Shown here: positions 1-64,000 of the stretch, one piece after another
Position numbering within the stretch: the first letter of the stretch is position 1
How the letters are laid out: every line of letters starts with the position of its first letter
NCBI GenBank assembly: GCA_024720975.1
Contig: JANJXX010000001.1
Span: 255,408 to 319,407, forward strand
Direction of reading: 5' to 3'
DNA length: 64,000 bases
From: Thermoproteota archaeon
GTDB lineage: Archaea; Asgardarchaeota; Njordarchaeia; Njordarchaeales; Panguiarchaeaceae
The notes under the pieces: generated by a model
The model's input: the letters and a program-made list of their open reading frames with translations, nothing else
Databases searched by the model: none
Told to the model about the DNA's origin: nothing
Program-made: the position numbers and the translations under genes

Positions 1-310
1 CGAGAAAAGATGCATCCAGGAGTTGAGCATTCCAATAGGAGGCCATTGGCTCAGATTCATCAATAAGGATTCTCAGATCCCAATTGCCAATTTCAAAAAC
101 ATTCATTATAGCATATCTCATAGCTGCCGCTATAGGAATTACAAGAGGGCACAACGGTGATGTAGGTATCCACCTTATTTCGATTTTCTTGTGCTCTTCG
201 TCAACCGTTACTTCTTTTATCAGTCCCAAATCCACGACATTGATACCTATTTCTGGATCCTTAACTCTTTTCAGGGTCTCCATTATTTTTTGTTTTACTA
301 GCTCCACCAT
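1..310 (-). CDS. DUF59 / iron-sulfur cluster assembly factor (SufT/PaaD-like), 3' end runs off the window
   Basis: Manual translation from ATG at 310: MVELVKQKIMETLKRVKDPEIGINVVDLGLIKEV...WIPTSPLCP. The DPE-x-NVVDLGL and T-SP-x-CP motifs are typical of DUF59. Not in the ORF track because it is truncated. Confidence 0.85.
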   Translation of the reverse strand, partial: MVELVKQKIMETLKRVKDPEIGINVVDLGLIKEVTVDEEHKKIEIRWIPTSPLCPLVIPIAAAMRYAIMNVFEIGNWDLRILIDESEPMASYWNAQLLDASFL

Positions 311-383
311 TATAGTCACGCATAATGAACTAGGATCTTAACCTGTTAAAAAAAGTCTCAATACTAAAAAGGTGCTTCAAACA

Positions 384-1289
384 ATGAAAATAACTATCAA
401 ATCTGCAATATCGAAAATACTTTACGACAATCGGTTGGATCCCGCAGAATTTCGAGTAATTTTCAAGCATCAGGACGGTGAGTACTGGGACGTCCCTTTC
501 AATTACCTAAGATTCCAGGGAGGATTCTTTCAGTACTCTAACCTTGATACACTGTATCCCCTCCATAGAATCGTTGCTATATACTCTCTAGATGGAGGAT
601 ATCTTGTAAGGCGCAAGTTTAATCCTGATCTAGTCGTGATTAAGCCACAAACAATAGAAATCACTCCAGGTATTCCCATAGAACAGCAGTACGACTCATT
701 CACTGTTGCAAGATTTGGGTGGCTCATTATTAGACATTTAGAGTCTATGCTATCAGACAAAAATGACGAGATTGATAGCATACTCGAGACTTTAGGCGAA
801 ATTGATGAATTGGGTACAGACGATTCTTACCTTGTTAGGAGTGGTTATTTTGCCGGAACAATAATCAGAGATAAAACGATAATACGTGGGGCTTCGCCCC
901 TGAATTTTCTTGAGATTAGAGATCACCTATATTTTCAGAGGGTGTATCTATTCGACGCTGATGATTTATTCATCATTCACGAAAAAATTGCATGCAGGAC
1001 AACACCGACGAGGAGAGTAGAAAAAATGGATTCTATGAGTAGTTTTTCGTTTATTTTGAACATTGCTGAGAAGTACTCGTTACTAGCCGCAAATGGAAAG
1101 ATATTAACACTCGTAGACCAACAATCGAAAATGATCCTACCACCTAAATTAGCCAGCAAAATCGTTGGAACTCTGGGTGGCGATTCACTCCTTGCAGAAT
1201 TTGAAGTTAGCCAGAAGCGCTGGATTTATCAGAGGAACAAACTGGCCCTTGTGGCTGACCATGACACTATAGTTTCATACATCGCCTAG
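384..1289 (+). CDS. MJ1316/DUF504-like N-terminal domain fused to an unknown C-terminal region
   Basis: N-terminus IKSAISKILYD...IFKHQ...VPF...YPLHRIVAI matches the DUF504 P-x-HRI motif. ATG at 384 is preferred over GTG at 372. Confidence 0.6.
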   Translation: MKITIKSAISKILYDNRLDPAEFRVIFKHQDGEYWDVPFNYLRFQGGFFQYSNLDTLYPLHRIVAIYSLDGGYLVRRKFNPDLVVIKPQTIEITPGIPIEQQYDSFTVARFGWLIIRHLESMLSDKNDEIDSILETLGEIDELGTDDSYLVRSGYFAGTIIRDKTIIRGASPLNFLEIRDHLYFQRVYLFDADDLFIIHEKIACRTTPTRRVEKMDSMSSFSFILNIAEKYSLLAANGKILTLVDQQSKMILPPKLASKIVGTLGGDSLLAEFEVSQKRWIYQRNKLALVADHDTIVSYIA

Positions 1290-1314
1290 AAAGCGTCCAA
1301 GCAATTTACAATCA

Positions 1315-1881
1315 CTACTTGATGAACGTCCGTATGAACTCTATCATTAATTTCACAGCTTTGGCTCTGTGGCTGTGCATATTCTTCTCTGCGGTGCTCA
1401 TCTCACCGAAAGTTTTCTGACTACCCTCCGGGATAAATATAGGATCAAACCCAAAGCCGAAATGCCCCCTAACCTCGTTGCTTATTTTACCCTTACATAC
1501 ACCTCTAAACACTTTGATTATTCCCCTAAAGCACAACGCTATTATGCTTCTGAATTCAGCATTTCTATTTGTTATTCCATTCATTAGCCTTAGTATGCCC
1601 TCACAACCAATAGTCCTATAGACATAATTCGAATATGGACCTGGAAATCCTCTTAAAGCATCTATAAACAAACCTGCATCCTCTATAAAGAAGTCCACAC
1701 GAATCTCTCTGCTTAAGTTTTCTGCCGCAAAAAGGACTATTTCATCCAATGAATCCCCCTGTATCTCCAACTTCCTTATATTGCCAAGTGGCTCTAGTTG
1801 GATGCCAGACTCAAGCTCCTTAACTAAAGCTAGCACCTCCTCAAATTTATGCCTATTACTAGTTACAAAGTAAAGCTTCAT
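1315..1881 (-). CDS. rdgB: Non-canonical purine NTP pyrophosphatase (RdgB/HAM1)
   Basis: FVTSNRHKFEE, EDAGLFIDALRGFPGPYS, GFGFDPIF and SHRAKA motifs. Confidence 0.95.
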   Translation of the reverse strand: MKLYFVTSNRHKFEEVLALVKELESGIQLEPLGNIRKLEIQGDSLDEIVLFAAENLSREIRVDFFIEDAGLFIDALRGFPGPYSNYVYRTIGCEGILRLMNGITNRNAEFRSIIALCFRGIIKVFRGVCKGKISNEVRGHFGFGFDPIFIPEGSQKTFGEMSTAEKNMHSHRAKAVKLMIEFIRTFIK

Positions 1882-2366
1882 TTAACCACACCAGATCCAA
1901 GCTCCTTTTCTATGTCTAAAATCTCCTCATCATATGGGTTTAATTTTCTTGCTTTCTCTATCTCTTTTCTCGCTAAGTCCAAATTTCCCATTTCCAGCAA
2001 GATTCTAGCCTTGAGGATCAAAATCTCATAGTCTTCATACTCTTCAAAGACCTGACGCAGTTCGTAAGCTTTATCAAGTGATTCCAAAGCTTCAGCAGGT
2101 CTGCCCATCTTGTGTAGAATCTTAGCTCGCAATACCCAAGCTTCAAAGAGTTTCGCATCGGAGTTTATTGTCTCTTCTATAGCCTCTAGGGCACTCTGCA
2201 GCTCTGACTCTTGAAAACATATCCATGCAAGGAGGAGCGTTGCTTTGGGATCTTTTCCCTTCTCAAGGATTCTTTTGACTATTTGTTTAGCTTCTTTAAC
2301 TTTTCCTTGGAAGAATAAGGTGTACGCAAGTTCTACAGTCAACTTAAGGACCTTAAACAACCACAA
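1878..2366 (-). CDS. Tetratricopeptide repeat protein
   Basis: TPR periodicity (EAWVLRAKILHKMGRPAEALESLDKA; KARILLEMGNLDLARKEIEKARKLNP). Overlaps the rdgB start by 4 bp. Confidence 0.75.
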   Translation of the reverse strand: MWLFKVLKLTVELAYTLFFQGKVKEAKQIVKRILEKGKDPKATLLLAWICFQESELQSALEAIEETINSDAKLFEAWVLRAKILHKMGRPAEALESLDKAYELRQVFEEYEDYEILILKARILLEMGNLDLARKEIEKARKLNPYDEEILDIEKELGSGVVK

Positions 2367-2424
2367 TAAATCTAATTAAATAGATTACACAAATACTAAA
2401 GCAGCTAGTAGAACGTGAGTCGGA

Positions 2425-2964
2425 ATGACAAAAGAAATCCGCACTATACTTTTAGCACTATTTTTGCTGACAGCACTTGTGTTAACAGAGGTACATTCTC
2501 TGGAAGTTCTTATTGGGCACTCCTCCTTGAAGGATGTATACTATCAGGGGGAGGACTTAATAATCGATGTTTCAGTTTGGAACAATGGGACATCGGCGCT
2601 TAGAATAATTCACTTTAACTTGACAATCTGGAGAGTGGAAAAGCGCTACGATAGGTTGCGCAATGTAGAGCTAGTTTACAACTCAACAATAAAAAAGAAC
2701 GAGACGATATCACCAGGACAAATATACTCACTACGAATTCTTGTAACGGTCACATTTCAACCTGCACAGTATAATTTATCACTAGCGGTGGTAACTAGAT
2801 TTGCTTTAGGAGCAGCAGGCGAAAGGGAGGATTATATTATACCCACATATCTGTTCTGGGTTAAGCCAACATTTGAAGTCCCCACGATAGTCTGGGCTAT
2901 TGTCGTCGAAGTTGTCCTAATAGGGCTCGCCATTTACATCTATAGACGCCTAAGGGTATCCTAA
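2425..2964 (+). CDS. Membrane-anchored extracellular Ig-like protein
   Basis: N-terminal signal peptide, beta-rich domain with five N-x-S/T sequons, C-terminal TM helix and basic tail (YIYRRLRVS). Confidence 0.7.
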   Translation: MTKEIRTILLALFLLTALVLTEVHSLEVLIGHSSLKDVYYQGEDLIIDVSVWNNGTSALRIIHFNLTIWRVEKRYDRLRNVELVYNSTIKKNETISPGQIYSLRILVTVTFQPAQYNLSLAVVTRFALGAAGEREDYIIPTYLFWVKPTFEVPTIVWAIVVEVVLIGLAIYIYRRLRVS

Positions 2965-3082
2965 GCCACAACTAGCTCATATTCCTGAAATAATTTCTGC
3001 GCCTCACTGATGAATCCATTGCACTCTCATTGAGTTCCGATTAGGTCTCATTATGTTAGAGTGCGCTATTAGTGCTATTTCT

Positions 3083-3943
3083 ATGCTTAGGCAAAAACAT
3101 GTTAAAGCTCTTAAGCTCTTATATCGCCTCCTACGTAGATATGAATATGTTCCTATACATGCCTTGGCCTCGAAATTGGGAATGAAAGCAGATACCACCC
3201 GAAAAATACTCGAATACTTAATGAACATGGAACTTATTGAATCTAGAAAGAGAGACTATGAAGGATATAAGCTTACTTGGTGTGGATTAGATACGCTTGC
3301 TCTTCATAAGCTACGGAACTTAATAGAGTTAAAGGAAATATCACATAGAATCAACGTTGGAAAAGAGGCGGACATCTACGCATGCCGCGGGATTGACGGT
3401 CGTCTCTATATTGTAAAGACTTATAGACTTGGTCGAACGAGTTTTAGCAAGGTTAAGGCTAAAAGACCCATTTATGAGACAACAGCCGGTTGGTTAGTCA
3501 TGAGCTCCAAGGCTGCTAAGAGAGAGTTTCAAATATTAACAAAATTGTGGGAAGTTGGCGTCTCCGTTCCCAAGCCTATAGCACATGCATACCATATGAT
3601 ATTGATGGAATTTGTCCCTGGGCGCGAGTTATATAAGGCACGTCTTAAAAATCCGCTAAGCGTGTTTAGAACAATCATAAATGAAACTCTCAAGGCGTAT
3701 ACGAAAGCTGAAATCGTTCACGCAGATTTAAGTGAGTATAACGTTATTATTAATGAAGCCACAGAGGACATATGGATCATTGACTGGTCTCAGTGGTTAC
3801 CAAGTGATCATTTGGAAGCTGAAAATTATTTTAGAAAAGACATGGAAAATATTGTTAAGTTTTTTCATAAAAAGTATAGAATTGACCTGAATACACTGCG
3901 AGGAATTTTAGAAGATACCATTAGAGCATTTGGTAAAGACTAG
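3083..3943 (+). CDS. rio2: RIO2-type serine/threonine kinase
   Basis: N-terminal wHTH (YEYVP...GYKLT..GLD.LAL), VGKEADIY, RLGRTSF, HADLSEYN and IIDWSQ motifs. ORF track start is 3053. Confidence 0.92.
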   Translation: MLRQKHVKALKLLYRLLRRYEYVPIHALASKLGMKADTTRKILEYLMNMELIESRKRDYEGYKLTWCGLDTLALHKLRNLIELKEISHRINVGKEADIYACRGIDGRLYIVKTYRLGRTSFSKVKAKRPIYETTAGWLVMSSKAAKREFQILTKLWEVGVSVPKPIAHAYHMILMEFVPGRELYKARLKNPLSVFRTIINETLKAYTKAEIVHADLSEYNVIINEATEDIWIIDWSQWLPSDHLEAENYFRKDMENIVKFFHKKYRIDLNTLRGILEDTIRAFGKD

Positions 3944-5574
3944 GGCAGTATAGCAAGAACGTACTCCTGAATAAAGCGAATAATTATTGGTAGAAGACCT
4001 ACTCTTCTTCTTTCAAATTCACGAAGAGAGAACTCTGTATATTCTCTTGCTCTCGCAATATCATGTTTCAATAATGCATCCGCGGCTACACCTAAGTACT
4101 CAAGTATCTGAAGCCTTATTGTCTCGGGAATATTTGCTTCGTAGGCATATTTTAATATGTAGTTGAGAACGAAACTCCCATCGCGCTTTTCTAGTAGATT
4201 CAGGAGAATTTCCTTTGCTGACTCTTCTAGTTGTTTTATGTTTATTGCTCTGAAATCCCTTATGATTTCATTTATAGCTCTATCTAAGCCTATTTCCTTG
4301 TATACCTCAGTGAGGTATGCCATGTTGTCCTTGTGAATCTTCACCTCTATTCCTATCATTTCTGTGGGTCGTAGTTCGTTTGCATATTTCTCAGCTAAGG
4401 AGGTAGGAATACTCTCGGGAAATTCATTAATGACAAACAAGAGACTTGAGGCAGAGTCTATTAGAAGCGGTGTTCGTATAATAGGATCAACCTTTGATAA
4501 TTCATCAAGGCAGTAACTTAAAAGTGCGCTCGTATAGTCAAAATCGCCATATTTAGCATAAATCCTTGAAAGTCTGTTGGCAATAAAAACCTCTGATGAA
4601 GAATCCGTTTTTTGGAGATTAACTTTAATGTCATCGAGAAATGCTTGCACTTCCTTTCTATATCCAAATTTTAGGAGGATGTCTATTAGATCTGGTATTG
4701 TGGACAGGAACTCCTTCTTGTATAAATTTTGAATTATCGATGATTTTATTTTCTTGCACAACGAGGATACCTCAGGCTGGTCTATTTTAGTCCCTCCAAT
4801 AAGGTATATATGCAATGCATTTATCAACGCTCGTAGATGGTCTATTATTGATGTATCGGCCTGAACAAGCTGAAGTATCTGCTCTGCGAGCTCTTTTGTT
4901 TGGCCCTTGGTTTTATTAGCTAGCGCCAGAAACAATTCAGATAATATATATGCTTTCTTTTCCTTGGAGGCAAGAGGTAATAGGACTTTAACATCGATGC
5001 TTTCACCTTTTGCTATGGCCATCTTTACGAGTTTGACTATGGCTTCAACACGCTTGATCTCATAGGTTATTCTCTGAAGAAACTCTAAGGCTTTATTGAA
5101 TCCATAGAGTTCATATATAAAAGGTAATATCCTCGCTAGTGCTATTGAACGATCAGATCTATCTGGAATCTTTAGAGCGTACTCAATACTTTTATCTAAA
5201 TACTTCTTGGCCAGATCTTTATTATTTGCCCTCAGGAAAGCTTGAGACAGAATACCATATGCTAGCGCGGCATCAAAATCCCACTCGAATAACACATTAG
5301 CTTTCGAATCTATTTTGTTAGCAAGCTCAATAGACTTACTAATTTTATTCTGTGATAGGATTCCGGCTAATATTGCCAGTGTCATGCCCGATTCTTCCTT
5401 ACTAAGAATGTCTTCACTTATGTGCTCTAACAATATCAATAAACCTGCCCATTTGATGTGCTCAAGTTCATCTGCAAGTTGCATTAAGATGAGTTTTTTC
5501 TTTCCTGCATCTTCTAGCTGATTGTACAATTTAACGAAGGTTGAAAGAATTTCTTCGTAAGCATTTGTTTCCAT
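3940..5574 (-). CDS. Helical-repeat (TPR-like) hypothetical protein
   Basis: 544-aa all-alpha ORF with repeats such as LAKKYLDKSIEYALKIPDRSDRSIALARI. Confidence 0.6.
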   Translation of the reverse strand: METNAYEEILSTFVKLYNQLEDAGKKKLILMQLADELEHIKWAGLLILLEHISEDILSKEESGMTLAILAGILSQNKISKSIELANKIDSKANVLFEWDFDAALAYGILSQAFLRANNKDLAKKYLDKSIEYALKIPDRSDRSIALARILPFIYELYGFNKALEFLQRITYEIKRVEAIVKLVKMAIAKGESIDVKVLLPLASKEKKAYILSELFLALANKTKGQTKELAEQILQLVQADTSIIDHLRALINALHIYLIGGTKIDQPEVSSLCKKIKSSIIQNLYKKEFLSTIPDLIDILLKFGYRKEVQAFLDDIKVNLQKTDSSSEVFIANRLSRIYAKYGDFDYTSALLSYCLDELSKVDPIIRTPLLIDSASSLLFVINEFPESIPTSLAEKYANELRPTEMIGIEVKIHKDNMAYLTEVYKEIGLDRAINEIIRDFRAINIKQLEESAKEILLNLLEKRDGSFVLNYILKYAYEANIPETIRLQILEYLGVAADALLKHDIARAREYTEFSLREFERRRVGLLPIIIRFIQEYVLAILP

Positions 5575-5585
5575 AGATTGAACAC

Positions 5586-6029
5586 CTATTCAAGGAAAAG
5601 GATTTTTCTAATTCGGTGCTCCTCTTCACTTGAAATGCCTTCCAAATCGTCATTTTGATAAACAAGCTTGAATTCATAGTTATATATGAACATCGAAATT
5701 CCATCCGTTAAAACGACGTACCAAGGCCTCAGAATTTGAATATACGGTAATACTAAAAGCTTCTCAAAGCGCCCCCTAACTGTTGGATCTCTAATGTTTA
5801 CCTCTGGATCCATAACCTCAACAACAACGACAGGAAAATTATTATGGACCCAAACAAGATCGGGTTGTAGTTCATTATAATTATCCATAACTATTAGATT
5901 GCTGCGCGGAACACCAGATTTTTCAAAGTACATCTGAAAGAGAGCAACAATAAAATCGTGCTTTCTGTTTTCCGTTTTTACAATTCTCGCGATTTTCCTA
6001 AGGGATAAACTTTCTATCATAACAAACAC
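5586..6029 (-). CDS. PD-(D/E)xK-fold protein resembling the type I restriction HsdR N-terminal domain
   Basis: QPDLV...PVVVVEVM...YVVLTDG pattern; the catalytic Lys is absent. Confidence 0.5.
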   Translation of the reverse strand: MFVMIESLSLRKIARIVKTENRKHDFIVALFQMYFEKSGVPRSNLIVMDNYNELQPDLVWVHNNFPVVVVEVMDPEVNIRDPTVRGRFEKLLVLPYIQILRPWYVVLTDGISMFIYNYEFKLVYQNDDLEGISSEEEHRIRKILFLE

Positions 6030-6070
6030 GGGATCTAGTTTGCTTAAGCGATCAGGTCATAGCAGAGTAG

Positions 6071-6179
6071 TGGGCCCGGCGGGATTTGAACCCGCGACAC
6101 AGGGCTTAGGAGGCCCTCGCGCTTTCAGATTCAACAAATTTTATCAACATAGTAATTATCCTGGCTGCGCTACGGGCCC
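6071..6179 (-). tRNA. tRNA-Arg(CCT) with 34-nt D-loop intron (6124-6157)
   Basis: Cloverleaf GGGCCCG/CGGGCCC-A, anticodon arm AGGGC-CTCCTAA-GCCCT, T-loop TTCAAAT. BHB-like CAGG/TCTG helix flanks the insert. Confidence 0.92.
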
Positions 6180-6206
6180 TCGCATTTTTTGGGTCATAAA
6201 AATCCA

Positions 6207-6281
6207 TGGTGGAGGGGGCGGGATTCGAACCCGCGGCCTCAGGCTTGCCATGCCTGCGAGATACCTCTACTCCACCCCTCC
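6207..6281 (-). tRNA. tRNA-Ala(GGC), encoded CCA, A3:U70 pair
   Basis: GGAGGGG...CAGGC-ATGGCAA-GCCTG...GCGGG-TTCGAAT-CCCGC-CCCCTCC-A-CCA. Confidence 0.88.
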
Positions 6282-6477
6282 TCCTTTTTGTTTTGATCCC
6301 AGTTGAATTAGACTATATCTACTATTTAGTGATTTAAAAATATTTCATGTCACCCACGACTCCTTTTGCAAACAAATTAAAGCCGCTTTTTAATTCTCCA
6401 TAAGGACCAGAATTTGTTCAATAACTTTGAGTAAATTCTTTCTAAGATTTTGAGAAGGAGTTAATTAAACCGCTGAG

Positions 6478-6551
6478 TGGGCCCGGGCGGATTCGAACCG
6501 CCGACCGTCCGGTTATGAGCCGGACGCTCTACCTGGCTGAGCTACGGGCCC
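6478..6551 (-). tRNA. tRNA-Ile2(CAT) (agmatidine type)
   Basis: Anticodon loop CTCATAA. The GGGCCCG acceptor stem matches tRNA-Ile(GAT) in this window and differs from the GCCGCCG elongator Met. Confidence 0.85.
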
Positions 6552-6620
6552 TATTTTCAAGCGCTACCAGACATTATCCATAAGAGTAACATAATTCAAT
6601 ACACTTTTTTTAAAAATTTG

Positions 6621-8513
6621 CTATATCCTGAGGCTTTTGACAATTTCTATACCTTTTTCATTAGCTTCTGCTATTATCAAGTCGTATGATTGCAGATCAA
6701 GAACACTGAAGTATCCTATTGTCGGAACTATACCTATGTCTCTTTGCCATGCAGTCAAACCCTCAAAGCTTCCTGCCGTTAATACAACTGTTCCTCGATG
6801 CCGTGCGTGACTTGATATATGTACGTGACCCATCAGTAGAATGTCAGGTTCCTCCTCTATTACCAAATGATCTTCTTGAGTAGGGGCTTGTGGTATCAAT
6901 CCCCATTGGGGGCATAAGTGTCTCCACCTCAGTAGTTCCGTCGTTACCTCATGTACATTTTCAAGTTTGACTCCAAATAAGCCCGCTATTCGCTCCAGAC
7001 CCTGACCATGGTATAATAATATTTTCACCCCATGTATTTCTACCATCGCGGGATTAGAAAGAATTTGCACTGTTGAGAGGTCATAGAGAGCATCTGCAAA
7101 TTTTTCGCTGATTGGGGGCTGTGGAATAAATCTCGTAGAAGCATCATGATTCCCGGGTATTGCTATTACCAGCTTGTCGTCTGGTATTTTACTTAGGTAC
7201 TCTGCCAGAATTCTATACTGACTCTTTTGGTCAAATATTGCAAGTTCATCCTTTTGTTGAGGATATATCCCAACACCATCTACAAGATCTCCAACAAGGA
7301 TTATGTATTCGATTTCTCCTGCTATTTCATTTAATTCTGGGCTTTTTGTCTCTCCCCTCAGGAATTCTATGAGCCGCTCAAATCGATCCTTCATAAATTG
7401 CTTACTGCCTACGTGTAGATCTGCTGCTACTAGTATTTTCGTTGGTTCAGTCGATTTATTGCGGGTCCTCACTCTAGGTAAGTCGGGAAATATTATATTA
7501 GAGGCAATGACAAACCTTTCTGACTTTACTGATTTTATTTCAACTGCGATAACCGTATCTTCTAGTATTCTATCAAATTTTGCTTTAAGATCCGGATCAG
7601 CGTCGAAAGGTACATATATTTTGAACCTAGAGTATGTGTCATCACCGACGATTAACCCTCCTTTACCATTCTTAGCTATTTCCTTTGAGTCTACCATAAT
7701 CACTACATACGTATCCTGATACTCACCCGGCTTCAGGTCTAAACTTTCTATGATGCGTCCGCCTACATTCTTCTCAAGAATTTTTAGAAGTTTCTCATAT
7801 CGACTGAGGAAATATGCTCTGAAAGCTTCTGGGGAGTCACTTAAATTATACCAAGGAACTGTTTTTACAATTCTAACCGATGCTTTAATTTGATCACGTT
7901 TCTTAGAGAATGCTGCTTTATCAGTCCCGACAGTTTCTACTGCTTTTTCTTGAATTGCCTCAATAGACGCAGCCCTAAGTTTTTCAGTCGAATCTTCCTC
8001 GCGAATATGAGCATTGAAAATTTTATTTAAAGGTTCCTCGTAAGATGCCTCCGGTTGACGCTGCTTTGATGCTAATACATTTTCTTTAACCCGCCCGCGA
8101 GTTTCAACGCTGAATTCCAGTACCTGTTGAGGGGTCTGCTCCATTTGATGTAATATTGATTTGCAGCTGGCTTCTGTTTCTCGCCCATGTTTCTTATTTT
8201 CCCTCTTTGTTGCCTTTTCTAATATTTCGCTAATACCAATCATTGGAGATTTGGTTCGCGTCTTGGGTAGAGCTCGAGATTCATACAACACCGATTTTAT
8301 TGCATCTTGAACGTAGCTCTTATCTATGACTGAAATATTATGTCTTTCTACACGATAGGCCAGTTGTTTCATTATTTCTTCAAAAAGACTCTTGGGAAGA
8401 ATTTCAAACATCACTGAAAGTATGTTTAAAGCGTCTGGTGTTATGTTTGTCTTTAGTTTTTCAAATACTATTTCTAGTATACTCAGAGCGCACTTTGAAA
8501 GCTTGCTTACCAA
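6621..8513 (-). CDS. polD1: DNA polymerase D small subunit DP1 (proofreading exonuclease)
   Basis: YFLSRYEKL, OB fold, and calcineurin-like motifs ADLHVGSK, GDLVDGVGIYP, PGNHD, LYHG, RHLCP, GHVH. Confidence 0.95.
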   Translation of the reverse strand: MVSKLSKCALSILEIVFEKLKTNITPDALNILSVMFEILPKSLFEEIMKQLAYRVERHNISVIDKSYVQDAIKSVLYESRALPKTRTKSPMIGISEILEKATKRENKKHGRETEASCKSILHQMEQTPQQVLEFSVETRGRVKENVLASKQRQPEASYEEPLNKIFNAHIREEDSTEKLRAASIEAIQEKAVETVGTDKAAFSKKRDQIKASVRIVKTVPWYNLSDSPEAFRAYFLSRYEKLLKILEKNVGGRIIESLDLKPGEYQDTYVVIMVDSKEIAKNGKGGLIVGDDTYSRFKIYVPFDADPDLKAKFDRILEDTVIAVEIKSVKSERFVIASNIIFPDLPRVRTRNKSTEPTKILVAADLHVGSKQFMKDRFERLIEFLRGETKSPELNEIAGEIEYIILVGDLVDGVGIYPQQKDELAIFDQKSQYRILAEYLSKIPDDKLVIAIPGNHDASTRFIPQPPISEKFADALYDLSTVQILSNPAMVEIHGVKILLYHGQGLERIAGLFGVKLENVHEVTTELLRWRHLCPQWGLIPQAPTQEDHLVIEEEPDILLMGHVHISSHARHRGTVVLTAGSFEGLTAWQRDIGIVPTIGYFSVLDLQSYDLIIAEANEKGIEIVKSLRI

Positions 8514-8668
8514 AATTTTCCCTCGGTCTTATTTCTTTGTCTATTCGTCTTATTAGGAAAATATGCGTCTTAATACAATCCTTCATCTTAGCCCATTTCA
8601 ACTCTAAATTGTTATTACCAAACAAGAGGATCCTCATCTGAGATTTTCTGATCGGTTGCGATATAAGA

Positions 8669-8741
8669 AGCCCGGGGCGGGATTTGAACCCGCGACCTCG
8701 GGATTACAAATCCCGCGCTCTAACCGCTGAGCTACCCGGGC
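8669..8741 (-). tRNA. tRNA-Thr(TGT)
   Basis: GCCCGGG...CGGGA-TTTGTAA-TCCCG...CCCGGGC-T cloverleaf. Confidence 0.95.
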
Positions 8742-8767
8742 AATGGTCTTTCTTAAGAGAATTTTAG

Positions 8768-8857
8768 TGGGCCCGGCCGGACTCGAACCGGCATAAGGTT
8801 AACCCTGTTGTCCTTCCGGTTATCAGCCGGACGCGCTAGCCACTACGCTACGGGCCC
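8768..8857 (-). tRNA. tRNA-Ile(GAT) with 17-nt intron at 48/49 (8793-8809)
   Basis: Anticodon loop CTGATAA. The insert is flanked by a BHB-like CCGG-AAGG-ACA / CCTT-ATG-CCGG. Confidence 0.92.
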
Positions 8858-8932
8858 CTACATGTTGATACTCTCCAAAAATAACAGTATACTAGTACTT
8901 CAATTTTAAAAATGAGGGACGATGCAAGTAAC

Positions 8933-9412
8933 TTAAACTCTCCTACCTCGCCGTCCTCCAGGTCTTCTAATAGAATCATGAGGAATTGGCGTTACGTCAT
9001 CTATGGAAATTATTTGCAGCCCCGCTCTTGCAATTGATTTTATCGCTGCTGCAGCAGATGCTGAATTTATGTTTGGAGAGCGATTACCTCCTCTTCCTCG
9101 AAGTTTTATCATAACTTTTGATATTCCAAGCTCTCTTGCTCTCTGGGCCGCGTGACGTCCGACCATTAGTGCTACCCAAGGTGTCGGCTCATCCCTCGCA
9201 GTTTCTGCGAATAGACCACCAGAGGCACGTGCTATTGATATTGCACCCGTTGCATCTGTTATCGTCAGCAATGTGTTGTTTTTATGGCAGAATAAGTATG
9301 CTATCCCAATTTTTAGTGGATCCGCTGGGAGAGCTGCTACCTCAGCCTTCGCTTCCGCTTCTTCGGGAGTCTTTTTTACCTCTTCTTCGCTTTCTTCGGC
9401 ATTCTCAGACAT
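8933..9412 (-). CDS. rps11: 30S ribosomal protein uS11
   Basis: NNTLLTITDATGA and DVTPIPHDSIRRPGGRRGRRV. Confidence 0.97.
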   Translation of the reverse strand: MSENAEESEEEVKKTPEEAEAKAEVAALPADPLKIGIAYLFCHKNNTLLTITDATGAISIARASGGLFAETARDEPTPWVALMVGRHAAQRARELGISKVMIKLRGRGGNRSPNINSASAAAAIKSIARAGLQIISIDDVTPIPHDSIRRPGGRRGRRV

Positions 9413-9494
9413 GTAATCCTCACACTAGCAGTAGTTTTGACTTATACAATATTGTATGTTTAGCCGTTATAAATACTAGCCTTTGGAGGATTAG

Positions 9495-9908
9495 CTATCT
9501 GTAGCTTGTTTGGAATCTGGCACGCGCCCCCGGACCGCCAAATTTTTTCATTTCTTTCTGTCTGGTATCCTCAACTAGCAAGTATCTGTCGTACCATCTG
9601 AAAAGTTTTTCTAGACGTGGATCCTGGAAGTATTTAACAACAGCTCTAGCAATAGCACACCTGGCAGCATATAACTGCGAGACTAAACCCCCTCCTCTTA
9701 CTTTCACTCTCACATCTATCTGCTGGGCTAATTTTCCTATCAATAGCAAGGGTTCAAGCACTAATAGGCGCAGGTATTTATTTTCTATGAATGTAACTCG
9801 CTTTCCATTAATTCTCACGACTCCCGTTCCGGGTGTTATTATACAGCGGGCTCTTGCTGTTTTTCTTGTAGCACTTGCCAAGATTGCACTAACTGTTGTT
9901 GTACTCAT
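9495..9908 (-). CDS. rps9: 30S ribosomal protein uS9
   Basis: RKTARAR, VRGGG and KKFGGPGARARFQTSYR. Confidence 0.97.
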   Translation of the reverse strand: MSTTTVSAILASATRKTARARCIITPGTGVVRINGKRVTFIENKYLRLLVLEPLLLIGKLAQQIDVRVKVRGGGLVSQLYAARCAIARAVVKYFQDPRLEKLFRWYDRYLLVEDTRQKEMKKFGGPGARARFQTSYR

Positions 9909-9918
9909 TGCATCCACC

Positions 9919-10968
9919 TTACCTTCGGCTTAAACGCAATATTCGTGATGGGATACCCATTACTGCTATGTCAATGACTTTTTCTGCCTTATTAAAGACA
10001 AAATCTACATCGATATCCGCTCTTACTATTAAGACTGCTTCCTCCCAAGTATCGTTATTAGTTAGTAGACAGTTCACTCTGTTCAGGACCTCTCTTTGTT
10101 TTTCTTTTCCAGGAAACAGGAGCGTTAAATTAGAAAGCAGTGCACTTACTGAAACCGATCGCAGGCTTTCAATTGATTGCATGCGTATTTCTCTATATTT
10201 TATTTTCGTTGTTTTGCATTCGTCTGAAAAACAGAAGACCTCTACCATTTGTTTTCTCCAGCTTTTAGCCACTAGATCAAGAATCTTTTGATAATCAACA
10301 TTCAGTAAGTTGACGATTGCTGATTCTAAGATCCGCTCTTTTTGCGGTTCTTGATTAAAGAATTCAAATGCTGATTCACAAATTCCAGCATGGAAGATTT
10401 CACCAATCCCTGTTACTTTGTTACAGCATAGAGTCGCAAGCCTATTTACAGCCTCTGTGACTGTGTTCATTTCATTCTTGAAAAGTTTAATTGCTGGAAC
10501 GAACTTATTCCGAACGATAAAAGCTGCAATTTCTAGCTCTGGGGATTTTAAATCGACAGCTGGCCGCTTTTGAGTATCCTCTAAAAATCTATCTATGACT
10601 CCTTGACCAACTAATCGCCCAACGACTTTTTTGTCGATATCCGTAGTTTTAGGAACAACAGCGAAGGATTTTTCAAAGCTGAATATATCCGGCCATGGAA
10701 TGCTTTTAGACAGTTGGTATAAGTCCTCAATACTTTCGCATTCTTCAACCTTTGGTGCGAAATATAAGTTAATCACTGCTCGAGAGAACAAGGAAAGCAG
10801 TGTCGCATCTTCACTGATATCATCACTTTTAACGAGGAGTAGATTGGGCGTCAAATCGAAAACTTCTCTCTGACCTAATATCCTGCGGATTTCTCTTTCG
10901 ACGAGTTTGCTTGTACCTGGAATTATCTCTAGGCACAGAAACATAGAGACATCACAGATTAATCTCAT
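9919..10968 (-). CDS. THUMP-domain protein with degenerate Trm14/RlmL-like methyltransferase region
   Basis: IPWPDIF...SFAV...VGQGVIDRF...PAVDLKSPE THUMP motif. The SAM-binding DPxCGSG and NPPYG motifs are not recognisable. Confidence 0.7.
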   Translation of the reverse strand: MRLICDVSMFLCLEIIPGTSKLVEREIRRILGQREVFDLTPNLLLVKSDDISEDATLLSLFSRAVINLYFAPKVEECESIEDLYQLSKSIPWPDIFSFEKSFAVVPKTTDIDKKVVGRLVGQGVIDRFLEDTQKRPAVDLKSPELEIAAFIVRNKFVPAIKLFKNEMNTVTEAVNRLATLCCNKVTGIGEIFHAGICESAFEFFNQEPQKERILESAIVNLLNVDYQKILDLVAKSWRKQMVEVFCFSDECKTTKIKYREIRMQSIESLRSVSVSALLSNLTLLFPGKEKQREVLNRVNCLLTNNDTWEEAVLIVRADIDVDFVFNKAEKVIDIAVMGIPSRILRLSRR

Positions 10969-11030
10969 GTTAACAAGAAAGAAAAGAATAAGAATTATAG
11001 TAATTTGGAAAGTAGTCTTGACTTGGTGCT

Positions 11031-12200
11031 ATGATTGATATTTTGGGTGATATTCAAGTGCTAGAAGCATTTGAAGATGCCTTTATAACGTTCACTGACG
11101 CCGGAGAACGCATGCTAAAATATGCTTTAGATCAAGCTGAAATTCTCCTCAAGATTAGAAGCTTGCTATTAGAAGCCCGACAAAATAATAGAAGAGTTCA
11201 CACGGTAGGAATGGGTAGATCTGGACTCTGTGGTAAATTCCTCGCTGAATTACTAAAACTCAGACGTGTAAAATCTTCTGTTATTGGCACCACGTTAGCA
11301 AAGCCGGTCAATAATGGCGATGTTGTTTTTGCAATCTCTGGAAGCGGATGGACTAAGACCACGACCCTCTATACTGAGTTATGCCTAGAGAGAGGAGCTA
11401 CTGTTATCGCATTCACTGCAACTAAAGGATCGAAACTGGACAGACTATCTGACTATTCGTTGTACCTGCTTGGAAAACCTCTACCGACGTCTACAGACTA
11501 CATTGCAAGAAAAATCTCTGGAGATTACAGATCACCACTTGCGCCCATGGGATCTATATCCGAGTTTTCCACACTTCTTGTTTCCGCCGGGATAGCTAAT
11601 ATGATTGACTCTGAGGAACCTATAGAAGAATTTAAAAGGACATTGACAACGATAATCAATGTAGCAAAAAGCTCGTTAAGCAAACTACTGATTCATAGAG
11701 ATAACCTAAATAGACTAATAGCTTATTACGAAGTTGCTAAGAAAAAAAACCATTCATGCTTCTTTGGCGGTATGGGTCTTTTAAGTTACATCAGTGATAT
11801 CATATCCATAAGATTCCAACACCTTGGAATAGACGTTAGCGATATCTCGGATTGGATCCTACGAAAGAAAGAAGACGTTCTAACGATTCTTTCTGGATCC
11901 GGAGAAGCATCCATACTTAAAATCTTAGCAGAAGAAGGAAAACGGAGCGGAATGAAAATATTAAGCATCGTTGGAAATGATGAAAGCACTATAGCTAAGT
12001 TATCTGACGCGTTCTTGTTGTTAGAGGATATCGAGGAGCGCAAGAAATACTTTGAACTTGGACGCGAGGAACTTGGACGTTTCATACCCGCTTTTGAAAT
12101 TTCATGCTTCATACTGTACGAAAGCATTATCGCCGAACTAGCAAATAGATTCGGTATCACAGAAGAAGCTATGAAAGAAATGCACGCAAACATTGAATAG
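11031..12200 (+). CDS. Tandem SIS-domain protein, 6-phospho-3-hexuloisomerase (PHI/HxlB)-like
   Basis: VGMGRSG, ISGSGWT, APMGSISE and C-terminal MHANIE. A second repeat has GMG and LSGSGE. Confidence 0.8.
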   Translation: MIDILGDIQVLEAFEDAFITFTDAGERMLKYALDQAEILLKIRSLLLEARQNNRRVHTVGMGRSGLCGKFLAELLKLRRVKSSVIGTTLAKPVNNGDVVFAISGSGWTKTTTLYTELCLERGATVIAFTATKGSKLDRLSDYSLYLLGKPLPTSTDYIARKISGDYRSPLAPMGSISEFSTLLVSAGIANMIDSEEPIEEFKRTLTTIINVAKSSLSKLLIHRDNLNRLIAYYEVAKKKNHSCFFGGMGLLSYISDIISIRFQHLGIDVSDISDWILRKKEDVLTILSGSGEASILKILAEEGKRSGMKILSIVGNDESTIAKLSDAFLLLEDIEERKKYFELGREELGRFIPAFEISCFILYESIIAELANRFGITEEAMKEMHANIE

Positions 12201-12242
12201 GTGAATATGAGGTAATAGAACCATACTTTCTAGGAGAATAAA

Positions 12243-12896
12243 TTATAAGAGGCGATACAATTTTCTTAGTGCGTCGTACGTCGCGTACACAAAGCTAATT
12301 GCTGTTCTAGTCCTACCAAAGCTTTTAGTCCAACAATCTTGCACTCCAGCAAGCTCGAGAACACGCTTCGCGGCTTCTCCAGCAACAAGACCTGTTCCTC
12401 TAGGTGCTGGCAGTAAATGAATCCTTACGCTTCCACACTCACCAACGATTTTAAATGGAACTGAATGTGGCATATTACAGCGACATTCCCAACTACCACA
12501 ACCCCTCATTATTGGTATTAGGTTCTTTTTCGCATTAGTTATTGCCTCTTGTATTGAAAAGCGCATTTCTGGGTTTCCGCCTTTTCCAACACCAACTAAC
12601 CCATCTTTATTACCAATAACTGCAACAGTCCTAAAGCTAAATCTTCTTCCGCTGTCGGTCATTCGTGCTGTTACAATAACGTTCAAAATGTAGCCATAAA
12701 TTTTATCTCCAACGAACCAATCTACTATTTCAGGCTCTGGTATGCTGCTAGTGTAGTAAAGTAATTCCTGTATAGTCCCAATTTTACCCTCTTTTACAAG
12801 CTTGCCAATTGTTGTTCGCGGCTTCCAAAATTCTTCTAATTCTTCCCGGGGCCTTACTATAGATTCTGGAGGTACTTCCCTAACTTTTATAACCAT
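12243..12896 (-). CDS. rps5: 30S ribosomal protein uS5
   Basis: WKPRT, RMTDSGRR, RGCGSWEC and PAPRGTGLVA. Confidence 0.97.
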   Translation of the reverse strand: MVIKVREVPPESIVRPREELEEFWKPRTTIGKLVKEGKIGTIQELLYYTSSIPEPEIVDWFVGDKIYGYILNVIVTARMTDSGRRFSFRTVAVIGNKDGLVGVGKGGNPEMRFSIQEAITNAKKNLIPIMRGCGSWECRCNMPHSVPFKIVGECGSVRIHLLPAPRGTGLVAGEAAKRVLELAGVQDCWTKSFGRTRTAISFVYATYDALRKLYRLL

Positions 12897-12899
12897 CCT

Positions 12900-13529
12900 T
12901 CATTCACCTACTCTTTTGATCCAGTCGGGTAGGCTGGTATTGTATTCCTTCGCTATTTTACTCAATACTTCAATGAAATTATTAGTTATTTCTTCTGGCC
13001 TAATACCATTAGCTAGATAAAAACTAAACTGTCTGTCATAACGTTTAGGGTCTTTTTCCTTAAGTCTCCTAGAAAATTCAGCTATATGCTTTCCAACTAT
13101 ACGCTCAGCTGATGGAAGTATGTCTGGGTCATATGGAATCTGCACTCCAGAGTCTATGAGTCCCTTGAGAGCAGCATAAAGCCTATTACCTCTAGTAGAT
13201 CTTTGAGGACCTATATCTAGTATCGCTTCGTTGATATTAGCTTTTCTAGCTTTCAGACCCGCTAAGAATCCTGTTAGATATGCTGCAGGCACATTACCAC
13301 AGCTGTATTTCCAACCGTACCTTCTTAATTCAGACGAGTGTGTATAAGATAGAGTTCTATCACCTAGTATCGCTCCCTCAGCGAATTGAACGATGACATT
13401 TCTGAGACTTTTTCTTACTACTGCTCTAATTTTCCTGGAGAGCAACATTTTATATCGGGCGCGATAGTCAGTTTTGCCTTCTCTTCTTCGCCGCCATGGA
13501 ACTTTGTACGCTTTTCCGAACTTCTTCAT
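12900..13529 (-). CDS. rpl18: 50S ribosomal protein uL18
   Basis: RRRREGKTDYRAR, AAYLTG and AILDIG. Confidence 0.97.
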   Translation of the reverse strand: MKKFGKAYKVPWRRRREGKTDYRARYKMLLSRKIRAVVRKSLRNVIVQFAEGAILGDRTLSYTHSSELRRYGWKYSCGNVPAAYLTGFLAGLKARKANINEAILDIGPQRSTRGNRLYAALKGLIDSGVQIPYDPDILPSAERIVGKHIAEFSRRLKEKDPKRYDRQFSFYLANGIRPEEITNNFIEVLSKIAKEYNTSLPDWIKRVGE

Positions 13530-14035
13530 TTCTCACCACCATACTTTATGAGAATTTCCTCCTTCCAATTTTCTGGTATTGGTTTGGTGTTGAGCTTACG
13601 TTCTAATATGTAGCTAATGACATGACCTTTACTCTTAAATGTTCCAGCTTTCGCAAGTCTGCGAAGATAATTGTATGTTTTTGGAGTTATTATTCCGGCG
13701 AGTTTCAATGCTCTTAGCGTGCGCCTAATTGCTCTTATTTTGGTAACCCAAATGTACGACCCGCCTGCGCGGACATAGTAGGAACCCTTTCTTTTTCCAG
13801 GGCCTCTTCTACGCCCTTTTCTTCGTTTTTCTGCCAACTTGTTGGCTCTAATATGACTAGTTCCTTCAATTGGACGCTTCCAGATTTTTCTCTCTTTTAT
13901 TAACTTTCTTATCTCCTCGCTTGTAACCGCAGAAGAAACAATGTCAGTGGCATCAGGATCTATCCAAACTCTATTAATTCCACATTTTAGAATTCTAGCC
14001 GCTACTCGTCTTTGTAGGATAAGCTTTCTTGTCAT
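13526..14035 (-). CDS. rpl19e: 50S ribosomal protein eL19
   Basis: QRRVAARILKCGINRVWIDP and GRRRGPGKRKG. Confidence 0.96.
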   Translation of the reverse strand: MTRKLILQRRVAARILKCGINRVWIDPDATDIVSSAVTSEEIRKLIKERKIWKRPIEGTSHIRANKLAEKRRKGRRRGPGKRKGSYYVRAGGSYIWVTKIRAIRRTLRALKLAGIITPKTYNYLRRLAKAGTFKSKGHVISYILERKLNTKPIPENWKEEILIKYGGEK

Positions 14036-14073
14036 AGAAATCCCCAACAAGCTTTTTATCTATTCCCTTCCAA

Positions 14074-14610
14074 CTAGGAGCCTCCAGATTCACTAGTAGT
14101 TTTTCTCTCGGACTCGGTTTTGGGTCTTTCTTCAGCTTCTATTTCCTCAACAAGTTTTTCGAGTTTTTCTTCTAATGGTTGGGGAGGAGTCTCAAGACGC
14201 ATCTCGGGCGGTTTTCTTGGATTAAGAATGTGAATACCAAAATTTTTAGCAAATTGAATGATTTGCAATCGTTTTCTCTGGCCCACACTGGATGCTATTC
14301 TCGCTGCTTCCGTAGCTGGATCTATTATAAATAAGTCCTCCACTCGACGTACTAGAACTTCTCTTCTACCTGATGGGTGAAGGTATCTAACGAGTTTAGG
14401 AGCGCGGTATCCAACTTTCACCTTAGGTGGGTAGCCTTTGTATTGTAGTCTAACTTTATTATCCCGTCCTTTAGGATACCTCCAGGAATCATCCAGTTTC
14501 GTCCAACGCCAAGATAAGTACCGTCGGAATTCTTTGCGATTTCTTTTCCTTACCTTAAGCAATCTACGTATTTCTCGTACTTGAGTTTCGTTCAACTCTT
14601 TCAATGCCAT
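14074..14610 (-). CDS. rpl32e: 50S ribosomal protein eL32 with acidic C-terminal extension
   Basis: WRYPKGRDNKVR, GYRAP...LHPSG, IASSVG and ILNP. Confidence 0.96.
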   Translation of the reverse strand: MALKELNETQVREIRRLLKVRKRNRKEFRRYLSWRWTKLDDSWRYPKGRDNKVRLQYKGYPPKVKVGYRAPKLVRYLHPSGRREVLVRRVEDLFIIDPATEAARIASSVGQRKRLQIIQFAKNFGIHILNPRKPPEMRLETPPQPLEEKLEKLVEEIEAEERPKTESERKTTSESGGS

Positions 14611-14705
14611 TAGCTACACCACCAGGATCAAGTAACCTTAGATGAACCTTAGACAATTTATAACGAAACAATAAATTAGGATATTAGATATTTTATCCTT
14701 ATCTT

Positions 14706-15044
14706 GGGGGGAGCTTAGGCCTAGCGGGTTTCCATTTCATGGTGGAAAGTCCCCCGCCCCAAATTCAGGCAGGGCGGCGCAAGCCGCGGAGGAGAAATCC
14801 TCCGTAAGGGCAACAGAAACGACACGTCCTCCTGCAGATGCCAATGCGGCAGCGAAGGGCATGGCAACATGCCCGAGTTAACCTGCCGAGAATGCAGGAG
14901 GGAACGATGAAACGAGGCCCTCCCTGAGGGGCTAAGGAATGAACCGTCGGCTGTGAAGCCTGAGCCGACGCGGACCGCTTAGTCTGATCCCGCTAGGGTA
15001 TCAAACCCGAAACAAAAGGGGGCTTATGGGCCTAGGCTCCTCCC
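14706..15044 (+). ncRNA. rnpB: RNase P RNA
   Basis: P1 GGGGGAGCTTAGGCC/GGCCTAGGCTCCTCCC; P4 strands GAAAGTCCCCC and AACAAAAGGGGGCTTA; conserved GCAACAGAAA and GATGAAACG. Confidence 0.93.
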
Positions 15045-15058
15045 AACATCTGAGTACT

Positions 15059-15133
15059 GGGCCCGTGGCGTAGTCAGGATATCGCGCGGGCTTTCGGAGC
15101 CCGGGGTCGCGGGTTCAAATCCCGCCGGGCCCA
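15059..15133 (+). tRNA. tRNA-Arg(TCG)
   Basis: GGGCCCG...CGGGC-TTTCGGA-GCCCG...CGGGCCC-A, 14 nt downstream of rnpB. Confidence 0.95.
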
Positions 15134-15204
15134 ATTCGCTCTGTAATTCTAGTAGGGTCCGAGATCTTGGTACTCTGGCTCAGAAATTCTAAGAAACATG
15201 CTAA

Positions 15205-16425
15205 TCAAGGTTGCGCCAACACGCAAGCTAATTCTTGGTATATCTCCGCAAAAAGGGGATCTTTGAGTAGGATATCCTCGATGACTTCCACCGGTATCTC
15301 TAATTTGATTATTCGCGTACGTCCGTGTCTGCCAAACGAAACTATTGTTGAACTTATTATTCCAAGTGTCTCTAACTCTGCCAGGTAATCGTTAATTCTT
15401 CTGAGAGTTATAGGCTGCCTTCCTATCTGTGAGAGTAGCCAATCATAAGTCTGTTTTATCCTACCTGTTACTATCTTACTACTCGTCTTGGACAGTCCTG
15501 CTATTCCCAGTAATAAAAGTTGCTGATTTGGCGGAAGAGTTAATATAACCTCCTTTATTATATTTCTCTCTACCTCTTCAGATGCCTGCATTACGTGATC
15601 CACTGCAACTTTTGAATCACCCTTTCTCTCTGCAATCTCCCCCGCTACTCGAAGCAAATCTATGGCTTTTCTAGCATCACCATCTCTGGCTGCCACTGCT
15701 GCAGCATATCTTATTGCTTCGTCATCTATTACTCCCTCCCAGAAGGCTAACTTTGCTCTCTGCAGTAATATACCATACAGCTGGTCCTGTGTGTATGGTT
15801 GAAAGATTATAGTTTCCTCCGACAAACTTGAGAGAACCCTAGCATCTAGATATTCCCTAAAGCGTACATCATTTGTAATGCCAATTAACGATATTTTCGA
15901 TTTTGCAAGTTCGGAGTTCAGTCGCGTGAATTGATAAAGAATATCGTCCCCAGAATATTTAACCAGCCAGTCTACTTCATCAAAAACAACAAGGAAAAAC
16001 ATGTAATTTTCCTCTAGTCTTTTCATAATCAAAGAAAGAATTACATCTGGAGGAAGCCCCGTTTTAGAAATTTTAAGCTCAAGGTCTGTGGCTATTTTTA
16101 CGAGTGCGCGATAATTGGTGCGATAGAACCGGCAATTCACGTACGAATAGCCGAAAGGAACCTTAGCTTCGTCTGTTTTTTCCTTTAGCTTTCTCAGAAC
16201 TAGCTGTGTAACTGCTGTTTTACCAGTGCCTACAGGACCATACTCAAAAATGTTACTGGGTCGCGTCCCCTTGAGTATATTTACTAAAATATCGGCAAGT
16301 TTTAATATTTCCTTCTCTCTGTAGGGGAGATCATCTGGAACGTAGTCTACAGATAGGTACCTTTTGTCCTTAAATACGCTTCTTCTACTAAGTGCTTGCT
16401 CAAGAAATTTGTCTAATAGACTCAT
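15205..16425 (-). CDS. cdc6: Orc1/Cdc6 replication initiator
   Basis: LPYRE, Walker A GPVGTGKT, Walker B VVFDEVD, LDARVLSSL, GDARKAIDLLR and winged-helix SFGRHGRTR. Confidence 0.96.
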   Translation of the reverse strand: MSLLDKFLEQALSRRSVFKDKRYLSVDYVPDDLPYREKEILKLADILVNILKGTRPSNIFEYGPVGTGKTAVTQLVLRKLKEKTDEAKVPFGYSYVNCRFYRTNYRALVKIATDLELKISKTGLPPDVILSLIMKRLEENYMFFLVVFDEVDWLVKYSGDDILYQFTRLNSELAKSKISLIGITNDVRFREYLDARVLSSLSEETIIFQPYTQDQLYGILLQRAKLAFWEGVIDDEAIRYAAAVAARDGDARKAIDLLRVAGEIAERKGDSKVAVDHVMQASEEVERNIIKEVILTLPPNQQLLLLGIAGLSKTSSKIVTGRIKQTYDWLLSQIGRQPITLRRINDYLAELETLGIISSTIVSFGRHGRTRIIKLEIPVEVIEDILLKDPLFAEIYQELACVLAQP

Positions 16426-16672
16426 CTTTACGAGGACCCACTAGACTTGTGCGTATATAGAGCTCCTGAGGAAGCTTAAACAAGAAGGCATTACCTATAC
16501 AATACATCTGAAATACACGATAATGCATACGCTAGGACAACTGTTCAGACTACTAGAATAATTAGGAAAAGCAAACTTTTGCTTTATCTTCAGGCAGTTG
16601 TCATTTTTAAATTCATCCAATAAATTTTTTGCAAATTTTGTACCTGTTGGCTGCATTGTAGCGGGCTGGATT

Positions 16673-18283
16673 ATGGAACCTCGCAAAAAATACGTCATTG
16701 ACATAAGTCTTATAACGTCAGGAGGTTTGGAAACGGAAACCACACAGGAGTTGGCGAAGGACAATGCTACCTTTTATGTTCACTCCTTAATAATACGAAA
16801 ACTAAAAAATATGGCCGACGAAGGTCTAGACGAGGGTCGCATAGGTATTTCGCTACTCGAAAACTTCGGGAAAAAAGCTCGACTTGAATTTGAATTCTCC
16901 GATGTTCCCGACAGAGTTTCCATCACTGAAGCAATTTTAGAGCTCGCAATGCGACTATCTGCCACTGTATTAACTAGTGATGAAAACGTCCACAAGTTAT
17001 GCAGGGGTTTCAAAATAGACTCTATTCTAATAAAGAAAGATGTTGATATCAATACGTTGAAACTCCTACAATTCTTTGATGATGAAACATTGAGCATTCA
17101 TTTAAAAGAGAAATGCAAGCCATTTCGAAAGAAGGGGGTGCCTGGAAATTGGGTGTTTGAAGAAATACGTGACAATCCTATTACGGCGGATGAACTAAGA
17201 GAATTAATAAGAGAAGTTATAGAGGCTGCAAAAATTCATCCTGGAAGTTTCATCGAGATTGAAAGACCTGGCAGTACAATAATTCAATTGAGGGATCTCA
17301 GAATAGTGATAACAAGACCTCCGTTCTCCGATGGCCTTGAAATAACCGCTGTTAGGCCTGTGAGAAGACTACATCTAGAGGACTATCATCTTCCGGAAAA
17401 ACTGATTCGAAGACTTGAGCTTCGAGCCGAGGGAATTCTGATTTCTGGCAGTCCTGGTGCCGGAAAAACTACTTTTGCGCAGGCTTTAGCAGAGTTTTAT
17501 CGCAGAAAGGGTAAAATAATAAAAACTATAGAAGCACCGCGAGACATGCAGCTAAGTGAGGATATAACTCAATACTCAAAAAGCTATGGAACACCAGAGG
17601 AACTCCATGACATTCTTTTGCTCTCTAGACCTGATTATTGCATATTCGACGAAATACGCAATCCGGAGGATATAGAACTATTCTCTGACCTTAGGCTCGC
17701 CGGTATAGGCATGGTTGGTGTTATTCACTCAACGACGGCTATAGACGCCATACAACGATTTATAGGCAAGGTAGAACTCGGGATGATACCTAGCATTATT
17801 GACACAGTAATCCATATGAAGCATGGCCAAATTGAAAGGGTCCTAGCTTTGAGAACAATGGTTAAAATTCCGCACGGGTTAACAAGTGAAGATCTAGCTC
17901 GTCCTGTGGTCGTAGTTTACGACTTCCTCTCAGGTAGACCTCTTTTTGAGATTTATACATTTGGAGAGAGAACGTTCGTGGTACCTATTTCAAGGGAGGC
18001 TAGTAGAGAAATTTATGGTGAATCTATGGAAGGAGCTTTAGAAGCCCCAACCCAGGAGGGGCTGATATTTACATTAAGAGAAACCAAACGCGCATATATA
18101 TTTGACTTCGGAAAGAAATACGGATCCAAACACGTGGTTGGTTACGCTGGATCGAAAATCATCGCGAGAGGCGTAACATCAAGAAGTGGCAAGTTAGTAG
18201 TTTCTAAAAGATCTCATTCAGGCAGAGCAATCGAAGAAGCTCTAAGCGCCGGGGAAGAGCTTAAGTTTTATATGGGACAATAG
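16673..18283 (+). CDS. PIN-domain PilT-type ATPase (PINA/MJ1533 family)
   Basis: N-terminal PIN-like domain, RPPFSDGLEITAVRP, Walker A GSPGAGKTT, LRLAGIGMVGVIH. The ORF track extends to 16598. Confidence 0.88.
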   Translation: MEPRKKYVIDISLITSGGLETETTQELAKDNATFYVHSLIIRKLKNMADEGLDEGRIGISLLENFGKKARLEFEFSDVPDRVSITEAILELAMRLSATVLTSDENVHKLCRGFKIDSILIKKDVDINTLKLLQFFDDETLSIHLKEKCKPFRKKGVPGNWVFEEIRDNPITADELRELIREVIEAAKIHPGSFIEIERPGSTIIQLRDLRIVITRPPFSDGLEITAVRPVRRLHLEDYHLPEKLIRRLELRAEGILISGSPGAGKTTFAQALAEFYRRKGKIIKTIEAPRDMQLSEDITQYSKSYGTPEELHDILLLSRPDYCIFDEIRNPEDIELFSDLRLAGIGMVGVIHSTTAIDAIQRFIGKVELGMIPSIIDTVIHMKHGQIERVLALRTMVKIPHGLTSEDLARPVVVVYDFLSGRPLFEIYTFGERTFVVPISREASREIYGESMEGALEAPTQEGLIFTLRETKRAYIFDFGKKYGSKHVVGYAGSKIIARGVTSRSGKLVVSKRSHSGRAIEEALSAGEELKFYMGQ

Positions 18284-18308
18284 TAGTTGGCTAAGTATTA
18301 TTTCATTT

Positions 18309-19769
18309 TTATTCATCAATATAATTCAAAATCTCACGCCTTATTACAAGACTATACATGTCTTGGAGCATTTCCTCCTCCCTAGCGACCTCCAGCATTT
18401 TGCTAGGTGAATCGATTATTTCGAAGGAAGTAAATGATGGTTCAATCTTAATGGTCTTCACGTATTCTTCAAGAAAGTCACTCAGCAAAACTGACTCGTC
18501 CACTAAAAAAACAATTCTTTGACCCTCAATCCATGGTCCAGCAATGGATCTGCCACGATATTTTCGAATAAATGACAATATGTTTTCAGTGCTAGCGCTT
18601 GTTGGAGGGCCACTAACTATTCTAGGAGTAGGCGTCGCATGAAATCTTGTCTCAATTAGAATTATCATTGAATTCTTCCCTTCGCTTATTCCCAGAAAAA
18701 TTGGGGAGAACTCACTGCGTTCTAGTACATTTTTAATCTTATGCATAATTCTAAGCGCCTGTCCCCAGTACACGTCTGGCGGTACGTTACTCCTCCTTAG
18801 AACTAACATACATAATTTTCTCCTGGAAATCTCGCTTATGATAGACTCATCTTTGGGTAAGTCCGGAGCTTTCGGGAAGAAGAACTTACTACTCGGTTTT
18901 GCTAGGAATAGTTTGGATAACAACTGAAATCGACATATGGTCTCCCTCCTTAGCGCATTCGTTACATTCCTATTCCTATCTACTGGATCTACGAGTATGA
19001 ATGAGTGGTTGAATTTCTTAAACGCATCCTCAGGAGACCAGGTGCGCGTTAAATCGATAAGTATTCTTTTCTTTCTTGACAATTCCTTTACAGCCTGTAG
19101 GAATGAGCCATAATATATTATCAGTAACTCACAGGCGTACCCAGAGAAGCCGCCAACTTTTATCTCTGCGCCGTATACTCCTATTCCTTTTAAAAACCCT
19201 TTGAGCAACCTAACCTCATTTCTTAGATCATCGTTAAGCATTGATCGCACATAACGTGTATGGTAGGGCGTTCTATCAACTGCGGATATTATTTTTTCTG
19301 GGTGGGATTCAAATGCCGGTACGATATCAACCTCATAGCCTTCAATCCATACGTGTAAATATGGATGCTCAGCGTACCTCATTTGGCTACGAAGATCGAG
19401 TTCTCTCATAACCTTCATTACAAGATCTTCAAGCATACCTTTATATTCATATTCACTAGTAGGCGGTGGCGGCAGTAGAATGAATATATCAAAATCCACG
19501 GATCCAGAGATCCAAGTACCTCTAGCAACAGATCCCTCGATTTCAACTGATGCTTGAATTTCGAGCTTTCTTAATGCTTCCTCAACCTTTAATTTAATTT
19601 TCTCGGCTAGCTCTCTTACTCGCTTATCCTCCTCATCTGATGGTACTATTCTATGAAGAACTTCAAGAAGTGTATTAACGAGGTCTTCTCTACCTTCTTC
19701 GCGTGCTATCCTTATTGATGGAAGCTCTAGGAATCTTTTTTGAGCTCCAGATGGTTCACCATGGAACAT
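18309..19769 (-). CDS. cca: CCA-adding enzyme (class I)
   Basis: EGSVARGTW..DFDIF, YAEHPY, SAVDRTPYH and GGFSGY. Exact start uncertain. Confidence 0.95.
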   Translation of the reverse strand: MFHGEPSGAQKRFLELPSIRIAREEGREDLVNTLLEVLHRIVPSDEEDKRVRELAEKIKLKVEEALRKLEIQASVEIEGSVARGTWISGSVDFDIFILLPPPPTSEYEYKGMLEDLVMKVMRELDLRSQMRYAEHPYLHVWIEGYEVDIVPAFESHPEKIISAVDRTPYHTRYVRSMLNDDLRNEVRLLKGFLKGIGVYGAEIKVGGFSGYACELLIIYYGSFLQAVKELSRKKRILIDLTRTWSPEDAFKKFNHSFILVDPVDRNRNVTNALRRETICRFQLLSKLFLAKPSSKFFFPKAPDLPKDESIISEISRRKLCMLVLRRSNVPPDVYWGQALRIMHKIKNVLERSEFSPIFLGISEGKNSMIILIETRFHATPTPRIVSGPPTSASTENILSFIRKYRGRSIAGPWIEGQRIVFLVDESVLLSDFLEEYVKTIKIEPSFTSFEIIDSPSKMLEVAREEEMLQDMYSLVIRREILNYIDE

Positions 19770-20298
19770 TCTTGAGCCCTGCTAGATATGCGATTGTGTT
19801 GGATAATGGATGTATGAGTAAAGTAAAGAGCAAACACACCATTAGTTCAAATGAACTTAGAAGCGGGTAAAAAGGATATGAAAACAGTAGTGCAAAAACA
19901 GCGAATCCCAATTGATCCATTAGAGGCAATGTTGATCCAGGCTTCAAATTCAACCGACGTTTAATAAAAGATCCTAAGAGATCCCCCGTGTGCGTTCCTA
20001 AACTCAGGAGAAATGCTAAAAGTAAAGCATCTGATACTAAAATTTCATCAAGACTAACCAGAGGGAATATTAGGGGCAGAACTAATCCCGTCAAAGTTCC
20101 CAGAGTTAGACCTCCAAAAAAACCACAAATTGTTTTATTATCCCCAAAAATGCGCTTACCATCAACGAATTTTTTGCCAAAGTCTAAAGGAGGACCTCCG
20201 CGAGTTATTACTGGCGTGGCATTCGCGATGTACGCTGGCAGAATATACACTAAAGCCCGAAGGAAGCTTAACAGAAGATCGCTCATTAGTTTTCTCAC
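19756..20298 (-). CDS. carS: CDP-archaeol synthase
   Basis: LPAYIANATP, DGKRIFGDNKT, GDLLGSFIKRR, PLMDQL and LKNVPW. Confidence 0.95.
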   Translation of the reverse strand: MRKLMSDLLLSFLRALVYILPAYIANATPVITRGGPPLDFGKKFVDGKRIFGDNKTICGFFGGLTLGTLTGLVLPLIFPLVSLDEILVSDALLLAFLLSLGTHTGDLLGSFIKRRLNLKPGSTLPLMDQLGFAVFALLFSYPFYPLLSSFELMVCLLFTLLIHPLSNTIAYLAGLKNVPW

Positions 20299-20675
20299 CT
20301 TATTATCCGCTTGAGCATTTTGTCGGCTTGAGTTTCCTTCTTTACCTCCTTAACAACAACCTTACCCTCACGTATTTGGTTTATTTTATGCGCCAACAAT
20401 TTAAGCAACTTATGCTTGCTTACCTTAGCGAGCTTCGGAATTTTTATTCTGCCTTTTCCCTCAATCCAGTTACTAGGATGCGATTTATTCCTTTCGACAA
20501 TAACGGGAATATTTAAAAGCTCACATGCTTTAATTAGCTCATTCAAAGTAGGGTTTTCCACAGCAAGACTAAGCGGAACCTTTCTGCCAAGTTTTCTTGA
20601 TAACCGATAGTCCACATGCTCGGGATAAATAATCCAATACTGATTGCGTTCAGTGATGTATTCACTCAAAGTCAT
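20295..20675 (-). CDS. srp19: Signal recognition particle 19 kDa protein
   Basis: IIYPEHVDYRLSRKLGRKVP..LAVENP, K.HP.NW...GRI. Confidence 0.92.
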   Translation of the reverse strand: MTLSEYITERNQYWIIYPEHVDYRLSRKLGRKVPLSLAVENPTLNELIKACELLNIPVIVERNKSHPSNWIEGKGRIKIPKLAKVSKHKLLKLLAHKINQIREGKVVVKEVKKETQADKMLKRIIR

Positions 20676-22522
20676 CCACCGCTTGGCTCTCTAATGAGCT
20701 CTTCAACAAGCCCCAATATGTAAGCATGAGCAACGATAAACTCATCATCAAATTCCTTAGCAAGTTCTGAGTATACTAAGCGATGAACATTAAGTCTATC
20801 TAGTATTCCGTAATAATCGGATGCTGTCTTGAGCTTTTTGATGAACATCAGAGCCTTTATTAATTTAGCTGCGGATCCAACAAAGTCAGAAGGCAAGTTG
20901 CATTCTGTTCTCACTTTTTCCCACAGTTCACGCTCTAGCTTAGGAGCACACAAAATAATCAATCTCTTTTTTTCTACTAGAACTCCGAGGAATTCGTGAC
21001 ACTCAAAACCTAAAGAACGTTTTAGCTTTGTAAGATCAAAAACCTCGAGAAATGCATATGGTTCTTTGTAAATTTTATACCTTAGGTTGCGACCACTCGC
21101 CTCCAGGTTATCAGTTTCAACAACACATAAGTAGTGCGCATATATTTCAGAAAGTAGGAACGGTATACCTTTTTGGAGGCAGTAAAGAAAAACATTGGAT
21201 GGCCTTAACGCTGAACCTTCAGTTATCTCTGAACTTATGCCAGATCGTGCAATCATGATCCTTAAGCGCCAGTAAGCCTCTTCAACGCTTTTTCCACTCC
21301 TTATTATCTTAAGTGCTTGGGCAATCTGGTTTCGCTCCTCCTGACTCAGATCTTTATGCCTAGAAAGGTACAGAAAAATGTTCTCAACGAATTTTATATC
21401 TGGCATAGGTTCACCGTTCTTGTCTTGCCTCATGCAGATGAGAACCCTTCCAATACCAGGCAGGAACGTTTGAGTAAGCACTTGGAGGTAGTTATTTCCC
21501 ACCTCAATTAAGCTACCTATTACGCTCTCCGGGAGCATCTTTATTGATGGGCAACGTGTGAAATTTTTAGAAGGTTCTTTTAAGAGGGTTCTTTCCACAA
21601 GCAGTACACCCCTCTGTTCCCTCAAGTTTTCAGCACTGACATAACCCAACGGTTTGTACCTTGGTTGCAGCTTGCTCAGAGTATCAGAAGATAAGTAATT
21701 CAAATAACCCTCGACACCTAGGAAATGCCTTATTGTCGAAGGCTTTAATTCCTGTTTACCGATTCTAGCCTGCATGCGCCTGACGAACTTAGCGCGGAAG
21801 TCTGATACATCTGTAGCCATGAAATCAAAGCCAAGATCTTTGTACAAAGCATCTAATACTGTACTATCAATCTCCTCCTCTGAAGCTACTTCTAGAAAAA
21901 CTTGCCCTTCCGCACTTATGTAGAGATCCGTAACTAGAGCGAGCTCGCCATCAGGTTCTAAACGTACATTTTGACCGATCATTCTCTTGAATCGAAGTAC
22001 TATTGTCGGATCTACTGCCGAGATATTAGAAAGTATGTTTAGAACTTTTAGTAATTTCTCTGCTTTAACCAGTAACTTCTGAAGATGCGATGAACGCTCA
22101 TCCTGGTATTTACTTTGGAGATTTTTTATTGTCTCCAGACTCCTCCTAAGATCATCTGAGAGCTTGATAATCGTGTCACGGTTGCTTTTAATGGTATTCC
22201 ACAAAACCTTAAGATTAAGCTGACCAGTGGAGATTGCTGAAAGGTAACTCCTAATCCTGGAAACATATTCCTCAACTGCATCGATGCTCTTAATGGCTTC
22301 GGGCTTACTTTCGCTGAGTCTATGCTCTGTTGCAGATTTTTTTGCGTATAATTCCCCCATTTTTTGAAGTAAAATTGCCATGTAATGCCTTAGTTTGCTT
22401 AGCGATTCTGCACTTAATTTCCTCTGAGCTTCTTCTACCAACTTTGTAACGTACTGCAATTCATCATTGATTTCCTGGAGATTTTTAGCAAGTAATAGAT
22501 ACAAATCAAAGTCTTCACTCAT
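20672..22522 (-). CDS. Hypothetical protein: N-terminal coiled coil plus putative repeated PRC-barrel-like units
   Basis: Long ORF with ATG at 22522 preceded by GGAGGG. MIGQNVRLEPDGELALVTDLYISAEGQV resembles a PRC barrel. Confidence 0.55.
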   Translation of the reverse strand: MSEDFDLYLLLAKNLQEINDELQYVTKLVEEAQRKLSAESLSKLRHYMAILLQKMGELYAKKSATEHRLSESKPEAIKSIDAVEEYVSRIRSYLSAISTGQLNLKVLWNTIKSNRDTIIKLSDDLRRSLETIKNLQSKYQDERSSHLQKLLVKAEKLLKVLNILSNISAVDPTIVLRFKRMIGQNVRLEPDGELALVTDLYISAEGQVFLEVASEEEIDSTVLDALYKDLGFDFMATDVSDFRAKFVRRMQARIGKQELKPSTIRHFLGVEGYLNYLSSDTLSKLQPRYKPLGYVSAENLREQRGVLLVERTLLKEPSKNFTRCPSIKMLPESVIGSLIEVGNNYLQVLTQTFLPGIGRVLICMRQDKNGEPMPDIKFVENIFLYLSRHKDLSQEERNQIAQALKIIRSGKSVEEAYWRLRIMIARSGISSEITEGSALRPSNVFLYCLQKGIPFLLSEIYAHYLCVVETDNLEASGRNLRYKIYKEPYAFLEVFDLTKLKRSLGFECHEFLGVLVEKKRLIILCAPKLERELWEKVRTECNLPSDFVGSAAKLIKALMFIKKLKTASDYYGILDRLNVHRLVYSELAKEFDDEFIVAHAYILGLVEELIREPSGG

Positions 22523-22711
22523 ACACAACTTCCCTCCAGGATTAAAGTGATGGAAAATGCTATCCCCTTTAGGAAATTTAATACTTAGAGACAAATTGCG
22601 TTAAAATCCATAGAAACATAAGCAATTCAGGCCTATTGAGAGTACTTTTCTAATAAAACTTTAAAAGTAATAGTTTGACACTACTATATTACTTTCTGTG
22701 GTGGTGCCGTT

Positions 22712-22978
22712 TTGCGGATGTGTCCACAGTGTGGAACCCCACTTGAGAGGAGAGAAAGAAAAGGTAATTATGTGTTATTCGTTTGTCCTATTTGTGGCTT
22801 TTCAGAGACAGCTAAAATTAAAAAACCCGTAACTGATGAGAAGCAGGGGATAAGAATCAAGATTGAACAAAAGGGAGAGGGAGTTATTGAAGAGAAAAAG
22901 AAACGCGTTGAAATAAGCGAGGAAGAAATTGAGAGTGTACTCGAGATTCTAGAAAGTTCAGAGAGTACCGGTGGGTAA
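22712..22978 (+). CDS. Zinc-ribbon protein, truncated TFS/RpoM paralogue
   Basis: CPQCGTPLER...CPIC is nearly identical to the N-terminus of the TFS at 54353-54691. No C-terminal ribbon. Confidence 0.7.
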   Translation: MRMCPQCGTPLERRERKGNYVLFVCPICGFSETAKIKKPVTDEKQGIRIKIEQKGEGVIEEKKKRVEISEEEIESVLEILESSESTGG

Positions 22979-24913
22979 GTGAGATATTCGGGATAGATAC
23001 TCAAAGATTCGTTTTTCCTCGTTTTCATTCGCAATTCTAAATCCCCAATATTCTAATTGAACACTTGCTCGTCCATGCGTAGCATTCCTCAAGGCCTCTG
23101 CAAATCCTAAGGAATCCAGAACTGAGATCCGTCCTGATATCTCACATAAATCGGTGCTAGTTACATTTTCTATCTTTGCATTACGTGATGACAATAAGCT
23201 AGTCACTTGACCTATGAACTCATGATCAGTGATTATGCTAAAAGAATAGTATGGTTGTGCTACATATGTTTGCAAACTAGAGAGGGCTTCATATACTTTT
23301 TGAATGATTTCGCTCTCCGGAATTTTCTCTTTAATTTTAACCGAAATTCGAGTTGCTACTATTGGCTCTCTTATCCTTGGGCCTGCTCTCAAGCTATTTA
23401 ATATTATCGATTCGAGCGCTGATTTTTTGTCAGGTGGCAAAACGCCAGTGATTTCAACACGATTCTCTAAATTTTTTATTGCGTCAACCGATGTCACATC
23501 TTCAATCGGTTCAATAATGATCTCAAGTGCATCTGTCGAAATCTTAACTTTCTCTTTGGGAATCTCTTTGAATGCTACTATAGGTTCTGTTGTAAATACA
23601 GGCACAGTCTCATTCAAGTTTTTGATAGCAAGTTCAAGGTGAAGTTCCCCCAAGCCATGCAGGATTATTTGTCCGGTCTCCTCTGATACTCTAAATGATA
23701 AGTTTGGATCTTCAATTACAAGCCTCTCGAGAGCCTCGAGGAGACGCTTTATTTCACCATAATTCTTTGGACTAATTGCCACCACAAGGACTGGATAAGC
23801 CGTATACATTGGTGCAACAAAATATCCATCAATAGGTTTTTCGGAGTACGTTTCACCAGGAAGTGCATTCATTACACCCCCAAAAATGTTACCTGCAGGA
23901 ACTTCAGCGATACTCTCTAACTTGTTTGCGTGAATTAAAAATACTGACTGCAAACGTCTTCTTTCTCCTTTACTAGAGTTTATATACTCACCTGGTTTGA
24001 CTGTCCCAGAGAAAACACGAGCTGTGATATAACTCAATCCTCTTTCTATAGAAACCTTACTCACATAGAATATAACCTCGCTATCTGGAGAGCATAATAA
24101 AGCATTTTCTGGAAGTTCTCCATTCCATAGATACTTAACTCTAATCTTTTGAGCATATACTGGGGGTGGACACTTATCTAAAATCACGTTAATGATTTTT
24201 TTGCCCAGTGGAAATTCGCCTTGGAGCTCCTGGATTTTTCCACTACGGTAATAATTAATTACGTCTTCGAATTTTAGGCCATACCTCCTGAAATCGCTAT
24301 ATACTAGTCCCCAACCATGCAAAGCAGATCCGAATATTATTGTGTCATCCTTTGGATTTATTTGCCAAGTACTAGCAAGTTCCGGGAATGCATATCTTTC
24401 TAATATCGAGTTAAACCTCTTAATTATCGAGGACAGCTTGGAATAGATTTGAGCGGGACTTGCCTTTATCTCATTGATGAGTCTATCTATCTTGTTAATA
24501 AATAGAATCGGGCGCACCACTTCACGAAGTGCTAGACGGAGGTATGACTCTGTCTGCGCCATAACTCCCTCGACTGCATCTACAACAAATATCGCTGAGT
24601 CTGCTAACCTTAAAGCTCTAGACACCTTTCCAGAGAAGTCTACGTGTCCAGGTGTATCCACCAGATGCACCAAATACTCCGAGGAGTTTCTAGTTATTCT
24701 GAGGCTCATTACTGTAGTCTTCATAGTTATACCGCGTCGCTGCTCTTCAAGCCAATAATCTAGAAATCTCGCCTTGCCTGCTAATGATTTCGCTATCACA
24801 CCTACCTCAGCAAGTATATAGTCAGCCATTGTTGTCTTTCCATGATCAATATGCCCAGCTATGGCAACGTTTCTAACCTGCTCACTTGGCGGAAACTTTT
24901 TCAATGCATCCAC
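22958..24913 (-). CDS. Elongation factor 2 paralogue (aEF-2p/EFL1-like GTPase)
   Basis: GHIDHGKTT, RGITM, DTPGHVDF, NKID, EDP and GLGELHLE. 651 aa with a shortened domain IV and no diphthamide loop. Confidence 0.88.
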   Translation of the reverse strand: MDALKKFPPSEQVRNVAIAGHIDHGKTTMADYILAEVGVIAKSLAGKARFLDYWLEEQRRGITMKTTVMSLRITRNSSEYLVHLVDTPGHVDFSGKVSRALRLADSAIFVVDAVEGVMAQTESYLRLALREVVRPILFINKIDRLINEIKASPAQIYSKLSSIIKRFNSILERYAFPELASTWQINPKDDTIIFGSALHGWGLVYSDFRRYGLKFEDVINYYRSGKIQELQGEFPLGKKIINVILDKCPPPVYAQKIRVKYLWNGELPENALLCSPDSEVIFYVSKVSIERGLSYITARVFSGTVKPGEYINSSKGERRRLQSVFLIHANKLESIAEVPAGNIFGGVMNALPGETYSEKPIDGYFVAPMYTAYPVLVVAISPKNYGEIKRLLEALERLVIEDPNLSFRVSEETGQIILHGLGELHLELAIKNLNETVPVFTTEPIVAFKEIPKEKVKISTDALEIIIEPIEDVTSVDAIKNLENRVEITGVLPPDKKSALESIILNSLRAGPRIREPIVATRISVKIKEKIPESEIIQKVYEALSSLQTYVAQPYYSFSIITDHEFIGQVTSLLSSRNAKIENVTSTDLCEISGRISVLDSLGFAEALRNATHGRASVQLEYWGFRIANENEEKRIFEYLSRISHLPTGTL

Positions 24914-24979
24914 CTTTGTTTTTCTATTATAAAGCCTTTTCAGTAGTTAAGTATTAACAGTATCTCGAAGGGGGAGCTA

Positions 24980-25297
24980 TTGGCTTCAAAACTACCACCT
25001 AAGAAACCCCTCGACTTCAAACAGCGGCTTGCTCTAGTCACTAAAAAAGTACGCGTTTTCACTGAAACAAGAAAGAAAACACACGTAGTAACGATAATAC
25101 AAGGACTTGACAGCAAAAGTACTAATCTCGAGGATATAACAAGCAAACTCAAAAAGCATTGCGCCACAGGAGGCACATATAAAAATGATTCCAGATATGG
25201 AGAGATAATCCTTCTCCAGGGCGACCAGGTAAACAAAGTAAAACAGTTCTTGACAAAGGAACTGGGAATTCCAGAGGAGAACATAGAGACCGTGTGA
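24980..25297 (+). CDS. sui1: Translation initiation factor SUI1 (aIF1)
   Basis: VTIIQGLD, LKKHCATGGT and ILLQGDQ. Confidence 0.92.
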   Translation: MASKLPPKKPLDFKQRLALVTKKVRVFTETRKKTHVVTIIQGLDSKSTNLEDITSKLKKHCATGGTYKNDSRYGEIILLQGDQVNKVKQFLTKELGIPEENIETV

Positions 25298-25343
25298 GAA
25301 AACTAAGTACGAAGGATATCACAAATAAAAATATTCCATTTAT

Positions 25344-26276
25344 TTACAACTTGCGGGTTAGTATTTCTATTTCTTCCTTTTTTACTAAGATTGTTTCTTC
25401 AGACTGAGCTACCGAACCACTTCTCTCCTTAAGAACGGGGTATTTTATTAAGAGTCCATTTTGATCCAGTATAGAGAGAGCTATTCTTACTGTGGTATTA
25501 TCAAAAACCTTATTCAAATGCCTAATACTCACGGGTAATGCCTTTCTGTTTTTAAACAACCAAAAGAAAACTTCGCGAACATCTCGCAAGTGTATGGGTA
25601 GTTTGAGTCTACCAGAGACCTCTGCAAAAACGCTGGGTAATGAATATATTCTAACGTCGTCCGAAGGATAAGCGAATCCTTCACCATTTGTAACAAATAC
25701 TTCTATGGCATAGATTTCTCCCTCTTTGAATGTCCCTTCGACGTTAATGCTAGGATCTATTGGTACCTCTTTGTCTGTGTGAAGCTTCCACCTCTCTATT
25801 TTGTGCCCATGCAAATTCGAGATCACTTTGAAACCCCTCGACTTTACGAAGTCATGCACTGCACTTGCAACATTAGCAATGGGTTCATTAGCTTTAATGT
25901 TCTTAAGAGCAACTTCCAGGGCTTCGTTAGCAGTTTCAATAAGGGCTTTTTTATCTGTATCCTCACCTAAGTAAAGCGAGAATGCTTTGTCAAGTATGTA
26001 TCCATCAACACACACTCCAAGATCTATTTTCACAATTTCATCTTCTGGTATTACCGTGTTCTCACCCATTAGCGGCGTGTAGTGCGCAGCGATATTTCCT
26101 ATAGCTATATTTACCGGAAAAGCCCACATGCCACCGAGCTCGATTATTTTTTGTTCTATCCCCTCTGCAATGTCGAGTATTTTACTGCCACTGGTGATAT
26201 TTTTCGAAATTGAATCAAGCACATCAAAAAGAATTCTTTGAGCTTTTTCCAGACATGATTTTTCATAGTCTTCCAT
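25344..26276 (-). CDS. map: Methionine aminopeptidase type II
   Basis: AFPVN...AAHYTP, KIDLG..VDGYILD, NLHGH, AIEVF and AQSEET. Confidence 0.94.
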   Translation of the reverse strand: MEDYEKSCLEKAQRILFDVLDSISKNITSGSKILDIAEGIEQKIIELGGMWAFPVNIAIGNIAAHYTPLMGENTVIPEDEIVKIDLGVCVDGYILDKAFSLYLGEDTDKKALIETANEALEVALKNIKANEPIANVASAVHDFVKSRGFKVISNLHGHKIERWKLHTDKEVPIDPSINVEGTFKEGEIYAIEVFVTNGEGFAYPSDDVRIYSLPSVFAEVSGRLKLPIHLRDVREVFFWLFKNRKALPVSIRHLNKVFDNTTVRIALSILDQNGLLIKYPVLKERSGSVAQSEETILVKKEEIEILTRKL

Positions 26277-26299
26277 ATTTTAAGTCCCCTTGGAAATGG

Positions 26300-26710
26300 C
26301 TATTCCGTCCGCCGGGCCCGAGTGATAATAGGCTTGCCACCCATAAACCAGACTTCAACCATTGTTCCCTCTTGAAGCTTCCCAAGGAGCTCGTCATCAG
26401 CCACTGGTGCTTCGAATTGCTCAAAGGTTTCCAGGTCCATAAGTTCAACATATCTTCCGCGAATACTCAGAACTTGGGCCTCTTTTCTCGCAACTATTGG
26501 TACTTCAATCTTATCTCCAGTAGACTTAATTATGGTGCGTTTTTGACCAGTAAAGACGCCTACAGCAACAATTCTCGCTTTCGCAGCTCCATGCTTACCC
26601 AGCTTCGATTTTGAGATTTCAACTATTTTGCAGGGCTCACCGTCGATCATAATGTACGTTCCAGTTTTTAGGGCACTAACTGGTTTGTAGGTTATCTCTT
26701 CTTCGGACAT
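26300..26710 (-). CDS. eif5a: Translation factor aIF5A
   Basis: Hypusination loop SKLGKHGAAKAR; LMDLETFE. Confidence 0.96.
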   Translation of the reverse strand: MSEEEITYKPVSALKTGTYIMIDGEPCKIVEISKSKLGKHGAAKARIVAVGVFTGQKRTIIKSTGDKIEVPIVARKEAQVLSIRGRYVELMDLETFEQFEAPVADDELLGKLQEGTMVEVWFMGGKPIITRARRTE

Positions 26711-26829
26711 AACTTGTCACCTTCATCCTAACGCAAACTTCAATATTAAAGCTTTGAATAAACCTAATATTAAATGTAGTGTTATTTTAAATCCTACCAC
26801 ATAGCATTTATTTAAACCATCTATTGGAC

Positions 26830-26890
26830 ACTCATATGATGACACGAACAGACTCTGACTAATGATGATGGAAGAGCCACTCTGAAAAAT
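26830..26890 (+). ncRNA. C/D-box guide sRNA
   Basis: C ATGATGA (26836-42), guide CACGAACAGACT, D' CTGA, C' ATGATGA, guide TGGAAGAGCCACT, D CTGA (26882-85). Confidence 0.88.
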
Positions 26891-26912
26891 TCTTTCAACG
26901 GGTGCGGGGATT

Positions 26913-29843
26913 ATGGAAAAGCTCACTTTGGAGTACTTACGCACAATTGAGAGGAAATGGCAACAAATATGGAAGGAGAGAAACATCTATGAGGCTGACG
27001 CTGATCCTAAAAAACCTAAGTTCTTCCTGACTGTTCCATATCCTTATACATCGGGTCCTTTACATATAGGACACGGTCGTACATATGTTCTAGGCGACAT
27101 TATTGCGCGATTTAAGCGATTGCTTGGCTTCAATGTTCTCTTCCCAATGGCTTTTCACGTTACAGGAATGCCTATACTCTCCATAAGTGACCGAATAAGT
27201 CGAGGGGATAGAAAAACTATAGACCTGTACCGGACTTATGTTCGGCTTTACATTGATAATGAAGAGGAAGTCGAAAGAGTTTTAGAATCCTTCAAGGATC
27301 CTATTAATGTTGCAACATTCTTTGCCGATAACATTCAGAAGGATTTTGAGTCTATAGGATTAAGCATTGACTGGAGGAGAAAATTTCACACGGCTGAACC
27401 AATATATAATAAATTCATTGAGTGGCAGTATTATCGCTTGAAAGACCTGGATCTATTAAAGAAAGGCACACACTACGTACGTTACTGTCTTCTCCATAAA
27501 CAACCAGAAGGCGAGGATGATATAGAAGATGGTGATGTTAATCCAGTTCATATACAGGAATTCGTAGCAATAAAGTTTAAATACGAGGATGGATACATAC
27601 TAGCATCGACTCTTCGACCAGAAACCCTTTATGGAGCAACTAACATGTGGGTCAACCCAAATGCGACATACGTCAAAGTGCGCGTTCATAACGGTGAAAT
27701 CTGGTACATTTCGAGGGAGAGTCTAATCAAACTGAAACACCAATATCCCTTTGAGTTCGAGGCCATCGAGGACACCATAGGGAGTGCATTCGTTGGTAAA
27801 TACGTAGAGAGCCCATTAGGAGACAAATTAGTCATATTACCAGCATCATTTGTTGATCCTGACAGGGTTACCGGCTTTGTCTACTCAGAACCAGCTGATG
27901 CTCCGTATGATTATGCTGCCCTAATGGATCTTAAGAGAAACCCTGATACCCTGAGAAAGTATGGTGTGGATCCCTCGATTCTGGATAGTATCAAACCTAA
28001 GAAGATTATCGAGGTCAAGGGCATATCTGGACTTCATGCCGAGTATGTAATAAATAAATACAACATTAAGAATCAGTTAGATCCATCACTTCAAGATGCT
28101 ACTGAGGAGGTTTATAGGGAGCAGTTCTATAATGGCACTATGAATGAGAATGCAGGCGAGCTGGCTGGCTTACCTGTAATTATTGCACGGGATAGAATAA
28201 GAGAAAAGCTAATCAGAGAAAATAAGGCAATAATCTTCTATGAAACCTCTCGAAAAGCTGTTTGCAGGGGAAAAGGCAAGATCATTATCGCACGAGTAGA
28301 TAATCAATGGTTTTTGGATTACTCCTCTGAGTGGTGGAAAAAGAAAACAAAAGAACATTTTAAGAGAATGTTAATTGTTCCAGAGAAATACCGAAAAGTC
28401 TTCGAGGACGCCATAGATTGGCTTAAATTCAGGCCTTGTGCTAGATTAAGAGGTTTAGGAACACGTTTACCTTTCGATAAGGAGTGGCTAATAGAGTCAT
28501 TAAGCGATTCAACGATTTATATGGCTTTTTACACAATAGTCCATATAATAAGAAGCTCCAATATAGACCCAGAACAATTAACTCCAGAAGTCTTTGACTT
28601 CATCTTTCTGGGACACGGCGATCCGGCGGCGATATCCACTAAAACAGGTATACCCATAGATACCTTAGAGAAGATGCGAAGAAGTTTTGAATACTGGTAC
28701 CCAAACGATCTAAGACACACGGCAACACCGCACATATCAAATCACCTAACGTTTTTCATCATGCATCACATAGCATTGTTCCCAGAAAAATACTGGCCTA
28801 GAGGAATTTCACTCAACGAATTAGTTATATGCGAAGGCCAAAAAATGGCGAAATCTCGAGGAAACGTTATACCTCTAGTAGATATAGCTAAGAAGTATAG
28901 CGCAGATTTATTTAGATTATACGTTGCTAGCAGCGCCGATCTCGATGGTGTTGTAGATTGGCGGGAAGTCGAAGTAGCTCGGCTTGAAAGAAGTCTATTA
29001 TCATTCATGAGAATTTGTCTAGATGCGACAAAAATTGAGGAAGCGGATACTAGCGTTATTGAAAAGCCTGCAGTTCGATGGTTCTTATCAGTTTTCTATC
29101 GGCATCTTGAAAACGCTAAAACTTTGCTCGAAAATTTCAAGATAAGAGACTACATAACCTCAATGTACTATGAGATCATAAACTACATAGACAAGATAAA
29201 GAAGCGTATCGGGGAGCATGATGCGCTGAAAGCCGTTAGATTGATTCTAAAGGATTGGATTATAGCATTAAGCCCGGTTATTCCACATATTGCAGAGGAA
29301 ATTTGGTCAAGGATAAACCGCGATCCCCTTAAATGGAGCATTAATTTAGAGCGTTGGCCAGAGACTCGGAAAGAATTCATAAACGAGAGGCTAGAAGCTC
29401 TTGAAGACATCTTAGGGAACCTAATAAGCTTGGGTAGAGAACTTAAGAGACTACTTAAAAGCCCCGTGAGCTCCGCCCTAATAGTTGTTGCTGCCGAATG
29501 GAAATTTGAAGTACTAGATCTCTTACGTGAAAAATTCCTCAAAGGTGGCACAAGGGATCTAAAGCAAATGCTTGGCCAAGTAAGAGAGAAGGAGAGTTTA
29601 AGAAAGCATATTGAACAAGTCGCGGAGATATTAAAGAAGGTGTTTGAAGGAAAGATAAAGGTACCAGAGGTTGAGTTAACCCAAAGAGATGTTTATGAAT
29701 ACTTACAACAGAATCGGGAACACATCGCTCGCGAGTTGGATGTAGCCTCAGTTGAGATAATAATCGAAGAAACTGCTACACCTGATATTAGGGATAGAGC
29801 ACAAAGATCACTTCCGGACCGACCAATAATAGTTTTTGCATGA
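26913..29843 (+). CDS. leuS: Leucine--tRNA ligase (archaeal/eukaryotic type)
   Basis: PYPYTSGPLHIGH, TLRPET, editing domain (SEPADAPYD), WLIESLSDSTIY and KMAKS. Confidence 0.97.
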   Translation: MEKLTLEYLRTIERKWQQIWKERNIYEADADPKKPKFFLTVPYPYTSGPLHIGHGRTYVLGDIIARFKRLLGFNVLFPMAFHVTGMPILSISDRISRGDRKTIDLYRTYVRLYIDNEEEVERVLESFKDPINVATFFADNIQKDFESIGLSIDWRRKFHTAEPIYNKFIEWQYYRLKDLDLLKKGTHYVRYCLLHKQPEGEDDIEDGDVNPVHIQEFVAIKFKYEDGYILASTLRPETLYGATNMWVNPNATYVKVRVHNGEIWYISRESLIKLKHQYPFEFEAIEDTIGSAFVGKYVESPLGDKLVILPASFVDPDRVTGFVYSEPADAPYDYAALMDLKRNPDTLRKYGVDPSILDSIKPKKIIEVKGISGLHAEYVINKYNIKNQLDPSLQDATEEVYREQFYNGTMNENAGELAGLPVIIARDRIREKLIRENKAIIFYETSRKAVCRGKGKIIIARVDNQWFLDYSSEWWKKKTKEHFKRMLIVPEKYRKVFEDAIDWLKFRPCARLRGLGTRLPFDKEWLIESLSDSTIYMAFYTIVHIIRSSNIDPEQLTPEVFDFIFLGHGDPAAISTKTGIPIDTLEKMRRSFEYWYPNDLRHTATPHISNHLTFFIMHHIALFPEKYWPRGISLNELVICEGQKMAKSRGNVIPLVDIAKKYSADLFRLYVASSADLDGVVDWREVEVARLERSLLSFMRICLDATKIEEADTSVIEKPAVRWFLSVFYRHLENAKTLLENFKIRDYITSMYYEIINYIDKIKKRIGEHDALKAVRLILKDWIIALSPVIPHIAEEIWSRINRDPLKWSINLERWPETRKEFINERLEALEDILGNLISLGRELKRLLKSPVSSALIVVAAEWKFEVLDLLREKFLKGGTRDLKQMLGQVREKESLRKHIEQVAEILKKVFEGKIKVPEVELTQRDVYEYLQQNREHIARELDVASVEIIIEETATPDIRDRAQRSLPDRPIIVFA

Positions 29844-29952
29844 TTCTAAAGGTATCAATTATTAATTGCTCCGTTATATACACTTTTATACACTGTGGGC
29901 TAAGTCTAAACGTGCATATATTGCCTAATTGCAATAAATCTTAGCTAGCAGG

Positions 29953-31860
29953 ATGGTTCACATGTCCAGTTCGAGTCTTTTAGATGTGCTTAAAATTATT
30001 GAAGACCGTGAGCTCAAAATCCAAGAGCGTCTTGCGGCAATTAACAAAATACCACAATTAGATTCAAATATTTTAATCGCTAACATTAGACGCATACTAG
30101 AGACATTGACCTATCTAGGAAAGTACGTAGAAATGGGAATTCCATCGGAGCAGGAAACCTATGGAACCCTGCTTTTAATTCTTTCTGAAGTCTTAAAGTT
30201 AGCTCCTAAGTACATTGACGAAACATTTAAATTCCTGAGGAAAATCCATGAAGCGTTCCCGAAGACTCTCTCTGGAAGAGCCTTAACAATGACATTGCAT
30301 GCATTAAAAAATTTTGTGGGCATCAAACACGAAATTATCTTTGACCCTTATGTTAAAGATTTATTTAGAAAAGCTCTAATGAGCAAAGAGCACTATGTGA
30401 GACTGGAGGGGCTCCGCTCATTAATAGATTCTCTATGGATCGTTCCCTGGGCGACTAGTTACTACATGGATCTGTTAAATCTATTAATTTCAAATGAGCA
30501 AGATCCTTTACATGCAACCTTATTCGAAGAGTTAGGTAAAATCGCTAAGAAAAGTTACCTCCCAGTCAGACCTATAGTGCAAATGCTTCTCAAAGAGTAT
30601 ACGATTCCGACAAATATTCCGAAGCATGTAGTGAGATTTATTGCAAACCTCAATATTCCGATATATAAAAGGGAAGACATAAACTCCGTAGGCAAATTGC
30701 TAGAGGAGATAGCGCTCTTACATAAAGATAGCGAGCTGGGGATAATTAGCATATTTGGCTTAGCCAATATGTATAGAAATCCCGCACTTATTGAAGAAAA
30801 ACAACGACTGATTAAACTGCTGGAGCAACTTTCAACGGAGGCTACTAAATCAGCAAATATAAATCTTGCACTGGCTTGCCTAAAGGCCCTATCTATACCT
30901 GCTTGGGGTGATTTAGAAATTCCCGAGAGTATTATAGAAGGACTGTTGTCTGCATATAGTAAGATACAGGACCCCCACCAATGCCACTTATTCATTGATG
31001 CGTTGTTCAGTGTCTATTCGAATTTACCTAGGCTTTCTAGGTTAATCATAGGATTTCTAGTGAACGAGCTTACTAGAATTACGGATATCGAGCTAATGAG
31101 AAAGTTCACTGACACATTAAGTGCAATCGCGAGTTCCGCTCCTCAGGAAAATATAATTAAAGATATCTTGAAGTTCACTTTAGCGGCTTATAACCGCTCG
31201 GATGAGGAGTTTAGCGCATTCATGCGTATTTGGGTTGCAGAAAACGTCTTACTACGCATTGCTAGGACTAATCCACGTATAATACTGGATTCTGCTGATG
31301 AGCTTTTGGATGCATATAGAAAAGTACCTAGTGCAACACTCTACGAGATTTTCTGTAGGATTTTCTTCGAAGCCTTAAAGCTACATCCCAACCATGAAAA
31401 TGCCGTTAAACTTTTGGACTACATCCTCGATGCACCTAACTATGAAGAAACCTATGATACGATACTCAGAATAATTTCAGAACTGGCACATAAATTTAAA
31501 GAACACTTGACTGAGAAATTGGATAAGTTTAGTGCCATTCTAGATGTTATACTAAGAAAGCAAAGGGAAATAACGGATGTTCGGGAGAAATACTACCTAA
31601 TTGACAATGCAATGAAGAATTTAGCACGAATATTGAACACTATAAACCCTGCGGTTAAACCTGAGGTTCTACCAGATTACTGCGATATTTTGCTACTGAT
31701 GTTAATCAACGCGTCAGAAGATGTACTAAAAGATGTTGAATTCTTGCTCAAGAACTTTATAACGGAATCAAATAAAAGGTCCTTTTTAAGTGAGAAAGCC
31801 CGAGAGAAAGCCATTCCTCCTAGAGGATTGGAGGTACTCAAGAGAATAGGGGTTCTTTAA
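29953..31860 (+). CDS. HEAT/ARM-like alpha-solenoid hypothetical protein
   Basis: 635-aa all-helical ORF with HEAT-like segments (LFRKALMSKEHYVRLEGLRSL). Confidence 0.6.
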   Translation: MVHMSSSSLLDVLKIIEDRELKIQERLAAINKIPQLDSNILIANIRRILETLTYLGKYVEMGIPSEQETYGTLLLILSEVLKLAPKYIDETFKFLRKIHEAFPKTLSGRALTMTLHALKNFVGIKHEIIFDPYVKDLFRKALMSKEHYVRLEGLRSLIDSLWIVPWATSYYMDLLNLLISNEQDPLHATLFEELGKIAKKSYLPVRPIVQMLLKEYTIPTNIPKHVVRFIANLNIPIYKREDINSVGKLLEEIALLHKDSELGIISIFGLANMYRNPALIEEKQRLIKLLEQLSTEATKSANINLALACLKALSIPAWGDLEIPESIIEGLLSAYSKIQDPHQCHLFIDALFSVYSNLPRLSRLIIGFLVNELTRITDIELMRKFTDTLSAIASSAPQENIIKDILKFTLAAYNRSDEEFSAFMRIWVAENVLLRIARTNPRIILDSADELLDAYRKVPSATLYEIFCRIFFEALKLHPNHENAVKLLDYILDAPNYEETYDTILRIISELAHKFKEHLTEKLDKFSAILDVILRKQREITDVREKYYLIDNAMKNLARILNTINPAVKPEVLPDYCDILLLMLINASEDVLKDVEFLLKNFITESNKRSFLSEKAREKAIPPRGLEVLKRIGVL

Positions 31861-32627
31861 TGATTCACAATAATACCACGCTTTAATCGATCCTGCAATT
31901 GAATAACTTTACCAAAATTTAATACATGACCTGCGGTGGATACCAAAATAACCTCATAGTCATTTAAGTTGTCCTCAAGTAATGGGGACTTGTACTCATC
32001 TGAGTCCATCATACCGTTAATGATATCAAACCCAGACAACAAGGGCGTCAGTGCCGGAAGTATCAAGGAACGCTCCCCTAGTAGGAAACATTTGAATCTA
32101 TGATGTGATATTCCATCGAAAACTGTCACTACTGGATGCACATGAGCCATCACGAGGAATTTGTCTTCAGTGACGATATCCTCTGGGACCGGTTTATGTC
32201 CATGTATGAGTACTATATCCTCGAGTATTAGGTAATCGAGTACCTTAACACCAAATCTCTCAAGGAAGCCACTGATATATGTATCATGATTACCTCTGAT
32301 AAGTATTAACTCTTTATTCAGGCTCTTCAGAGACGCAAGTAAATCAAGAACCTCTTTGTGCTCTTGAGGAGTCCTCTCCTCGAATTTATGCTTCAGATCG
32401 CCTAGGATTATTATGCGTTCTGGTTTTGCGTGCTCTATAGCTCTAAGTATGTTAAGTTTCATCCTACTGTATTGAACAGGCGGAATAAAAAGACCTTTCT
32501 CCGCAAGCGCAAATTCCAATCCTATGTGGGTATCGGCAAATACCAAGGATTGCAGGTCTTTTATATGCAGCATTCCTTCAGGTAGTAGTTGAAATCGCTC
32601 TTTGACTTTTTTGAATAGCTCTTCCAT
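31857..32627 (-). CDS. Metallophosphoesterase (calcineurin-like)
   Basis: ADTHIG, LGDLKH, RGNHD, HGH and AHVHP. Confidence 0.9.
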   Translation of the reverse strand: MEELFKKVKERFQLLPEGMLHIKDLQSLVFADTHIGLEFALAEKGLFIPPVQYSRMKLNILRAIEHAKPERIIILGDLKHKFEERTPQEHKEVLDLLASLKSLNKELILIRGNHDTYISGFLERFGVKVLDYLILEDIVLIHGHKPVPEDIVTEDKFLVMAHVHPVVTVFDGISHHRFKCFLLGERSLILPALTPLLSGFDIINGMMDSDEYKSPLLEDNLNDYEVILVSTAGHVLNFGKVIQLQDRLKRGIIVNH

Positions 32628-32947
32628 GGGTATCTTCCACGTATCAATCCCTTTATCTTAAAGACGTGCCTAAATAATACCAAAATTTTGCCTTGATGTA
32701 ATCAATTACCTGCGATTTCCTAGGTTTTCTCCTGTTACTTACTGCTAAAGATCGCAAGTACGTGATTATTTCTACAGAATGGTACTCACAGGGATTACCA
32801 AACCAACTTGAAGATTAGGCGTTGCACTCCTTCTAATAACCACCAACGGTTAATCCCATAATGCACTATTGACAAGTCGAACAAACTTCTACATTTTTAT
32901 TTCTTAAACTTTTAATATAAACCTACAAGTTGTTTTGGGGTAGCAGA

Positions 32948-33412
32948 ATGGCTTCTGAGGATACAAAAGCAGCTAGGGCGGAAATAAATGAGATTCTTAA
33001 ATCCATTTGCGAGTCTGATGCACACATGATTGGAGTTTTATTAGTCGACTCACAAAGTGATTTAATCACAATGCAATACATTAGGAAGGACCAGGTTAGG
33101 GAATTAAGTGCAAGAGGGGGCTTTACCGAACTCAAGGGAGGCGTACTAGGTCGATTAATTCCCGCTCTGAAAGACCTATGTCTTGATGGCGGCTTAAATA
33201 TAGGCGATCCAAATGTGTCAATAATTCTTGCTAATAATGGAACCGCAATAGTATGCCTTATCACTCCTCGGTGGACAATCATTGCTTTCGGAAAAAGAGA
33301 GCTAAACATAGCACATGTAGCCCGGCAGATTGTAGGGTTGCGTTCGAAATTTCAGACATTGATTGAAAAGGCCAAACTTGAAGGGGAAACTTTTGAAGAA
33401 TGGGGTTTCTGA
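32948..33412 (+). CDS. Roadblock/LC7-like protein
   Basis: Helix-GVLLVDSQSDLI-helix-three strands-LNIAHV helix topology. ATG at 32948. Confidence 0.65.
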   Translation: MASEDTKAARAEINEILKSICESDAHMIGVLLVDSQSDLITMQYIRKDQVRELSARGGFTELKGGVLGRLIPALKDLCLDGGLNIGDPNVSIILANNGTAIVCLITPRWTIIAFGKRELNIAHVARQIVGLRSKFQTLIEKAKLEGETFEEWGF

Positions 33413-33771
33413 TGCAAGACATTTTAAGAATAATTCGAAGACGATTTCATGGAAGCATTGATCTTCGAATAGGTCACAGAGGAATTCATAGCAAATTAAT
33501 TGAAGAAGCTAGAAATCTACTAGAGAAGAGGGGTGGAATCATAAAGCTAAGGATCCTCCGTAATGCGGCGGCAACAAAAGAAGAAGCTCAAGAACTTGCA
33601 AATTTATTAGCATACGAAATTGGCGCTGATTTTGCGAAAGTCATAGGACGCAGTGCTGTAATTGGAAAGATAAGCCTAATTAAGAAGAGCCTCGATAAAA
33701 CCACTAGAAAAATGCAGACTCAACAGCGGACGCAAACTCGAAGAGTTTATTCCTCTTATCAGAGGCCTTAA
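33412..33771 (+). CDS. YhbY/CRM-domain RNA-binding protein
   Basis: LRIGHRGI...IIKLRILRN...VIGRSAV. Confidence 0.8.
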   Translation: MQDILRIIRRRFHGSIDLRIGHRGIHSKLIEEARNLLEKRGGIIKLRILRNAAATKEEAQELANLLAYEIGADFAKVIGRSAVIGKISLIKKSLDKTTRKMQTQQRTQTRRVYSSYQRP

Positions 33772-34393
33772 CAAACGCACTAGATATCAGAACACCCATA
33801 ACTCCGTAACTAAAAGCTAGTTTCACATCCTCCTCTGTGGAAATTCCCGCACCGCATATCGGTATAGACTTTCCGTCTGATTCCTGCACAATGCTGACTA
33901 CGCTTATCTTTAGGTCGTTAGGTTTAGCCTTCGAAACACTAACTCCCGTACCAATAAGCTCAGGTGGCTCAAATGCCACGTAGTCTGGCCTTAATGCTGC
34001 TATCTTTGAGACTTCTTTCAGATCTCTAGCGCATGCTAGAGTTTCTATGCCTAGACTGCGCGACTTATCAATAATCTGAGAGATTGCCTCTATGCTAATG
34101 GGTCTTTCAGAATGATTTATGATCGTACCATCAGCCCCTAAGATTTTTATTGCTTCCAGAGGTAGATGACCCGTGTACGCTCCTAAGGGAACTGGGTCAA
34201 CATGTTGGGAATATATTTTCACGAGGCGTTTCTTTTTGGAAAATTCAGACAGACAAAACGCATTTGGTGCCAACACAAAGCTTATCTGAGGAAATTCGTG
34301 CGCAACATTTTCGACGACGTTTAGGATTTCTAATCCTTCATCAAACGCTTCTTTATATGCCTTCAAATTTAGGATAATGAGTGGCTTCTTCAT
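33704..34393 (-). CDS. tpiA: Triosephosphate isomerase (archaeal type)
   Basis: NLKAY, SQHVD, NHSE, EPPELIGTG and CGAGIS. Confidence 0.96.
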   Translation of the reverse strand: MKKPLIILNLKAYKEAFDEGLEILNVVENVAHEFPQISFVLAPNAFCLSEFSKKKRLVKIYSQHVDPVPLGAYTGHLPLEAIKILGADGTIINHSERPISIEAISQIIDKSRSLGIETLACARDLKEVSKIAALRPDYVAFEPPELIGTGVSVSKAKPNDLKISVVSIVQESDGKSIPICGAGISTEEDVKLAFSYGVMGVLISSAFVKASDKRNKLFEFASAVESAFF

Positions 34394-34432
34394 AAAATCA
34401 CCATTGTAACTAGAAGCGAAAAGGCGATAATA

Positions 34433-35296
34433 ATGAAGCTGACTATCGGCAGCTACGTAACAATTAGTTACGAGATCAAGTACTTAGAGCATGGGGAGGA
34501 GTATATACTTGCAACTACACGCCGAAAAATTGTTAGGAATGAAAGCTCCGAGGAAATCGTTGACGAACCAGTAATAGTCAGACTAGGTGATGCTGAACTC
34601 CCGGAATTCTTTGAAAAACTTCTGCAAGAATCCGACATTGATATAGGAAAGGAATATCTAGAAGAAATTCCACCCGAAAAAGCCTATGGTAAGAGAGACA
34701 CAAACAAAATAGAGTCAGTGCCGCTAAAGAAGATCCGAAGATTACTCCAACAAGAGGCTTTAATTACGGATGACAATACTAAAGCACTCAACGTAGGGAA
34801 AATTTTATACGCAAACTTAGGAGGACTAAGAGTATACTATGGTCGTGTTCTTCACGTCGGTGATAGAGATGTTGTCGTAGATAGGAATCATCCACTCGCA
34901 GGAAAGACTATGAAAACCTGGTTTAAAATCCACGATGCTATTCTACCAACCGCTCCTAAAGAGCAATTGGTTAGAGTAATCCTTAGAAAATTATTTGGCG
35001 CAGTAGAGAGTTTTCTAAAATCACGTTTTTTAAGCGAGAACATCCTAGAAATTGAGTTGTCTAAGGATTATTTTCTAAAATTCTCGGAATTCGATAGACA
35101 AACTGCAGAAACAATCATACGCGAATTGTACACGCCAAAAGTCATCCTTATGGCAAGAGCAAACTCACTCTTTAAAGATCTAGGCATTACGAGAATTATT
35201 TGGATTGATGAATACGAAGTTCGAATCGAAACACCAGCTGTGGGACTTGAGAAGAGCACTGAAGGCTCAATCGAAAACGAGACTAAGGAGCAATAA
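34433..35296 (+). CDS. FKBP-type peptidyl-prolyl isomerase (long archaeal type)
   Basis: IPPEKAYGKRD and VVDRNHPLAGKT, plus a C-terminal extra domain. Confidence 0.85.
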   Translation: MKLTIGSYVTISYEIKYLEHGEEYILATTRRKIVRNESSEEIVDEPVIVRLGDAELPEFFEKLLQESDIDIGKEYLEEIPPEKAYGKRDTNKIESVPLKKIRRLLQQEALITDDNTKALNVGKILYANLGGLRVYYGRVLHVGDRDVVVDRNHPLAGKTMKTWFKIHDAILPTAPKEQLVRVILRKLFGAVESFLKSRFLSENILEIELSKDYFLKFSEFDRQTAETIIRELYTPKVILMARANSLFKDLGITRIIWIDEYEVRIETPAVGLEKSTEGSIENETKEQ

Positions 35297-35321
35297 ACCT
35301 TGGGATTACAGAGGAGAAGTA

Positions 35322-35783
35322 CTATTCTTTTTCCATTTTGGCCTCTCTAGAAGAATTGCTAGTTGCATCATTATTTACTTCACTTAGCTCAACCTTGGCA
35401 CCTCTGCTGTAGAGGAAGGATATCATTTCCCCTCGGGTAAGGGTGATCAAACCGTATCGCCGAGCTTTTTCGATTGCTAAATCCGATATTTTATTTCCTA
35501 TAACTATCCCTGCAGTCAATCCCAGAGATTCGACAACTCTCTTGAACTTTATTATTGTGTCGCTTCCTATTGAGCGTCGCCAGTCTTTAATTATTACCCC
35601 CCAACGTTCGCCGGTGTCTTCTATGAATATTATAAAACTTATTGCATTCTTTTTTTGCACACTAGGAGGCGGTTCTATTATTTTGAAGTTGCGTTGGTGA
35701 GAGTTTAGGACCTCCTCGAAGTACCTTATCGCAAGATTCTGTAAGGGCATGTTTTTTAAGCTCTCTGACATGCTAAAAACCAT
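35322..35783 (-). CDS. Mrr-like restriction-endonuclease-fold protein (degenerate)
   Basis: GVIIKDWRRSIG...AGIVIGNKISDLAIEKARRYGLITL matches the Mrr_cat pattern. Confidence 0.6.
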   Translation of the reverse strand: MVFSMSESLKNMPLQNLAIRYFEEVLNSHQRNFKIIEPPPSVQKKNAISFIIFIEDTGERWGVIIKDWRRSIGSDTIIKFKRVVESLGLTAGIVIGNKISDLAIEKARRYGLITLTRGEMISFLYSRGAKVELSEVNNDATSNSSREAKMEKE

Positions 35784-35965
35784 GCTAAGCCGTCTAGTAC
35801 CTACTTATTAGTTAGTTTGCAGTACAATAAAAAGGTTAGCTACTGGCTTAAACACTTCAAACCTTTAATAAGAACCAAATCGGTTTTTTAGACCCCGGGA
35901 TTTGCTAAAGGTGAAAATAACAAAAATTTGATGAAGATATTATACCTATAAGGCTCTTCCGAACC

Positions 35966-36021
35966 TACGATGATGATGTTCGGCCCTCTGAGCCTCTGAT
36001 GAAGATCTTGAGTGCTGAGTA
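35966..36021 (+). ncRNA. C/D-box guide sRNA
   Basis: C ATGATGA (35970-76), guide TGTTCGGCCCT, D' CTGA, C' TGATGA, guide AGATCTTGAGTG, D CTGA (36015-18), short TAC/GTA closure. Confidence 0.8.
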
Positions 36022-36044
36022 CTCAATTATGACGGCTGATTACG

Positions 36045-36863
36045 ATGCAACTAGCTGACAAACCCATCTTAGATGGTAAATTGTACCACATAGCTATCGC
36101 CCCAAACGAGCTTCCCCGCTACATTCTAGTACCAGGTGATCCACAAAGAACTGAGATCATTGCTAACATGTGGGATGAAAAAGAGGAGTTGGCGTACTAT
36201 AGGCAGTACAGAAGCTTTCGGGGAAAGTATAAGAATGCTCCTATAGGAACTGTTTCTACGGGCATTGGGGGGCCAGCAACGGAGATTTGTATCATCGAAC
36301 TACTGTATGCTGGTGCTGATACATTTATTCGGGTTGGCTCTACAGGGGCATTAGTTAAGGATATAGAGCTTGGAGACCTTATTATTAACTATGCAGCTGT
36401 GAGACTTGATGGAGCCTCCCGTGCATATGCACCTCTGGAGTTTCCAGCGGTTGCTAGTCTTGATGTAACACTCGCTTTAATCAAGGCAGCAGAGGCTCTC
36501 GGATACAGATACCACGTTGGAATAGCAGCTAGCACTGATTCCTTCTACGCTGGGCAAGAGAGACCTATCAACGGTTGGCTACCCGATAATCAACGTGGCT
36601 TAATAGAGAGACTAAAACGACTGAGAGTAATCAACTTTGAAATGGAATGCGCTACATTGTTCACAATAGCATCAATTTTTGGAGCCAGAGCTGGTAGCGT
36701 GTGTGCAGTTTATGCGAATAGAGAAACTGGTGATTTCTCAAAGAAGGGAGAAAGCGAAGCATGTAAGGTAGCATGCGAAGCTGTTCGAATACTCTATGAG
36801 TGGGATGAAGAACGCAATCGCCTCAGAAAAGGCACATTTTGGATACCGGAATTATTCAAATGA
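36045..36863 (+). CDS. udp: Uridine phosphorylase
   Basis: YHI, PGDPQR, STGIGGP, IRVGSTG, SFYAGQER and NFEME. Confidence 0.92.
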   Translation: MQLADKPILDGKLYHIAIAPNELPRYILVPGDPQRTEIIANMWDEKEELAYYRQYRSFRGKYKNAPIGTVSTGIGGPATEICIIELLYAGADTFIRVGSTGALVKDIELGDLIINYAAVRLDGASRAYAPLEFPAVASLDVTLALIKAAEALGYRYHVGIAASTDSFYAGQERPINGWLPDNQRGLIERLKRLRVINFEMECATLFTIASIFGARAGSVCAVYANRETGDFSKKGESEACKVACEAVRILYEWDEERNRLRKGTFWIPELFK

Positions 36864-37575
36864 GTATGTCTAGGCCTACTTTAAAGAACCCAATGGTTTC
36901 AGGTAGGTATTTCGAGTAAACAATACGCAACATGAATAGTCCTCTTCTAACTTTTTTGAGAAGTATTAATGTGTCAGTGAATAATTGAAGCACATTCCAG
37001 AATGCCGGAATTGACCCCTCTTTCTTCCAAAATTCCGGTGCGTTCACTTCCTTTGTTATGGACCGCATTTCATCGACAAGCATTAAGATATAATCTCTCT
37101 TATCAAGCAAGTTTCGCAATCCGGCTAAAAAACTGTATACTTCTCTTTTAAGTGCTCCCCGCTTGGCATCTGAGAACTTTCTTGATAGAATCGTTCCGAT
37201 GAATATTGAAGGGAGCGGATCTATAGCCAGAAATATACTTCGGTTCTCGTCCGATTCCGCAATAAGTGTCCTTATGTAATTCAATATAAGATCTGAATCA
37301 GCTAGGCTCGATATCCTGATGTTACTAAGAACATGTTCTGAGATCATGTTTTTCTCGCAAATTTGCTGCAGATCAAATTTCCTGGTGATATTTTCGGGAT
37401 CTATAAGAACGACATTGGCATTAAATAAATCCTCCAAAAATCTTAGTGCCAGTAGCAGCATCAGAAGCGTCTTTCCCGCTCCAGGTGGTCCACAAATAGT
37501 AACAACTTGATTAATAGGTATTCCCCCAAGGCTATCTATGAAGCCAAGTCCAGTCCTGAATTTATTTACTATCAT
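36856..37575 (-). CDS. RecA-superfamily ATPase (RadB/aRadC-like)
   Basis: TGLGFIDSLGGIP, Walker A GPPGAGKT and LIDPE; no RadA N-terminal HhH domain. Confidence 0.8.
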   Translation of the reverse strand: MIVNKFRTGLGFIDSLGGIPINQVVTICGPPGAGKTLLMLLLALRFLEDLFNANVVLIDPENITRKFDLQQICEKNMISEHVLSNIRISSLADSDLILNYIRTLIAESDENRSIFLAIDPLPSIFIGTILSRKFSDAKRGALKREVYSFLAGLRNLLDKRDYILMLVDEMRSITKEVNAPEFWKKEGSIPAFWNVLQLFTDTLILLKKVRRGLFMLRIVYSKYLPETIGFFKVGLDILI

Positions 37576-37587
37576 TTTGGGGTCCTT

Positions 37588-39186
37588 CTAGCAGATCTTC
37601 TTGACCATATAAGGACCCTCAAGCTTATAGCCAAAGCGCCTATAGTATTCCCTAACACCAATTCCACTTAATACAGCGACCTTGACAGCGTCGAAGTCTT
37701 CCGCAGCTACAAGCTCTGCTTCTTTAAGCAGAGAAGCCCCTAATCCTCTATGCTGGGCGCTTTCAGGTTTCCTTTCTCCAATTGGTACCAGAGGTCCGTA
37801 GACATGTAACTCCCTAACGATGGCTGTATTGTGGTTTATTTCAGGTCTATGAGATAAATCTGATGGAATCCTAAGCCTAAGCATGCCAAATATGACATCA
37901 CTCCTCACATCTTCATACGATAGGAAGATCTCAGTACCCATAGATGCCTTGTATTTTCTCTTAACTAACCGGACCTTGCTTATATCAAGTGCGTATCCTT
38001 CCTTTAAAGCTTTGTGACCAACTTCACGACATCTTATACACCTGCAGTGCCAACCTAGCTTTCCCATGTATCTTTTAACAACATCACGAAGGTTTCCGAA
38101 GGAGTATCCTGTTTCAATCAGGTATGTAGGTATATCTCTCTGAACTCTTTGGACTCGTATCCAAGGAGGGAGAAGCTTCTTTATCCTAGCCAATAATTCG
38201 ATTAGTTTCTCCTCAGGATACGGTCTATATTCCCCGCGTAACCACATATCGTATAGTTTAGTACCCGCTACAACAACTGTCGGGTATATCTTTATCATGT
38301 CAGGTCTGAAGTCAGGATCCTCAATTAACATCATAAAGTCCTTAAAGTCTCTTTCCGGACTAGGATCAGGCGGAAGATTGGGCATCATATGAGCTACAAT
38401 CTTGAAACCAGCATCTTTGGCTATCCGAAACGCTCTTTTAGTACATTCTACGTCATGTCCTCTTTTGACAAATTCTAGGACATCATCGAAGAGACTTTGA
38501 ACACCGATTTCTATCCGCGTCGCACCATAGCGAAGGAATTCATCAACATGATATTCAAGACAATAATCAGGTCTCGTTTCGAACGTCAGTTCTACGAGAC
38601 GTCTCGGCGAGGTTTCTAGTGCTTTTTTTAATTCCTCCAGGGAGGAACATAGGCCTCTACGACCTAGGATTCCTTCATAGATTCCCTTCATGAACTCGTC
38701 GCGGTAATCTTTAGGAAGAGCTATAAATGTACCACCCATAACTATAACGCTGATCTTGTCTGGTGGATGGCCTAGACGTTCTATATGTTGCACTCTACGA
38801 ACTATTTGCAGGAATGGGTCATAGTTTAGTTCAGCTGCACGTCTAGCGGCTGGTTCATGACCTGAGTAACTTTTTGGACTTGGGATTGGAGAGAAACCAG
38901 GTCCACCTGGGCAATAGATACAAGAGCCAGGACACCCAGCTGGCTCTGTAAAGACTGAGACTACTATTATTCCCGATATACTTCTTACTGGCTTAGATAA
39001 TATTTTAATCTTCTTTCTTGAGCTAGCATTTAGCCTAGAGAGTATTTCGTGATCTTTGGGAACAAAATTAGCTCGTAGCCTCTTAGCTACATCTACCTTG
39101 ATGCGCTGCAGTAAGTTTTTGTCCACGCTTTCATATTTTTGAAGCTCCCTGATGATTTCTGATATCACCAATTCTCTCTGAGCCAT
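37588..39186 (-). CDS. elp3: tRNA U34 carboxymethylation enzyme Elp3 (radical SAM + KAT)
   Basis: CPGSCIYCPGG, PKSYSGHEP, ETRPD, KIYPT, RELHVYG, QHRGLG and SGIGVREYY. Confidence 0.97.
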   Translation of the reverse strand: MAQRELVISEIIRELQKYESVDKNLLQRIKVDVAKRLRANFVPKDHEILSRLNASSRKKIKILSKPVRSISGIIVVSVFTEPAGCPGSCIYCPGGPGFSPIPSPKSYSGHEPAARRAAELNYDPFLQIVRRVQHIERLGHPPDKISVIVMGGTFIALPKDYRDEFMKGIYEGILGRRGLCSSLEELKKALETSPRRLVELTFETRPDYCLEYHVDEFLRYGATRIEIGVQSLFDDVLEFVKRGHDVECTKRAFRIAKDAGFKIVAHMMPNLPPDPSPERDFKDFMMLIEDPDFRPDMIKIYPTVVVAGTKLYDMWLRGEYRPYPEEKLIELLARIKKLLPPWIRVQRVQRDIPTYLIETGYSFGNLRDVVKRYMGKLGWHCRCIRCREVGHKALKEGYALDISKVRLVKRKYKASMGTEIFLSYEDVRSDVIFGMLRLRIPSDLSHRPEINHNTAIVRELHVYGPLVPIGERKPESAQHRGLGASLLKEAELVAAEDFDAVKVAVLSGIGVREYYRRFGYKLEGPYMVKKIC

Positions 39187-39290
39187 ATTTGAACACTTTT
39201 GGGCACTTTACTGTAGCAATCAACCGTTGCCTCTAGATAATAGGATATATTTAATAGCTTCTGCACCTATTATATTATTCCTTAAGTCTG

Positions 39291-39364
39291 TGGGCATAGG
39301 GTATGAGGATCAGGGCCCTATATGAAATCCAATGATTCAATGGCACCGAGTACCGACCCGCCCA
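39291..39364 (+). ncRNA. Putative C/D-box sRNA with degenerate boxes
   Basis: TGGGC/GCCCA and GGG/CCC terminal pairing; C-like ATGAGGA, 12-nt guide TCAGGGCCCTAT, D'-like ATGA, C'-like ATGATT, D-like CCGA. Confidence 0.5.
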
Positions 39365-39390
39365 AAACGGAGGCGGTTTGAATCGTAAGT

Positions 39391-40140
39391 TTAATCCTCA
39401 ATAAATAAATCAAGCTTCTGCCCTTTCTTTCCTAGAACCCTATCTATAGTTTCTTGTGAAAGAAGCACTTGAAGAAAGGCCCTTGAGTCACGCAGAAGCT
39501 CTCTGAAGTTTTTGGTTCCTATCTGTTTCGCAAGAAAACTCATAGCCCTAAGTACATAATTTACGACACTGATGCAAAGCTCCAGTCCATAATCTGTGAG
39601 CTTAAATGCTTTTCGGACCATATGATGGGTTGGTGGAATAACTAAGATGTTTGATTTTGATGTCATGTACGCGTCAGATATAATTATAACAGGCTTCGTT
39701 GCTGGTAAGTGATATTCAAGATCTAGTACTTTCAATATTTTATGGTTTAAGCATATTATCGCAGTATCGAAGTCCTGCTCGATCATGTCGTATATCTTGT
39801 TTTTCACCTGAAACCTCTCAAACAAAATTTCTAGCTCCGGTACGCTTAAATTATCGAAGCACTCCTTGATGCTTATCACATAGTCTTCCTCACTTATAAC
39901 TCCATATGGTGTCACTAGGTACAATAGAACCTTCTCGCCAGTGCTCTCTAGTCGCATTACCGCTCTTTGCAGCCTAGTGAACACTGAGTTGTACAAGGCA
40001 CTAGCTACTGAGGGAATATAGCGACCCTCATCCCTAAGCCTTGCTAGGAAGCTGTATATATCCACTTCATCGATATCCCAGACGCTTATCTTGCCTTTAA
40101 TTCCCTCTATACATGGCGATTCAAGGATGACTATATGCAC
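39391..40140 (-). CDS. Hypothetical protein, weak YaaA/DUF6884-like similarity
   Basis: ASALYNS...LYLVTPYGVISEEDYV resembles the A..LY.G...I.S..YG.I pattern of that family. Confidence 0.4.
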   Translation of the reverse strand: MHIVILESPCIEGIKGKISVWDIDEVDIYSFLARLRDEGRYIPSVASALYNSVFTRLQRAVMRLESTGEKVLLYLVTPYGVISEEDYVISIKECFDNLSVPELEILFERFQVKNKIYDMIEQDFDTAIICLNHKILKVLDLEYHLPATKPVIIISDAYMTSKSNILVIPPTHHMVRKAFKLTDYGLELCISVVNYVLRAMSFLAKQIGTKNFRELLRDSRAFLQVLLSQETIDRVLGKKGQKLDLFIED

Positions 40141-40151
40141 CAGAATTCCCT

Positions 40152-40727
40152 CTATAGGTTTATGAAGCTTATGCCCCTTCCAAGCTGTTGAACCACTTTA
40201 CTTTTTTTAGTTGATACTATAGAAAACCATATGAGAAAGATACTTAAGTAATGCGCTATGCCTGCATAAGGAGAATTTTTTATCCAAATTTGCCTCAAAA
40301 TGGGGGGTATACACATAAATGGCGCCCCACCTGTTTCTCTATCGATGATTCTCCTGAACATGAGGTCTTCCTTAGATGTTGGATCATCCGCAAGTCTAGG
40401 TAAAGCTCGTGGATATGTTCTCGGGCATAAAATTGATATTGTAATCTTTTTAAACTGGTCTGAGTGCTCTTCGCCAAGTAGTTTGGTACAGTCAACATCA
40501 ACAAGAAATTTTCCGCCCTTGACATACCTAAGATTTTCAAAAGGTATGTTTTGATTAAACTTTTTCCATGCGGCAAAGGCACTTATCTCTTCTTTAACAC
40601 GGTTGGGGTCCTCTGCAGGGTGTTTATCCACATATATCAATGGTATTTCATCTAGAAAATTCCAGTATCCAACTATGTTTATTCTCAATTCTATTCTCAA
40701 CACGTGAGAGTTACTCATGATTCCCAC
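40152..40727 (-). CDS. UFC1-like ubiquitin-fold-modifier conjugating enzyme (E2)
   Basis: Colinear motifs EIP, RVKEE, CPRTYPRALP, GG..MC139, IWIKNSPYAGIAH and FLIW match eukaryotic UFC1 as recalled. Start may be ATG at 40718. Confidence 0.78.
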   Translation of the reverse strand: MGIMSNSHVLRIELRINIVGYWNFLDEIPLIYVDKHPAEDPNRVKEEISAFAAWKKFNQNIPFENLRYVKGGKFLVDVDCTKLLGEEHSDQFKKITISILCPRTYPRALPRLADDPTSKEDLMFRRIIDRETGGAPFMCIPPILRQIWIKNSPYAGIAHYLSIFLIWFSIVSTKKSKVVQQLGRGISFINL

Positions 40728-41098
40728 TATTTACCTTTTAGTATCGCTTGAGGGGTAATGAGTGTGTACTTCGCTTGCCTGCCACATAGATCGCATTTAG
40801 GCATCTTCGGTTTTCTTCTTGGCCATAGGAGCCACTTATGTTTCGGCGAGATTGACGTTAAGCTTTCAAGACAAAACTCACATATTGTTATTCCTAACTT
40901 AGCCGGTATCATAATGAAGCTCGCATCATGTAACTTGCACACATCACATTTAGTTATGTCTTTAAATATAGGTCGAGGTACTATAAAAGCTGACGCTGCA
41001 AAGCCGAGTAGCGTTAATAGTTCGATACACTTCTTGCAAACTCTGAGGGGCATATCAAGCTCTTTCCTGTCCTCTACTACTATACTCAAATCGAGCAC
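40727..41098 (-). CDS. Double zinc-finger protein (4 x CxxC)
   Basis: CKKC..CDVC and CEFC..CDLC form two similar repeats. The stop overlaps the GTG at the start of the E2 ORF. Confidence 0.65.
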   Translation of the reverse strand: MLDLSIVVEDRKELDMPLRVCKKCIELLTLLGFAASAFIVPRPIFKDITKCDVCKLHDASFIMIPAKLGITICEFCLESLTSISPKHKWLLWPRRKPKMPKCDLCGRQAKYTLITPQAILKGK

Positions 41099-41297
41099 CA
41101 GATTTTTCTACTTAACTAAGCTCACTAAGTACCTATTAGATTGAATATTGAGAATAGCTTTACTAATACATAATGCATAAATTCAGAATGATGACACCTT
41201 ACCTTATATAAAGGGCTGATTAAATCTTTTAACTCCCTTTAAAAATAGCTTGAGCCCCGAATATCATCAGCTATCTCTTAGTCTGGGTGCTAAGTGA

Positions 41298-43352
41298 ATG
41301 CTAATAAAGCTCTGGGAGCGAAGATTCGACTCTGAGATCAGGGGTATTCATGTAGCTGATATAAATTCTGATGGACTTGATGAAGTGATCTTAGCCAGCC
41401 ACGATTCTAGGATATATGCAATCTCACATAATAAGGTTTTGTGGTCAACTGAAGAACAAGAGTTTCCCGGTGAGAATGTTACGGTTATTAAAACATCCAT
41501 GGGAAAGCCCTACCGCATCGTTGGTTCTTTTCATAAGGAGTTGATATACTTCGATTTAGAGGGAAAAAAACTCCATAAGACATCATTATCCTCCTGGATT
41601 GTGCGTCTGATCAATATCGGTCCTAGTAAGTATGGCATTGATGCACTACTAGCAGTAGACCTCAGGGGAACAATTTATTGCGTTGATCCAGAGGGGAATA
41701 TTTCATGGAGACTTGAAAAGGCGTTTCAAGAGAACAGTCTTAACCGTATGCTATATGGAATAGCTGTTGATAATGAGTTACAAAGAATTTTTCTAGCTGA
41801 TAGGCATGAAATTAAGGTAATAGACTTCGATGGAACTCTAAGACAAACTAAGAGTATAACCCGCGAGGATATTCATGGAATAGCGATAGTTAATATCGTT
41901 CAAGAGAGCCACCACAAAGTAAAGATGCTCGCTGTTGGAACAAGAGGGGGAGTTATCCTCCTTGATCTTGTCACTCTAAAGGAATTGGCGAGGACTGATC
42001 TTGGTTCTAAAAGAGAAACCCGTGTACTGCTATCATGTGACATCAACAGCGACATGAACGATGAAGTATTCATAGGCTCTTGGTCCGAGGATCAAGTGAT
42101 TGTCCTGGAATACAATGAGAAAGAGAAAAAGCTGAAGGAAATAGCAAAATACAACATTGAAGGAAATCCACTCTGCATCCTAGCTGGCGATTTTCGCGGC
42201 TGTTTTCAGAAGGAGATTGTTATCGGAACTGATGGGGATCGCGCCTATGCAGTAATCTGGCCTAAAGACGTTATTGAGCTCGAGGCTAGCGTCTCATTGC
42301 ACAGCATTTGTTTTGGAAATACCTTAGGATATGGTCCACAGGACATTTTACTTAGGTCTAACAAGGAAACAATGACTTGCTATTCTTTTGTTCCGCGCGT
42401 GTGGTCAAAACTCAATAACTTTAATACTCTTGAGGGCATGCTGTATGCAATAATACCATCAACTGCAAAGATTAAGACCGATAAAGTTGTTATACTTGAT
42501 ACGAAAAATCGAAAGGTAGCCAGCGCATCTCTTGATAAGAAAAAGATATCACTTTGTGAGATACCATTTAAGGCAGCGTATAAAGGAGGTATATCCGAAC
42601 TTACTGTTGAAGTTGACAACAAAGCGCTTCTGAGAAGTTTTATTTTAGTCCCAGACACTGGTAAATTGACGGTGCTTACTAGGAGCCTTGCCTTGGCCGA
42701 AGAGGACATTATCACTATAGATGATATAAAAGTCGATAAAAAAGAACTAGAGGTCAAATCCAGAGGACTCGAAATAGTCAAAACCCTTGTCAAGGACAAC
42801 AAACTTAAGCTAGGGGTGGTAAGGAACACTAGTGATATAGCCCGCGTGGAAATTTCAGTGTACTCTTACAACGAGCAAAACAAAGAGAGACAAATGATGC
42901 TAAAATACAATTTCATGGTAGTTCCATTGGAAACATTACGTGCTGAGTTACAAATTGATGAGATGATCACTACCGAAGACGCTATAACTCTCCATTTGCG
43001 GAATAACTCTGGAAAAGAGATACCATACAATATCATCAGCGATGGTCCCCTCAATATTAAAGCTTCTGGCGAGCTTTTGCCCCATTCAGAGAAACCCGTG
43101 AAACTTACAATTTCAGTAAAATCTGATGAACTGCAGATTGAAGTAAACCAGGTTCTAGATCTAACGTATGGAGATTACTTAAGGAGGACAATCAAAATCC
43201 CGATTAGATCTCGCGTACTGAATGTAAGCGCTATCAATGAGCGCGCTAGACGGATATATGCGGCTACCAAAGACCTAAGAGTCGTTTTCGAGACTCTGAG
43301 TAAAGATTTGAATTTGTCCGAAGAAGTTCTTAAGAAGGTCGTAAGATTGTAG
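41298..43352 (+). CDS. Cytoplasmic FG-GAP/VCBS-type beta-propeller protein with C-terminal beta-sandwich domains
   Basis: ADINSDGLDEVILAS, CDINSDMNDEVFIGS and AGDFRGCFQKEIVIGT blades; no signal peptide or TM segment. Confidence 0.7.
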   Translation: MLIKLWERRFDSEIRGIHVADINSDGLDEVILASHDSRIYAISHNKVLWSTEEQEFPGENVTVIKTSMGKPYRIVGSFHKELIYFDLEGKKLHKTSLSSWIVRLINIGPSKYGIDALLAVDLRGTIYCVDPEGNISWRLEKAFQENSLNRMLYGIAVDNELQRIFLADRHEIKVIDFDGTLRQTKSITREDIHGIAIVNIVQESHHKVKMLAVGTRGGVILLDLVTLKELARTDLGSKRETRVLLSCDINSDMNDEVFIGSWSEDQVIVLEYNEKEKKLKEIAKYNIEGNPLCILAGDFRGCFQKEIVIGTDGDRAYAVIWPKDVIELEASVSLHSICFGNTLGYGPQDILLRSNKETMTCYSFVPRVWSKLNNFNTLEGMLYAIIPSTAKIKTDKVVILDTKNRKVASASLDKKKISLCEIPFKAAYKGGISELTVEVDNKALLRSFILVPDTGKLTVLTRSLALAEEDIITIDDIKVDKKELEVKSRGLEIVKTLVKDNKLKLGVVRNTSDIARVEISVYSYNEQNKERQMMLKYNFMVVPLETLRAELQIDEMITTEDAITLHLRNNSGKEIPYNIISDGPLNIKASGELLPHSEKPVKLTISVKSDELQIEVNQVLDLTYGDYLRRTIKIPIRSRVLNVSAINERARRIYAATKDLRVVFETLSKDLNLSEEVLKKVVRL

Positions 43353-43447
43353 TACCATTAGAATAAACCGACAAACAAATTAGCACTCGAACTAAAACAC
43401 ATAAGGATTGTATTGTATATGTCGTGTAAAGAGATACATGACTAATT

Positions 43448-43825
43448 CTATGCTGCTATCTTTAAATGAACCCAAACATCGTTGGGTACAGGAAGAGCGG
43501 CGATTAGTGCCAGATCTCTCGACGAAATCTCGCAAACAATTAGACGCCTATGAATACTCAATGCGAAGTGGTCAAATGTATCTGACCCCTGTCCACAGGG
43601 AGTCCGGCGAGCATGCACCCAAAGTCGCTTTGTTGGCAGTCTAACAAAGCTAACCTTATAGTTCCTAGTTTTAAGTGCTTGAACAATAGCATTTGCAAAT
43701 TTGTCTAATGAGTTATAATCGAGTCCTATGAGCTTTATATGGACAGGTTTTGCGTGCTTAGTTCTAGTGGATGGTCTTCGATGCATGGGTCTCCTTTCTC
43801 CTCTTTGTTGTTGTTGGCTTTGCAA
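43448..43825 (-). CDS. rps10: 30S ribosomal protein uS10
   Basis: RLPTKRL, RRTPCGQGSDTFDHF and IHRRLI. TTG start at 43825 with GGGGTG SD. Confidence 0.95.
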   Translation of the reverse strand: MQSQQQQRGERRPMHRRPSTRTKHAKPVHIKLIGLDYNSLDKFANAIVQALKTRNYKVSFVRLPTKRLWVHARRTPCGQGSDTFDHFALSIHRRLIVCEISSRDLALIAALPVPNDVWVHLKIAA

Positions 43826-43907
43826 ACTTAAACACCCCAGTATGATATCACATTGATTGCATTTTAATATTATTAAAAGTCTCCGAGAGATTTTAGGCGA
43901 TATGTAA

Positions 43908-44339
43908 TTGCCTGCAAGAAAGAATGAGATCATTACAGACTTTCATAAACTGTGGGCAAAGATCGTTGAGGAGTTAAAAGAAGAGGAAAGTTGTGTCGTT
44001 GTTGAGGGTATTAAAGATAAGAAAATTCTTCTCATGATCGGTATACCACCCAACAAGATAATTTGCGTCAGTTGCAGCAAGTTAGATCATATTGTCAATA
44101 AGATCTCTTTGAGATTTAAACGTACCTACTTGTTATTAGACCGCGATGCCAGAGGACGACAGAAGATGCATATTCTTAGACGAATGCTTGAACAAAATCG
44201 TATCGAAGCTATAGATTTATGGGAGCATATTTTCTATCCCCTCAAAATACGTGGTTTCAAATCGATTAGAAAAGTTGAAGAAATGAAAAAGATTGCACTC
44301 ATCATAAGCGAAAACACACGATACTGCGACACAGACTAG
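43908..44339 (+). CDS. Small Toprim-domain protein (RNase M5-like)
   Basis: VVVEGIKDKKIL and LLLDRDARG Toprim motifs. Confidence 0.85.
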   Translation: MPARKNEIITDFHKLWAKIVEELKEEESCVVVEGIKDKKILLMIGIPPNKIICVSCSKLDHIVNKISLRFKRTYLLLDRDARGRQKMHILRRMLEQNRIEAIDLWEHIFYPLKIRGFKSIRKVEEMKKIALIISENTRYCDTD

Positions 44340-44347
44340 CCGTAATC

Positions 44348-44998
44348 TTACTGGGGATTCCGCTTTAAGGAGGTAAAACTTCGACCAGCCAGCAGTAAAT
44401 TAATGCACTCCTTATTGGTGTACTTTCCGTCTTCGAATTTTGCCAGACATATTTTCCTGACCCTTGAAATTCTCTCGATTCTAAGGAAGTTGAAACCGAA
44501 CTTTAGATAGTATTTGAACCAAAAAGGTCTTCCTTGGTATACATTCTCGATGGTAGTCACTATAAAGACGCAGCCAAGCACTTCCGAAAATATCTTGCCC
44601 AGTAATAGGAATTTAGATATTTTCTTTTCCATTTCCATGCTGCCAGTATGTTTTATAAGCGCATCGCGGGGAACTATATCATCTATCAATATAGCCACAT
44701 TTGGCTTTGTAACGCCATTTTTATTAATCTCATCCAGTACCTCAAGTAGCGTTTCTCTAAGTAAGTTAGAATATTCATTAAGGGAAACATCTTCGTAAGC
44801 GCAAATTAATTTGATTCCCTTGGGAACACTGCTGAGTTCTTCCCTTACGATCATAAAAACCCTATAGTTCAAATATTCAACTAAAAATCTAGCAAGTGCA
44901 AGAAGAAGGGCTGATTTACCGACTCCACGCTCACCAAAGATAACCAGAGGGGAGTATTCCAGTACACTCTTTAAGAAGTTTTCGAACTCTAGCTGCAA
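44348..44998 (-). CDS. Short RecA-like P-loop ATPase
   Basis: Walker A GERGVGKS and Walker B ILIDD. Confidence 0.65.
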   Translation of the reverse strand: MQLEFENFLKSVLEYSPLVIFGERGVGKSALLLALARFLVEYLNYRVFMIVREELSSVPKGIKLICAYEDVSLNEYSNLLRETLLEVLDEINKNGVTKPNVAILIDDIVPRDALIKHTGSMEMEKKISKFLLLGKIFSEVLGCVFIVTTIENVYQGRPFWFKYYLKFGFNFLRIERISRVRKICLAKFEDGKYTNKECINLLLAGRSFTSLKRNPQ

Positions 44999-45039
44999 GC
45001 GAGTAACCTTGTTGTTTTGGTTGCACTATTTTAGCGAAG

Positions 45040-45113
45040 TGGGGGGTGTGGGATTCGAACCCACGACCACTGGCGCCCAAGGCCAGCATCCTTCCTGGCT
45101 AGACTAACCCCCC
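45040..45113 (-). tRNA. tRNA-Pro(TGG)
   Basis: GGGGGGT...CTGGC-CTTGGGC-GCCAG...ACCCCCC-A. Confidence 0.95.
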
Positions 45114-45283
45114 ATAGCATGCATTGGGCAATTTCAATTCCTTCTAAAACCACCTTCGGTACCATACTATAAATATTGTTGTAACTCTCTTGATAATTTA
45201 AAGTTAAGACTTGATTATAAATGACGGTTGTATAAAACTGCCCAGCCAATCTTCAACATGTCATCAATTATGGTGTTTCTATC

Positions 45284-47407
45284 ATGTTCAGACCCTACAA
45301 ATCCCTGATAAGTATCATAAGAGAACTTATCTTAAAGGCTTTGAAGACGCTTAATGTAGATGTCGCTGAGGATGATATTAAAGTTGAGGAGACAAAATCT
45401 AGAATCCACGGTGATTTCTTTACCACAGTTGCATTTGCGATAGCGAAGAATCTATACAGAGAAAATTTTAAAGCCAACGCCGTGAGGCTAGCTGAGGAAT
45501 TAGCGAAAAAAATCAATGAAATCAAACCTGACGTCATCAGTCACGTGAGAGCTGAAAATGGATATATTAATTTCTTCCTCGATCGTGGTGCATTCGCAAA
45601 ATTTGTTCTTGAGGGATTAATGAAAGACCGAGAGAAATTCGGTAAATTCACTGAAGAATCTGAAAATATCATTATCGAACACACTTCTGCAAATCCCATT
45701 CATGCACTGCATATCGGTCATGCTAGGAATGCTTTTATTGGAGATTGCTTAGCGCGGATTTATAAATTCGTCGGAAACAAGGTTTCAAGAAGATTTTACA
45801 TCAATGATTGCGGCAAACAGGTTGCCATGTTAATTCTCGGACTAAAGGCGCTTGGGAAAATACCATCGAATACTAAAGTGGACCATTTCTGCGGAGCTGT
45901 GTATTCGTGCATAGCCTCGATTGTAGAGTTACATAAAAGTCTTAAGAATGCTATCAAAAACATAGATCAACTGAGGGCTACTTTAAGGAAAATAAATACC
46001 AATAACCACTTATACGACTCACTCATAAGAAACTTGGTGCGCGATATCGCCCTAGGGCACCATGAGATTGCGAAGAGAGTAAAAGCTATCACTGAAAACT
46101 CCAGCGAGGTTCTTGACAATCTAATCGCACGGTTGGAAGTTTCTACAGCATCCATAAAAAACTCGTTTGAGATTTTGGCCTCGATTGCAGCTAAATGGCC
46201 TGCGATATATTACAATCTAAGTAATGGGCTTAAGGGAAATGTTCCGGCTAGAATTAGTCAGATAATTAGGGATTACGAGAGGCAAAATGAAAATATCACT
46301 AAATTCGTAAGAGAGACACTTAACAAGGTCCTAGATAGTCTTACGGAAACTCTTGATTTCCTGCGGATATATTTCGACGCCTATGATTGGGAGAGCGATC
46401 TTATCTGGAGTGGGATCGTTGAAGATATCCTACGAAAGCTAATGGAGAGAGGATATGCTTGCAAGGATGAGAAATCAAACGCAATATTTCTTGATGCACG
46501 AAAAATCCTTAAGGACTTTCCAGAAATGCAAGAATTCTTCCTTGATGGGAGAAAAGATATCAAATTTGAGGAAATTAAAAACCCCGTCCTCGTTCGCAAA
46601 GATGGATCGACACTATATCTGCTGCGCGACATAGCATATGCTTACTATAAGTTGCTCTTTCTCAAGGCTGATAAAGCAATCAGCGTGATAGGAATTGACC
46701 AGAAGCTTGAACAGAAATATGTTGTATTGGCATTAAGATCATTGGGGATCACTAATGTTCTTCAAAGATATAAACATGTAGCATATGAACTCGTTAGACT
46801 CCCAGGTCGAAGAATGTCATCCCGAAAGGGACAATACATTACGCTTGATGAGATTCTATGGGAGACTATCAAAAGATCTTACGATGAAGTCGAAAAAAGA
46901 TACAAGGAACTTGGGGATATGCCTAAATACGCATTAGCCAAGGAGATAGCCATCGGTGCTATTAAGTATGCACTTCTCAGCCAAATACCAACGAAAGTCA
47001 TTACGTATGACTGGAATCGAGTGTTAGACTTCGAGCAAAATTCAGGACCATTCATTCAATATGCACACGCTAGGGCTGCTTCTATACTCCGAAAAGCTTT
47101 TTGGAAAATTCCAGAAGATTGTAACTTATCTCTACTAAGAGAGCCAGAAGAATTCGAATTAATCTACAAAATATCAAAATTTCCGGAGGTTCTGGACGAA
47201 GTCATTAGAACTTCTAGGCCGGATATTCTAGCTGAGTATACAAATGAATTGGCAATGTTATTCAACAAATTTTACCAAAAGTGTCCAGTTTTGAGTGCTG
47301 AAGATGCAGAACTAGGAAAAGCTCGTCTATTGCTTGTAGCAACATTTAGAAGTGTTATAGCAACCGCAATGAAATTGATGGGAATAACTCCTCTTTATCG
47401 CATGTAG
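45284..47407 (+). CDS. argS: Arginine--tRNA ligase
   Basis: EHTSANPIHALHIGHARNA, LYLLRDIAY, MSSRKG and GPFIQYAHARA. Confidence 0.97.
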   Translation: MFRPYKSLISIIRELILKALKTLNVDVAEDDIKVEETKSRIHGDFFTTVAFAIAKNLYRENFKANAVRLAEELAKKINEIKPDVISHVRAENGYINFFLDRGAFAKFVLEGLMKDREKFGKFTEESENIIIEHTSANPIHALHIGHARNAFIGDCLARIYKFVGNKVSRRFYINDCGKQVAMLILGLKALGKIPSNTKVDHFCGAVYSCIASIVELHKSLKNAIKNIDQLRATLRKINTNNHLYDSLIRNLVRDIALGHHEIAKRVKAITENSSEVLDNLIARLEVSTASIKNSFEILASIAAKWPAIYYNLSNGLKGNVPARISQIIRDYERQNENITKFVRETLNKVLDSLTETLDFLRIYFDAYDWESDLIWSGIVEDILRKLMERGYACKDEKSNAIFLDARKILKDFPEMQEFFLDGRKDIKFEEIKNPVLVRKDGSTLYLLRDIAYAYYKLLFLKADKAISVIGIDQKLEQKYVVLALRSLGITNVLQRYKHVAYELVRLPGRRMSSRKGQYITLDEILWETIKRSYDEVEKRYKELGDMPKYALAKEIAIGAIKYALLSQIPTKVITYDWNRVLDFEQNSGPFIQYAHARAASILRKAFWKIPEDCNLSLLREPEEFELIYKISKFPEVLDEVIRTSRPDILAEYTNELAMLFNKFYQKCPVLSAEDAELGKARLLLVATFRSVIATAMKLMGITPLYRM

Positions 47408-47419
47408 ATAAAATTCGCG

Positions 47420-47716
47420 TTAGATAATTCCAAGTGAGCTAGCTATGTCTATAGCAGAGTACTCGGGCTTAAGTTTGACAATAGCCTTCTTCTCACCCTG
47501 AGGCGTTATTGCTGTCCAGACTTTTTCTACTCGAACATCAAAGGCCTCCTCCACTGCGCGTTTAATCATTGACTTATTAGCGCGGCGATCTACAATAAGG
47601 GTTAACTTATTTCCTCTGCGTATGAGATCTATTGCTTTCTCTGAAACAACAGCTCTGATTATTATCTCCGATGACCTCAGAGTTTCAACTTTTTTTCTAT
47701 AAACTGATTCGCTCAA
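47420..47716 (-). CDS. rpl23: 50S ribosomal protein uL23
   Basis: [17 protein letters not shown] and GEKKAIVKL. Confidence 0.95.
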
Positions 47717-48511
47717 CTAGTATCCCCTCATCTTCCCATACCTACTATTGATGATTTCAGGAAGCTTAAGAATTGCTTTTTTCGACCATATACAAAGTCT
47801 CGCTGGCCAGCCCCCTGGTGCCACATTTATAACTGATAGATTATCCACTACCTTAACATCAACTCCTTCAAGATTCCTGGCGGCACGTATTAAAGGCGCA
47901 TCCTTAGTTGATACTATTATTAATGGTCCCTTCTTTCTCTTATACTTCCGCCCACGTCTTTTTCCTTTTCCGGCTCTGACTCTGCGGCCAGCTTCAACCC
48001 TATCGAGCTCATCTTTAAGGCCCAGGTTGACTAGTACTTTGCGCACGTCTCTTGTCTTAGAAATGTTTTCAAATTCATCCACAACAATAATTGGCAATTC
48101 ACGAACGAAATCAATTCTGTGTCCTCTAAACTGTACTAAAACGGAGTCTTTAGTTGCAGCAATTGCAGATTTTAAAGCGAGAACTTTCTCTTTCTTATTG
48201 ATAAATTTGACCAATCTCTTGTAAGGTTTAGGAGCTCCTATACGATACCCCCCAACAACATTTGCGGCCATAGCTGCACGCCCAAAGCCCTCGATTCGCC
48301 TAATGCGAGCAATATCAAACCCGGCTCCTACAGACCACGCTACTGCTCTTCTACCGGCCATAGGGGATTTACCATAGGGGGTGAACTTTTTACTATACGC
48401 CGCTATGAAGGCTCTCCGTATTAGATCTGGTCTTATAGGGGTCTCAAATACCTCAGGTAGCTCTATTTCTTCAACTCTATTGCCATTGAAATCGTATATA
48501 CCAACCTTCAT
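47717..48511 (-). CDS. rpl4: 50S ribosomal protein uL4
   Basis: IRPDLIRRA, INKKEK, RAGKGKRRGR and APGG.PARL. Confidence 0.96.
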   Translation of the reverse strand: MKVGIYDFNGNRVEEIELPEVFETPIRPDLIRRAFIAAYSKKFTPYGKSPMAGRRAVAWSVGAGFDIARIRRIEGFGRAAMAANVVGGYRIGAPKPYKRLVKFINKKEKVLALKSAIAATKDSVLVQFRGHRIDFVRELPIIVVDEFENISKTRDVRKVLVNLGLKDELDRVEAGRRVRAGKGKRRGRKYKRKKGPLIIVSTKDAPLIRAARNLEGVDVKVVDNLSVINVAPGGWPARLCIWSKKAILKLPEIINSRYGKMRGY

Positions 48512-48520
48512 TTGAATCCC

Positions 48521-49807
48521 CTAGGAAAATTGAATTTGTGGAATAAAGTTAGCTAGTTCAAAGACAGATGCTATATCCTCGCGACTTAACAGTAACTCAC
48601 GCCCATAGTAAATTGAGATTATATCAACATCCTTCCTCAAAACCTGGGAACGCACAGCATATCTAAGTACTAATAGCCTCTTTGGCGGGCCCTGGCAGCT
48701 ACCTCGTATTATTACAACGTCGTTTTGAATTATTCCATAATGCGGCCACCCACCAGATGGCGTCATCTTCAATGCATAAGACTCTACTTCTGGCTCTACT
48801 GCCTCTTTCCTCTTTGGTTTAAGGCCCAATTTTTCTATAATTGCACTCTTGACCTCGGGTGCAACGTTTGATAAATCTTTTAATCTCAGCGTATCCATTC
48901 TTCCCAATTCGTAGGGCTCCTGACCTTCACTTAGTTCATCTGAAAAGTTGTATCGAATATTATACCAGTGCGGAATCAATGCTACTATTTGCTTGTTGAA
49001 TTCTGTTCTACGAAAGAATCCCAGCTGACCTGGTCGGGGGACTGTCCACATTATTCTTGCTGGAGTCCATGGACCTAGCGAACCTACTTTCCTATGCCCT
49101 TTTTTGAATTTCTCTGGAAGTAGTTTAACACCAAATCGCTTAATGACACTGGCGAAACCTTTTCCCTTGGTAACTCCAATAACGTCAACGAATGTACCAG
49201 GCTCGAATACTTCAAATATCCTAACGAACCTACCGAGTTTCTCCATGCCCCACTTAAAAGCTTCCCTATTTTCGCCACCAATTTTTATCTCCAAGACCTC
49301 TGGTTTCTTCTTTCCTAATGTAGTCAGGTTTGGACTCGTGCGAACAATAGCTCTTATCTCATCAACTTTCCCTTCATCGATAGCATCTTCGATAGATCCT
49401 ATCTTCTTTTCTGCCTCGTCTCTTAACACAGTAATGGGTTTTTTGGGTATTGGAAACTTTCTCTTTAAATACTTCTTCTCATATGTGCTCCAATATGGTG
49501 TCCAAACTTCGTTAAGCACTTTAAGTCCATACGGATCCGCTGTATAAGCTCTAAGCGCTAAGATTCTTAGGGGTGGTGCTTCAAGGACTGTAGCAGCGAC
49601 TACGCGTTCTATTCCATGCCACATTGCACGTTCACTTACAAGCAGATTTTTCTCTAGTACTGAGACCATACCAACTTTATAGACTGGATAGCCTAAAATG
49701 CCAACCCTGTCTGTTTTAGGCCAGGATATAATGTTGGGATATATTCTCCGCGCTCTTTTTCTCCTGAAACCAAGTGAGCCATGACGAGGTGCATGATATT
49801 TGACCAT
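48521..49807 (-). CDS. rpl3: 50S ribosomal protein uL3 with internal insertion
   Basis: PRHGSLGF, YKVGM, TKGKG, RTEFNK and TPSGGWPHYG. Confidence 0.96.
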   Translation of the reverse strand: MVKYHAPRHGSLGFRRKRARRIYPNIISWPKTDRVGILGYPVYKVGMVSVLEKNLLVSERAMWHGIERVVAATVLEAPPLRILALRAYTADPYGLKVLNEVWTPYWSTYEKKYLKRKFPIPKKPITVLRDEAEKKIGSIEDAIDEGKVDEIRAIVRTSPNLTTLGKKKPEVLEIKIGGENREAFKWGMEKLGRFVRIFEVFEPGTFVDVIGVTKGKGFASVIKRFGVKLLPEKFKKGHRKVGSLGPWTPARIMWTVPRPGQLGFFRRTEFNKQIVALIPHWYNIRYNFSDELSEGQEPYELGRMDTLRLKDLSNVAPEVKSAIIEKLGLKPKRKEAVEPEVESYALKMTPSGGWPHYGIIQNDVVIIRGSCQGPPKRLLVLRYAVRSQVLRKDVDIISIYYGRELLLSREDIASVFELANFIPQIQFS

Positions 49808-49902
49808 GCTTTTGCACCATTGAACGCTCGGAAAAACATAGTCGGAACTTTATTCGTTTATAAATTTACTCCAAAGTATTGTTAATAAGTCTAGGTGTTT
49901 AA

Positions 49903-50541
49903 ATGCTACGCTACGAAGATATAACTGATGAACATGGTAGGTTTCTAGTTAGATTAGCAAGACAGGCTATAGAAACTTACTTGAATGAAGGAAAGCACAT
50001 CAAACCGCCCCCTAATACACCGGAGATCTTAAAGGAGAAAAGCGGAGTATTCGTTACATTAAATAAGCTTATAGCAAGTAAGGGGGAAGAACTAAGAGGT
50101 TGTATTGGTTATATTCAGCCTGTTTACCCGCTTGTAGAAGCGACAATCGATGCTGCTATAAGCGCTGCAACCAGAGATCCTCGTTTTCCACCATTATCTG
50201 CAGAAGAACTCAGCGAAATTCTGGTGGAGGTCACAATATTAACTCCTCCTGAACTTATTAAGGTAAGTTCACCCACAGATTATCTGAAAGAGATAATAAT
50301 AGGTCGCGATGGTCTAATCGTAGAGTATAAAGGATTTGGCGGAACGCTACTACCCCAAGTTCCCGTTGAATACGGCTGGGACGTGAGAACGTTCCTAGAG
50401 CATCTTTGCTGGAAGGCATTCCTCCCCAAAGACTGCTGGAAGTGGCCTGAAACTAAGATTTATAGATACCAAGGGATAATTTTTAAAGAGGATAAGCCAG
50501 GAGGTAGTGTTCATAGAATTAAATTAACGACTGATTTTTAA
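49903..50541 (+). CDS. AMMECR1-family protein (TIGR00296)
   Basis: GVFVTL, LRGCIG, DPRF and LLPQV. Confidence 0.95.
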   Translation: MLRYEDITDEHGRFLVRLARQAIETYLNEGKHIKPPPNTPEILKEKSGVFVTLNKLIASKGEELRGCIGYIQPVYPLVEATIDAAISAATRDPRFPPLSAEELSEILVEVTILTPPELIKVSSPTDYLKEIIIGRDGLIVEYKGFGGTLLPQVPVEYGWDVRTFLEHLCWKAFLPKDCWKWPETKIYRYQGIIFKEDKPGGSVHRIKLTTDF

Positions 50542-50603
50542 TCTGAGATTTAATTCATTGTCCAGTATTGCTCAAATCTGTGAGCTTGATCTGATGATAG
50601 ATC

Positions 50604-51029
50604 ATGAGGACCTCGATGAAGCCAAAGAGGGAAAGAGAAACTTTGATAAAGTTAAAAAGAGTGAAAGAAATTTTAGGAGAGAGCACTCTTGAGATAGCAA
50701 TCAGTACCGCAGCAATTCTCACCATACTCGCAATCCTCATAGAACTACCAGTAATCCTCTTAACCCACCCTCCAACTAAGTTTTACTATGCTATTCTGTT
50801 TAACATCGGCCTGTTTGGAGCTCTTTTGCATATACGTGCCCATTTAATAGAAGAATCTGAAGAATACAGAGCCCTTAGGGAAAGTTTGCAAAAATCTCAG
50901 AGGGTGTCACCAGCAGAACTTGATTCTTACCTGAATAATAAGAAAAATTGGGATGCATACATTATGTGGCTAAAGCTTTCGATAGGTTTGGCACTATTGT
51001 TTCTCTTTGTCTATATGCTGCTACCCTAA
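50604..51029 (+). CDS. Hypothetical membrane protein (3 TM)
   Basis: Three hydrophobic segments; fills the intergenic space. Confidence 0.6.
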   Translation: MRTSMKPKRERETLIKLKRVKEILGESTLEIAISTAAILTILAILIELPVILLTHPPTKFYYAILFNIGLFGALLHIRAHLIEESEEYRALRESLQKSQRVSPAELDSYLNNKKNWDAYIMWLKLSIGLALLFLFVYMLLP

Positions 51030-51037
51030 AAAGAATT

Positions 51038-52378
51038 TTAAGTCCTCTTCTTGTCGACTTCCTTTATTATTTCTACTAGGATGTTAAGTGCATAGTCCCA
51101 ATTCTCATCGGTTATTGTTAACGGAGGCGCCAACCTTAGAACTGACCTTCCCGCAGGAAGTACAACGAGACCTTTCTTATATGCTAGTTCAGTAATTTTA
51201 TCTCTCTCTTCGGTACCATACTCCTTTGTATCTTTGTTTTTAACAAATTCCAGACCTATGAACAGACCCTTGCCCCTAACGTCACCGAGTATCTCGGTTT
51301 CGTCTTTAAGCTCATTAAAGATCTTGAGCGCCTGATCTCCTAGCTTGGCTGCTCTCTCCCAGAGTCTATGTTTTATTATGTAGTCCAAAGTAGCATTAGC
51401 AGCCGCGAGTGAAACTGCATTTCCACCAAATGTACTTGAGTGTGCTCCTTCATAGCCAAAATCTAGATCTGACCTTATTACAGTCGCTCCAAGTGGGAAA
51501 CCATTTGCTATTGACTTAGCTACAGTGATAATGTCTTGTACCGCATTAAAATGCTCAATAGAGAACATTTTGCCAGTTCTTGCAAATCCAGTCTGTACTT
51601 CATCAACTATGAATAACATATCGTATTTCTTCGCCATCTTTGCTATTTTCTCAATGAATAACGGGTGCGGAACAACGTAGCCTCCCTCACCTTGTATTGG
51701 CTCTGCTATTATTGCTGCTATGTCTTCTGGTGGTGCTACTTTTTCAAAAATCCATTCCTCAATGAAATCAGCACAGTATGCGTTACAATTCGATGGATCT
51801 AATTTGAATGGACAACGATAACAATATGCATAGGGAGCATGCACGCTTAGGTAGTATGGATAGAAATACCTTCTATGAGCTTTCTTTGAAGCTGTCAGTG
51901 TGAGTGAACCCAGGCTTCTCCCATGAAAAGCTCCGTAAAATGCTAGTATTAATGGGCGCTTCTTGTTCCACCGAGCAATTTTAATGGCTGCTTCGACTGA
52001 TTCAGTTCCTGAATTTGCATAGAATACCTTCTTGTCGAATTGTCCAGGAATGTACTTTACTAGTTTCTTTGCGTACTCTAACTGAATTTCATCAAACCAA
52101 TCATGCGGACCCGTGTGAATGTATTTTTCAAGCTGAGCTTTAACAGCAGCAAGAACCTCCGGGTTTCTATGACCTATGTTTGCAACAGCAATTCCTGCTG
52201 CTAAGTCTATGTAAACGTTACCGTCTACGTCAAATATTAAGTCGTTCTCCATTTTAGCTATGACTATATAACTAAAGCGTGTTGTTGTAACTAGATATTT
52301 CTTCGCCTCTTCTATAATACTCGCTGATTTGGGGCCAGGAACGCTCGTTTTAATGGACGGGATCTCTTTCACTTTCAT
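51038..52378 (-). CDS. Class III PLP aminotransferase (GabT/ArgD-like)
   Basis: DVDGNVYID, NSGTESVEAA, FHGR, EPIQGEGG, DEVQTG.RTG, AKSIANG and STFGGN. Confidence 0.93.
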   Translation of the reverse strand: MKVKEIPSIKTSVPGPKSASIIEEAKKYLVTTTRFSYIVIAKMENDLIFDVDGNVYIDLAAGIAVANIGHRNPEVLAAVKAQLEKYIHTGPHDWFDEIQLEYAKKLVKYIPGQFDKKVFYANSGTESVEAAIKIARWNKKRPLILAFYGAFHGRSLGSLTLTASKKAHRRYFYPYYLSVHAPYAYCYRCPFKLDPSNCNAYCADFIEEWIFEKVAPPEDIAAIIAEPIQGEGGYVVPHPLFIEKIAKMAKKYDMLFIVDEVQTGFARTGKMFSIEHFNAVQDIITVAKSIANGFPLGATVIRSDLDFGYEGAHSSTFGGNAVSLAAANATLDYIIKHRLWERAAKLGDQALKIFNELKDETEILGDVRGKGLFIGLEFVKNKDTKEYGTEERDKITELAYKKGLVVLPAGRSVLRLAPPLTITDENWDYALNILVEIIKEVDKKRT

Positions 52379-52453
52379 AAAATGTCACCGGTTCTATTTT
52401 ATTTCGAAAATGTGCTTTAAGTACTAGGTGTATTTGTCTTATGGTGAAGAAGT

Positions 52454-52663
52454 TTGAGCTACGGGGCCTTTTTACTTGAGTGGGGAAATCTTATTGGAGT
52501 GCTTCTTTTGGCAATATCTACTTTGATATACGCCCATGTATACGCTGTTATCATCAGAGAAATGAAAAGATTAACATTAAGGCACTATTTGATTCTTCTG
52601 ATGAACTCCTACGTGTTTTCATTCGGATTGTTGTGCTTGCTTATGGCAAATGGATGGCTATAA
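52454..52663 (+). CDS. Small hypothetical membrane protein (2 TM)
   Basis: TTG start with GGTGA SD; two hydrophobic helices. Confidence 0.55.
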   Translation: MSYGAFLLEWGNLIGVLLLAISTLIYAHVYAVIIREMKRLTLRHYLILLMNSYVFSFGLLCLLMANGWL

Positions 52664-52703
52664 TATTGCCTGATTTATCTTGCCAGAATGATATTAGTAA
52701 ACG

Positions 52704-52766
52704 GTAGCAATGATGAGAGCTTGGCCACTGATCCGATGAGGAAGCTTGAAAGGGCTGAGGTGCTGC
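52704..52766 (+). ncRNA. C/D-box guide sRNA
   Basis: Terminal stem GTAGCA/TGCTGC; C ATGATGA, guide GAGCTTGGCCA, D' CTGA, C' ATGAGGA, guide AGCTTGAAAGGG, D CTGA (52755-58). Confidence 0.88.
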
Positions 52767-52769
52767 ATA

Positions 52770-53177
52770 TTGTCTTATGAAGATTACTATGGTGTTGATG
52801 AGCTTAGTCTTTGGAAGCCCAGAACCAAGAAAATAGAAGTAAAGATTCTCAATTATAGCGATGATCTCCTTGAATTTGAAGTCGATGGCGAAACTCACAC
52901 ATTACTTAACCCACTCCGCATGGAATTAATGAACATAGAAGGTGTTGTATTCGCAGCATACAAGATCATCCATCCACTCTTCGATAAAGCAAGGTTTGTT
53001 GTGAGAACTGACAAGACGAAAATAAAGGCTCTAGATGCTCTTAAGTTAGCAAAGGAAAATGTTAAAAGAAAAGTCCTTGAACTCACCGCGAAAATACGAG
53101 AAGCCGTACAATCTGGGGAGCAGATCCCTGATTTCCTCTCGGATGAAGATTACAGAAAATTGAGGTCTAAACTTTAG
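52770..53177 (+). CDS. rpoL: RNA polymerase subunit L (Rpo11)
   Basis: GETHTLLNPLR and AAYKIIHPL. TTG start at 52770 with GAGGTG SD. Confidence 0.93.
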   Translation: MSYEDYYGVDELSLWKPRTKKIEVKILNYSDDLLEFEVDGETHTLLNPLRMELMNIEGVVFAAYKIIHPLFDKARFVVRTDKTKIKALDALKLAKENVKRKVLELTAKIREAVQSGEQIPDFLSDEDYRKLRSKL

Positions 53178-54085
53178 CTCAGAGATTTCAACATTCTTAC
53201 CAATTTATGTGCTCTGCAAATGTTATCGGTCGTCGGGTAATTACAAATTTCGCATTTCTTTAGTTCTATGCTTTGTTCAGGAACGGTTCTGAGCAAATCC
53301 TGATAAAAACGAAGGATATTGTAAAGAGTTCCTGGATGCTTCTCCTCTTGCTGATAAAGAAATAGTCTGATATCCCATCTCATGGATAGTTGTGCGTATG
53401 GACATGGTATATCATTGTGATCTAGCTCTAGTAAGTGCGTATATAGAGCTGTCTCTTTTTCGTAGAGCTCAATAAATGGATAAACACGCGGAACGAAACC
53501 TTCAACAACTCTCTCTCTGGTTATAGCCAATCTGAGAAGTCTATCGAGTGAATTTCTAATGACATTCATTAGAACCGTTTGTGCAAAATCATCAAGCGTA
53601 TGAGCAGTTGCTAAGACTGTTGCTCCAGAATCTCTAGCTAGTTTATTTAGGGCCCACCTACGCCACTCTCCACAAATGCTACATGGCTCTAGATTCATTT
53701 TTCCCTCAGAATAGTATTTCGCAACATCGTCTATAGTAAAGCCAAATAAATCTTTGAATTTTGCCTGGCAGACTTTGTAACCGAGTATTTTGGCATGCTT
53801 GGCTATAATAGGCTCAGATTTGTCTGAGTAATTCGCTATTCCCTCATCAACATGCACTATCACTATCTCTGTAGGAAATTCTCTCTCAATTTCATCGATT
53901 ATATAGAGCAAAGCAACAGAGTCTTTTCCACCACTGACAGCCACAGCTATTTTATCATCAAACCTGAGCATATTATATTTCTGAATGGTTTTGAGAGTTT
54001 TTTTCTTCACGTACCTTATGAATTCTGCCTTACCAAAGTATCTTCCCGCATCCTTCTTGTAGTAGACATACATAGCAACAGCCAC
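53174..54085 (-). CDS. tRNA 2-thiouridine synthase (NcsA/TtuA/Ncs6, TIGR00269)
   Basis: PP-loop SGGKDS, CSICG..RR, TAHTLDD.AQT and CPY; C-terminal CEIC...C..H. Confidence 0.9.
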   Translation of the reverse strand: MAVAMYVYYKKDAGRYFGKAEFIRYVKKKTLKTIQKYNMLRFDDKIAVAVSGGKDSVALLYIIDEIEREFPTEIVIVHVDEGIANYSDKSEPIIAKHAKILGYKVCQAKFKDLFGFTIDDVAKYYSEGKMNLEPCSICGEWRRWALNKLARDSGATVLATAHTLDDFAQTVLMNVIRNSLDRLLRLAITRERVVEGFVPRVYPFIELYEKETALYTHLLELDHNDIPCPYAQLSMRWDIRLFLYQQEEKHPGTLYNILRFYQDLLRTVPEQSIELKKCEICNYPTTDNICRAHKLVRMLKSLS

Positions 54086-54352
54086 TCAAAACAACTAGGA
54101 CCAAATTTTGATTGAGTAGGAAGAAGACATTAAACTTAATCCGAATTTTTACAGACTCCTCTTAGATTCCACAATACGAGGCTTCTTTAAGGTCTATCTG
54201 CGTCTATATATCTGTCTTGGTAGACTTCTCATTAATGACAGCTATACGATCGAAATTTTGTGGATTGAGGAACATTAGTGGTAAGCAGCAGACTTCAGCG
54301 TTATTCAAATCAACACAAATTACTTTATTCACTCTTGACTTGAAGTGAGATA

Positions 54353-54691
54353 TCAGCTATATTCACGCCAACCGTAGCCACATTTTGGACACTTGTATAT
54401 TCGCACTGGAGGTTCATCTGCGGCCCTACTTTGTATGGAGGTATAATACACTGGACTATGTCCACACTTGGGGCAAGAGGTGATTGAACTCAAGGCACCT
54501 AGTTCTTCTCTCTCAATAATAACACCCTCATCAATAGTCTTAACTTTTTTGCTTAATCTTAATCCCTCTATGCTTCTATGTTGAGTAGTCTTATCTTCCA
54601 CTTTATAGTTACACACTGGACACGTCCAAATTGTCTTATTTTCACAGTCTTGCCGTTCTAAGGGGGTTCCACAATTAGGACATAACCTCAA
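54353..54691 (-). CDS. tfs: Transcription factor S (TFS)
   Basis: Two zinc ribbons; catalytic QSRAADEP; C-terminal WREYS. Confidence 0.95.
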   Translation of the reverse strand: MRLCPNCGTPLERQDCENKTIWTCPVCNYKVEDKTTQHRSIEGLRLSKKVKTIDEGVIIEREELGALSSITSCPKCGHSPVYYTSIQSRAADEPPVRIYKCPKCGYGWREYS

Positions 54692-54818
54692 ATCTATGCA
54701 CCAGCATTGCAGTAGGACTAAACCTATCTTTTAATACTTTAAAAGCAATAGAAAATGTTTGAGAGCCTCTCTTACATTTCTCATCTGTCTTAAGAGCTAC
54801 ACCTAAAGGTCTACTGCA

Positions 54819-56585
54819 ATGCCAAAAGATGAAGCTCAATCAATTTCCCCGGCTCAGTTTTTCAGTATGAATAGGGCTATAGCTGGTTTTACGAATCCTG
54901 CAAAATCCTTATATACGACAATAAGAGAACTTATAGAGAATTCTCTTGACGCCTGTGAGGCGATTAACGTCTTCCCAAACATTTGCATAAGGGTTCGAAG
55001 ACTTACACCCGAAGAACTGAGAGAGTTAGGCATCATTGACATACTAGCTGCTAAAACTCAAAAAGCAGGAGAGAGAATAAATAATGTTCGTGAGGAGGCT
55101 AGTTCTCAATCAAAAGAGGAGGAAGATGAAGAGGAATCCGCTGTTCCAGAAGTCTTTGAAATTATTGTATCAGACAACGGGAAAGGCATACCTAGCGATA
55201 AGATACCAATTTTACTTGGAAAAGTGTTGACATCTACAAAATATAAAATCAAGCAACAAAGAGGAAGATTTGGCCTCGGACTGAAAATGGCTATAATTTA
55301 CAGCTTGCAGGAACTTAATACCCCCGTAGAGGTATGGTCCGCCACAAGATCTGAAAAATTTCTAAGCTACTACAAGTTGAAGATAGATATTGTTAACAAT
55401 GAACCCATAATCCTGGAGAAAAAAGAGATAAACAAAAGTGAATTTAAAGATCCTTGGAATAGGAAGATGCAACATGGTACTGTAATAAAACTTCTGATAG
55501 TCGGAGATTGGACTCGCGCAAAACCATATGTACTTGAATATTTAAAACAACTCGCTATAATAACTCCATATGCAACATTTTTATTCGAAGGACCAAATGA
55601 CGAAAAAATATATTATGAACGTGTTAGCAACAAAATGCCGCCGCCTGCAAAAGAATCCAAGTATCACTTATCCGGCATAGACGCTCAAACTTTAATTCAG
55701 TTAATGCGCGAACACAAGAGACTTAGTATACTTGAGTTCCTAACAATAACTTTCGAGAGAGTAGGAGAAAAAACCGCCAGGAAGTTCCTGAAAGCTCTCA
55801 AAGTACGTCCTGAAACCCCCGTGAAGAATATACTCAGAAATGACAAATTAATAACTTCATTCGTGCGCTTGGCATCTGTATACAAATTTAAGCGCCCTGA
55901 TCCATCGGCCCTGTCTCCTATAGGTGAGGAGCTACTGAAGCAAGGATTAACTGCAATCCTAAAGCCTGCATTTACCGCTACGTATCAACGAAAACCTATC
56001 TCTCTTCAGGGACATCCATTGATAGTTGAGGCAGCTGTGGCTTACGGTGGCGAGATTCAACCCGGCATAAAACTCCTAAGATTTGCAAACAGAGTTCCAT
56101 TGCTCCATAAAACCAAGAGCGATGTTGGATGGAAAGCTTTAGAAGAAATAGATCTATCGCGATACAAAGTCACGGAACAGGATCCTATAGTTCTTGCAGT
56201 TAGTGTTGTCTCTACCAAGATACCTTTCCCAACGACTTCAAAGGACTATATTGATGACGTTGACATTTTACGCCGAGAAATAAAGCTAGCGTTTATGAGA
56301 GTCCTAAGAAAGCTAAGGATATATCTAACACATCTAGAGAGATTGAAACAACTGGAGGAAAAACGCAAAGCTCTAATGAGATACACCAAAAAATTTGCTA
56401 CCAGTATATCCAAGATACTGAAAACAGATCCTAAATACAAGGATTGCATAGAAGCGCGAGATGACGCTATTTATGCTTACCTAGTAGATATAATAGATCA
56501 CAGAATCTCTACCAAAACAGAAACTTCCAGGAGCGTGCATCAAGCGCCACAAAATCCAGGCGAAACTGAAAGTAAAAATCTTTGA
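54819..56585 (+). CDS. top6B: DNA topoisomerase VI subunit B
   Basis: ISPAQFF, ELIENSLDA, DNGKGI, QQRGRFGLG and RFANRVPL. Confidence 0.96.
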   Translation: MPKDEAQSISPAQFFSMNRAIAGFTNPAKSLYTTIRELIENSLDACEAINVFPNICIRVRRLTPEELRELGIIDILAAKTQKAGERINNVREEASSQSKEEEDEEESAVPEVFEIIVSDNGKGIPSDKIPILLGKVLTSTKYKIKQQRGRFGLGLKMAIIYSLQELNTPVEVWSATRSEKFLSYYKLKIDIVNNEPIILEKKEINKSEFKDPWNRKMQHGTVIKLLIVGDWTRAKPYVLEYLKQLAIITPYATFLFEGPNDEKIYYERVSNKMPPPAKESKYHLSGIDAQTLIQLMREHKRLSILEFLTITFERVGEKTARKFLKALKVRPETPVKNILRNDKLITSFVRLASVYKFKRPDPSALSPIGEELLKQGLTAILKPAFTATYQRKPISLQGHPLIVEAAVAYGGEIQPGIKLLRFANRVPLLHKTKSDVGWKALEEIDLSRYKVTEQDPIVLAVSVVSTKIPFPTTSKDYIDDVDILRREIKLAFMRVLRKLRIYLTHLERLKQLEEKRKALMRYTKKFATSISKILKTDPKYKDCIEARDDAIYAYLVDIIDHRISTKTETSRSVHQAPQNPGETESKNL

Positions 56586-56693
56586 GCAACATAGATTAGA
56601 CCTAGCCCTTTAAAAGCAGCCTAACTAATACTCTAAATTTTGTATTTTGGTATTCAGACAGTAGGCGCTGGTCTATACCAGACTGCCAACTGA

Positions 56694-56796
56694 GCGGGGG
56701 TTCCGGAGAGGACAAACGGGCCGGACACGCACGGGCGCCGGACTTAAGATCCGGTGGCGTATGCCTTCGCGGGTTCGAACCCCGCCCCCCGCACCA
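56694..56796 (+). tRNA. tRNA-Leu(TAA) with 17-nt intron at 32/33 (56727-56743), encoded CCA
   Basis: GCGGGGG/CCCCCGC-A-CCA with long variable arm. BHB central helix CCGG/CCGG with bulges ACA and ACT. Confidence 0.9.
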
Positions 56797-56806
56797 ATTA
56801 AACTAG

Positions 56807-56903
56807 GCCGGGGTTCACGAGTTGGAACGTGGCCCGGCTTGAGAAATTGATCATGAGACCGGGTGGCGTTTGCGCCTCGCGGGTTCAAGTCCCGCCCCCG
56901 GCA
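56807..56903 (+). tRNA. tRNA-Ser(TGA) with 14-nt intron at 37/38 (56844-56857)
   Basis: GCCGGGG/CCCCGGC-A; anticodon arm CCCGG-CTTGAG[intron]A-CCGGG; long variable arm GGCG-TTTG-CGCC. Confidence 0.88.
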
Positions 56904-56943
56904 TCAAAATGACAGGCCGAAACCTCGGAACCTTGGTTGAAAT

Positions 56944-57016
56944 GCCCGGGTAGCTCAGTGGCTAGAGCGCGGGATTCGTAATCCCGAGGCCGCGGGTTCA
57001 AATCCCGCCCCGGGCT
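56944..57016 (+). tRNA. tRNA-Thr(CGT)
   Basis: GCCCGGG...CGGGA-TTCGTAA-TCCCG...CCCGGGC-T. Confidence 0.95.
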
Positions 57017-57155
57017 CTCCTCGATTTATTGATTTTCAATTTTCTTAGCTGAATTGTGTATAATCTGCATATATCGAACTGTATATGTTTTGGGCGAAAT
57101 TATAAGCACAATGCACAGAGGCGCAACTGCTAGTTGCTATATTAAAGAGTTATAG

Positions 57156-57983
57156 TTGAGACAAATGATCCCAAACACAGCATTTCTGAAGTTATCTGGA
57201 ATCCAACTACTTGCCGAAATTCCTGCACTGAGTATCAAGCGCACACTAGTAGTTGCTGATCTTCACATAGGATTTGCCGCTAATCTTTTTCGCTACTCTT
57301 TGCGCGCAAGAGAACGCATTTCAAAATACCAAGTTTTATCTATGATCCATGCAATTTCATCGGTTGCTGAGAAGCATTATGATAAGCTTGTGATTGTAGG
57401 AGATGTCAAAGATAGTATCGGTATGCCAAGAAAGTTCATTCTGAATGCTATTGATAAGTTCTTCTCGAAAGTTGGAGAATTTTTCAAAAGAGTTGTAATA
57501 GTCAGGGGAAATCACGATGGTGCGCTACTAGATTTGATTGATAAACTCAACCTAAACGTTGATCTAACGGATCATCTAATCTTGCACGACCAGAGAGCAT
57601 ACATTGTATTAACGCACGGTCACATGAAGTTGCCATATAGTGACTACGCTAAGTCGGACCTGATAATTACAGGACACCTTCACCCCGCCACGCAATTAGA
57701 TAAACCGTTCGTCGTATGCACTTATAAGGTCAAAGAAAGCATCAAAAAAACCCTAATAATAATTCCTGCACTTAATCCAAAGGTCTGGGGTACTGCAGTG
57801 AATTGTGATGCAATCTATAGTCTATTAAGAACGATAATCCCAAAGGACTTTCAATCAATTACCATAGAGGACGCTAACCTTATAGGCAGAACTACATTGG
57901 AAAAAATGATATGCGAACAAGAGCTAGGATTAACTCATTCACCACTGCTCAATGATAAGAAAGCACGGACTAATTCCCAATAA
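57156..57983 (+). CDS. Metallophosphoesterase (calcineurin-like)
   Basis: ADLHIG, VGDVKD, RGNHD, THGH and GHLHP. Confidence 0.88.
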   Translation: MRQMIPNTAFLKLSGIQLLAEIPALSIKRTLVVADLHIGFAANLFRYSLRARERISKYQVLSMIHAISSVAEKHYDKLVIVGDVKDSIGMPRKFILNAIDKFFSKVGEFFKRVVIVRGNHDGALLDLIDKLNLNVDLTDHLILHDQRAYIVLTHGHMKLPYSDYAKSDLIITGHLHPATQLDKPFVVCTYKVKESIKKTLIIIPALNPKVWGTAVNCDAIYSLLRTIIPKDFQSITIEDANLIGRTTLEKMICEQELGLTHSPLLNDKKARTNSQ

Positions 57984-58858
57984 AGCTCCATCTGTTGCCG
58001 AAGTTTCTCAGCATGCCATTCTTTCATTGCTCTAAAGCGACCTTGTTTTTCTATAAATCGTTCTAAGGGGACTCTCTTAGAGGGATCTATTAGTGTCGTA
58101 CTTGGAGGCGTTAGGCGGAATTTTATCTTACCACCAATTACTTCCGCTTCCCAAAGAGGCCAGAATCCTGTTTCAACGGCGAGCCTTCCTAGTTCAATTG
58201 TTAAGCTTGAGTCAAATCTCCAACCTGGTGGATCTGGAGCTAGAATGTGTATATATCTCAACCCCTCCCCCCTAAATGAGGCCGCCTTCTTTACTTTATT
58301 GTATATGTCTATTGGATAGCCAACTGAGGTTGTAGCAACGTACCTAACGCCATGATCCAATAATATAAACGGCATAGGTTTCTTTATTTCAGTTTTACCA
58401 GCCCAAGTGGTTGTAGTCCATGCGCCTGGTGGTGTAGCTCCACTCCTCTGTATGCCAGTGTTCATGTACGCTTCGTTGTCGTAACATATCACGATTATGT
58501 CCTCGCCGCGTTCAGCCGCACCTGACACTGTTGCTAATCCTATGTCTACTAATCCTCCATCCCCACCCCAAGCGACAACATTGACGTCTGTGTACCCCTT
58601 CTTCGTGAGAGCTCGCTTGATTCCGGATGCGACAGCTGCAGCACTAGCAAAAGCTACGTTATAAGTAATTACGTTAAATGATACTCCTGGATATACTCCT
58701 TGGTAAACAGAACTGCAACTTGCAGGTATGACTAGAATTGTTTTTTCGCCCAGCGCCTTTAGAGCCATACGGAGTGCTATTGTGGAGGGACAGCCTGGGC
58801 ACGCTGAATGTCCGCGTAACAACAAATCTGGTTTAGAGATAATTTCCTTTAGGCTCAT
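57935..58858 (-). CDS. porB: 2-oxoacid:ferredoxin oxidoreductase beta subunit
   Basis: GHSACPGC, GGDGG and YDNEAYMNTGIQRS. Substrate specificity cannot be determined. Confidence 0.92.
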   Translation of the reverse strand: MSLKEIISKPDLLLRGHSACPGCPSTIALRMALKALGEKTILVIPASCSSVYQGVYPGVSFNVITYNVAFASAAAVASGIKRALTKKGYTDVNVVAWGGDGGLVDIGLATVSGAAERGEDIIVICYDNEAYMNTGIQRSGATPPGAWTTTTWAGKTEIKKPMPFILLDHGVRYVATTSVGYPIDIYNKVKKAASFRGEGLRYIHILAPDPPGWRFDSSLTIELGRLAVETGFWPLWEAEVIGGKIKFRLTPPSTTLIDPSKRVPLERFIEKQGRFRAMKEWHAEKLRQQMELYWELVRAFLSLSSGE

Positions 58859-59989
58859 CTAGATCACCTTGTTGACGACTTTCTTTATTTGCTCGGGGAG
58901 AATTTCATCACCACCAAGACCTAAGCTTACAGAGTACACTGGTATTTCGGTATTGTATCTATGCAGGACGCTTCTTAATTCCATCGCAAGAATCCCATCG
59001 TGTCCTATACTTAGATCACGTTCTACAACGATTACCTTGTTTTTGTCCTTGAGGACATCAACAATTTCCTTTGACGGGAAGGGTCTAAAGAACCGAACTT
59101 TTAATGATCCCACGCGCTTTCCTTCCTTTCTCAGTTCAGCAGCGACGTTCTCAGCAGTTTCGGCAATGCTTGCCATTGAAACTATTACTACTTCAGCCCC
59201 ATCAGTTTCGTATTCTTTTATTAAGTCACCGTGGTTTATCCCAAATAACTCCTCGTACTCCTTGACAGTTTTCTTGATTGTATCCTTCGCATTCAGCATT
59301 GCTTTGTGCATGTCCCATCTTAAGTGGACAGTGTCCCACGGCCAAAGTATGTTACCAAAAGCGAAGGGTTTGGACACCTCAGGATTTAGAACATAGTGTG
59401 GCGGGTTATATTCTGGTAGAAACTGATCAACAAGCTCTTGATCATGAATTTGAACTGGTTCGGAAGTGTGCGATAGAACGAAACCTTCTAGGGAGACCAT
59501 AACCGGCAGCAGCACGTGCTTATTCTCAGCAATTTTGTATGCTTGTATTATCGAATCGAGAACCTCCTGATTGTTAGAGGCCCATATTTGAATCCAACCT
59601 AAATCTCGCGCTGATAAAGCATCCATCCAGTCAGCCCATATGTTCCAGGGGGGACCAATAAACCGGTTAACGACGCCCATCACCACTGGTAAGCGCGCAC
59701 CTGCGACCCATGCTATCATTTCATACATATATGCAAAACCGTGCGATGAGGTCGCTGTAAAAGTTCTTGCACCAGCGGCAGAAGCTCCTGCAACTGCTGC
59801 CATGGCACTATGTTCGCTTTCAACACGAATAAACTCAGCGTTAAATTCACCTTTCTCTATCCATTCACTCAATTTTTCTACAATCTGCGTCTGGGGTGTT
59901 ATGGGATAGGCGGCTATAACCTCAACACGGGACAACCTTGCACCCCAAGCTGCAGCTTCATTTCCTGTCAATGCTATTGTCCTTGGCAC
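58859..59989 (-). CDS. porA: 2-oxoacid:ferredoxin oxidoreductase alpha subunit
   Basis: GNEAAA, AYPITPQT, VESEHSA and FRPFP. GTG start at 59989 with GGTG SD. Confidence 0.92.
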   Translation of the reverse strand: MPRTIALTGNEAAAWGARLSRVEVIAAYPITPQTQIVEKLSEWIEKGEFNAEFIRVESEHSAMAAVAGASAAGARTFTATSSHGFAYMYEMIAWVAGARLPVVMGVVNRFIGPPWNIWADWMDALSARDLGWIQIWASNNQEVLDSIIQAYKIAENKHVLLPVMVSLEGFVLSHTSEPVQIHDQELVDQFLPEYNPPHYVLNPEVSKPFAFGNILWPWDTVHLRWDMHKAMLNAKDTIKKTVKEYEELFGINHGDLIKEYETDGAEVVIVSMASIAETAENVAAELRKEGKRVGSLKVRFFRPFPSKEIVDVLKDKNKVIVVERDLSIGHDGILAMELRSVLHRYNTEIPVYSVSLGLGGDEILPEQIKKVVNKVI

Positions 59990-60130
59990 ATTAGAACACC
60001 AATAAACTTCGGAGAATCTAAAGTTATAACTGTTTATCATATACTTACAGACGCCTGCATAAATTTGTGGGGCTAATGTTAGATAATTACCAGACTTTTA
60101 ATGAGGTTTTGACTTTACTCTCATTTACTG

Positions 60131-60715
60131 GTGAACATGATGCTAATCGAAGTAACTTGGTTGGGTAGGGGCGGACAAGGAGTCGCCCTAGCATCACGCT
60201 TAATTGTTGAAGCACTAAACTTCGAGAATAAATACGCCCAATCAATGATATTCTTTGGTGCTGAGCGTCGCGGTGCTCCTGTTCGTGCGTATAGTAGAAT
60301 TTCGGATACCACAATCAGGTACCACCATTTCGTTCGTAGGCCTGATGTGTTTGTCGTTTTCTCCAGAGAGCTACTGTCAATTGAAAGGGTTTTCGATGAA
60401 ATTAAGGATGGCGGCACACTCATAGTTAATACTCCAGATCTTGACGCTATTAGGAGCTATATTCCCAGCGATAAAAGAATTAAAATCGGCGGTGTTGATG
60501 CCAACAGGATTTCTATAGACCTAAATTTAAAAGTTGCGGGTCTTGTAGTTCCAAACACTGTGATGCTTGGTGCATTCTCAAAAATCATTGGACTGCCATC
60601 CTTGGAGTCTCTAATTAAGGCTATAAAACATGCTTGGGCTGATAATCCTAAACTCGCTGATATTAATTCAGAAGCCGCAAGGAGAGGATTTGAAAACGCA
60701 CAAATGTTTACTTAA
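60131..60715 (+). CDS. porG: 2-oxoacid:ferredoxin oxidoreductase gamma subunit
   Basis: GRGGQG, FGAERRGAPV and NTVMLGA. Confidence 0.93.
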   Translation: MNMMLIEVTWLGRGGQGVALASRLIVEALNFENKYAQSMIFFGAERRGAPVRAYSRISDTTIRYHHFVRRPDVFVVFSRELLSIERVFDEIKDGGTLIVNTPDLDAIRSYIPSDKRIKIGGVDANRISIDLNLKVAGLVVPNTVMLGAFSKIIGLPSLESLIKAIKHAWADNPKLADINSEAARRGFENAQMFT

Positions 60716-60783
60716 ATGCAAAATGTAAATAAGTAAGACTACTTAACACCCTAAGTTTAAAAGATTAATTTCTGAGGCTTTCT

Positions 60784-61116
60784 ATGGGATCCTGTATGAG
60801 TGAGCTAGAAGAGAAAATAATAATCCCAGACGAAGAACTCGATATAATGAAAGCACGAGACAAAATCTTGCTACCCATATCAAAACCGAAAGAAGGTGTC
60901 GCCGGAAAAACAGGGTCATGGAGAGTTTTTAAACCTATTTTCCACGCAGATAAATGTATTAAGTGTTATCAGTGCTACCTCTCATGTCCTGATTCCGCTA
61001 TCATTGTGAGCAATTTTAATGAGTTGCCCAAGTGGAACTACGACTTCTGTAAGGGCTGTGGAATCTGCGCAAATGTCTGTCCTCGAAAAGCTATTGAAAT
61101 GCGTGAAGAAGGCTGA
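60784..61116 (+). CDS. porD: 2-oxoacid:ferredoxin oxidoreductase delta subunit (2x[4Fe-4S])
   Basis: KTGSWR, CIKCYQCYLSCP and CKGCGICANVCP. Confidence 0.93.
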   Translation: MGSCMSELEEKIIIPDEELDIMKARDKILLPISKPKEGVAGKTGSWRVFKPIFHADKCIKCYQCYLSCPDSAIIVSNFNELPKWNYDFCKGCGICANVCPRKAIEMREEG

Positions 61117-61796
61117 AAGATCAAGTATGCCTAGATTCACTCCAACTTAAAAGAATAGTTGCTAACACTGCTTTAAAGTACATTCGAGACGGCATGATAC
61201 TGGGTATTGGGTCCGGATCGACTGTTCGAGAATTCATTGATCTGCTCTCTAAGTTGAGCCTTCAAGTAAAGTGTATACCAACTTCCTATGACACAGAACT
61301 GGCTCTGCGGAGTAGGGGCCTTAATACCATATCCTTGTTAGATGCACATAAAATAGATCTTGCAATTGACGGTGCCGATTCCGTTTTCTTAGATAAGCGT
61401 GTCATAATCAAAGGACATGGGGGTGCATTTCTACGCGAAAAAATTGTAGACTATCTTGCCGACGAGTTCATCGTAATAATAACTGAAGAAAAGCTTGAAC
61501 GCGTAGTTCCAGTTCCTGTGGAAGTACTTCCATTTGCATATTCTAAATTCATGTTGAATGAGTTATCAAAATATGGAAATCCTCAACTAAGAAGCGCAAG
61601 AGACAAACTTGGACCAGTAGTGACCGACAACGGAAACTGGATCATTGATATAGATATCCAACCAAACCTTATCTCTAGGAGTCTTGAAATTGAATTAAAA
61701 AGCATCCCTGGAGTGATAGAAAGCGGCGTCTTCGTGCGAGATGCACGAATCTTAGTTGCGCGAAAGGATGGTAAAGTTGAGGAAAAGACGATCTAG
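61113..61796 (+). CDS. rpiA: Ribose-5-phosphate isomerase A (start codon uncertain)
   Basis: GIGSGST, DGAD, KGHGGAFLREK and TDNGN. The conserved first helix is encoded in frame upstream of the ATG at 61194. Confidence 0.9.
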   Translation: MKDQVCLDSLQLKRIVANTALKYIRDGMILGIGSGSTVREFIDLLSKLSLQVKCIPTSYDTELALRSRGLNTISLLDAHKIDLAIDGADSVFLDKRVIIKGHGGAFLREKIVDYLADEFIVIITEEKLERVVPVPVEVLPFAYSKFMLNELSKYGNPQLRSARDKLGPVVTDNGNWIIDIDIQPNLISRSLEIELKSIPGVIESGVFVRDARILVARKDGKVEEKTI

Positions 61797-62097
61797 AAGG
61801 AATGCATTAAAATTGCGGAGACTACTAGCTAAAAACCATATAGACTGCCTTATGAAACAAGCAATGATGCTAGCAAGTCAAGGCCATAATGAACTCGCCG
61901 AAAGATCTGCTAAAATAGCAAGAAAGATCAGTAAGTGGTTAGGCTTTGGAATACGTAGGTGGCGGTACTTTTTTTGCAAACACTGTAAAAGTTTTATTTT
62001 TCCAGACATGAGGGTACGAGTAAGAAACAATAGATTTACTCATATTGTAATTCTCTGCAAAAAATGTGGGAACTATAACAGAATAAGAGTTAAGTAA
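61768..62097 (+). CDS. rnp4: RNase P protein Rpp21 (Rnp4)
   Basis: LAKNHIDCL, FCKHCK...RVR...CKKCG...R zinc ribbon. Confidence 0.85.
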   Translation: MVKLRKRRSRRNALKLRRLLAKNHIDCLMKQAMMLASQGHNELAERSAKIARKISKWLGFGIRRWRYFFCKHCKSFIFPDMRVRVRNNRFTHIVILCKKCGNYNRIRVK

Positions 62098-62109
62098 GTC
62101 AAACACACC

Positions 62110-62424
62110 TCAACCTAATATTTCTCGAATTACTTCCTGGGGTAAGTCATCATCAACAGTTCTGTTATATAACTTTTCTTGAATCTCCCTAGCATCTTGA
62201 CTTACTTTTGCTGCCATACCAAACATTTTTCCATTCACTCCATGTGCCAGACGAGAGACGAGAAATTTTGTCTTTACGTCGGCTTTAGCACCTATCCACA
62301 TGTATATTATCGAATCCTTATCTTCGACCAAGAGTGCGCAAACATCATCCTTCAACAGTTCATTGACGACTTTGCCTTTAGCAGATTCCACGTTTGAGCC
62401 TTTCATCAGTACTCCGCGAAGCAT
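62110..62424 (-). CDS. Single-domain gelsolin-like protein
   Basis: LLKDDVCALLVED...IIYMWIGAKA...KFLVSRLA fits the gelsolin core motif. ATG at 62424 has a GGGTGA SD; the ORF track start is 62445. Confidence 0.7.
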   Translation of the reverse strand: MLRGVLMKGSNVESAKGKVVNELLKDDVCALLVEDKDSIIYMWIGAKADVKTKFLVSRLAHGVNGKMFGMAAKVSQDAREIQEKLYNRTVDDDLPQEVIREILG

Positions 62425-62691
62425 TTGTTTTTCACCCTTAAGCATACAAGATAGTCATTCTAAATTGTATTAAAAAAGATGAACCTTTACTGCACTACAA
62501 TACACATCCTTAACTACGCGAATACGAAGGAACTAGATAGAACTGGTATCTTAATCCACTAGTGCTAGTAGCCAATATTTTGATATTTCTAGTATCCAGT
62601 ACTTGATTCAATGTATGCCTTCCATGAAAGCTAAGAGCTTTAATTCCAGAATTTCTTTAGCTTTCAACATGAAAAACCTCGGTGATGAAGA

Positions 62692-63792
62692 ATGAAAATA
62701 ACTGTAAGTGTTATCAAAGCTGATATCGGAAGTATCGCTGGTCATGTAAGAGTGCACCAAGACACCATAGAGGTAGCTAAGAAAAAACTCGAGACGGCCA
62801 AGGAAGAAGGCCTTGTAATAGATTATTATGTATTCAATGCCGGGGATGACCTAGAGCTTTTAATTACACATACCAAAGGAGTAGATAACCCAGAAATTCA
62901 CGAGCTTTCATGGGAGATATTTAAGGAATCCGCAAAAAAAGCTAAGGAATTGAAGCTATATGCCGCTGGACAAGATCTATTAAAGGAATCATTTAGCGGC
63001 AACATAAAGGGCATGGGACCTGGAGTTGCTGAGATTGAATTTGAAGAGAGACCCGCAGAGCCTTTTGCGGTATTTGCTGCTGATAAGACAGAGCCAGGAG
63101 CCTTTAATCTACCAGTATTTAGAATATTTGCGGATCCGTTTAATACGGCAGGACTGATTATAGACCCAAAGATGCACGCAGGATTCAAATTTATAATAAT
63201 GGACGTCATAGAAGGAAAAGAAATAGAACTCCAAACTCCTGAAGATCTATACGATATTTTAGCTCTTATAGGGCATACTGGTCGGTACATAATAAAATTC
63301 GTCTACTCAAAAGATCCTACGATAGGAGTAGCTGCTGCCGTATCAACTCAGAGATTATCGCTGATTGCTGGACGTTACATTGGAAAAGATGACCCCGTCT
63401 GTATTATAAGAGCACAACATGGGTTACCTGCCATGGGTGAGATTCTCGAAGCGTTCTCGCAAGCGCATCTTGTTAAAGGATGGATGCGTGGGTCCCATCA
63501 TGGTCCTCTAATGCCAGTGCCGCTTAAGTATTCGCAGTGCACGCGATTTGATGGCCCGCCAAGAGTTGTTGGACTCGGATTTAATCTTTGCGAAGGAAAA
63601 CTTATTGGACCTATAGACCTGTTTGACGATCCGGCATTTGATTTAGTACGACAAAAGGCAATGCTAATAACCGACTACATTAGGAGCATGGGCCCGTTTG
63701 AGCCTCATATGTTAGGTCCTGAGGAACTTGAATACACTACGCTACCAGAGGTTCTTAAGAGGCTTAAGAATCGTTGGCGGGAGAGTACATAA
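62692..63792 (+). CDS. fbp: Bifunctional fructose-1,6-bisphosphate aldolase/phosphatase (class V)
   Basis: IKADIG, GDD, YAAGQDLL, DKTEPGAFN, Y.GKDDP, GWMRGSH and EYTTLP. Confidence 0.97.
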   Translation: MKITVSVIKADIGSIAGHVRVHQDTIEVAKKKLETAKEEGLVIDYYVFNAGDDLELLITHTKGVDNPEIHELSWEIFKESAKKAKELKLYAAGQDLLKESFSGNIKGMGPGVAEIEFEERPAEPFAVFAADKTEPGAFNLPVFRIFADPFNTAGLIIDPKMHAGFKFIIMDVIEGKEIELQTPEDLYDILALIGHTGRYIIKFVYSKDPTIGVAAAVSTQRLSLIAGRYIGKDDPVCIIRAQHGLPAMGEILEAFSQAHLVKGWMRGSHHGPLMPVPLKYSQCTRFDGPPRVVGLGFNLCEGKLIGPIDLFDDPAFDLVRQKAMLITDYIRSMGPFEPHMLGPEELEYTTLPEVLKRLKNRWREST

Positions 63793-63889
63793 TCTAGCTA
63801 CGTAATTAACTCAAACTTAAAAAGATGTACTGTCTAAATCTTTCTTTATAATTGTAGCAATTAATTACAAAATTTTTGATAAAGTGAGT

Positions 63890-63998
63890 GCCGCCGTGGC
63901 GTAGGGGTTTGCGCGCCGGACTCATAATCAGCCTGTCATGGGACGTAAGAGCCGAACCCAACATCCGGAGGTCGCGGGTTCGAGTCCCGCCGGCGGCA
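63890..63998 (+). tRNA. Elongator tRNA-Met(CAT) with 36 nt of intron sequence (two tandem 18-nt introns)
   Basis: GCCGCCG/CGGCGGC-A; CCGGA-CTCATA[36 nt]A-TCCGG. Confidence 0.9.
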
Positions 63999-64000
63999 CT

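Follow-up and report, generated by a model that had tools for sequence, protein, structure and literature searches.

A UFC1-like E2 gene coupled to a double zinc-ribbon gene in Njordarchaeales

The window (the whole stretch of archaeal DNA analysed, 64,000 nucleotides) carries on its reverse strand a short transcription unit that includes a UFC1-like E2 gene. This gene, recognized through sequence, profile, and fold matches, occupies positions 40152..40727 (-), and encodes either 191 residues from GTG 40727 or 188 residues from ATG 40718. The ATG is likely the true start, because a 98%-identical relative (P0002) begins MSNSH. Immediately upstream lies the gene for a double zinc-ribbon-like partner with four CxxC pairs (40727..41098 (-)), listed at 123 residues but probably 120 residues from TTG 41089; its stop codon shares one base with the E2 GTG. 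(The ESM Atlas copy of the partner sequence starts at residue 4.)

The remaining neighbors are less constant. In genus g1 only, the unit includes a third gene (39391..40140 (-)), encoding a DUF6884/YaaA-like protein of 249 residues that has no Pfam match and aligns with Atlas DUF6884 clusters at TM 0.72/0.77. This gene follows the E2 in close relatives only, and is missing from that position in family f3. Some of the Atlas DUF6884 clusters carry TGT domains. The gene for Elp3, a radical SAM plus GNAT protein of tRNA modification (37588..39186 (-); Pfam Radical_SAM_C, Radical_SAM, and ELP3_N), lies 205 nt downstream of the unit, and its synteny is limited to the closest relatives within genus g1 (L007, L014, and L025). 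Divergent from the E2 unit, across a shared 200-nt intergenic region, is a gene for an FG-GAP/BBS-like beta-propeller of 684 residues (41298..43352 (+); Pfam Beta-prop_CGLA, 3.6e-17, and FG-GAP_3), whose orthologue keeps its place in those same relatives. The beta-propeller was not accepted as a component of the system: the large divergent ORFs at loci L028, L030, and L031 have no FG-GAP match. Neither an E1 nor a JAB gene was found in the E2 neighborhood. G+C content is uniform across the locus, at about 40%.

The E2 contains a series of recognizable motifs: DEIPLI (residues 26-31), RVKEE (43-47), CPRTYPRALP (101-110), PTSK (116-119), LMFR (122-125), GGAPFMCI (133-140), IWIKNSPYAGIAH (147-159), and FLIWF (164-168). 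Residues invariant among 18 family sequences are Y105-P106, P110, T132, C139, G156-I157, and H159. The predicted thioester-forming residue, Cys139 (codon 40311..40313 (-); invariant in 18/18), is paired with the catalytic C116 of UFC1 in every HMMER alignment. Residues 100-139 contain no HPN motif in the stretch leading from YP to Cys139. The TSK sequence was rejected as the counterpart of the UFC1 TAK motif: HMMER aligns E120-D121-L122 with T106-A107-K108, and this region varies across the family.

Sequence comparisons point to a single family. The sole Pfam match of the window E2 is UFC1 (PF08694), at 17.9 bits (E 0.0025; residues 25-165 align with positions 5-137 of the 155-position profile), short of the gathering cut-off of 25 bits, and UQ_con (PF00179) gives no match at E up to 1. 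The UFC1 model matches six of eight family members (E up to 1; best E 4.4e-6), and an E2 paralogue in the same order clears the cut-off at 32.4 bits. Among PDB sequences, all 19 matches to the window E2 are UFC1, as are all 26 matches to the 18-sequence family profile (best E 3.8e-9), positions 28-161 of which align with UFC1 residues 12-141. PDB chains titled as UFC1 C116E mutants score about 5-10 bits below other UFC1 chains with this profile.

More distant links were not recovered. An exhaustive profile search of 1.84 billion representatives returned only the family's own four clusters, without reaching eukaryotic UFC1 at E<=0.001. When two other archaeal UFC1-like proteins served as queries, word-based searches yielded near-copies only and no eukaryotic sequences, so no tree including eukaryotic UFC1 was made. 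The E2 tree therefore comprises archaeal sequences without an outgroup, and is uninformative on the origin of eukaryotic UFC1. Within Njordarchaeales, it separates three UFC1 paralogue groups. The third paralogue, in genome G009, adjoins a radical-SAM gene.

Structure prediction gives the same answer. An initial model built from five close sequences was discarded (pLDDT 55); an eight-sequence alignment cured this, giving pLDDT 74.9 and pTM 0.73. UFC1 structures fill Foldseek ranks 1-29 (E about 1e-5), and the match that follows has E 0.05; RWD structures appear at E 0.1 or higher. With VIA-align, two UFC1 structures score Z 13.8 (7nvk) and 13.0 (3kpa), against 7.1 for the next E2; the bacterial E2-like proteins score lower still (Cap2, 5.3; a BubCD complex chain, 5.2; a bacterial E1-E2-Ubl complex chain, 4.6). 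In the ESM Atlas, two UFC1 clusters align at TM 0.66 and 0.71, followed by a drop to about 0.43-0.55, with Prok-E2_A at 0.40/0.53. The N-terminus is poorly defined: residues 1-23 have pLDDT below 50, the first predicted helix does not begin before residue 41, and the sequence alignment of the family profile begins only at UFC1 residue 12.

Both the homology and fold of the E2 and the invariant Cys at the catalytic position are shown, and the protein very likely is a true, if divergent, UFC1 homologue. That it works as a thioester-forming enzyme is likely, although this is inferred from homology and gene linkage, without biochemistry. The original prediction, made from sequence alone, had proposed just such an identity. 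Its ORF exists, with every quoted motif present in the order given; the Cys139 codon and the absence of HPN, as in UFC1, also held; and its identification of a UFC1-like E2 held in the form of a divergent member of the UFC1 branch. Its proposed Pfam check came out as a UFC1 match below the cut-off and no UQ_con match. It would have been refuted had generic UBC, RWD, or bacterial E2 folds been the best structural matches, with C139 off the active site; instead, UFC1 is nearest and C139 lies on C116. The suggestion that TSK stands in for TAK failed.

The E2 family is present in 12 of the 13 Njordarchaeales genomes searched (including the one that holds the window, G000), representing three families, with synteny kept in the carriers; relatives carrying it are titled Candidatus Njordarchaeota (Asgard). 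The remaining genome, G007, gave no match to the E2, the E1 orthologue, or the tag (see below). The same DNA is present in hot-spring metagenomes from several studies. The zinc-ribbon partner gene lies directly upstream of the E2 gene in 16/16 loci, with stop and start overlapping or nearly abutting; this strict E2/zinc gene pair is shown. The zinc-paired E2 family was found in this one order only.

What is the partner? Its eight Cys residues are laid out as C21xxC24-x26-C51xxC54-x18-C73xxC76-x25-C102xxC105, and are invariant together with F38, A59, P65, G69, and W89. Pfam matches are all weak: DUF4428 in 11 of 15 members (best 6e-7), YyzF in 11 of 15, and RING-type models in seven of 15. Eight Cys in four CxxC pairs, an adjacent E2 gene, and these faint RING-model matches give some likeness to a RING E3. 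Unlike a RING E3, however, the partner reads as two tandem zinc ribbons, with its best matches to DUF4428 and YyzF. A RING identity was rejected on Cys spacing (18 residues between pairs 2 and 3, versus two or three for a cross-brace RING), and the RING matches are sub-threshold. Complex prediction for the E2 with the zinc protein scored 0.01, which is no answer and bears on binding in neither direction. What the zinc protein does is inferred: the balance tips modestly toward a physical partner of the E2, and an E3-like function is possible but less likely than not.

Candidate components of a UFM1-type cascade are encoded elsewhere in the genome. A single UBA5-like E1 of 255 residues (contig C27:56427-57194) has UBA5 as its best PDB match (E 6e-27, 98 bits, versus E 2e-14, 57 bits, for MoeB), and keeps the catalytic Cys, with TCNVSLPTT aligned to VCAASLPTT of UBA5. 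A UFM1-like beta-grasp tag (C19:117379-117720) ends in AEMLG, with its single Gly (Gly108), plus a five-residue tail (ITGST), and a JAMM-like protease is encoded adjacently (C19:117796-118518). All tag orthologues end in (E/D)MLG or run just one to five residues beyond. The tag has no Pfam match and no significant single-sequence PDB match; its family profile aligns with UFM1 residues 20-83, up to the terminal Gly, only weakly (PDB E about 0.08). Its Atlas model aligns with the eukaryotic Ufm1 cluster at TM 0.64/0.81, the top row-normalized TM listed.

Gene counts are simple. In G000, the UFC1-like E2, the tag of the C19 family, and the zinc protein each occur exactly once, and the tag-family profile matches no other ORF in that genome. 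Each genome of genus g1 has one E2 and one tag match, together with one orthologue-level E1 match (E<=1e-99). Pfam models for Ufm1, Peptidase_C78 (UFSP), and ubiquitin are unmatched in G000, which is 81% complete; DDRGK has two sub-threshold matches there (16.9 and 14.1 bits), and UFL1 has one (16 bits). Because of this incompleteness and the divergence of the sequences, missing parts cannot be counted as absent. Pfam Ufm1 found nothing above the cut-off in 301 genomes of the phylum, and the model appears too narrow for archaeal tags.

The original prediction had inferred a possible UFM1-type cascade while seeing no modifier or E1 inside the window, and would have fallen had the genome lacked such partners and no thioester formed. 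The partners are not lacking: a candidate UBA5-like E1 and a UFM1-like tag exist outside the window. Thioester formation, the targets, and the suggested link to ribosomal uL24 remain inferred only. The E1, tag, and E2 genes lie on three different contigs in G000, and it is their co-occurrence, together with the operons of relatives, that supports the pairing.

Those operons are informative. In sister family f3, an E1-E2-tag operon encodes an E1 that is 43% identical to the G000 E1 (E 4e-67), a tag that is 29% identical to the G000 tag (E 2e-5), and an E2 (paralogue B, e.g., L046:6209-6736) that is 32% identical to the window E2 (E 2e-8). The orthologous E1 and tag genes in f3 lie 0.5-2 kb apart. 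UFC1-like proteins above the Pfam cut-off also occur in three of the phylum's other families; tag-UFC1 fusions (e.g., L077:1462-2283), likewise in other families of the phylum, adjoin JAB or UBA5-like E1 genes. The Njordarchaeal family profile recognizes most other UFC1-like E2s of the phylum. The presence of the E1, tag, protease, and UFC1-like E2s, and their linkage across genomes, are shown. The tag gene of sister genomes is fused to that for Sec61beta, or is immediately followed by it; the relative G012 carries such a fusion.

Paralogue B and the tag-UFC1 fusions are homologous to the window E2, and their systems are of the same type, comprising a UBA5-like E1, a UFM1-like tag, and a JAB protease. 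They are linked or fused to E1 or tag, and have no zinc-ribbon neighbor, whereas the window paralogue is unlinked from E1 and tag, is always linked to the zinc protein, and is the sole UFC1-like E2 found in genus g1. The E1-E2-tag operons of relatives thus use an E2 paralogue other than that of the window, which weakens the pairing.

These observations are best read as a dispersed UFM1-type cascade that includes a new zinc partner, a reading somewhat more likely than not; it is inferred, not shown. In the likely mechanism, the adjacent JAMM-like protease probably would remove the five-residue tail of the tag. The UBA5-like E1 would adenylate the C-terminal Gly of the tag, load the tag on its own Cys, and hand it to Cys139 of the E2 as a thioester, from which the E2 would move it to target lysines. 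The co-translated zinc protein would be a fixed partner: an adaptor, a minimal E3, or a regulated substrate. Each chemical step is inferred, as are the targets, the part played by the zinc protein, and the choice of E1 and tag by this particular paralogue. Indeed, whether the UBA5-like E1 and the UFM1-like tag feed the window E2 is a question on which the inference could fall either way. The C-terminal extension of eukaryotic UBA5 carries UFM1- and UFC1-binding sequences; the 255-residue E1 has no room for such an extension, so E1-E2 recognition would have to differ from that in eukaryotes.

Other readings were weighed. An active UFC1-like E2 might instead serve another modifier, either that of a Ubl-E2-JAB-E1 operon (C11:34.5-38.5 kb) or a SAMP/ThiS-type tag working with a MoeB/ThiF-like E1 (C25). 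G000 holds at least three further ThiF-family proteins, including the MoeB/ThiF-like one and a 479-residue E1 whose operon also encodes a JAB protease, and the pairing of the E2 with the UBA5-like E1 is not directly shown. (The 455- and 143-residue ORFs of the C11 operon have no Pfam match.) Against this, the tag profile finds no second tag of the C19 family among G000 ORFs, and the gene-linked UFC1-like E2s of the phylum always neighbor UBA5-like E1s, UFM1-like tags, or JAB proteases. No E2 is known from SAMP-type systems. This reading is unlikely. Still less probable is that the E2 and zinc protein form a non-conjugating pair with a structural or regulatory role linked to tRNA modification. 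In genus g1, the unit does run into the DUF6884-like gene and then Elp3; the radical-SAM neighbor of the G009 paralogue and the TGT domains of some DUF6884 clusters also may be cited. However, the DUF6884/Elp3 neighborhood does not extend beyond genus g1, and within it Elp3 is limited to the closest members, whereas the E2/zinc pair spans the order. In addition, the invariant Cys coincides exactly in position with the catalytic Cys of UFC1, where non-catalytic E2 folds (UEV, RWD) have no such Cys.

Two further explanations are all but ruled out. Recent transfer from a eukaryote, or assembly contamination, draws on the description of UFC1 as eukaryote-only (PMC10183829). It is opposed by the uniform G+C content of about 40%; the synteny in 12 of 13 genomes across three families; the identity to UFC1 of only about 20%; the three paralogue groups in the order; and the recurrence of the same DNA in metagenomes from several studies. 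Equally remote is a generic Bil/Bub/Cap2 or Prok-E2 enzyme with superficial likeness to UFC1: such proteins share the common E2 fold and appear far down the structural lists, but UFC1 scores about twofold higher than any of these families, and sequence profiles match UFC1 only.

How does the favored cascade compare with eukaryotic UFMylation? Eukaryotic UFC1 (PF08694; PDB 2z6o, 7nvk, and 3kpa) has the same E2 core fold and is by far the nearest structure. The window E2 match is colinear over UFC1 residues 12-141, with the Cys in the same place, the YP...P element kept, HPN lacking in both, and the same spacing from Cys to Trp and to the (A/F)G(I/L)AH helix. G000 also offers a similar genomic setting, encoding a UBA5-like E1 as well as a UFM1-like tag whose terminal Gly is single. 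Differences nevertheless are substantial: the window E2 is only about 20% identical, falls below the Pfam cut-off, does not keep TAK, and (by HMMER) has a seven-residue insertion before the Cys, with invariant Thr132 seven residues upstream of that Cys. At the pathway level, eukaryotic UFMylation has no counterpart of the double zinc-ribbon protein, the obligatory partner of the E2; the candidate E1 is too short for a UBA5-type tail; and no clear UFL1, DDRGK1, CDK5RAP3, or UFSP was found.

The papers found regard UFMylation as a eukaryotic pathway of mosaic origin, with UBA5-like enzymes widespread. UFL1 and DDRGK1, and since 2026 also UFM1, have been traced to Asgard archaea; reported homologues comprise the UFM1 tag, in nine Asgard clades, and E3 scaffold proteins (PMC12962969; PMC10183829). 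UFC1 was seen in eukaryotes only according to PMC10183829, and is unmentioned in PMC12962969. The reported Asgard UFM1, UFL1, and DDRGK1, of the same pathway and superphylum, back a pre-eukaryotic origin for parts of UFMylation; the window locus differs in encoding a UFC1-type E2 rather than the tag or E3 scaffold proteins. A UFC1-type E2 family recognizable in Njordarchaeota, alongside a UBA5-like E1, a UFM1-like tag, and a JAMM-like protease, would shift the core E1-E2-tag triad into archaea. The zinc-ribbon protein, as an obligatory partner, adds a new element, and could show how such an E2 reaches its targets in the absence of the UFL1 complex. A bolder reading, that the zinc protein is a new minimal E3 or adaptor for a UFC1-type E2 in a pathway acting at the ribosome and Sec translocon, is unlikely; if true, it would place a translocon-linked, UFMylation-like function in Asgard archaea before eukaryotes. 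The proteins are small and, because the DNA comes from hot-spring metagenomes, presumably thermostable, and so offer themselves for direct reconstitution.

The UFC1-like E2 is encoded on the reverse strand of the window (40152-40727, -), and the motifs quoted for it in the original prediction are all present, in the order stated. Translation from a GTG codon, which shares one base with the stop codon of the gene upstream, yields 191 residues. The relative P0002, 98% identical, begins at an ATG three codons further on, so the actual product is likely the 188-residue protein starting at 40718. In the 191-residue numbering, Cys139 is codon 40311-40313 (-). G+C content is even across the region (about 0.38-0.44).

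UFC1 is the only Pfam family matched by this E2 (residues 25-165 against profile positions 5-137 of 155; E 0.0025), although its 17.9 bits fall under the 25-bit cut-off. In a single-sequence search of the PDB, all 19 matches were UFC1. The E2 family itself is small: a word-based search found four clusters, and 1.84 billion representatives, searched exhaustively with a profile, yielded four clusters of the family and added the related sequences P0006-P0008. Pfam UFC1 is matched by six of eight family sequences (best 4.4e-6), and a profile of these eight detects chains of UFC1 at E 4e-4. A profile of 18 family sequences collected from genomes gave 26 PDB matches, every one UFC1 (best E 3.8e-9, pairing profile positions 28-161 with UFC1 residues 12-141); entries titled as C116E mutants scored about 5 to 10 bits below the other UFC1 chains. 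Each alignment places C139 on UFC1 C116, and all 18 sequences share this cysteine along with P37, R43, E47, F51, P62, F63, L66, F74, Y105, P106, P110, T132, G156, I157, H159, and L161.

Structural comparison points the same way. An AlphaFold model built from the eight-sequence alignment (pLDDT 74.9, pTM 0.73) has a confident core of roughly residues 30-170. Foldseek ranks 1-29 against the PDB are UFC1 entries (E 1e-5 to 1e-3; TM 0.5-0.6); the RWD and UBC entries below them have E values of at least 0.05. In an independent all-against-representatives alignment, human UFC1 scores Z 13.8 (141 residues, rmsd 3.7) and Leishmania UFC1 Z 13.0, versus 7.1 for the best other E2; chains from bacterial entries for Cap2, Bub, and E1-E2-Ubl score 4.6-5.3. 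Closest in the ESM Atlas are two clusters of eukaryotic UFC1 (TM 0.59/0.66 and 0.58/0.71), beyond which row-normalised scores fall to about 0.43-0.55. The original prediction would have been refuted by best matches to generic E2 or RWD folds with the cysteine off position; since the structural searches rank UFC1 first, it was not. One detail did fail: the proposal that a TSK sequence in the E2 stands in for the TAK of UFC1. HMMER offsets the two, pairing S118-K119-E120-D121-L122 with G104-K105-T106-A107-K108, and the stretch is not conserved within the family.

Public contigs with relatives are titled Candidatus Njordarchaeota, which NCBI taxonomy places within Promethearchaeati, the Asgard archaea. 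The source assembly comprises 1.36 Mb in 29 contigs and is 81% complete; the same DNA recurs in hot-spring metagenomes from several studies. Searched with the family profile, 12 of 13 genomes from three families of the order, f1-f3, the source genome included, show the gene (source genome aside: f1, 4 of 4; f2, 1 of 1; f3, 6 of 7); the single, small genome of f4 and 27 further genomes of the phylum give no match.

Directly upstream of the E2 gene at all 16 loci examined, either overlapping it or separated by no more than a few tens of bases, lies a gene of 110-127 codons (152 as called at one locus; window 40727-41098, -). The encoded protein carries four CxxC pairs, all invariant, arranged C21xxC24-x26-C51xxC54-x18-C73xxC76-x25-C102xxC105, plus invariant F38, A59, P65, G69, and W89. 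From sequence alone, this layout reads as two tandem zinc ribbons. A cross-brace RING is the alternative, and RING models in Pfam do match 7 of 15 members, faintly; the cysteine layout rules against it. DUF4428 (best 6e-7) and YyzF each match 11 of 15, and an Atlas search returned no informative relative. The zinc-ribbon gene and the E2 gene together form the conserved unit, because no other neighbour is kept across the order. The downstream DUF6884/YaaA-like gene (39391-40140, -; 249 residues; Atlas TM 0.72), which separates the E2 from Elp3 (37588-39186, -), occupies that place only in genus g1, that of the source genome's close relatives. Elp3 and a divergent FG-GAP propeller keep their positions only in the closest of these (loci L007, L014, and L025); large divergent ORFs at the propeller's position in L028, L030, and L031 lack such a Pfam match.

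Candidate partners are encoded elsewhere in the source genome. The candidate E1 (contig C27:56427-57194; 255 residues, ThiF family) has UBA5 as its best PDB match (E 6e-27, 98 bits, versus 2e-14 for MoeB), and its TCNVSLPTT aligns with the catalytic VCAASLPTT of UBA5. A ThiF-family gene on contig C25 is ThiF/MoeB-like. A 479-residue E1, its ThiF domain in the C-terminal half, belongs to a separate four-gene operon about 217 kb before the window, with a 143-residue ORF, a 455-residue ORF, and a JAB protein of 269 residues (L035:6484-10514, -; equivalent to contig C11:34483-38513). The candidate tag is a 113-residue ORF (contig C19:117379-117720). Alone, it matches nothing in Pfam or PDB sequences; its Atlas model matches the eukaryotic Ufm1 cluster at TM 0.64/0.81, the top row-normalised TM of the list. 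Eleven further genomes of the order have orthologues, which end at a conserved (E/D)MLG or 1-5 residues past it. A 15-sequence tag profile matches UFM1 residues 20-83, to the terminal glycine, only weakly (E about 0.08), and ubiquitin over just 28 residues. The gene following the tag, adjoining it in most genomes of the order, encodes a candidate JAMM-like protease (240 residues; HSH...S..D motif), whose larger homologues pass Pfam Prok-JAB and adjoin UFC1-like genes in other families. In the source genome, the UFC1-like E2, the tag of this family, and the zinc-ribbon protein each occur exactly once.

In relatives, genes for such parts lie together. The f3 genome G009 has an operon ordered E1, UFC1-like E2 (paralogue B), and tag, whose products are respectively 43% (E 4e-67), 32% (E 2e-8), and 29% (E 2e-5) identical to the source-genome E1, window E2, and tag. 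Closer orthologues of the E1 and tag also occur together in f3: PriL, E1, coiled-coil protein, tag, and Sec61beta. Across the phylum, Pfam UFC1 matches occur in 17 of 301 genomes, from three other families, 13 above the cut-off. Several are single tag-UFC1 proteins (L077:1462-2283, -; L080:1162-1980, +; L090:1186-1998, +; L078:977-1753, +), in which the UFM1-like domain ends in IVG (EVG in L078) and the E2 domain follows directly. The L077 gene (39.4 bits, above the cut-off) adjoins a UBA5-like E1 gene; those of L080 and L090 adjoin JAB-like genes.

A tree of the archaeal UFC1-like sequences alone separates the Njordarchaeales groups from the other-family clade and recovers paralogues B and C as groups; monophyly of the zinc-paired E2s is weakly supported. 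Each g1 genome has one E2 match, one tag match, and one orthologue-level E1 match (E 1e-99 or lower), two adding a weak second ThiF-type match (about E 1e-21 to 1e-23); f2 and f3 have additional E1 copies. The simplest pairing inferred from this linkage and these copy numbers would have the zinc-paired E2 work with the set of E1 and tag that f1 and f3 share.

Together, these results support the predicted UFM1-type system as a candidate, without functional evidence. The E2 gene in the window encodes a divergent, order-restricted E2 of the UFC1 type, inferred to form thioesters and obligatorily paired with a zinc-ribbon protein; its genome also encodes a candidate E1, a candidate tag, and a candidate protease for a UFM1-type system. 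In the proposed mechanism, every chemical step of which is inferred, the JAMM-like protease would first expose the terminal glycine of the tag, the UBA5-like E1 would then charge the E2 with it, and the zinc-ribbon protein would direct or regulate transfer. Recognition and catalysis may differ in detail from eukaryotic UFC1, because the E1 is too short to accommodate a C-terminal E2-binding tail like that of UBA5, and the E2 lacks the TAK motif. Picchianti et al. 2023 (PMC10183829) saw UFM1, C53, UFC1, and UFSP2 in eukaryotes only, and a 2026 paper in Nature Microbiology (PMC12962969) describes homologues of Ufm1 from nine Asgard clades without mentioning UFC1; no other paper in the literature searched ties UFC1 to Asgard archaea. 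In the literature searched, UFC1 is treated as eukaryote-only, and the parts described here are small enough for direct testing.

Several further observations concern these loci. G012 (f3) has the UFM1-like tag joined to Sec61beta as an in-frame fusion (L056:1225-1803, +; 192 residues; Pfam Sec61_beta 47.5 bits, residues 152-187). G009 encodes them as neighbouring ORFs about 20 nt apart (L072:461-1006, -), within the series PriL, UBA5-like E1, coiled-coil protein, tag, Sec61beta. The arrangement brings to mind both ubiquitin-ribosomal protein fusions and the connection between eukaryotic UFMylation and the Sec61 translocon. The third G009 paralogue, C (L047:5791-6414, +; 207 residues), passes Pfam UFC1 at 32.4 bits and directly follows a radical-SAM gene; the window E2 unit likewise sits just upstream of the radical-SAM enzyme Elp3. 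On the same strand, the DNA upstream of the C11 operon encodes a 450-residue protein that matches UFL1 (E3_UFM1_ligase) at 16 bits, along with an FG-GAP/BBS-like propeller and a Vps4-like AAA ATPase. Both tag-system loci of the source genome are flanked by cytoplasmic FG-GAP proteins that match BBS2/BBS7/Itfg2 propellers weakly (window 41298-43352, +; L035:13923-15578, -). Some Atlas DUF6884 clusters bear tRNA-guanine transglycosylase domains, hinting at a possible tRNA-modification role for the DUF6884/YaaA-like neighbour. A RadA/KaiC-like small P-loop ATPase (36856-37575, -) is kept after Elp3 in close relatives; a second (44348-44998, -) matches the archaeal ATPase_2 family. The window also contains an archaeal RNase P RNA (14712-15038) and tRNAs, including two matches (8768-8857, -, 90 nt; 63890-63998, +, 109 nt) whose unusual length suggests that the genes contain introns.
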